64,000 nucleotides of DNA from Octopus sinensis (GCF_006345805.1 NC_043007.1:18848001-18912000); one strand, 5' to 3'. Counted from the stretch's first letter, positions 1 to 64,000 are shown. The notes: generated by a model not told the origin, from the letters alone. Program-made: numbers and translations.

Positions 1-24829: not shown

Positions 24830-25522
24830 GTGTTTCTGTGTCTGTATAAGTATGCATATTTTTCTCCCGCCACCATTGCTGGCTGTATTTGCGTCGTCGT
24901 AACTTAGCAGTTTGCCGAAAGGGATCGATAGAATAAGTACCAGCCTTTTAAGAAATAAGTACTGGGGCCGATTTGTTCGACTGAAACCTTCAAGGCGGTG
25001 CTCCAGCATGGCCGCAATCCAATGATTGCAACAAGTAAGTGATAAAAGATGGAAGATGTATGAATACGCATAGCAACATACGCACACATACACATACATA
25101 CACACACACTCTTTCTCTCCTCCCTGTTCCTCCCTCTCTCCCCCTCCCTTTCTCTCCCCTCTCTCCCTCTCTCTCTCTCATTCTTTCCCAAGCACACACG
25201 CACACACATACGCAAAAGGTAGAACCATTTGCAGTATCCAAGACTCACCTTTACATTGCAAAAACATGCCAATAGCGCCCCCTATCCCCACCCCGCTCCT
25301 GTTGTAATTAATTTATCAATTAATCTCATTTCACGGCGCCACTTAATCAGTTTTACAAACATTCCTATATATTATAAATTAATTACTAAAGAAGGGACAC
25401 CAAGGGATGAATGGGGGGACGAGGCGATAACAGTTCCGCTGACGACGGCTAAAGGTGCAGAATCACCCTAAGTTATTCTCCTTCGTTTGCTCAATTACAT
25501 ATCAACGTTAGCCAACACCAAA

Positions 25523-25597
25523 TACAGTAATCCTTCGATTATCGCGGGTGTTACTTTCCAAAACTTCCCGCGATAGGTGAAAATCCGCGAAGTAGAA
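25523..25597 (+). mobile_element. Tc1/mariner-pogo-like MITE left end
   Basis: TA-CAGTAATCCTTCGATTATCGCGG...CCGCGATAGGTGAAAATCCGCGAAGT pattern. Confidence 0.5.
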
Positions 25598-25620
25598 ACA
25601 GTACAGTACTGCTCTTATAC

Positions 25621-26186
25621 GCTTTTACTTGTTTCAGTCGTTTGACTGTGGCCATGCTGGAGCACCGCCTTTAGTCGAGCAAATCGACCCCGGGACATAT
25701 TCTTTGTAAGCCTAGTACTTATTCTATCGGTCTGTTTTGCCGAACCACTAAGTTACGGGGACGTAAACACACCAGCATCGGTTGTCAAGCGATGTTGGGT
25801 GGGGGACAAACACAGACACACAAACATACACACACACCACACACACACATATTATATATATATATATGGAGGAGTGGCTGTATGATAAGAAACTTGCTTC
25901 CCAACCACATGGTTCCGGGTTCAGTTACACTGCCTGGCACCTTGGGCAAGTGTCTTTTACTATAGTCTTAAGTCAACGAAAACCGTCGTATATATATGTG
26001 TGTGTGTGTTTGTGTGTCTGTGTTTGTCCCCCCACCACCACCACCACCATCACTTGACACCGATGTTGGTGTGTTTACGTCCCCGTAACTTAGCGGTTCG
26101 GCAAAAGAGACCGATAGAATAAATACCAGTATTACAAAAAGTAAGTCCAGGGGTCGATTTGTTCGACTGAAGGAAGTAAAAGAATA
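25621..26186. mobile_element. Back-to-back family A SINEs (- tail 25621-25855; + copy 25868-26186)
   Basis: Two tails in inverted orientation. Confidence 0.82.
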
Positions 26187-26762
26187 AAGTGTATATATAT
26201 ATCCACTGCACACGTGTTCACACCCGTCATATAATCGGATTGCTAATTAATAAAACGTGGGTAATTAACTGGGTTAAGTGAGAGTAAAGTCAATGTGAAG
26301 GTCAGCATCGGAGTCCATGCGTGTATGTCTGTGTGTGTTTGTGTTCATAACTATCTGTGCGTATGCGTGTGTGTTGGCTGGCTGGCTGGCTGGTCAGTTG
26401 GTTTGTTTAGATTGGATTATCGTTAATCTCTTGCCCTTGAACTTGCGCTTCCTGATTGATTGAAATCGGTTAGCAGCCAGATTATATTATGCTGGCAGTA
26501 GTGGCGGTGGCGGAGGTGGAGGTGGTGGTGGTGATGGTTATCGTGGTAGTGTTATTGCACAGTAGCGATAATCGGGGCCTTCTCAGCAACATTATAGGCC
26601 CCCGAGCGAATTAGTGCAGCGAACCCTATAGTATTTTTTTATCATTATTGACAACAAGCCACAACTCAAATAGCTGAGATTTGGGTTTCCAACCCTGTGA
26701 GGCCCCCAGATAATACATTGCATTAGAACCTGTAGAGTCTATTTATTGACAATAAGACACAT

Positions 26763-26799
<37 letters not shown>

Positions 26800-26833
26800 T
26801 TGTTTCTCTGGAGACTGTCAGAATGATGTGGAT

Positions 26834-26876
26834 GCCTCTGATGAGAACCCAATAAGGTTTGAAAATCGATTGAGGT
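26834..26876 (+). ncRNA. Hammerhead motif, probably inactivated (H17=G)
   Basis: GCCU CUGAUGA GAACC-CAAUAA-GGUUU GAAA AUCGAU U G AGGU; stem III palindrome AAUCGAUU. Confidence 0.6.
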
Positions 26877-26955
26877 TGTTCATTACTGTTTCAGTCTGTG
26901 GAGAAATGGCTAAAATTTGCCCTGTTTATAATTATACCATGTTATTATATATATA

Positions 26956-27014
<59 letters not shown>

Positions 27015-27883
27015 TATGCTTGCAGCAGAGTGGACTCAATTAAGGACATCCAAGATGTTAGGTTGATGGTGGGATTAAACCGGGCACCACAGTAGCTTGG
27101 ATGTCGGACCCACGACCGCAGGTTCAATTCCTGGGCCGGGCAGTCCGTTGTGATCTTGAGCAAGATTTCTTCATTTCACATTTGCTCTTCTCTACTCCGA
27201 TGAAAATGAGTACCATTCGGATGCTGGTGTGTGCCTCTCTCCCTCAAACTGAAATGTTAGATGTTCCACTGGGTCACGGGTAAGAGGGAGGGTGAGAGAA
27301 AGAGAGAGAGAGAGATAGAGAGTGTGTGTGTGTGTGTGTATCCATGTCAGTACGTGACTACATAAGCACCTGAAACGATTAGCGAAAGCATGGTACGTTA
27401 TCGAACCGTCACTCGCTCACGTGTGACGGCTATAGTATGGGTTTGCATGCGTGCACACACAGACACACACACAGACACAGACACACACGTATACCTAGGT
27501 AGGCTGACGTAAATGTCATGTAACCTTTTGATGACAAAATCTCTGCTTGCACACAAAACACTGGCGGATTTCACAAAGCGTGCTGCACAGTGACCGGGTG
27601 GCCGACACAAATGTGTTTCCGGTACTGAGTGAGCAGAAATTTACTGAGGATGTTGAGAAATAAGTTATGTATGAGGTAAGCGGGAAAACAAGGTCACAGA
27701 GAAAAAATGAAAATCACAGATTTAGCTTGGAAGTCGGGCGGGGGGGTGGGTGTGGGGTCGCAGGAAAAAGTGTCAGGTTTCATTTAAATACCATGAATAA
27801 TTAAGGTAATTAAATATAATATTAATTCACTAATTAGCGGACGATACGGTGGATTGTATACATTAGCGCAGTTTATATTTATA

Positions 27884-27916
<33 letters not shown>

Positions 27917-27939
27917 CTGCTTATTATTTTGTCTGGAGT

Positions 27940-28276
27940 ATCTTTGTCATGAGTCTACGGCCATGCTGGTGCACCGCCTTGAAGAATTTTAGTCGAACGA
28001 ATCAACCCTGGGACTTATTTTTCTTTAACCCTAGTACTTATTCTACTTGGGCGTAAATAAACCAACACCGGTTGTCAAGCAACGGCGGGGACAAACAGAT
28101 AGAAAGATACACTCACAGAAATATATATATGCTATGGGCTTCTTTCAGTTTCTGTCTATCAAATCCACTCACAATGCTTTGGTGAGTCCGAAGCTATAGT
28201 AGAAGATATTTGTCCAAAGTGCTACGCAGTGGGATTGAACCCTGGAACCATGCTGCTGAGAGGCAAACGTCTTACC
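27940..28276 (-). mobile_element. Family A SINE
   Basis: Consensus match, degenerate. Confidence 0.78.
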
Positions 28277-28902
28277 ACACGGCCACACCTGTGCCTCGTA
28301 TCGAACTATTGAACTATTATTAAAAGAAAGCGACTATTAACGTCTACGCTGGCTCGTTTGCTGAATGACGTTACATGGATGTGAAAAAGAATTGGTTCGT
28401 TCTATATTTTAAATGAAATCACTAATTAAAAACGGGAAAAGGAAAAATTAACATTTGATGAAAATGGTTTTTTTTTTCCTCTGTGACTTTTTTCGCCTCA
28501 ATTCATGTGTGAAGCGGTGGATGTGCGCCATCTTGCCGGAAACAGCTGATTTAATGAAAGCTGAGAAACTAAACGAGGCTTAGAAACATCGCTTGACTGG
28601 GCTGGGTTGTGTATATGCGATTGTTATTGCTGTTGGTGTTTAGGCCAACGCTGTATAGTGTTTAGACACAGGAAGAACCTTGATCGAGCAGATCTATAAG
28701 TAAAATTTTTACCAACCGTGACCATCTCTTACTATTTTCGGACATGATGTATCTAAGACTACATTGTTCAACATGTCTTTTTAAGACAATAGAGTATGAT
28801 ATTTAACCATAGGTCGAACTTATGGGCAAAATCATCCCAGTCCTGATCACCACCTGCTTTCTCAGACATAATATATCTATCTCATAATATTTAGTAGACA
28901 TG

Positions 28903-29137
28903 AAGGCGGCGAACTGGCAGAATCATTACCGCGTCGACAAATTGCTTAGCGACATTTCGTTTGCCACTACGTTCTGAGTTCAAATTCCGCCGAGGGCGAC
29001 ATTGCCTTTCATCCTCTCGAGATCGATTAAATAAGTACCAGTTACGTACTGCTGTTGATGTAATCGACTTAATCCCTTTGTCTGTCCTTGTTTGTCCCTC
29101 TGTGTTTAGCCAGCCCCGTGTGGGCAATAAAGAAATA
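28903..29137 (+). mobile_element. Full-length Meta-like SINE
   Basis: Head AAGGCGGCGAACTGGCAG, B-box-like GAGTTCAAATTCC, GCCTTTCATCC body, AAAGAAATA end. Confidence 0.85.
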
Positions 29138-30705
29138 AATATTTAGTCGACGTGAATCGTTACCGCGCCGGACTAAAATGCTTAGCGGCATTTCTTCCGT
29201 CCTTACATTCTGAGTTCAAACGCCGTAGGGGTCGACTCTGCCTTTCATCTTTTCGGGATGAAAGATACCAGTTGTGCATTGGGATCGATGTAATCGAGAC
29301 TTAACCTCTTCCCACAAAACTGGTGGCCTTGTGTCAGAAACGTGAAACTATTATTAGCTAACATGTACCCTTACTAAAAACGACAGAATGGGGAAGATTT
29401 GACTGTTATATTTTCTCGGTTGAACGATTGTATCAAGGTTCCTTCAGTTTGGCTCTAATATGTTAGTTATCTCAAATTCCGCCGCGATCGACTTTGCCTT
29501 TCATCCTTTCGGAGTCGATAAATTAAGTACCAGTTGCATAGTAGAGTCGATCTAATCGACCCCCCCCCCTCTCCACTAAAAATTTCGGGCCTTGTGCCTA
29601 GAGTAGAAAAGAATATGTTATCTCAAATTCCGCTGAGGAACCTTGTGGAATCTGTTCTCGCTCTTTGTGTTGAGACAGGCCGTGAGTTCGATTCCCGGCG
29701 ACGCATTATGTCTTTGAGCAAGGCACTTTATTTCACGTTGCTCCAGTCCACTCAGCTGGCAAAAACGAGTAGTACCTGTATTTCAAAAGGCCAGCCTTGT
29801 CACATTCTCTGTCATGCTGAATCTCCCTGAGAACTAAGTTATGGGTACACGTGTCTGTGGAGTGCTCAGCCGCTTGTCATTTAATTTCACGAGCAGCCTG
29901 TTCCGTTGATCGGATCAATTGGAACACTCATCGTCGTAACCGACGGAGGACCAGTTTGCCTCGTCCTTTCCATAACATCGACCTCCTGCAGAGGGAACAC
30001 ATACATACAAGGGTAAATGCTGGTTTTCCGCAAGCAATCCTTACTCGGGCCTACGCCTTCGGAAAGGAACTTTCCAGATGTGTAATCCCTCGAGACATAT
30101 GGTGGACCCAATGGCTGCGTACGTAGATAACAAACCAGACTCTTTGGGAGGCTGGTTCGTTTGCGTGTTTCTCTAATCTTATTTAGATCTGCGTCTAAAA
30201 ATAATGTCGGCTGTCTTGATGTAAAAATAGTTTATTGAAGTGCAGTCAAGATAAGATTGGGGATATCAGAAAATCTTATTTTCAGATATGACCTGTCATT
30301 CTTGTGAAAGCGTATGGCCTGGTGGTGAGGATGTTGCATTCACGATCACAAGATCGCAGTTTCGATTCCCAGACCGGGCGGTGCGTTGGTGTTCTTGAGC
30401 ATGTTGCTCTAGTTCATTCAGCTGTAAATGTGTCCCAGCAATGCCTGGGAAGTTAACCCTGTGATGGACTGGCGTCGCATCCAGGTGGAGGTGAGCAGTG
30501 GCGGCTCGTGTATAGGAACTGCAGAACTACATCACCCCCTATTTCCACACGATATTATCGATAACATTCAATATAATGAGTCCTTTTTTCTTTAATTCTT
30601 TCTTTAAACTTGTACATTATATAATCCTTAAGCTTAAAGCTAGTTGCCATCTCTTAATTTATGGAAAAAAAAAATTTTCTACTCTAGGCAGAAAGCCGGA
30701 AATTT

Positions 30706-31082
30706 TTTGGCGTGGCTGTGTGGCAAAAGGTTTGCTTCCCAAATACATGACTTCGGTTTCAGTCCCACTGCGTGGCACCTTAGGGGTCAAGTGTCTTTTG
30801 CTGTAACCTCGGATCGACCAAAGCCTTGTGAGTGGTTCCGTAGACAGAAACTGAAAGAAGCCCGTCGTATATGTGTGTTGCTTTGTGTCTGTGCTTGTCC
30901 CCCGCTACCGTCTGACAGCCGGTGTTGGTATGTTTACACCTTCGTAACTTAGCGGTTCGTTAAGAATGAGCACCAGGCTTTAAACAATAAATACCGGAGT
31001 CGAGTCGTGGGACTAAAACTCTTCAAGTCGGTGCCCCAGCATGGCCGCAATCCAAAGACCGAAACAAAGTGAGAGATAAAAG
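30706..31082 (+). mobile_element. Family A SINE
   Basis: Consensus match. Confidence 0.8.
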
Positions 31083-31325
31083 AAGCTAGGATATTTATTC
31101 GAGGAAGACTGACTGACTGCGATTTCTAGCAGGTCGAACGACTGTGTTTGACTGTGGGGTTTTTCTGTTTACTCACAAGGGTCGATCCCCAATAAGAACG
31201 ACGCTGATCGAAGTCGTTCCAGCGTCAGTGATTTTTATCTGGGAAGACATTACGTTTCCACGACCTTTTGGTTTATTTCAAACGGCAGGGTGTACGATTT
31301 AAGGGAGATTTACTCTCTTACTATC

Positions 31326-31515
31326 TTTTCTCTTTTACTTGTTTCAGTCATTTGACTGCGGCCATGCTGGAGCACCGCCTTTAATCGAGCAACTCGACCC
31401 CGGACTTATTCTTTGTAAGCCCTGTACTTATTCTATCGGTCTCTTTTTGCCGAACCGCTAATGTTATGGAGACGTAAACACACCAGCATCGGTTGTCAAG
31501 CGATGTTGGTGGGGA

Positions 31516-31549
<34 letters not shown>

Positions 31550-31697
31550 ACACACAACACACATACATACATATATATACATATATACGACAGGCTTCTT
31601 TCAGTTTCCGTTTACCAAATCCACTCACAAGGCATTGGTCGGCCCGGGGCTATAGCAGAAGACACTACTTGCCCAAGATGCCGCGCAGTGGGACTGA
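31326..31697 (-). mobile_element. Family A SINE
   Basis: Consensus match, inverted relative to 30706-31082. Confidence 0.85.
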
Positions 31698-32381
31698 TGC
31701 TTTATTTCTAGTAGGTCGAGCGACCATGCTGAGGCGCTCTCCCCTGTCGACTCGTTGTGAAAAATTGCGAAGACAGTCGATAGAAAGAGGGAAGGAAAGA
31801 TAAAAGATGAGAGATAATAAAGAAAGAAAGATTCATTCGTTTCTCACAGCTTGACTTTCCATAAGTACAAAATATGCGTTTGAACGCGTCTCCCTTTCTC
31901 TCTCCCTCACTCCTCTCTCTCTTTCTTTCTTTTTCTCTTTCTCTGTGTATGTGGTGGTGACGGTGGTGGCGGTGGCGGTGGCGGCGGTGGTGACGGTGGC
32001 GGTGGTGGTGGTGGTGGTGGTGGTGGTGGTGGTGACGGTGGTGGCGGTGGTGGTGGTGGTGACGGTGGTGGCGGTGGTGGTGGTGATATGAGATCTTTCG
32101 ATCTTAAGTTCTCCGCTGGTTTCTTTATTAAAACAAAGATCTAAATTTAATGAGGCTCCTTCTGTCTTCTTCTTTACGTCTGAACATTTAGTTTAGTGTA
32201 AACGTAAGGAGGAGGTGGCGGGGAGCGGGGTGAGGGGGGGGGAGAGGAATGAGAAGAAAACGAGAAACAAAAATGATCCATAAAGATAAGGGACACGTTT
32301 CTTAGATGTACCTTATAACACACTTAACAAAACACACACACACCACACACACCACACACCCACACACACACACACACACAC

Positions 32382-32453
<72 letters not shown>

Positions 32454-32454
32454 G

Positions 32455-32756
32455 AGGCGCAATGGCCCAGTGGTTAGGGGTAGCGGGCTTGCGGTCGGAG
32501 GATCGCGGTTTCGATGCCCAGACCGGGCGTTGTGTGTGTTTATTGAGCGAAAACACCAAGAAGTTCAACGAGGCTCCAGCAAGGGATAGTGGCGACCCCC
32601 TGTTGTACTCCTTCGCCACAACTTTCTCTCACTCTTTCTTCCTGTTTCTTGAGTAATGCTGCTATGGACTGGTGTCCCATCCAGCTGGGGGAAACACATA
32701 CGCCACAGAAACCGGAAAACCGGGCCCATGAGCCTGGCTAGGCTTGAAAAGGGCGA
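32455..32756 (+). mobile_element. tRNA-derived SINE (family D head, tail 1)
   Basis: A box TGGCCCAGTGG, B-box-like GGTTTCGATGCC; tail with ATGGACTGGTGTCCCATCCAG. Confidence 0.82.
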
Positions 32757-32789
32757 CGTTTATATATATATATATATATATATATATTC

Positions 32790-33010
32790 TTTTATTCTTT
32801 TACATGCTTCAGTCATGCTGGAGCACCACCTTTAGTCGAACAATTCGACCGCAGGACTTATTCTTTGTAAGCCTAGTACTTTTTCTATCGGTCTTTTGCC
32901 GAACCGCTAAGTTACGAGGACGTAAACGCACCAACATTGGTACTCAAGCGATGTTGGGGGGGGGACATACACACACACACACACACACGCACATATATAT
33001 ATATATATAT
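32790..33010 (-). mobile_element. Family A SINE 3' half
   Basis: Tail consensus. Confidence 0.8.
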
Positions 33011-33454
33011 AATGTTTGTATGTATGTATATGTATATATATATTGTCCATTTGTTGTTAACGCTTTAGATTCATTTAAAATATTTGGTAGGTAAATTTAG
33101 GTTAACATGTAAGACACAACACACACACACACCACACACACACACACGTATGTATGTATGTATGTACTAACGTAGGTGTGTCAGTACGTTTGATAGTATG
33201 AATGTACGTAGATATGAAAGTAAGTATTAGTGTCATTCTCAGAGGTTTGGGAAGTTTTCAGTTTTCCTTTCGCGAATGAATCGCTTCTTCAAATATTTCA
33301 TTCACTTATCTTCTTATCGCAACCTTATGATCTCTAGGTTACGAGTGCGTGTGTATGAGAGAGAGAGAGATTGTGTGTGTATAAAAGAAAGGGTATAGTA
33401 TAGTGTGTGAAAAGGAGAGACTGTCAGTGTGAATATATATATATAAATATAAAG

Positions 33455-33464
33455 AAGCCTGTCG

Positions 33465-33526
<62 letters not shown>

Positions 33527-33735
33527 TGTGTCTGTGTTTGTCCCCCCTAGCATTGCTTGACAACCGATGCTGGTGTGTTTACGTCCCAGTCACTTAGCGG
33601 TTCGGCAAAACAGACCGATAGAATAAGTACTCGGCTTACAAAGTATAAGTCCCAGGGTCGATTTGCTCGACTAAAGGCGGTGCTCCAGCATGGCCGCAGT
33701 CAAATGACTGAAACAAGTGAAAAAAGTAAAGAGTA
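33455..33735 (+). mobile_element. Family A SINE 3' half
   Basis: Tail consensus. Confidence 0.85.
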
Positions 33736-34130
33736 TTTCTTTTTTGAGCTGCGAGAAACATTGACAAAGAATGTTCGGTAGTAACATTCTTTGTTTCACT
33801 TGAGGGGATTTTTTAAAAAAACACAGGGCGCGTGCGTACATAGCGTGGTAGGGTTGAAACCCACCGAAATAATACGGAGACCCCAACATGAAGTGGACGT
33901 TTGACGTGGGGTGAGCGGATGACAGGTGCTTGTTGTTTTAGTTTAATGGCCTACCTTGTCACAACGCTGCATTTTAATGTGGTCTGTCTAACTTCTTTTT
34001 CATCCTTCCCCTTCGTTTTCCTTCTTCACACTACGGAAAGGAAATGTATGTGCACGTGCGTGTATTAATATATATATATATATATATATATACTATATAT
34101 ATATATATATATATGTATACATATACATAC

Positions 34131-34197
<67 letters not shown>

Positions 34198-34413
34198 TAT
34201 ATACATATATATGAATATAATATATGTATGTGTGTGTGTGTGAATATACTCACAAATATGCACACGTGTATATTTATATACATGCACGCGGGCAGACACT
34301 ATGCGTATATATATGTATATATATATTATATATATATATATAATAAATATAAATATAATAGATATATATATATAATATAATTATTATATATATATATATA
34401 TATGTGTGTGTGT

Positions 34414-34462
<49 letters not shown>

Positions 34463-34847
34463 GCGTGTATGTGTATAATGTATTTCGCCTGTGTGTGTGA
34501 ACCGACGTAGATACAAAAGGTCGTCCTGTTAATTAACCACAAACGAATAGAGTTATTCTTTCTAGATTGCAGCATTTGCTTGTGTCTTTGTTCTGTGTGT
34601 GTGTGTGTGTGTGTGTCCTATATCAGGAGTGGTTGTAAGATGTGGTGGGCATGGGATGAGGTGATTGATGGTGGTCATCTCCTAATAAACCCTGTTGACA
34701 TGACCCTGTCGGCGTTTTGATGGAAACGATAAATATTTATGTTAAACCTCAATCACTATACAAGAGAACCAAGCCAACGACACTCTTCCCCCCACTCTCT
34801 CTCGCTAATTCCCTCCCTCTCGTTCTCTTTCTCTCTCTTCCCTCCTC

Positions 34848-34879
<32 letters not shown>

Positions 34880-34934
34880 CAGCGATTTTCAACTAATTTT
34901 GATACGCAGTACACTATATGAGGCACTCGTGGTA

Positions 34935-35268
34935 ATCCGTCGGTTGCGACGACGAGGGTTCCAGTTGATCCTATCAACGGAACAGCCTGCTCGCGAAATT
35001 AATGTGCAAGTGGCTGAGTACTCCACAGACACGTGAACCCTTAACGTAGTTCTCGGGGGAGGTTCAGCGTGACCCAGAGTGTAACAAGGCTGGCCCCTTT
35101 GAATACAAGTACAACAGAAACGGAGAAAGAGTGAGAGAAAGTTGTGTGCAAGAGCGTCGTGGAGCTTTAGGTATTTACTTTCAATAAACACTCACAACAC
35201 CCGGTTTGGGAATAGAAACCGCAATCCTATGACCGCGAGTCCGCTGCCTTAACCACTGGGCCATTGCG
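34935..35268 (-). mobile_element. Chimeric SINE: family D head with family C tail
   Basis: Junction after AACTTTCTCTCACTCTTTCT into GTTGTACTTGTATTCAAAGGGG. Confidence 0.8.
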
Positions 35269-35357
35269 ATATGAAGCACTAAAAGTGTTACAAAACCAAC
35301 ACCAATGTGCGTATAAGTCTGATCAATAGATAGATAGATAGATAGATAGATAGACGG

Positions 35358-35389
<32 letters not shown>

Positions 35390-35399
35390 GCAGACAGAC

Positions 35400-35450
<51 letters not shown>

Positions 35451-35948
35451 CGGACAGACAGACAGGCAGACAGATAGATAGATAGATATAAATAGATAGA
35501 TAGATAGATAAACGGACAGACAGACAGACAGACAGACAGATAGATAGATAGATAGATAGATAGTTTGATTCGGGGCCCATGCAGCTTTCACAGACTTCTC
35601 ACAGGAGCCTAGCTCCTCGGATTAAGTTACATATGTATGTGTGTGTGTGTACGCGTTTGTTTATGTTTGTCTCCTTAAACTCTGTCCAGATCTTGAAAAG
35701 CCGTAAAGCGCCGGGGTGGCCAGGTTGTTTAATAAGAAAAGCTACATGTGGCTAATTTTAAGCTGCAATTTATAAATAAGAAAATATACCGCTGTTACAT
35801 AGTTTTAACGAACTGAAATATATCGATTAATCTCTGTTCGTTGAAGGTGTTTATTGCGTTTATATTTTTGCAGCTCGTATTTTAGAATCTGGCTGGTAGG
35901 ATGTTAACGCTATTTGGGGAAATAAACAAACGCCATTTGTGCTTCTCT

Positions 35949-35980
<32 letters not shown>

Positions 35981-36519
35981 CTTCCTCTCTTTGTATATTT
36001 CTCTCCGTTTTTTTCTCTCCTTCCTCTCCATCTGTTTCCCTTCCTCACTCTTTTCTGAGGAAATGCGTAGGCTTGAAACATCAAAGACCTCTTTCATTTT
36101 TCCTGAGCGTCAAACTAAATACACCTTGTTTGCTGTTCTCTCACCTGTCTCCGTCCTTTGTTTTTTGTATAACTTTTAACCATGTGCGTGTACGTGTGTG
36201 TGTGTGTGTCTGGGTGTGTTTGTGCACGCGCACGCGCGTATGTATTGATTTATCGAACTAATAATGACAGATCATAACATTGACATCAGCCGTTTTTGAA
36301 GTTAGACGCTAAAGAGCGAGATGAAGTCATAAGTCTGTTCTTTCTTTTTCTCACTCTCTCTCCCTCTCTTCTCTCTCTCTCTCTATCCTCTCTCTCTCCC
36401 TCTCTTCTGTCTTTCTCTCTATTTATCTCTCTCTCTCTCTCTTTCTCTCTAAATAATGATTATAAGCTCTGGTATCGAAGAATGGTTGAATGCTTTACTT
36501 TATCTGAGATTTTGATTTT

Positions 36520-36933
36520 GTGGTGGTGTTGTTGGTGTTGCTGGTGACGGTGGTGGTGGCAGTGGTGGTGGTGGTGGTGGTAGTGGCAGTGGTGTCGTTA
36601 TGGTTGCAGTGATAGTGGCAGTGGTGGTACCGTTGTTGGTGTTGTTGTAGTTGTTGTTGGTGGTGGTGGTGATGTTGTTGTTGGTGTTGCTGGTGATGGT
36701 GGTGGCAGTGGTGGTGTTGTTGGTGTTGCTAGTGGTGGTTGTGGTGGTAGCGGCGGCGGCGGTCGTGGTGTTTTGTGGCGTTGGGTGATGTGGTGGCAGT
36801 GTGTGTTGTTGGTGTTGCTAGTGGTGGTTGTGGTGGTAGCGGCGGCGGCGGTCGTGGTGTTGTTGTTGGCGTTACTGGTGATGGTGGTGGCAGTGGTGGT
36901 GTTGTTGGTGTTGCTAGTGGTGGTTGTGGTGGT
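36520..36933. repeat. (GGT/GTT)n tract with an internal tandem duplication, about 100 bp upstream of the RhoU acceptor
   Basis: GGTGTTGCTAGTGGTGGTTGTGGTGGTAGCGGCGGCGGCGGTCGTGGTG occurs twice. Confidence 0.9.
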
Positions 36934-37030
36934 GACATATTTTTTACTATGTATATCATTTATTGTTTAATTAATTATTTATCATTTACTAATTGATTTT
37001 CTTCTTTTCTTCTTTTCTCTTCCAATTTAG

Positions 37031-37501
37031 GACGATTTTGATTCGCTACGTCCTCTATGTTACCCGAACACAGATGTCTTCCTGCTTTGTTTCAGTGTGG
37101 TCTGTCCTTCGTCCTTCCACAACATTCTTGACAAATGGTTACCAGAGGTGCGGCAACATTCACCTAAAACACCAATCATCTTAATTGGTACTCAATGCGA
37201 TCTCAGGAACGATGTGAAAATCCTCATTGAACTGGCTCGCTACAAAGAGGCCCCAATTGCGGAAGCCGATGCCCAGCGCCTCGCCTGCCAAATTGGGGCC
37301 TATTCGTATATTGAGTGCTCGGCACTGACGCAAAAGAACCTGAAAGAAGTCTTTGACAGTGCCATCATTTCAGCTTTGAACCTTGGTAAACCTACGCTAC
37401 CCAGTGTGCCTTCGGGCAAATCGAAATTGAAAAAGATCAATCCAGACGTACCACCCCATAAAAGGAAAAAGGGTTGGAAAAAGTTCTTCTGTGTGTTTTA
37501 G
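37031..37501 (+). CDS. RHOU: Terminal coding exon (phase 0) of an atypical Rho GTPase, RhoU/RhoV (Wrch/Chp) subfamily
   Basis: Polypyrimidine tract plus AG at 37029-37030, then DDFDSLRPLCYPNTDVFLLCFSVVCPSSFHNILDKWLPEVRQHSPKTPIILIGTQCDLRNDVKILIEL...ECSALTQKNLKEVFDSAI...GWKKFFCVF* (TAG 37499-37501). TQxDLR G4 box, CSALTQKNLKEVFD and the WKKFFCxx end resemble vertebrate RhoU/RhoV; the exon start matches the intron position after DTAGQ. Confidence 0.93.
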   Translation, partial: DDFDSLRPLCYPNTDVFLLCFSVVCPSSFHNILDKWLPEVRQHSPKTPIILIGTQCDLRNDVKILIELARYKEAPIAEADAQRLACQIGAYSYIECSALTQKNLKEVFDSAIISALNLGKPTLPSVPSGKSKLKKINPDVPPHKRKKGWKKFFCVF

Positions 37502-38873
37502 AATGTCAAAGACACTTTTGAGTAAAGGAGAAAGAGAGTGCGGGAGAGAGAGTGAGTGAGAGAGAGAGAAAGAGAGAGAGAGAAAGAGAGAGAGAGAGAG
37601 GGACAGAGAATGAAAGAAAGAAAGATAGAAAGGAAGAAAGAAAGAAAGACTGGATATGATTTTTCTTATTACTTTTTTTCTTTTCTTCCTTTGTTGGGGA
37701 GGCTGGAGTTACAACAGACGAAAATGCTGCTCTGTTTGTACCAGATATGAGAAAATGGTCAAGAACCCAATTTTTTTGTTCTTCCCCAGTTTAATGGAAC
37801 ATATATATATATATATACATATATATACATATATACAATGCCATGTACACATGTGAATACAAAAGGAACGCGATGTGTTCCGCGGGTAAAATGGAGACTA
37901 TCCTGTTTGTACGGTTTAAAAGTATGAGCAACGACGAACGAAATATATTGTTACAATGTAAATAAAATGTATGATATCTTGTTTAAAATTGAATATAAAA
38001 GAAAAACGAAGCGTGTTCTGGAGGTAAAAAAAAATAACGGACTAGGTCCTGTTTGTTCTTCTCAGTTTAATGATGGAGATGTATTTTGGGGGAGGAAAAC
38101 AGAAAAACAAAACAAAAGGAAACGGTACGAAATATTGTTGGATTTTACATATAAAAAAAGACACGAGGTTTGTTCAGGAGTTCACCGAAATATCACGTGG
38201 TGATGGTTAAATGAAGGGAATTAAGTAAGGTTGGTTTTGTTTTATGTTGGGTAACGTAAAGTGATAAAATTGTGTGTGTGTTTTTTTTTTTGTTCTTTGT
38301 AAGAAGCCAATGTCTTCGTCGTTGTACGACAAAATGGAGTAAGAAGATACTGCGGTCGGTCGTGGAAGTTTCTCTGTTCTTGACGCTTTAATTGGTGGGG
38401 GGCCTTGTGAAAAAGTTAATTACTAGGTGATTAAATGCGAGGACCTCGAGCCCCGATTTGTGCATTTGTATGTGTATGCATATATATATATATATATATA
38501 TCCTTGGAAAACAAGTGTTATCTCAATAATAAGTACTCGCTTAACCCATGCTAGCATGGAGAAAAAAGACGTAAAACGAACGAAATATAATATATATATA
38601 TACATATAAAGATATATGTATATACAAAGCGTAATATAATAGGGATGAAATATTGACGTGATTTATAAAAGTTACACATATATACACACAAGCATATATA
38701 AATATATATATACATATATATATGTGTGTGTGTGTGTATGTATATGCATAGAAATACACGTATATTTCCAATTGTAGACACTGCTGTTAAATGTTCAAAC
38801 ACCCCGAGCACCAACAATGCATATATCACAGATCATCTAATATGCACCCTTGTTGCAACGCCTCTTGAATAAA
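37502..38873 (+). other. Probable 3' UTR of the RhoU/V gene, with candidate AATAAA at 37961-37966 and 38868-38873
   Basis: AU-rich, largely SINE-free sequence downstream of the stop; the true end needs transcript data. Confidence 0.4.
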
Positions 38874-39147
38874 ATAGTTGCACTTTTCTTTATTGAGCTA
38901 TCTCCTGTAGACACAAAAGCTAACCACGTTTCACTTCACTTCACTTCGGGAAAGGCATGAATGTAGCACACTCGCATTCATATAAACTGCCACCTTTGCA
39001 ACAACTTTGTACACCAGTGATAAATCAATATTTGGTTTATATAGTTATTTTGTACAGATGCTTTCTCGTTTATTTACTTTTTTTTTTACTTTTCATAATA
39101 GAGGATCATTTTCATTATTGATCTTTCAAAACAAAATACTATACTTA

Positions 39148-39203
<56 letters not shown>

Positions 39204-39237
39204 ATATATATATATATCTATATATATATATATATAG

Positions 39238-39271
<34 letters not shown>

Positions 39272-41626
39272 GTATATATATACATATATGAAATGAGAGT
39301 GATGGAATGCAGAGATGGTATACGGTTACCTCCCTTTTATATTCTACATTTAGACTTTGCCTTCCTTCTTTCCATAATATGGAGGTCGATAAATAAATCT
39401 ATAATACCAATCCATTCAACAACGGGCTTGATATTATTGACTATATTCTCCTTAACCCTTCCACGGTATTTATGGCCAATTGCCTTTTCTAGGAATCAAT
39501 TCTTTATGAGGTATAAAACGGTGGTGTTGTGGCAGTCATGACGTGCCGGATGTATTAAATGCCTTGAGGCATTTAGCTTTGTGTTCCCTTCTGGTTTTTA
39601 TGTTCTGGGTTCAAATTACAGCGAGGTCGACTTTGTCTTTAAACTTTGCAAGAATCCCATATATATATATATATGTATGTATGTATATATATGTATGTAT
39701 ATGTATATGTATATATATATGTATGTATGTATCTGTATATACATATATGTATGTATATATAATATATATGTATGTGTGTGTGTGTCTATAAACTGCATTT
39801 GAATTTTAACCTTGGAGTTTGCTTTATTTAGCTCGTCCACAGGTACCGGCTATCAGATACACGTATAAAATGGAAATTTATAGTTTCACTGAAAATATAT
39901 CTGAAAATCCGTAAATATCCGTAGAGTTTATACAATTATTGACAAGGAGAATGGAGCAAGCAATTCCTTTTATCATATAATTTTGCAAGTGTTTCATGGA
40001 TAATTTACTAGAAAAGTATTGCTATATTATTATATAATATATGTAACAATACATTGCCTCGGTTTTATTATAGTAATTCCATACAAATGCCAACTCCTCA
40101 GGTTTATGTATAAAATCCATTTGCACTTGTATTATATATGTGTGTGTACATGTATATATGTTTATATATATATACATACCTATATATATTACCAAGATGT
40201 GATGTGTGTAACAGACACGCCAGAGTGTAGAGGACTAAGTGCTATGTGGTATTTAGTTATGTTTCTCTACGTTCCGTGTTCAAATCCAAACGGTGTTGAC
40301 TTTGCATTTGAAACCTTCGGGTACGATAAAATAATATTCAATATCTGTAATATACCTGGGATTGATTTTAAATTAAATCTCACTCCTATAAATATATAGC
40401 CTCATGCCAAAGTTGAAAAAAGAAGTGGAAAACGATTGAAACGCAACGCACTCTAGAAAATACGGGCGTGTCTTGCAATATTTAGTTACAACCCTTTAGA
40501 CGCTAGTTCAAATTCTACCTTCACCTTTTAAAATTTTTTTTTTTTTTTGGCCATCAAAGTAATTTTTAGTCAAATATTAGGGTACAACTAAATCGCCTCT
40601 ATGAAAACTCTCTCAAAATATTTTGGCATTATGCCGATGTTAAAAAATTATTTTAAGCTCTATCTTCTTGTTGCTCCTGTTTGTTATTGTTAATGACGCC
40701 CATGTTTTTATTGTTGTTGTTGTTGTTGTTGATAGTATTTTTAATCCACTTTTCATTCATAATCTACACACGTGTTTATAGAGAAACAGAACGGGATTAT
40801 AAAACAAGATAATCTCTTATTTCGATATTAAATTTTATCAACTTCTAAAGAACACCATAAAATAGAATTTTTATATATATATATATATAAATATATAATG
40901 GATGCTAAGTTCAAACTTCCGGCAAACCGGTTTTGATATCCGGTCGTTGTCAGTTTCCCCTTTGCTCGTTTACACCAGTGATGTTCTTACTTGAGGAAGA
41001 AGTATAAACGTCACACAGATTCGTTTCCCACCATCATCGCTATAAATCTGCGGCCTTAGAGTGTAGATTCTTTCAGTTAGGTAAACGATAACTTGAATGA
41101 ATCCTGTGATCTTGGTTCGATTTCCAACTGAAGATGATAAATCGCTTCACTACCGCAGCTAATGCCTTCGGAACAGGCACGAACTTCCTAACATCTCATT
41201 TTCCCCCCTCTCTCTTCCCCATAAAAATACAATATAGGGCCTTCTCAACAAAACTACCTTACGCTATTTAATAACGTCCCTTTACGTTTTTACATTCTGA
41301 GTTCAAATCCCGGCGAAGTTTACTTCGCTTTCTATCCTTCCAAACGGTCAATGAAAAAAATAATAATAATAATAATAATAAAGCACCAGTCGAATACGAA
41401 AGACGATGGCATAATGGCGATGCTCGGAAATCTTGGAGGAGCGGATTAAATTTCTTGTGTTTTGATCCAACTCTTTACGTTCTAAGTTCAAACCACGCCG
41501 ACATCAATTTTGTCTTTCATTCTTCTGGACGTCGTTAATACAAATTAGCAAACAAGTCCTCGGACCTATTTATTCAATTAACTCACAAAAATATTTCAGG
41601 CATTGTACCGATATTATTATTATTAC

Positions 41627-41830
41627 TAAGGCGGCGAGGTGGCCGAATAGTTAGCGCGCCGGGCGAAATGCTTAGTGGTATTTCGCTCGACTCTGCGTTC
41701 TGAGTTCAAATTCCGCCGAGGTTCACTTTGCCTTTCATCCTTTCGGGGGTCGATTAAATAAGTTCCAGTACACACTGGGGGTCGATATAATCGACTTAAT
41801 CCCCTCCCCAAAACTGCTCTTGTGGAAAAA
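41627..41830 (+). mobile_element. Meta-like SINE (further degenerate copies at 41.3-42.15 kb)
   Basis: Same head and body consensus. Confidence 0.8.
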
Positions 41831-41850
41831 AACTTGAAATCATTATCATA

Positions 41851-41896
<46 letters not shown>

Positions 41897-42596
41897 GGCT
41901 TGATGGTTCCAGAATTGTTAGAGCGATAGATAAAACTGCTTTACAATGGTTACTTACATCTCTTGAGATTCTGAGTTCAAATACCGCCTAGGTCGACTTT
42001 TGCCTTTCGTCCTTAGAGGGTCAATAAAATATAAAGTACCAGTCTAGAATTACCATGGGGGGGGGCAGTCTCATCGATTACGCCCCGCCCCCTCCTACCT
42101 TCTTCAAAAATGTGTAAGCCTTGTGCCTATGAAACAAAACCTAATTATTAGTGTTAGTAGTACCATTATAATCATTACTATTTTTTAAAATGGCGATTTA
42201 TTGCAATCTTTTTTTTTCTTGATAGATGGCCATGTGAGAGGCTATTCACTACACCCCACTCCCCCACCACTTGCCCCTCCCCTTTAAAATATTACATTCC
42301 TGCCAACTTGTCTTTCAAATCTTGAAACATAATCAATAAAAAATTTGTATTTTTTGAGCGAAAAAAATTCTCTTGTTGTCTTCTTTCGTTTTTACTTTTT
42401 TAAAATATTTTTAATGTATTTATGCTCGATTTTCTTTATTGTTATTCCTGTTTATTCCATACAGCGCTTGAGACCACAATAGTACAATACTATATAGACT
42501 TTCAATGGCTTCTTTCAGATATGAGAGTATATACGTATGCATGTATATGTATATATATATATATATTATATATATATATATATTATATATATATAT

Positions 42597-42679
<83 letters not shown>

Positions 42680-43355
42680 ATATTCACATACATACATACA
42701 GATAGATTTAATGTCCTAAGGAAGCATTATATGTCGTTGTTTAAATTTACTTTCCGCCATACCTATCTATTATTTAAAGTCTATATTAAGTTTGCTTTGA
42801 TAGACATAACTCCTCTTTCATAATTAATAGTATACTGTATTGAGTTTCAATGGCTTTCATACACGCACACACACACAGATACATGCATACAGACTGACAT
42901 ACATACGTGTGTGTGTCCTATGAAGGAAGCAACTTTGTTTAAATTTCCTTTCCGCCATATTTATGTAGTATTTAAGCTCTATATTAAGTTTTGGTTTGGC
43001 GGACATAACTTCTCTTTCATATACGATCTCTTTGGCATTGCATAATTGACTAAGAGGACATGCCTTTGTTTGTGTTGCGTGTGCAACGAACCTCAGTTAA
43101 TTTAGTTAGTTTCCGTGTTGACAGTTCAGCTGTAGCTCTGTTTTAGATTGCTTCTATTAAATAGTTAACACTGTAGGGTGATGGTTAATAGAAAACTTTT
43201 AGAAATATATTCAACGTTTAAAGTGAGAAGCGTCATGTTGCGGTATCTCAGTTTTGGAGTCAAGAATATTTTGGTTGAGATTTCGATTATAAAAACTGTT
43301 CCATTGTGTGTTCTACTGTAATATACGGGGAATCGCAGAATATGAATTATTATTG

Positions 43356-43775
43356 GAAAACTTTAATATAAACAGTCTAAATTTGATTTACTGTCGTACT
43401 TCCAATATGATAAAATCTTGGAAGATATAAAACCAACTAAATTAAATAATGCTAGCTGCGTATACTCTTTTATGGAGTAGAAGTCAGATCTGCCAAACTG
43501 AATATTTGTACAGAATTGGATGCGTAAAATTAAACAGAGTTACTTCAACCATATTTTTTCCCCTTCAGATGGATACAATATTATCAAGTTACATCTGGAA
43601 TCTGAAAGAGCATACAACTGATTTCAGTATCATGCGGGAAATCCTTTAGTGATGCAGACCATAGATAAATAAAACTAGAAGATTATGTATTATACTGAGA
43701 AACTGTTTATTACTCCAATGCACGAATCGGAATTCTTTCTCTCTGGACGCGACAAGCTTCTGTTGACAACTGGTT
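43356..43775 (+). pseudogene. Degenerate Penelope-like (GIY-YIG-type) ORF remnant
   Basis: Disrupted frames give ENFNINSLNLIYCRTSNM, SSYIWNLKEHTTDFSIMREIL and TEKLFI, resembling the PLE C-terminal pattern FNxNxxKxSY.C.N / LSxxIWxLK...W.IL / LxEKxxI (from memory, no search run). Confidence 0.5.
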
Positions 43776-44029
43776 TGGCAGTCGAGTTTTTTTAAAGATA
43801 TGGTGTTATCAGCATGGCCTTTTGCCGAGACTCTAACAGTCAATTAAGATGTACGAAATAACAACAACACAAAGTTTAGGCTCTTAAATTAAGCATATGT
43901 ATCAAACACACACACATACACGCACGCACGCATGCACACATATACACACAAACACATACACGCACGCACTGGTGTGTGTTCAGGAAACCTCCGCACTGAC
44001 AACAATCGACGATTCATATTGGTTTCGAA

Positions 44030-44200
44030 TTTCTGTGCAAGGCAAGCATTTGCGAGGAGAGGGTAAGTCGTACACACCGCCCCCTAGTGCCCAACTGGTT
44101 CCTATTTTATCGACCCCGAAAGGATAAAAGTCAAAGTCGACGTCAGTGGAATTTGAACCCAGAACGTGAAGACGGACGAAATACTGTTGAGCATTTACCA
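44030..44200 (-). mobile_element. Meta-like SINE
   Basis: TTATCGACCCCGAAAGGATAAAAGTCAAAGTCGAC...GAATTTGAAC. Confidence 0.75.
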
Positions 44201-44889
44201 CAACTGTGGAGAGCATATAAAAAATGTGCAAGTTTGTACGAAAATAATTTACCCTCGCGCTATACTATACAAGAGTCGGACTCTACGGTGCTACTGAAAA
44301 TCTCCAGCTGCCTTTTAATATCGCTGCCAAAGGAAGTAATAAGATCCCGCAAACAGTTGCTGCTGCAGGTTTCGATTGCTTGCATTGCTTGTGCGGCCCA
44401 GCCAATTGCGTTGACAGGAACGAAAGCAAAATAATTTCTTGAGGTGGAAAGGTCTACATTGAAAATGAAAGCAATGACAGCTGTTATACAGAACCCAGAA
44501 GTGTCACTGAGATGATGAACAGGGAAGGATTGGATACATGCCAGAATAACGAAGATACGGGAAATATTATGTTCAACCAAATTCGTCTCGTTAAATAGGA
44601 GGACCGTGCAATTATCTCTCTGTATATAAAGCCGAAGTTGTCTGTGTATGGCAGGTTTGGTAGCCTTCAACTAACACTATCTCCTCTGAGACCCTGCGAC
44701 GCAAGTTGACCAAAATTGAGAGTATGATAGAAGAAGGCTTGCTCTTTATTCCGTATAAGAAAAAATTCAAATCGGACAGTGTGAACACCAAAAATTATTT
44801 ACATCAAAAAGGTGGGGGTTTTTTCTATGAAAATCCCTATTTTTTTACGATTTTTTTTACTGCTGTGTCGCCATTTTTCGGTGTATTTC

Positions 44890-45460
44890 ATCCAGAAAAA
44901 TTAAGTACCAGTGGCATACTGGGGTCGATCTAATCGACTGGTCCCCCCCTCCCCGAAAATTTCGGGCCTTGTGCCTAGAGTAGAAGAGAATATATAAACA
45001 TGCCAAGGCGGCGAGCTGGCAGAAACGTTAGCACGTCGGGCGAAATGTTTAGCAGTATTTCGTCAGACTTTATGTTCTGAGTTCAAATTCCGCCGAGGTC
45101 GACTTTGCCTTTCATCCTTTCAGGGTCCATAAATTAAATACCAGTTGCGAACTGGAGTCGATCTGATTGACTAGCACCCTCCCCACTCTCCAAAAATTCC
45201 GGGCGTTGCGCCTAGAGTAGAAAGGAATAATAGTCATTCGTTTAAGGTGGCGAGTTGGCAGATTCGTTACCGCACCGGGCAAAATGCTTAGCAGCATTTT
45301 GTCTGACTTTACGTTCTGAGTTCAAATTCCACTTAGGTCGACTTTGACTTTTATCCTTTCGGGGTCGATTAAATAAGTACCAGTTGGGTCTAGAGAGTGG
45401 GGTGTACGATTTATCCCCTCCTCGCAAATGCTGGACTTGCACCGAAATTTGAAACCAGTA
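44890..45460 (+). mobile_element. Cluster of three Meta-like SINE copies
   Basis: Heads at about 45005 and 45243, plus a 5'-truncated tail at 44890. Confidence 0.8.
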
Positions 45461-47145
45461 TGAGTCGGCGATGGAATGTTATTGCCGATTGTTACCAGTG
45501 CGAAGATTTCCTGAACACACAGTGCGTGCGCGTGCGTGTGTATTTGTGTGTGTGCTCGTGTGTGTATGTGTGTGTGTGTGTGTGCTTTTGCGTGCGCCTT
45601 TGTGAAGAATGAGTGTGTTTGTGTGTTTGCTACATACGGTTCGTCTAAGAGCCTAAGCTTTAGGTGTGTGTGTCTGTATCACTGTCTTAGTATGTGTGAT
45701 TACATTTGTGTGTGTGTGTGTGTGTCATTTTATATTGTCTCTTTGCTATGAATGGACGGAAATTACATTTCCGTAACGGTAATGGAAAGAACTTTTTTTT
45801 TTTCATCGGATTTAAGGGTTCGAGGGCCCAGAAACTTATTAGAAGTGATTCTATGCAAAAGAGCTGGTGTACAAGAATACAATAATGAAAGCATTTTTAT
45901 GCCATAATCAACAGTTCTCCCTAAACGCACGGAAACAGTGCGTGTGTGTCTGTGTGTGTGTGTGTGTGGCGAGGTGGCAGAATCGTTAGCTTACCAGGAG
46001 AAATGCTTAGTGGCATTTCGTCCGTCTCCACGTTCTGTGTCCAAATTCTGCCGTGGCCGACTTTGCCTATCATTCTGTCAGAATCGATGAAATAAGTACT
46101 AGTCAAGTCCTGGGGTCAACATAATCGACTACCCCCACACCCAAAATTCCAAACCATATAGATATATATATATACATATATATATATACACACACATGCA
46201 TATATATATATACATATATATTCATACATACAACATACACACACACAAATGTATGTATGTATGTATGTATGTATGTATGTATGAAGGTAGGTATGTATGT
46301 ATGTATGTATGTATGTATCTATGTATGTATGTATGTATGTACGTTGTACGTATGTATGTATGTATGTATGTATGTATGTATGTATGTATGTATGTATGTA
46401 TGTATGAAGGTATGTATGTATGTATGTATGTATGAAGGTATGTATGTATGTATGTATGTAAGTATGTATGTATGTATGTGTATGTATGTATTATGTATGT
46501 GCATATAAATACACACTGCAAATAAGAAAAGAGAATGGAATAATCTGCAACGTGAGTACACCGATGTTGTTCCTACTCGAAAAACCACTCTAATACACTA
46601 AATTTTTCGTTCCTTCGTAATGGTAACAATTTTAAGCCAAGCATAAATTATCTAGAAAAGATATACGCTAATCAAATTTCGGCGAATGCGATATGGAGGG
46701 AATCTCTGGAATGCCAACACGCGATAAATAACGAGAATCCGGTGTAAAGACATATAAAGCTATTTCGTTACAACCAGAATTTTCTGTGAAAAACATAATA
46801 GAATTCGGTTCTTGGAAAGCACAGCGAATATTGCTGTTTATATTCAGTGGTTCTCAAATTATTTTTTTCGCGAACCCTGTCGCGATTTTACAAAAACTGC
46901 ATAATCTTTGTCTATATATTTGATAATATATTAAATGAAAGAATGTTTTTTATCGATTCCCAACCACATGTTTCCGGGTTCCGTCCCACTATGTGGTAGT
47001 TTAAGTAAGGGTCTTTTAATTAGATAGAGTCACTGGCTGTATCGGCCCAAGGCTATAGTAGAAGACACTTGCCCAAAGTGCCACGCAGTGGGACTGAACC
47101 CGGAACCATGTGGTTGGTAAGCAAGCTATTTACCACACAACACTC

Positions 47146-47188
<43 letters not shown>

Positions 47189-48204
47189 GCTCTCCCATAG
47201 GCACAAGGGCCTGGAATTTGCGAAACCCGACGGCAGCAATTGTCTGAATCTCAAATTTATTGAAAGAAGAAATATTCCGGGCAAAAATTGATTGACAGCT
47301 ATTGTTGCTTACCTTCAGATCATGTCTGGTGAAGCAGACCTATAATCAAAGACATTCCAATTGTGACCATACTGCCTCATTTAACTTGCATACATGCAGG
47401 ATCCAAGACTATATTATTCAATGTAACTTTTCCTTTTTAAGACAGAAGGGTTTGATTAGAGGGAAATTTGGCTGCTATTTATCACACACCTAGGACCATG
47501 TACGTATAGGCTTCCCTGATTGGCTGTTAGTAGCAAATGAAGCATCGTTCTATAAGTGCAAAGCCGTCCTAGCTTTATATATTCTATATAACACAGTCTC
47601 CGGTGAAGAGATTTTAATCTAGATATACACATCCGTTAATATACATATTCGCCAGAGCAAAACTGAATGCAACGTCGATAAACTTAGCCTCTCAATACAG
47701 GAAGAATATCCGAGAAGGTGGATACAAGTTGCAGCAACAACAGGTGCAGCTTCCGGCAACAACAAAGAATTTATCTCTGTAAATTCGCAGACTCCAGTAT
47801 ATCAAACAAAAAAAAAATTCCTAATAAATTCAGACGGCTTTTAAAAGCAGACACTGTACTTTGAAAGAATGAAGTCAATGATAGACGTATTACGTTATAG
47901 AAAAAGCAAAATCCGGTAGAGGGAAGCAAGCTTCCGCTAAAAACAAACAAACTGTTTCCGGTTTTTCGCTATCTTCATTAAAATGTGTTTGCAGTTGATA
48001 AAAAGTTGCGATAAAATCTCTTTTCAATCAAACAAACACAAGTGTCTGAAGCAACGAGAACTTTTAGCTTTTCTGTTTTATTTCCTTCGATCATATGGCT
48101 GCGGCCATGCTAGGGCACATACTTGGAGAGTTTTAGACGAACAGATCGACACCAGAACTAATTGTTTTGCTTTTGCTTATTATATGATAATAACATCGAA
48201 AAAT

Positions 48205-48350
48205 ACCTTAGGAATGAGGACCCAGTTTCGAAATTTCCCCAAGACACCTGATGAAGGCTTGAAGGTATATCAGCCGAAACGCTGTGTTAACAACAAACAA
48301 GATGAGGACAAATATCCGTCAAATGTAAACAATGTAAATAATGTAATAAA
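48205..48350 (+). mobile_element. Penelope-like terminal fragment (family P3)
   Basis: Hammerhead followed by an AATGTAAAT-type repeated tail. Confidence 0.5.
48243..48288 (+). ncRNA. Hammerhead motif, probably inactivated (U16.1->C)
   Basis: GACAC CUGAUGA A GGCU...AGCC GAAA CGC U GUGUU; stem I ACAC/GUGU intact. Confidence 0.6.
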
Positions 48351-48775
48351 TATGTTTGGAAATGATGCTCAAAGGCAGAGAGAATTTGAATAAATTTCGA
48401 AATTATATTGTATGGTATTTGATATACCCGTATTTGTCTATAAAGAGTTACATTGTTTCTATGTCAATAGAACCATGGGGAGAGACTTTGTGTTTGTTCA
48501 TTGGGTTAAATGTAAAATATGACAAAGCAGGCTACAAAACCGCAAAATAATTCCTGCTTCGTAAAGTAATTCCCGACAGGAATCGATCTCTCGTCCACTA
48601 TACTTCCACTAAGACTGCTCTTGTCCTCAGTAACCTTGGCTGTTATAAGCTAGAACGCACAAGAACTCCCCTCTGGATGCTATATATCACAATAATTAAC
48701 CACAGCTGTTGCTCTGTATGCACTGGCCATTCTTCTCGGAGCTAGTTTATCCCATAATCATGTGTGTACATGTGC

Positions 48776-48818
<43 letters not shown>

Positions 48819-49349
48819 GTGTGTGTGTGTATTTATATGTGTATATGTATTTGTTTTTGGATACTTGTATATGTTAGTACGTGTATACGTGCTTGTATTT
48901 GTGTCTACCAAATCCACTCACAAGGCTTTGGTCGGCCCGAGGCTATAGTAGAAGACATTTGGCCAAGGTGCCACGCAGTGGAATTGAACCCGGAACCATG
49001 TGGTTGGTAAGCAAGCTACTTACTACACAACCACTCCTGCGCCTACTCCTAATTCTTGATTTATTAAAATTATCTCTGCCTCTAAAGGTGTATCGTAGTT
49101 ACCAAATAGCAATTAAGACCATATGAGAAGGGGAGATAATATCAAGATTAAAAAATAATGCAAAAATGGTACACCTTTAAAAAAAAAGAATAAATTTATT
49201 GTCTAGAGATAAGAAGAAAGGCGTGGTGGGTACATGTTTCTGCTTCAATAGGCGTCAACAGCACGACAGTTCTCTAATCTTAACTCCAGTCGCCAAGGGA
49301 TTTAGACATCTGCAAAAAGGAGTAGGACACATTTATGTCCTAGGTAATT

Positions 49350-49564
49350 CATCTTTTACTTGTTTCAGTCATCAGACCACGGCCATGCTGGGGCACTGCC
49401 TTGGAGAAGTATTAGTCGAATGAATCGATTCAAGTACTTAATTTTTTTTAAAAGCCTGATACTTACTCTATCGGACATTTTCTGCCGAACCGCTAAATCA
49501 AGGCGATGTAAACACGTCAACTTCAGCTATCAAGTGGTGGTGATGCAGACACACACACACACAT

Positions 49565-49600
<36 letters not shown>

Positions 49601-49960
49601 GCATGTATGTATGTATGTATTTATGTATGTATGTATGTATGCATGTATGTATGTATGTATGTATGAATGTATATATGTATGTATGTATGTATGTAAATAT
49701 GTATGTATGTATGAGTGTGTGTGTATGTGTGTATGTATGTATGTATATATGTATGTATGTATGTATTTATTTATGTATGTATGTATGTATGTATGAGTGT
49801 GTGTGTATGCATGTATTTATGTATGTATGTATGTATGTATGTATGTATGTATGCATGCATGTATGTATGTATGTATGTATGTACGAAAGGCTTCTTTCAG
49901 TTTCCGTCTACCAAATCCACTCACAGGGTTTTGATCGGCCCGAAGCTATTGCAGAAGACA
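49350..49960 (-). mobile_element. Family A SINE with about 340-bp internal CA/TGTA expansion
   Basis: Tail 49350-49545, microsatellite to about 49882, body resumes. Confidence 0.8.
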
Positions 49961-50340
49961 GAATCATGTGCGTCTGGGACAAAATTTGCTGAGGCGGGAG
50001 GCACAATTTTGCATGGTGGCTTTCAGACTTTTTTTTTTTTTTAGAAAAAAATGCATCTTAAATGCCATCAAATACGGTGAGTAGAAAATAATGTGAAAGG
50101 AATAAAGCGATGACGTTCAGTAGTAGAATATATTTTTCTTTCTTTCTTCTAGTTGCTTTTCTTTCGAAGGAGATGATCTGAAAGAGAATAAACGGAGGAA
50201 AAAATAAAGAGAAGGAAGGAAGGAAGGAAGGAAGAAGGAAAGAAGGAATGATGCGTGAAGGTGATTAATTTGTGATTATAAACATGCTTTGTTCACATAG
50301 GACATACATAGGTACACAGGTATATTCTTACGGTCTCTCG

Positions 50341-50392
<52 letters not shown>

Positions 50393-50847
50393 CACACATG
50401 CATGCACACATACACACAAACTCAGGCGCGCACACAGGTACACACACGTTCCCTTCTCCTTTGTCGAAAACACAGGTAGCAAAATAAATTGATTGGTCCA
50501 GACAGGTCATCTAAAGGTTAGAAATACTGACCGTGACTCAAAGTTATTCACCTTCTTTACACCACCCCCTGGGCCGCTTCAAATGCTGTTCATTGTACGT
50601 GAAATCACCTATGCTCTGTCGACCCTTATAACGACAGCCTTTTTGTCACAGCAGCATTAAAAACTGTGGGGGCCAGTAAAATATGCTACAAAAGAGGCCC
50701 TAGTTATGGGGCTGTTGTTTTTTAATGCGCAAATCTTAAAACTTAAATTACTTTTAGCAACACAATAAATTATAATTTAAACTTTATTTACTTTTATTTT
50801 TCTTTTGAATTGAGTAAAATGGCTGTATTTTTTAGAAGCAGACAGAA

Positions 50848-51786
50848 CTCCAGTTGGAGCCGAAATTATTTTGCCCACGAGAGTTCCGGATCCCAGTTAT
50901 GAACTCATTTGCATACAGCCAATCAGAGCTCAGCTATCAAGCTAATTTATGAGCGTATAACAAGTGATGGGCGATAAGACAAGGTCACTCGGGTAAGGAA
51001 TGACCATACTTCTTTTCTCTTTTAATATTGCTTGTTTTCCTTAGGGCGGCGAGTGGAAGAATCGTTAGCACGCCGGGCGAAAATGGTTTGAAGTAGTTCG
51101 TCTGCCGTTACGTTCTGAGTTCAAATTCCGCCGAGTTCGACTTTGACTTTCATCCTTTCGGGGTCGATTAAATAAGTACCAGTTACGCACTGGTGACGAT
51201 TTAATCGACTTAATCCCTTTGTTTGTCCTTGTTTGTCCTCTCTATGTTTAGCCTCTTGTGAGTAGTAAAGAAATAGGTATTTCGTCTGTCTTTACGTTCT
51301 GAGTTCAAATTCCACCGAGTTCGACTTTGCCTTTCATCCTTTCGAGGTCGATTAGATAAGTACCAGTTATGCACGGGGGGGGGTGATCTAATCGACTTAA
51401 TCCGTTTGCCTGTCCTTGTTTGTCACCTCTATGTTTAGCCCCCTGGCGGCCATAAAGAAAGAAATAATGCTTATTTTCTGCGTAATTATTTGTGTTGTTG
51501 TTTATTTAGTAAAACAGGAAGGGGAGAGGGTTGCTAGCACATCTTTACCATATGGGGCCCTAACAAAATTCGATAATAGGTATAGATGCAAATCTATCTG
51601 TCTCTTTCTAAAACCAGGCATAACTTAACGATCGATCTACTTACAACACAGTTCTTCGTCTTGAGTTTGGTAGAGTGTGTTTGTTAACTTGACATGGACA
51701 AGGTGAGCTCTGATTGGCTGTATGCAAATGAGTTCATTAGTGGGATCCAGAACTCTCGTGGAATAAAAAAATTTCGCACGCTGGAG
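50848..51786. mobile_element. Putative DNA-element remnant with about 85-bp inverted arms (50848-50932 and 51704-51786), interrupted by a SINE dimer
   Basis: Arms are complementary and each carries ATTTGCAT followed by CCAAT. Confidence 0.6.
51043..51466 (+). mobile_element. Meta-like SINE dimer
   Basis: One head, two bodies; junction AAAGAAATA|GGTATTTCG at 51275/51276. Confidence 0.85.
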
Positions 51787-52058
51787 CGAGAGACCAGTTC
51801 CAGCACTTGGCTGGTCCATCTTCGATTGAGTAGTCTGGTGTAACCTAAAATAAAGTGTCCTTGTTCAAGGATGCAAACTCACTATCCGGTCCTCAAATTG
51901 AACCTACAACATTATAATCGTGAGCTGCACACTCTAACCACTTGGCCACGCGCCTCCACAGTGAACTCCTTAATTACTAAAATATTATATAAACGGCTGA
52001 ATATTTAACAGACAGTTCTGCTTTTATCATAACCTTAGGGCAGAATTATTGTGACAGC

Positions 52059-52093
<35 letters not shown>

Positions 52094-52095
<2 letters not shown>

Positions 52096-52300
52096 AGCAC
52101 TCACATACTCGCCATGATAGATCGCTAGCCACAAAACCTTTTTCTATTTTCTTTCCCTGTTTATTTCTGTGTTCCTTTCTGTCGAGGAGCGTAAGCTCGA
52201 AACGTAAAAGACTTCCTCACTTCTCGAGCGTTAAACTAATACATCAGCTTATTGTTTAAACACCCGTCTTCGTCTTTTGTTTCTTTTTGTAAATCCTCAC
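52094..52300 (+). mobile_element. Penelope-like terminal fragment (family P2)
   Basis: Copy of the 18150-18352 family, flanked by microsatellites. Confidence 0.6.
52175..52210 (+). ncRNA. Minimal hammerhead variant (CUGUCGA core)
   Basis: CUUU CUGUCGA G GAGC-GUAA-GCUC GAAA CGU A AAAG. Confidence 0.62.
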
Positions 52301-52406
<106 letters not shown>

Positions 52407-52443
52407 ATGTATGTATGTATGTATGTATGTATGTATGTATGTA

Positions 52444-52699
52444 TTAGGCTGGTGCATAATTATTGCGGCTTTTTTTTCCCCCAACAAATTTTATTCAACA
52501 AAAACAATAACAATATTTAACAAAAACATCTTTAAATGACGGTCTGACCGTCTGCCAAGCAAATGGGAAGCAGTAATTGAAGTAGATGGTGAATATGCAC
52601 CGGAATAATCATTTAAAGATGTTTTTGTTACATGCTGTTATTGTTTTTGTTGAATAAAATTTGTTGGAAAAAAGTCGCAATAATTATGCACCAACCCAA
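52444..52699 (+). mobile_element. Non-autonomous mariner derivative with TA target duplication
   Basis: About 92-bp inverted arms, TA on both sides; internal RLPSKWEAVIEVDGEYAPE* (52549-52608), a mariner transposase C-terminus. Confidence 0.85.
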
Positions 52700-52709
52700 T
52701 ATATGTATT

Positions 52710-52865
52710 TTTCCCTCTTTGTTTCTTTCTGTGTTCCTTTCTGTTGAAGAGCGTAGGCTCGAAACGTTAAAGACTTTTTCAGTTCCCGAGCGTTATACTA
52801 ATACATCTCTTTGTTTTCTACACCACCTGTCTTCGTCTTTTGTTGTTTTTTTCATAAACTCTCCC

Positions 52866-52866
<1 letters not shown>
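52710..52866 (+). mobile_element. Penelope-like terminal fragment (family P2)
   Basis: Third copy, adjacent to the mariner derivative. Confidence 0.6.
52737..52772 (+). ncRNA. Minimal hammerhead variant (CUGUUGA core)
   Basis: CUUU CUGUUGA A GAGC-GUAG-GCUC GAAA CGU U AAAG. Confidence 0.62.
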
Positions 52867-52939
<73 letters not shown>

Positions 52940-53721
52940 TGTGTGTGTGTGTGTACTGATTGCAAATTAACACAGATAATTGGCTGATGCCAAATGTCGA
53001 CTCCTTCCACTCCCTCAACTCCTTCCCCCAATCTCCTAAGATCTCAAAGTCTCACCTCGACATCATAATAATTCCAAACAATGTCCTGATAATTATTCCG
53101 CTACAGTTCTCAATGGTTTTCAAAACTTCGGATTAGGAAGTCTTTTTTTGTTTGTTTGTTTGTTTGTTTTTTTTCTTTCTTAATAAACGCAGCTCCATTG
53201 TTAGGAGTCGTCTGCTGCTTCCGGGGAAATTTCCCTGTTATTCCCCATCAACAAAATAACAATGTAAAATAATCTCACCCCAATGATCACGGAGAACAGA
53301 CGAGAAGAAAAACTAAATCGGGTGTTAATTCGGATCAGCCGTGTGCGCATAAGAAGATGTGGACAATGAAGAAATCGATGAAAATGAAAGAATGAAATGA
53401 ATGGCGTGTGAAGACCGTAAAGGAATTTCTCCAATTCGATGTTTGGAGAAATTTGAAAAGTTCTAACAATAATGGATATGAATCGTATCAATCAATGTCG
53501 ATTGAAGTATGACAGGCGGCAGAATTTCGAATTAAGCACTCCATACCTCAAAAGAGATGTAAAAGCCACCCTTTTATAGGTTAGGGTGGTATTCGAGAGT
53601 TTCAATGGAAATTATGATTCTGAAAACAAAAATGTGTTGTTTTTTGTTTTCAAAATTCCAATATTTTTTCTTTTTTTTTTTTCTCAATGTTTTGAAATAA
53701 TCTTTCCCTCTTACTCAATAC

Positions 53722-53950
53722 CTATTTTTTTACTACCCACAAGGGGCTAAACACAGAGAGGACAAACAATGACAGACAAACGGATTAAGTCGATTATATC
53801 GACCCCAGTGCGTAACTGGTGCTTAATTTATCGACCCCGAAAGGATGAAACGCAAAGTCGACCTCGGTGGAATTTGAACTCAGAACATAACGGCAGACGA
53901 AATACGGCTATTTCGCCCGACATCCTAATGTTTCAGCCAGCTCACCTCCT
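53722..53950 (-). mobile_element. Meta-like SINE
   Basis: Full body with the long CTACCCACAAGGGGCTAAACACAG tail. Confidence 0.8.
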
Positions 53951-54245
53951 TAACGAACGAGCTTCCATAGTTTCCGCCGACAAAATTCACTCATAAGGCA
54001 TTAGTCAGTCTGGTAGCGTAGTGGAATACACACGCCCAAGGTGCAGCAGGACTGAACGCGAAGCACGTGGTCGCAAAGGAAGAAGAAATACATTTAAAAA
54101 TTTCATCCTGGTACTTATATTATCGGTATCTATTTGTCGAACAGCTATATAAAGTGGCACAAAATTAACTACGTTGAATGCTAAAACTGGTACAAACATA
54201 AATACACACATACGTATGGATACAGTGAAAGATTAATGAACATTA

Positions 54246-54429
54246 AGGAGTGGCTGTGTGGTAAGTAGCTTGCTTACCAACCACGTAGTTCCGGGTTCAG
54301 TCCCACTGCATGGAACCTTGGGCAAGTGTCTTCTACTATAAGCCCCAGGCCAGCCAGTGCCTTGTGAGTGGATTTGGTTGACGGAAACTGAATGAAGCTT
54401 GTCGTATATATATATATATATATAATATA

Positions 54430-54464
<35 letters not shown>

Positions 54465-54665
54465 ATATGTTTGTGTGTCTGTGTTTGTCCCCCCACCAAC
54501 ATCGCTTGACAACTGATGCTGGTGTGTTTACGTGCCCGTAACTTAGCGGTTCGTCAAAAAGAAACCGATAGAATAAGTACTAGGCTTACAATGAATAAGT
54601 CCTGGGGTCGACTTTCTCGACTAAAGCTGGTGCTCTAGCATGGCCGCAGTCAAATTACTGAAACT
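54246..54665 (+). mobile_element. Family A SINE, full length
   Basis: Consensus match. Confidence 0.88.
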
Positions 54666-54771
54666 CATACAATAAAATTTTTTTAAATTAAAAATTGAAG
54701 AGAACATCAGAGAATGAGCAAAAGTTGGTAAATACGATATTAGCTTAACGCTTGAGAAGCAGAAATGAAGT

Positions 54772-54807
54772 CCTTAACGTTTCGGACGATAGTTTCTCAT
54801 CAGAGAT
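54772..54807 (-). ncRNA. Degenerate hammerhead motif (canonical CUGAUGA core; relative of the 18.2/52 kb family)
   Basis: Reverse complement AUCU CUGAUGA GAAACUAUCGUCC GAAA CGU U AAGG; flanking sequence resembles the 18.2 kb element. Confidence 0.4.
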
Positions 54808-54826
54808 TTCAAAATAGAAGCTTATC

Positions 54827-55976
54827 ATGTATGTATGTATGTATGTATGTATGTATGTATGTATGTATGTATGTACGTACGTACGTATGTATGTACGTAC
54901 GTACGTATGTATGTATGTATGTATGTATGTATGTATGTATGTATGTATGTATGTACGTACGTACGTATGTATGTATGTATGTATGTATGTATGTATGTAC
55001 GTATGTATGTATTATGTATGTGGTATGTATGTTATGTATGTATGTATGTACGTACGTACGTACGTACGTATGTATGTATGTATGTATTATGTGTATGTAT
55101 GTATGTATGTATGTATGTATGTACGTACGTACGTACGTAATGTATGTATGTATGTATGTATGTATGTATGTACGTACGTACGTACGTATGTATGTATGTA
55201 TGTATGTATGTATGTATGTATGTATGTACGTACGTACGTACGTACGTACGTTGTATGTATGTATGTATGTATGTATGTATGTATGTATGTATGTATGTAG
55301 TACTCGTACGTACGTACGTATGTATGTATGTATGTATGTATGTATGTATGTATGTATGTATGTACGTACGTACGTACTACTATGTATTGTATGTATGTAT
55401 GTATGTATGTATGTACGTACGTACGTTATGTATGTATGTATGTATGTATGTAGTATGTATGTATGTACGTACGTACGTACGTACGTATGTAATGTATGTA
55501 TGTATGTTATGTATGTATGTATGTATGTATGTATGTACGTACGTACGTACGTATGTATGTATGTATGTATGTATGTATGTATGTACGTACGTACGTATGT
55601 ATGTATGTATGTATTATGTATGTATGTATGTACGTACGTACGTACGTACGTATGTATGTATGTATGTATGTATGTATGTATGTATGTATGTATGTATGTA
55701 CGTACGTACGTACGTACGTACGTATGTATGTATGTATGTATGTATGTACGTACGTACGTACGTAGTATGTATGTATGTATGTATGTATGTATGTATGTAC
55801 GTACGTACGTACGTACGTATGTATTATGTATGTATGTATGTATGTAGTATGTATGTATTTGTATGTAGTATGTACGTACGTATGTATTATGTATGTATGT
55901 ATGTATGTATGTATGTACGTACGTACGTACGTATGTATGTATGTATGTATGTATGTTATGTACGTATGTATGTACA
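54827..55976. repeat. 1.15-kb mixed (ATGT)n/(ACGT)n microsatellite
   Basis: Alternating runs of ATGT and self-complementary ACGT. Confidence 0.97.
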
Positions 55977-56984
55977 GGAATAGTCCGACTAGAGTGGGTA
56001 GTGCTAGTTACAAAAAGACGCCGCATTATTCGAATATATAACCACATGCAAAATAACCGAGGGGGTTATAAATTAGGGGGGAATGAGAAGAAAATAAAAC
56101 TTTTAATTTTTAAGAACACCTTAGACGGGAATCGATATAAATGAGGAAGAAAATAAACGAAGGGGAAACACTTTTAGGTTTTTGTCTTGGAATTGTATTT
56201 CTTTGTTCGAATTTATTGACGTGTCTCTGTTTATTCAAAGAAAACGAATCAGACTGGAATATTTTTCTATAGTGAAATGGTTGTTTGTTTTTAATCTTTC
56301 TGTTTCTCCTCTTTGCGCATGACCTCGTGGCAGTTCAAGGTACTTCAGACATCTCTTCTCATTTGCATAGTCCTCCTACCCCTAATTCTTTCATTTCAAT
56401 CCCGTTCCGCACCGCGATTGCCTGATAGGAATATTATATCGATTACCGATATTCTTTGATTGGTACTTTATTTTATCGACCGCGGAAGGAGGATGAACAA
56501 GTCTGACCTCGATGGGAATTTGAACCCAGTACATAAACCCAAATGTTGCGAGCAGCCCAAGCATAGCTGTGTGGTTAAGAAGCTCGGTTTGCAGTCATTT
56601 TGTTTCGGGTTCGATCACAGTGCGCGGCGCATTGAGTAATTCTCTTCCACCACAGACCCAGAACAATCGATATTGGTTTCTTTACATCTGCATATAGTAG
56701 CGGTTCGTCAAAAGTTATCGATGGAATAATATGATACCTTTAAATATATACTGGGGTCAATTTGCTTAACTAAGTTCCTTCAGGACAGTGCTCCAGCATG
56801 ACCGCAATCCAATTACTGAAACAAGTAATAGATAAAAGATAAAGACACATATATTGTGTGGCAAAAAGCTTACTTCCCAACCACATGGTTCTGGGTTCAG
56901 TCTCACTGAGTAGCACTTTGAGCAAGTGTCTTCTATAGCCTCAGGCCAGTGGATTTGGTAGACAGAAATTGAAAGAAGCCTGTC

Positions 56985-57020
<36 letters not shown>

Positions 57021-57021
57021 C

Positions 57022-57330
57022 ACCGTGATCACCGTGACCGACCAAGCTATCAGATGTTGCTATACATCGCTGATCACAATGCGCTTCGCATTGTTTTAGC
57101 CTTCAAATGACGCCACCCCACTGGCTAAGCGAGCAGGCCAATAGAAGATAGAGTGAGAGAAAGTTGTGGCGAAAGAGTACAGCAGGGATCGCCACCACCC
57201 TCTGCCGGAGCCTCGTGGAGCTTTAGGTGTTTTCTCTCAATAAACACTCATAACGCCCAGTCTGGGAATCGAAACCACGATCCTACAACAACTGTGAGTC
57301 CGCTGCCCTAACCACTTGGCCATTGCGCCT
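57022..57330 (-). mobile_element. SINE: family D head with a third tail
   Basis: Same head and body; tail ...GCGAAGCGCATTGTGATCAGCGATG...CACGGTGATCACGGTGAT. Confidence 0.8.
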
Positions 57331-57386
57331 CCACACACACACATACACACACACACACACACTCATATATATATATATATATATAT

Positions 57387-57669
57387 TTCACCTCAATTGG
57401 CCCCGCTCTCTTTATATTACACCAAAACACATTAAAACAGAAACTGACCCTATAGGTTCAAGAAGTCTTTGGACAGATTCCTTCAAGAAAATCCCGGATA
57501 AACCCCCCCTACACCCCCGGATATGTCTCTGTAAACAATAACTCTCTACTTGAGTGGGCCATAGTGCCCAATTCTGACTTGAAAGACTTCACCAGGTGGT
57601 GCTATGAAGTTAGACATGGCCTGGGCCAATAATGGCCGAAACCTATCAAAGTATCAAAGTATCAAAGTA
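57387..57669 (+). mobile_element. CR1-like LINE 3' end with (TATCAAAG)n tail
   Basis: Frameshifted FTSIGPALF..PKHIKTETDPI.FKKSLDRFLQE.PDKP...NNSLLEWA, then three 8-bp tail repeats from 57644. Confidence 0.72.
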
Positions 57670-57703
<34 letters not shown>

Positions 57704-58268
57704 GTATGTATGTATGTATGTGTATATGTATAAATTTGTATACACACACACACACACACACATTCCCTCACTTCTGTCTCCTCATACGTAAACAGCTGTG
57801 TACGTATTTCAATCAGTCATGACTCATCATGGTAACAACAGCAGGTAAAAACTATTTCGTTGAACCTCCCGTGTCTCTGACAATTGTCAATGACACACAA
57901 CAACAACAACAAAGAAAACAAAAGACATTTATCTCTGTGAGTGCGTGTGGTTTCTTTTCTTCTCTCCCCAAGTCGCTCTCCTGCTCTCTCTCTCTTTCTC
58001 ATACGCCTAGCCCACACTTGCTCTCCTCCACCGCCTGTTTCACTGAAATTGCGTCTCTTTTTCTTTCCCTCCTTTCTTTTTCAAATAATACATTCAACTA
58101 CACAGCTACACAAAAGACATGTACTGTAGAATATATCTTCTACACGAGTCATCGAGGAGTAACGAAGCAACAAAAGAGCCTCGAGGTCTTATGCAGTGAA
58201 GATGAGGGGCGTAAACTTTGCTTGCTTGTGGCTGGAAATTTTGCACTCGTTCAAATCCTAATCCGCCC

Positions 58269-58682
58269 ATAGGCGCAGGAGTGGCTGTGTGGTAAGTAGC
58301 TTGTTTACGAACCACATGGTTCCGGGTTCAGTCCCACTGCATGGCATCTTGGGCAAGTGTCTTCTGCTATAGCCCCGAGCCGACCAAAGCCTTGTGAGTG
58401 GATTTGGTAGACGGAAACTGAAAGAAGCCCGTCGTATATATGTATATGTATATGTGTGTGCGCGTGTATGTTTGTGTGTCTGTGTTTGTCCCCCTAGCAT
58501 TGCTTGACAACGGATGCTGGTGTGTTTACGTCCCCGTTACTTAGCGGTTCGGCAAAAGAGACCGATAGAATAAGTACTGGGCTTACAAAAGAATAAGTCC
58601 CGGGGTCGAGTTGCTCGATTAAAGGTGGTGCTCCAGCATGGCCACAGTCAAATGACTGAAACAAGTAAAAGAATATAAAAGA
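58269..58682 (+). mobile_element. Family A SINE, full length
   Basis: ATAGGCGCAGGAGTGGCTGTGTGG head through AAGTAAAAGAAT tail. Confidence 0.9.
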
Positions 58683-58891
58683 AAAGAAAGAAAGAATCGT
58701 TGGAGTTCCAAAAATCTTAAAAGCCAAAGAAAAGAAAAGAATTTTTTTTTTAAATCGGTCTAAACTGAAATTTAATATAATTTACATGCAACACCGACCA
58801 GAATGCTTAGCGACATTTCGTCCGTCTTTAAGTTCCGAGTTCGAATGCCGTCGAGGTCGACCTTTGTCATTCATCCTTTCTGAATAGGAGT

Positions 58892-59059
58892 AGGAGTAGC
58901 TATGTGGTAAGTAGCTTGCTTGCCAACCACATGGTTCCGGGTTCATTCCCACTGCGTGGCACCTTGGGCAAGTGTCTTCTACTATAGTCTCGGGCCGACC
59001 AAAGCCTTGTGAGAGGATTTGGTAGACGGAAACTGAAAGAAGACCGTCGTATATATGTA

Positions 59060-59091
<32 letters not shown>

Positions 59092-59138
59092 CGTTTAAAT
59101 ATGGCTAAACTGGCAATATGACCATTCCGAAATATAAC

Positions 59139-59231
<93 letters not shown>

Positions 59232-59442
59232 ACGTGTGTGTCTGTGTTTGTCCCACCAAGATCGTTTAACAACCGATGGTGGTGTGTTTACGTCCCCGTA
59301 ACTTAGCGGTTCGGCAAAATAGACCGATCGAATAAGTACCAGGCTTACAAAGAATAAGTCCTGAGGTCGATTTGCTCGACTAAAGGCGGTGCTCCAGCAT
59401 GGCCGCAGTCAAATTACTGAAACAAATAAAAGAGTAAAAGAG
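58892..59442 (+). mobile_element. Family A SINE with about 190-bp internal (TA)n
   Basis: Consensus match. Confidence 0.88.
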
Positions 59443-59444
59443 TA

Positions 59445-59975
59445 ATCGATGAAATAAGTACCAGTCGAGCATTGGGGTAGAAGTAATCGATTTACCTCTC
59501 GTTTGAAATTGCTGGCCTTGTGCCAAAATTTGAAATTAATATAAGATGCAAGCAATGAGGCGAGGTGGCAGAATGGTTACTGCGCCGGAAAAATGCTTAG
59601 CGGCATATTGTCCGTCTTTGCAGATGAAATAAGTACCAGTTGATCACCGAGGTCGATGTAATCGACCCAACCCTCCCCCAGAAATTGCTGGCTTTGTGCC
59701 AAAATTTGAAACCAATTGAAATTTAGTTAGATATAAATTTGAAAATTAGTTACATACTAAAAACGGTGAACAGGTTGAATCGTCACAGAGTCGGACAAAG
59801 CGACTTGCGGTATTTCTTCCGGTTCTTTACGGTCTGAGTTTAAAAGTCACCGAGATTGTCAATACCTTTCCTTTTTTTCGAGGGCGATAAAATAAGTACC
59901 AGTTGAATACTGGGGTCTATGTAATTGATTGTCTCATCCCCTCATAATTGCTGATCTTGTGTACCAAAAGCAAGA
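59445..59975 (+). mobile_element. Cluster of degenerate Meta-like SINE copies
   Basis: Repeated AAATAAGTACCAG...GGTCGATGTAAT motifs. Confidence 0.65.
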
Positions 59976-60394
59976 ATTAGAATTCACTGGCTTTCAGGAT
60001 CCCAGATAGATTCAGCTAATACATTTATCTGGGATCTGAGCCAGTGAAGAGCCCGTGACTAACTATTGGGTCCCTAGCTAGAACTACACTAATTTTACTT
60101 TCTAATTCTCTAACAATTTGGAAAACCCGGCTTTTCTATATTTTGATAATTCAGCCGTGGATTCAATCACCGAGTCACAGACTTTTATCCTTTAAACTAA
60201 TTTCTCTTCATTTGCTACTTTCACTTTCTTACACTGTGGCTGTGTGATACGAAGCTTGCTTCGCAGCTACATGGTTCCAGATTCAGTCCCACTACACACA
60301 CACACAAACACACACACATAATATATATATATATACGTATGTGTGTGTGTGTGTGTATCCACGACAGGTTTCTTTCAGTTTCCGTCTACCAAAT

Positions 60395-60627
60395 AAGGCG
60401 GCGAGCTGGCAGAAACGTTAGCACGCCGGGCGAAATGCTTTGCGGTATTTCGTCTGCCGCTATGTTCTGAGTTCAAATTCCGCCGAGGTCGACTTTGCCT
60501 TTCATCTTTTCGGGGTCGATTAAATAAGTACCAGTTACGCACTGGGGTCGATATAATCGACTTAATTCGTTTGTCTGTCCTTGTTTGTCCTCTCTGTGTT
60601 TAGCTCCATGTGGGTAGTAAAGAAATA
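60395..60627 (+). mobile_element. Full-length Meta-like SINE nested in a CORE-like SINE, about 28-bp TSD
   Basis: GGTTTCTTTCAGTTTCCGTCTAC(C/A)AAAT at 60367-60394 and 60628-60655. Confidence 0.88.
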
Positions 60628-60929
60628 GGTTTCTTTCAGTTTCCGTCTACAAAATCCACTCACAAAGCTTCGGTTAACCTGGTGCTAAGCTAGAAGACAC
60701 TTGCCCAAGGTACCACGCCGTAGAACTGAACCCAAGACCACATGGTTGGGAAACGTCTTATTTATGAATAAGACCTTTAAAAAAAGGGGTCAGATTACGT
60801 TCACATTTCGTCCTTCCTTCTCTGTCTTTCAGTGTCAGCGGCGGGGGATCGTTTCCACACTTGGCATTTACACAACGAGTCCTTTTTACCTGCGTATATC
60901 GAAGAGAACGGGAAATGTAACATTCATGA

Positions 60930-61024
<95 letters not shown>

Positions 61025-61510
61025 ATTGTTTGTTTATAGTTCATACATGTCTAAACGTGCCTCGATATACACTTTCAATGTTTATAGTTTTTATGTTTGT
61101 AAACTTCAGACATATATCTCAAAAACATGATCGTATGACATTTCAGTTTGAATCTATGGTGTGCGTGTGCGCGCGCATATATGCGTTTGTTCATATACAT
61201 AAATTACATATATATGTATATATATATATAAATACAAATATCTATATATATATAAGTACATACATATATGCATATAAATACATATATGTATACGCAATAA
61301 CATACACATATATAAATATACATACATGCATACATACATACATACATACATACATACATACATACATACATACGTACATACATACATACATATTTAAGGT
61401 CTCCTCTCTGTGCGTAGAAAGATTCTATACACTTTTATATTTTAAAAAATACTTACATATATGTTTATATTAAGTATGTATGCGTGTATGTATATATATT
61501 TGTATATGTG

Positions 61511-61590
<80 letters not shown>

Positions 61591-61884
61591 GTAGATGTAT
61601 GCATGTATATATATGCATATATATATATATATATATGTATTATTATGTATGTACGTACCTAATGTTTGTACGTATGTGAATACCTTCCGCTATTATGCTT
61701 TGTCGTCGAAAGGGGAATCGAGTACCCAATATGTATTGCATATTATATCCGTTATATTTTATTTATACTGAATTTTTGTCGATTCAAGTTTCATGCCACC
61801 GCGATCTTAAGATGACAGCTGTCTTCTTTTTTCCTTTCGCATAAGTGTGGTGGTGACGCATTCATTCTAGTTTTATATACAATT

Positions 61885-62100
61885 ACTCTTTTACTCTTTT
61901 ATTACTCTTTTACTTGTTTCAGTCATTTGACTGCGGCCATGCTGGAGCACCACCTTTAATCGAGCAACTCGACCCCGGGACTTATTCTTTGTAAGCCCAG
62001 TACTTATTCTATCGGTCTCTTTCGACGATCTGCTAAGTTACGGGGACATAAACACACCAGCATTGGTTGTCAAGCGATGTTGGGGGGTACAAAAACATAT
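61885..62100 (-). mobile_element. Family A SINE 3' half
   Basis: Tail consensus. Confidence 0.85.
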
Positions 62101-62183
62101 ATATATATATAGAAATTCGGGGTGAGTACTTGATAATTATAAGCACCTGTGTATACCGTTTGGTGGTGTAGGTGGTGGAGTAA

Positions 62184-62603
62184 ATTGATCAAAATAAAAT
62201 AAAAACATGATGCGAAGGATTCAGCGGTACATATGTTTCGGGCCTTTATTAGACAGATTTATAACAATGCATAATGTATGTCTGTGGCCTTCTTCAGCCG
62301 CGCACAACAGCTTCCACAAGGACATGTGTTCAATCAAAAATTCTTGGTTGGGGATGCAAATCCTCTCATTCACGTACGACATAATGCGGCAGCAGCATAG
62401 AATTGAAGCGTCCATCTCTTTCTTCTCTCAATGTAGAATGAGGAAAATGGATGTTGAGGTAATGTAAATAAATAAATACATATAGAGGTGAAGATGGAGG
62501 GGCGAGAGTTCGGGACGAGGGATAAAAAATGTATAAAAAGTGTAAGTATAGAATAATATAAAAATGTAGAGGATAAAGATATAAAGAGTTGTAAGGAGAT
62601 GTA
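62184..62603 (-). mobile_element. Penelope-like terminal repeat, left (inverted) arm
   Basis: Near-perfect reverse complement of 63054-63475; contains the hammerhead. Confidence 0.7.
62224..62301 (-). ncRNA. Type-I hammerhead ribozyme motif, inverted copy of 63359-63435
   Basis: Reverse complement reads GCGG CUGAAGA AGGCC...GGCCC GAAA CAUAUGU A CCGC. Confidence 0.8.
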
Positions 62604-63053
62604 TTCTGTTGTATGTATGTGTGTGTACGCGCGTGCGTGTGGGTGCGTGTGTGTTTATGTACGTGTTTACGCGCGAGTGCGTGTGTATGCTTATAGGCTT
62701 GGAGGCGTATATGTACGCGTGTATGTGGGTGTATGTATCCATGATGATATGTATGTACTAGAAGTCCATTTAATTCAAGGAACCAGATTAAATGCTCATC
62801 AGCTCTGATTTACAACGCATTAAGTCCCCAGACGAAACTGTTGATTTACTGACAATTCTACAACTAAATTTTATCAATCTCCTGACCACCATGCTTGGTC
62901 CGTAACCTCTATACATCCCTTATATTTACATTCTTTTACACTTTTATCATGGTTTTATCAGTTTTTTTACTTTTATTCTATTTCTATTTTTACTTTATAA
63001 CCTTATGCCTTTACATTTCTTTATATTTCTTTATATTCTTTATACCCCCACTT

Positions 63054-63475
63054 TACATCTCCTTACAACTCTTTATATCTTTATCCTCTACATTTTTATA
63101 TTATTCTATACTTACACTTTTTATACATTTTTTATCCCTCGTCCCGAACTCTCGCCCCTCCATCTTCACCTCTATATATGTATTTATTTATTTACATTAC
63201 CTCAACATCCAATTTTCCTCATTCTACATTGAGAGAAGAAAGAGATGGACGCTTCAATTCTATGCTGCTGCCGCATTATGTCGTACGTGAATGAGAGGAT
63301 TTGCATCCCCAACCAAGAATTTTTGATGTAACACATGTCCTTGTGGAAGCTGTTGTGCGCGGCTGAAGAAGGCCACAGACATACATTATGCATTGTATAA
63401 ATCTGTCTAATAAAGGCTCGAAACATATGTACCGCTGAATCCTTCGCATCATGTTTTTATTTTATTTTGATCAAT
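63054..63475 (+). mobile_element. Penelope-like terminal repeat, right arm
   Basis: Inverted partner of 62184-62603; ends in an (AT)n tract. Confidence 0.7.
63359..63435 (+). ncRNA. Type-I hammerhead ribozyme motif (Penelope-like terminus)
   Basis: Stem I GCGG/CCGC; core CUGAAGA (63363-69); extended stem II; GAAA (63420-23); palindromic stem III ACAUAUGU; GUA site after 63431. Confidence 0.8.
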
Positions 63476-63483
63476 ATATATAT

Positions 63484-63577
<94 letters not shown>

Positions 63578-63673
63578 TAATCCAAACGGGAAAACAGAAA
63601 AAACAACAACACGTGGAACAATTAAAGTATTATTATTAGGCGCTCAGGAAAGAGGGAATATATATATATACAT

Positions 63674-63836
63674 ACGATGGGCTTCTTTCAGTTTCCGTCT
63701 ACCAAATCCACTCACAATGCTTTGGTCGGCTCGAGCCTATAGTAGAAGACACTTGCCCAAGGTGCCACGCAGTGGGACTGAACCCGGAACCATGTGGTTG
63801 GTAAGCAAGCTACTTACCACTCAGCCACTCCTGTGC
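63674..63836 (-). mobile_element. Family A SINE 5' half
   Basis: Head and CORE-like body. Confidence 0.85.
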
Positions 63837-64000
63837 CTTATGGAATGTTTTCTTCCTTTTGTATTGGTTATTATGTTCATCGGTTCCATTCTAATGTTAT
63901 TTTATTAAGGCGTTGTCCGCGGTTGTCGCCGTACCATTTGCCAATGTCTTGACTTCTCTAAATTTTTATTGAGCGGTTTTGTTGTTTTTCTGTGTTTCGC

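What the first reader, a model, noticed from the sequence alone, without database searches (positions are those of the whole stretch)
62184..63475. 420-bp near-perfect inverted repeat carrying two intact-looking hammerhead ribozymes
Seen: 62184-62603 is the reverse complement of 63054-63475 with only a handful of differences by eye, around a 450-bp spacer. Each arm holds a type-I hammerhead: stem I GCGG/CCGC, CUGAAGA, a long stem II, GAAA, palindromic ACAUAUGU and a GUA site (after 63431 on +). The 10.1-11.1 position is A-C rather than the usual G-C. Known: Penelope-like elements carry minimal hammerheads in their terminal repeats and often leave inverted termini (Cervera & de la Pena 2014; Lunse et al. 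2017). Inference: this is a young PLE insertion. Any read-through transcript would contain one ribozyme plus its full antisense, so self-cleavage competes with a 420-bp dsRNA that should be an ADAR/Dicer substrate in a lineage with extensive A-to-I editing, a possible ribozyme on/off switch.
Basis: partly seen in the sequence, partly recalled or inferred. Interest (0 to 1): 0.8.

Follow-up and report, generated by a model that had tools for sequence, protein, structure and literature searches.

The report
Inverted retroelement fragment carrying two hammerhead motifs
This is most likely a young, dead-on-arrival double insertion of the 3' end of a Penelope-like retroelement, laid down head-to-head so that each arm carries one hammerhead ribozyme motif; the arrangement is already described for such elements and is ordinary for an invertebrate genome.

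Summary
Arms 62184-62603 (-) and 63054-63475 (+) are about 98% identical inverted copies around a 450-bp asymmetric spacer. Each has a complete type-I hammerhead core near its outer end: GCGG / CUGAAGA / long helix II / GAAA / palindromic ACAUAUGU / GUA / CCGC, with the cut after 63431 (+) or 62228 (-).

No Rfam hammerhead model scores either motif, even at E<=10. The same models also miss a textbook-style minimal hammerhead elsewhere in the window, so this negative says little. A hand descriptor finds 0.047 chance hits per window, or 0.003 if helix III must be palindromic.

The layout matches published Penelope-like element (PLE) insertions:
- head-to-head 5'-truncated copies with 3' ends outward;
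- identical outer termini;
- (TA)n flanks;
- a one-sided unique extension;
- a hammerhead with short helix I, large helix II and palindromic helix III.

There is no RT/GIY-YIG ORF, and no second copy could be retrieved, so family membership is inferred.

The "A-C at 10.1-11.1" can also be read as the PLE-typical extra nucleotide after A9 plus G10.1-C11.1 with a bulged C.

A read-through transcript would bury the ribozyme in a hairpin of about -840 kcal/mol. That is true of any inverted PLE. The proposed ADAR/Dicer "switch" has no evidence. Low interest; a new member of a known kind.

The parts
62184..62603 (-). Left arm: inverted, 5'-truncated copy of the element's 3' region. Its 3' end is at 62184 and its truncation point at 62603.
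   Evidence: 98.1% identical to the right arm. The purine-rich domain stops abruptly at 62603/62604.
63054..63475 (+). Right arm: the same 3' region in forward orientation, with its 3' end at 63475 abutting (TA)n.
63359..63435 (+). Type-I hammerhead motif, right arm. Helix I GCGG/CCGC; CUGAAGA 63363-63369; 50-nt helix II 63370-63419; GAAA 63420-63423; helix III C-AUAU-G; cut predicted after A63431.
   Evidence: The constrained fold lies 1.9 kcal/mol (96 nt) to 4.1 kcal/mol (151 nt) above the free MFE. No Rfam hit.
62224..62301 (-). Type-I hammerhead motif, left arm. The core is identical. Helix II has G-C where the right arm has G-U, and one extra U in the distal part. The cut is predicted between 62228 and 62227.
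62604..62760 (.). Spacer part 1: imperfect GT/GC-rich microsatellite-like filler at the inner junction.
   Evidence: its only matches are other TG/ATGT microsatellites in the window. The mir-297/mir-466 'hits' are low-complexity artefacts.
62761..63053 (+). Spacer part 2: unique sequence. From about 62860 it is the same pyrimidine-rich domain that continues into the right arm. It is probably the further 5' part of the longer right-hand copy.
   Evidence: GC skew of -0.5 to -1.0 (mostly -0.6 or below) and AT skew about -0.4 (-0.15 to -0.49) run unbroken from about 62860 to 63220 across the repeat boundary at 63054. No ORF.
62114..62183 (-). 70-bp unique stretch between a (TA)8 run and the left arm, present at one end only. 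It is a candidate PLE 'tail' extension, or else ordinary flank.
   Evidence: no other copy in the window. Compared with PMC8557442 and PMC11167929. Status is inferred.
62097..62113 (.). (TA)8 on the left side. It also serves as the tail of the upstream SINE.
63474..63573 (.). (TA)~50 directly abutting the right arm's 3' end. On its far side lies the 3' end of an unrelated hammerhead-family fragment (63572-63664, -).

Best explanation
The locus is a non-autonomous remnant of a Penelope-like retroelement (PLE), or of a PLE-mobilised derivative. It was inserted as two 5'-truncated copies of the element's 3' region, head-to-head with the 3' ends outward, in or next to a (TA)n microsatellite.

Proposed mechanism (inferred). 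The GIY-YIG endonuclease cut both target strands. Both 3'-OH ends primed reverse transcription at the same start site near the RNA 3' end; this would explain the identical outer termini ...UUGAUCAAU. The two cDNAs ran inward, one to 62603 and the other at least to about 62860. They were then joined with microsatellite-like filler between them.

Each arm therefore carries the element's resident type-I hammerhead 44-47 nt from its 3' end. The ribozyme is of the PLE/metazoan kind: short helix I, large helix II, and a 2-bp helix III with a palindromic AUAU loop. That kind is expected to cleave poorly as a monomer and better as a dimer through the 8-nt palindrome ACAUAUGU.

At this locus the two motifs lie on opposite strands, so no single transcript holds two ribozymes. 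Any read-through RNA would fold into a roughly 420-bp hairpin that buries the motif. The ribozymes here are thus passengers of the insertion, not a device of the locus.

Shown: the repeat, the motif, the missing ORF, the asymmetric copy lengths and the flanks. Inferred: PLE membership, the double-priming origin, and an age of about 1 My.
For: Repeat and its limits.

Complete hammerhead core in both arms, with chance expectation 0.047 or 0.003 per window.

Orientation: both motifs face outward, 44 nt from the identical termini.

The right copy is longer than the left: the pyrimidine-rich domain runs through the repeat boundary.

No coding capacity.

Matches to published PLE traits:
- An inverted 5'-truncated copy forming inverted repeats, an extension at only one end, and microsatellite bias including (TA)n (PMC8557442).
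- Hammerheads with helix I of 4-5 bp, an enlarged helix II, an extra nucleotide between 9 and 10.1, palindromic 15.2-16.2/loop 3, and pairs of motifs on opposite strands 100-700 bp apart (PMC4209133).
- A PLE protein that cleaves and extends both strands and starts reverse transcription at fixed internal sites roughly 85-90 nt downstream of the hammerhead cut (PMC11167929).

The genome context is rich in such elements. A second, unrelated hammerhead-bearing repeat family has about 8 copies in the window. One has its 3' end on the other side of the same (TA)n, and its ends (TTTGGATCAACTT) resemble the arm's end (TTTTGATCAAT).

Youth: 3 substitutions in about 420 bp. With the octopus calibration of PMC13282606 (JC 0.09 = 25 My) this is about 1 My. 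That estimate assumes the window is octopus and that there was no gene conversion.
Against: No RT or GIY-YIG sequence lies in or next to the unit. The only RT fragment in the window (7214-7806) looks LINE-like by its motifs (my reading; the tools show only PF00078 homologs) and is 54 kb away.

No other copy of the arm was found, either in the window or in any reachable collection. So repetitiveness, a full-length partner and an empty orthologous site are all untested.

Rfam hammerhead models give no score.

In the most stable register, the base of helix II is an A-C mismatch rather than the G10.1-C11.1 pair that Cervera & de la Pena call highly conserved.

The hammerhead fold is 2-6 kcal/mol above the MFE.

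The candidate tail is 70 bp, against the 30-40 bp described. Target-site duplications cannot be read in TA repeats.
Confidence: 0.68

Rival explanations
1. A single older PLE-derived fragment (the right copy) was partly duplicated in inverted orientation by a DNA-level event, such as replication template switching or fold-back repair at the microsatellite. No retrotransposition was involved in making the second arm.
For: The region is full of microsatellites that promote fork stalling. The inner junction is microsatellite-like filler. The arms are nearly identical.
Against: Both arms end at exactly the same outer nucleotide, which is the presumed RT start. A random DNA duplication would not be expected to respect that position. 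The head-to-head form with 3' ends outward is the specific form described for PLE insertions.
Confidence: 0.12
2. A non-autonomous DNA transposon or foldback-type element with 420-bp terminal inverted repeats, inserted at a TA. The hammerhead-like motif is either fortuitous or was captured.
For: Long perfect terminal inverted repeats with a short internal segment. A TA dinucleotide can be read next to both ends: 62181-62182 and 63477-63478.
Against: With a TA duplication the terminal bases of the two arms would differ (A vs T). The right flank is (TA)50, so a TA there carries no information. A full hammerhead core with palindromic helix III is expected 0.003 times per window by chance. The right copy's compositional domain extends past the repeat; this fits 5' truncation, not a TIR with a defined inner edge.
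Confidence: 0.08
3. Assembly artefact: a fold-back or chimeric long read produced a false palindrome.
For: PLE tandem/inverted structures are known to cause assembly problems (PMC8557442).
Against: The arms differ at 3 substitutions and 3 indels. They are separated by a 450-bp asymmetric, non-palindromic spacer, and the outer flanks are different unique sequences. A missed-adapter fold-back gives a spacer-less perfect palindrome.
Confidence: 0.05
4. A functional hairpin-RNA locus. Read-through transcription yields a 420-bp dsRNA that is edited by ADAR or diced into small RNAs. It either gates the ribozyme, or silences the PLE family in trans.
For: The computed hairpin is about -841/-826 kcal/mol with the hammerhead fully paired. 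That long perfect dsRNA is a substrate for ADAR and Dicer is established general knowledge.
Against: There is no evidence of transcription, conservation or selection. The configuration is a routine by-product of PLE insertion. The arms are diverging by indels as neutral DNA would. Any small-RNA output would be incidental, not a 'switch'.
Confidence: 0.04

Closest known systems
Penelope-like element insertions with an inverted 5'-truncated copy (Evgen'ev & Arkhipova 2005; Craig et al. 2021, PMC8557442)
   Same: Head-to-head inverted copies with 3' ends outward, heavy 5' truncation, an extension at one end only, microsatellite flanks, and a hammerhead in the repeated terminal region.
   Different: No RT/GIY-YIG ORF and no direct pseudo-LTR. 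The forward copy is itself only about 0.6-0.7 kb. The candidate tail is 70 bp rather than 30-40 bp.
PLE-associated minimal/type-I hammerheads (Cervera & de la Pena 2014, PMC4209133; Lunse, Weinberg & Breaker 2017, cited in PMC6765202)
   Same: Type-I topology, 4-bp helix I without a defined loop 1, enlarged helix II, a nucleotide after A9, palindromic helix III/loop 3 implying action as a dimer, and pairs on opposite strands a few hundred bp apart.
   Different: Helix II is far longer: 50-51 nt with an internal loop, against 7-8 bp. Helix III keeps 2 bp plus a tetraloop, as in canonical invertebrate type-I motifs. One extra C on the 3' strand of helix II forces either an A-C at 10.1-11.1 or a bulged C.
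Animal non-LTR retrozymes (Cervera & de la Pena 2020, PMC7229834; Li et al. 2026 bioRxiv 10.64898/2026.07.22.740005)
   Same: A short non-coding unit (about 0.4-0.7 kb) with one type-I hammerhead that has a 2-bp helix III and tetraloop. Such units are thought to derive from PLE pseudo-LTRs. The axolotl HHR_Amex2 also has a mismatch (U-U) at the base of helix II and still cleaves.
   Different: Retrozymes are head-to-tail tandem repeats that release circular RNAs by double cleavage. Here the two units are inverted, so one transcript never has two ribozymes.
Twin-priming inversions of LINE-1
   Same: Both target strands prime reverse transcription, giving inverted segments joined internally.
   Different: L1 twin priming joins different parts of one RNA. 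Here both arms are the same 3' region, starting at the same nucleotide.

Membership tests
Hammerhead ribozyme, type I | Conserved core: C3 U4 G5 A6 N7 G8 A9, G12 A13 A14, A15.1-U16.1, H17 not G. | tested here: met
   CUGAAGA, GAAA, A..U and A17 are present in both arms.
Hammerhead ribozyme, type I | Three helices around the core, with the open end in helix I. | tested here: met
   Helix I is GCGG/CCGC. Helix II is GGCC/GGC(C/U) plus ACAGA/UCUGU and a distal hairpin. Helix III is A-U and C-G with an AUAU loop. The constrained fold lies 1.9-5.7 kcal/mol above the MFE.
Hammerhead ribozyme, type I | G10.1-C11.1 pair closing helix II. | tested here: inconclusive
   The most stable register has A-C there (-9.0/-10.9 kcal/mol). 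An alternative with a bulged A and a bulged C gives G10.1-C11.1 at a cost of 3.4-4.1 kcal/mol.
Hammerhead ribozyme, type I | Score at or above the gathering threshold of an Rfam hammerhead covariance model. | tested here: not met
   No hammerhead hit at gathering score, nor at E<=10 in 1.5 kb or 121 nt. The models also miss the compact minimal motif at 10226, so their sensitivity for this subclass is poor.
Hammerhead ribozyme, type I | Mg2+-dependent self-cleavage 3' of H17. | not testable with these tools
   Needs in vitro transcription and a cleavage assay.
PLE-associated hammerhead (Cervera & de la Pena 2014) | Extra nucleotide between A9 and 10.1. | tested here: inconclusive
   A63370 / A62290 follows A9. 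Whether it is bulged or pairs with C depends on the register.
PLE-associated hammerhead (Cervera & de la Pena 2014) | Palindromic 15.2-16.2 and loop 3; short helix I; enlarged helix II. | tested here: met
   ACAUAUGU is its own reverse complement. Helix I is 4 bp. Helix II is 50-51 nt.
PLE-associated hammerhead (Cervera & de la Pena 2014) | Lies in the pseudo-LTR of an element encoding RT and GIY-YIG endonuclease. | tested here: not met
   There is no such ORF in the unit or nearby. The paper notes that most genomic motifs are likewise solitary, presumed to be truncated PLEs.
Penelope-like element insertion | ORF with a telomerase-like RT and a GIY-YIG endonuclease. | tested here: not met
   The longest ORFs in 61900-63700 are <=131 aa and low-complexity. 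The ten longest window ORFs have no Pfam hit.
Penelope-like element insertion | Inverted 5'-truncated copy adjoining the 5' end of the forward copy. | tested here: met
   The arms are head-to-head, the outer termini are identical, and the right copy extends further 5'.
Penelope-like element insertion | Extension ('tail') at one end; microsatellite target. | tested here: inconclusive
   A 70-bp unique stretch occurs at the left end only. (TA)8 lies beyond it and (TA)50 at the right end. Without other copies it cannot be shown that the 70 bp belongs to the element.
Penelope-like element insertion | Member of a dispersed repeat family with full-length masters. | not testable with these tools
   The source genome is not available. 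There were no matches in the window or the collections.
Non-LTR retrozyme | Head-to-tail tandem repeats, each with a hammerhead. | tested here: not met
   There are only two copies, and they are inverted.
TIR DNA transposon / MITE | Defined terminal inverted repeats flanked by a target-site duplication. | tested here: inconclusive
   A TA can be read on both sides, but the right flank is a TA repeat, and the terminal bases would then mismatch.

The most novel reading that the evidence does not exclude
The inverted arrangement is used, not just tolerated. In read-through RNA the antisense arm holds the hammerhead in an inactive 420-bp duplex. A-to-I hyper-editing or dicing of that duplex then decides whether the ribozyme can fold and cut. 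This would make the locus an editing-gated self-cleaving RNA, or a hairpin source of small RNAs against its own PLE family.
Probability: 0.03. Interest if true: 0.6.

Novelty: new member of a known kind. Interest (0 to 1): 0.2.

Why it matters
The main value is for annotation. The locus should be masked as a PLE-derived inverted repeat with two hammerhead motifs that Rfam models do not detect. It is a clean, young example of the head-to-head PLE insertion form, with both outer ends at the same nucleotide. That fits the recent in vitro finding that a PLE protein cleaves and extends both target strands from fixed RT start sites. The unusual helix II, with its 50-nt length and ambiguous 10.1-11.1 register, could serve as a small test of how much variation the hammerhead core tolerates. 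It does not open a new question.

Tried and rejected
- **Rfam cmscan** of the whole window at gathering score, and of 1.5-kb, 121-nt and 101-nt pieces at E<=10, gave no hammerhead hit. The mir-297, mir-466 and snoRNA hits in the spacer and flank are microsatellite artefacts.
- **Fetching other copies.** I used a spurious 86-aa ORF of the arm as a protein proxy (nothing). Exact-pattern scans of metagenome contigs and prokaryotic genome contigs also found nothing. External comparison was therefore impossible.
- **Coding capacity.** ORF listing and Pfam on the longest window ORFs show these are microsatellite translations.
- **Lineage.** I tried to establish it from a LINE RT fragment. I recognise the SINE as octopus-like from memory only.
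- **RNAcofold of two ribozyme copies**. The MFE dimer uses other complementary stretches, so it neither supports nor refutes the helix-III dimer.
- **A CTGATGAG box** on the minus strand of the spacer (62785-62792) has an 8-bp stem after it but no GAAA/UH. I rejected it as chance.
- **Scripting.** The first regex missed the motifs because of lazy matching. The first shuffle script timed out. Both were redone.

Full report
**1. The observation**

The repeat finder gives three collinear blocks: 62181-62263/63396-63478, 62264-62448/63212-63396 and 62480-62603/63054-63177, at 98-100% complementarity. A pairwise alignment shows only an adjacent TG/GT swap, one C/T difference and three small indels (TA, A, T) over about 423 columns. 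blastn reports 98.1% over 426 columns, and no further copy of the arm anywhere in the 64-kb window. The secure limits are 62184 and 63475. The spacer (62604-63053) is 450 bp and is not symmetric.

**2. The hammerhead motifs**

On the plus strand of the right arm the sequence reads: GCGG (63359-62), CUGAAGA (63363-69), a 50-nt helix II (63370-63419), GAAA (63420-23), CAUAUG (63424-29), U16.1 (63430), A17 (63431), CCGC (63432-35). The left arm has the mirror image on the minus strand (62301-62224), with the cut between 62228 and 62227. Every invariant core position is present in both arms.

A hand descriptor was applied with these requirements:
- CUGANGA, then helix II closed by at least 4 pairs, allowing one unpaired or mismatched base at its foot;
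- GAAA, then 2-15 nt, then UH;
- helix I of at least 4 bp.

It hits only these two sites and one other (10226, see section 5). In 300 first-order Markov surrogates of the window the mean is 0.047 hits. It is 0.003 if A15.1...U16.1 must be palindromic, as ACAUAUGU is.

Against this, no Rfam hammerhead model reports the motif at gathering score, at E<=10 in 1.5 kb, or at E<=10 in 121 nt. The same models also miss the compact, textbook-style minimal hammerhead at 10226. The negative therefore reflects the models' poor reach for this subclass, not evidence against the motif.

Thermodynamically the hammerhead fold is accessible but not preferred. It lies 1.9 kcal/mol above the MFE in a 96-nt context and 4-6 kcal/mol above it in 151 nt, where a hairpin AGCUGU...GCGGCU competes for helix I and C3/U4.

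**3. The 'A-C at 10.1-11.1'**

The 3' strand of helix II has one more nucleotide (GGCYC) than the 5' strand (GGCC). Two registers are possible:
- The alternative treats A63370 as the extra nucleotide between A9 and 10.1. Cervera & de la Pena list that nucleotide as a conserved trait of PLE hammerheads. It then pairs G10.1-C11.1 and G-Y, bulges one C, and continues C-G, C-G. This costs 3.4-4.1 kcal/mol (PMC4209133, which also describe a bulge within helix II in the D. virilis motif).

The single substitution between the arms inside the ribozyme (C in the left arm, U in the right) faces a G in either register, so pairing is kept. A mismatch at the foot of helix II is not necessarily fatal. The axolotl retrozyme motif HHR_Amex2 has U-U there and still self-cleaves 22% per hour (PMC7229834). 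Which register is used, and whether the RNA cuts at all, needs an assay.

**4. What the unit is**

It does not code for anything. The longest ORFs across 61900-63700 are <=131 aa and low-complexity. The longest window ORFs are microsatellite translations without Pfam hits.

Both ribozymes face outward and lie 44 nt from identical outer termini (...UUUUGAUCAAU). On the plus strand the arms therefore run 3'<-5' then 5'->3', that is, head-to-head.

The two copies are unequal. A strongly pyrimidine-rich domain runs without a break from about 62860 to 63220, straight through the repeat boundary at 63054 (GC skew -0.5 to -1.0, AT skew about -0.4). On the left side the mirrored purine-rich domain stops dead at 62603, where a GT/GC-rich microsatellite-like filler begins. 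So the right copy is longer (at least about 615 bp) and the left is a 5'-truncated inverted copy.

The right arm abuts (TA)~50. The left arm is followed by 70 bp of unique sequence and then (TA)8.

This is the published anatomy of PLE insertions. [quoted passage not shown] Hammerheads sit in the repeated terminal region, and pairs occur on opposite strands a few hundred bp apart (PMC4209133).

The in vitro work on the Anolis Poseidon element adds a mechanism. The protein cleaves and extends both target strands. Reverse transcription starts at fixed internal sites roughly 85-90 nt downstream of the hammerhead cut, and the segment between two start sites is the 'tail' (PMC11167929).

I therefore propose that both target strands primed cDNA synthesis at the same start site. 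That would explain the nucleotide-identical outer ends. The two cDNAs were then joined internally. The 70-bp stretch may be a tail, giving 44+70 = 114 nt downstream of the cut on the left copy. It is longer than the 30-40 bp described, and without other copies this remains a guess.

**5. Context inside the window**

The descriptor's third hit led to a second, unrelated repeat family. Its motif at 10226-10253 is CUGACGA-A-GAGC-UCC-GCUC-GAAA-CG-UU. This has all the PLE minimal-hammerhead hallmarks: the extra A, G10.1-C11.1 and the palindromic ACGU.

An HMM built from the first copies finds about eight copies:
- 10165-10360 (+).
- 52682-52869 (+), 52137-52304 (+) and 18136-18288 (-). These three share CUGU[U/C]GA, an A6-to-U change in an invariant position.
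- 35992-36184 (+), with G10.1-C11.1 changed to A-U.
- 54729-54805 (-).
- 63572-63664 (-), 5'-truncated and without the ribozyme.
- 63877-63999 (+), running off the window.

The copy at 63572-63664 has its 3' end on the far side of the same (TA)n that the right arm abuts. Two of these copies end in TTTGGATCAACTT / TTTGGATTAACCTT, which resembles the arm's TTTTGATCAAT. This is suggestive of a shared RT start motif, but it is too short to weigh heavily.

The window is otherwise saturated with a SINE (about 27 copies of each half) and with microsatellites. It also holds an RT fragment that looks LINE-like by its motifs (7214-7806). So this is a metazoan genome in which hammerhead-bearing retroelement debris is common.

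I could not verify the species. Hammerhead_1 matches and Penelope activity are on record for cephalopods (PMC6962438; PMC13282606).

**6. Age**

Three substituted sites in about 420 bp give K of about 0.007. If the window is octopus, the calibration in PMC13282606 applies (JC 0.09 = 25 My, i.e. about 0.0036 per site per My). If the arms were also born identical, this is about 1 My, with a Poisson range of roughly 0.2-3 My. Gene conversion between the arms would make this an underestimate. 'Young' is fair.

**7. The proposed switch**

Folding the whole 1292-nt read-through RNA gives -841 kcal/mol (plus strand) and -826 kcal/mol (minus strand). In these folds 417 and 414 of the first 420 arm positions pair with the other arm, and the hammerhead lies entirely inside the duplex. 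The geometric claim is therefore right, and such a duplex would be an expected ADAR/Dicer substrate by general knowledge.

The rest of the proposal is not supported:
- The structure is an automatic consequence of a common PLE insertion form.
- The two ribozymes can never meet in one transcript, so the dimer route that such motifs appear to need is closed in cis.
- The arms are accumulating indels like neutral DNA.
- Transcription, conservation and editing are all untested.

I rate the switch, or a hairpin-small-RNA role, at about 3-4%.

**8. Rivals**

- A DNA-level inverted duplication of one PLE fragment (0.12) is hard to square with both arms ending at the same outer nucleotide.
- A long-TIR DNA transposon (0.08) cannot be excluded on the TA flanks alone. 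It would require the hammerhead to be fortuitous, and it does not explain the unequal copy lengths.
- A fold-back assembly artefact (0.05) is unlikely given the asymmetric 450-bp spacer and the differences between the arms.

**9. Verdict**

The locus is a new member of a known kind. Its only slightly unusual points are the 50-nt helix II and the ambiguous foot of that helix. Interest is low (0.2).

Noticed in passing
window 10165-10360 (+), core 10226-10253; also 52682-52869 (+), 52137-52304 (+), 18136-18288 (-), 35992-36184 (+), 54729-54805 (-), 63572-63664 (-), 63877-63999 (+): A second, unrelated short repeat family (about 170-200 bp, about 8 copies in 64 kb) carries a PLE-style minimal hammerhead: CUGACGA-A-GAGCuccGCUC-GAAA-CG-UU. 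Rfam does not detect it. Several copies end in (TA)n/(TG)n.
   Followed up: partly
window 52740-52746, 52193-52199 approx., 18230 region (-): Three copies of that family share CUGU[U/C]GA, an A6-to-U change at an invariant core position. A subfamily with a presumably dead ribozyme therefore still multiplied. The copy at 36055 has G10.1-C11.1 replaced by A-U, a double change that keeps the pair.
   Followed up: no
window 63466-63475 vs 10333-10345 and 63574-63587 (-): The 3' termini of the arm (TTTTGATCAAT, containing the palindrome TTGATCAA) and of two family-B copies (TTTGGATCAACTT, TTTGGATTAACCTT) look alike. All three abut TA-rich sequence. This may be a shared reverse-transcription start motif.
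   Followed up: no
window 63474-63573: One (TA)~50 tract has a retroelement 3' end on each side, pointing at each other: the right arm (+) and a family-B fragment (-). This fits repeated targeting of TA repeats by such elements.
   Followed up: partly
window 7214-7806 (+): A frameshifted reverse-transcriptase fragment with motifs NYRPVSL, FLDFAKAFDKVDH, SGVPRGTLLGPLLF and YADD, which looks LINE-type to me. It has over 1000 PF00078 homologs in the protein collection, the best at 62-79% identity on anonymous metagenome scaffolds.
   Followed up: partly
window-wide, e.g. 61901-62096 (-), 63674-63835 (+), 58275-58675: A bipartite SINE-like repeat occurs about 27 times per half in 64 kb, often with a microsatellite between or after the halves. 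ARAGORN finds no tRNA-like gene in it.
   Followed up: partly
window 54765-56047, 4519-5156, 13679-14769 and others: All ORFs over 200 aa are translations of (ATGT)n, (GTAT)n and similar microsatellites on both strands. None has a Pfam hit.
   Followed up: yes
window 12142-13248 and 44898-45386: Tandem arrays of 184-389-bp and 239-bp units (79-88% matching) from another interspersed repeat (…GGATTAAGTCGATTATATCGACC…). Not examined.
   Followed up: no
window 62785-62792 (-): A canonical CUGAUGAG box lies on the minus strand of the spacer. It is followed by an 8-bp stem (CAUUUAAU/AUUAAAUG), but there is no GAAA or cleavage triplet. Judged to be chance.
   Followed up: yes
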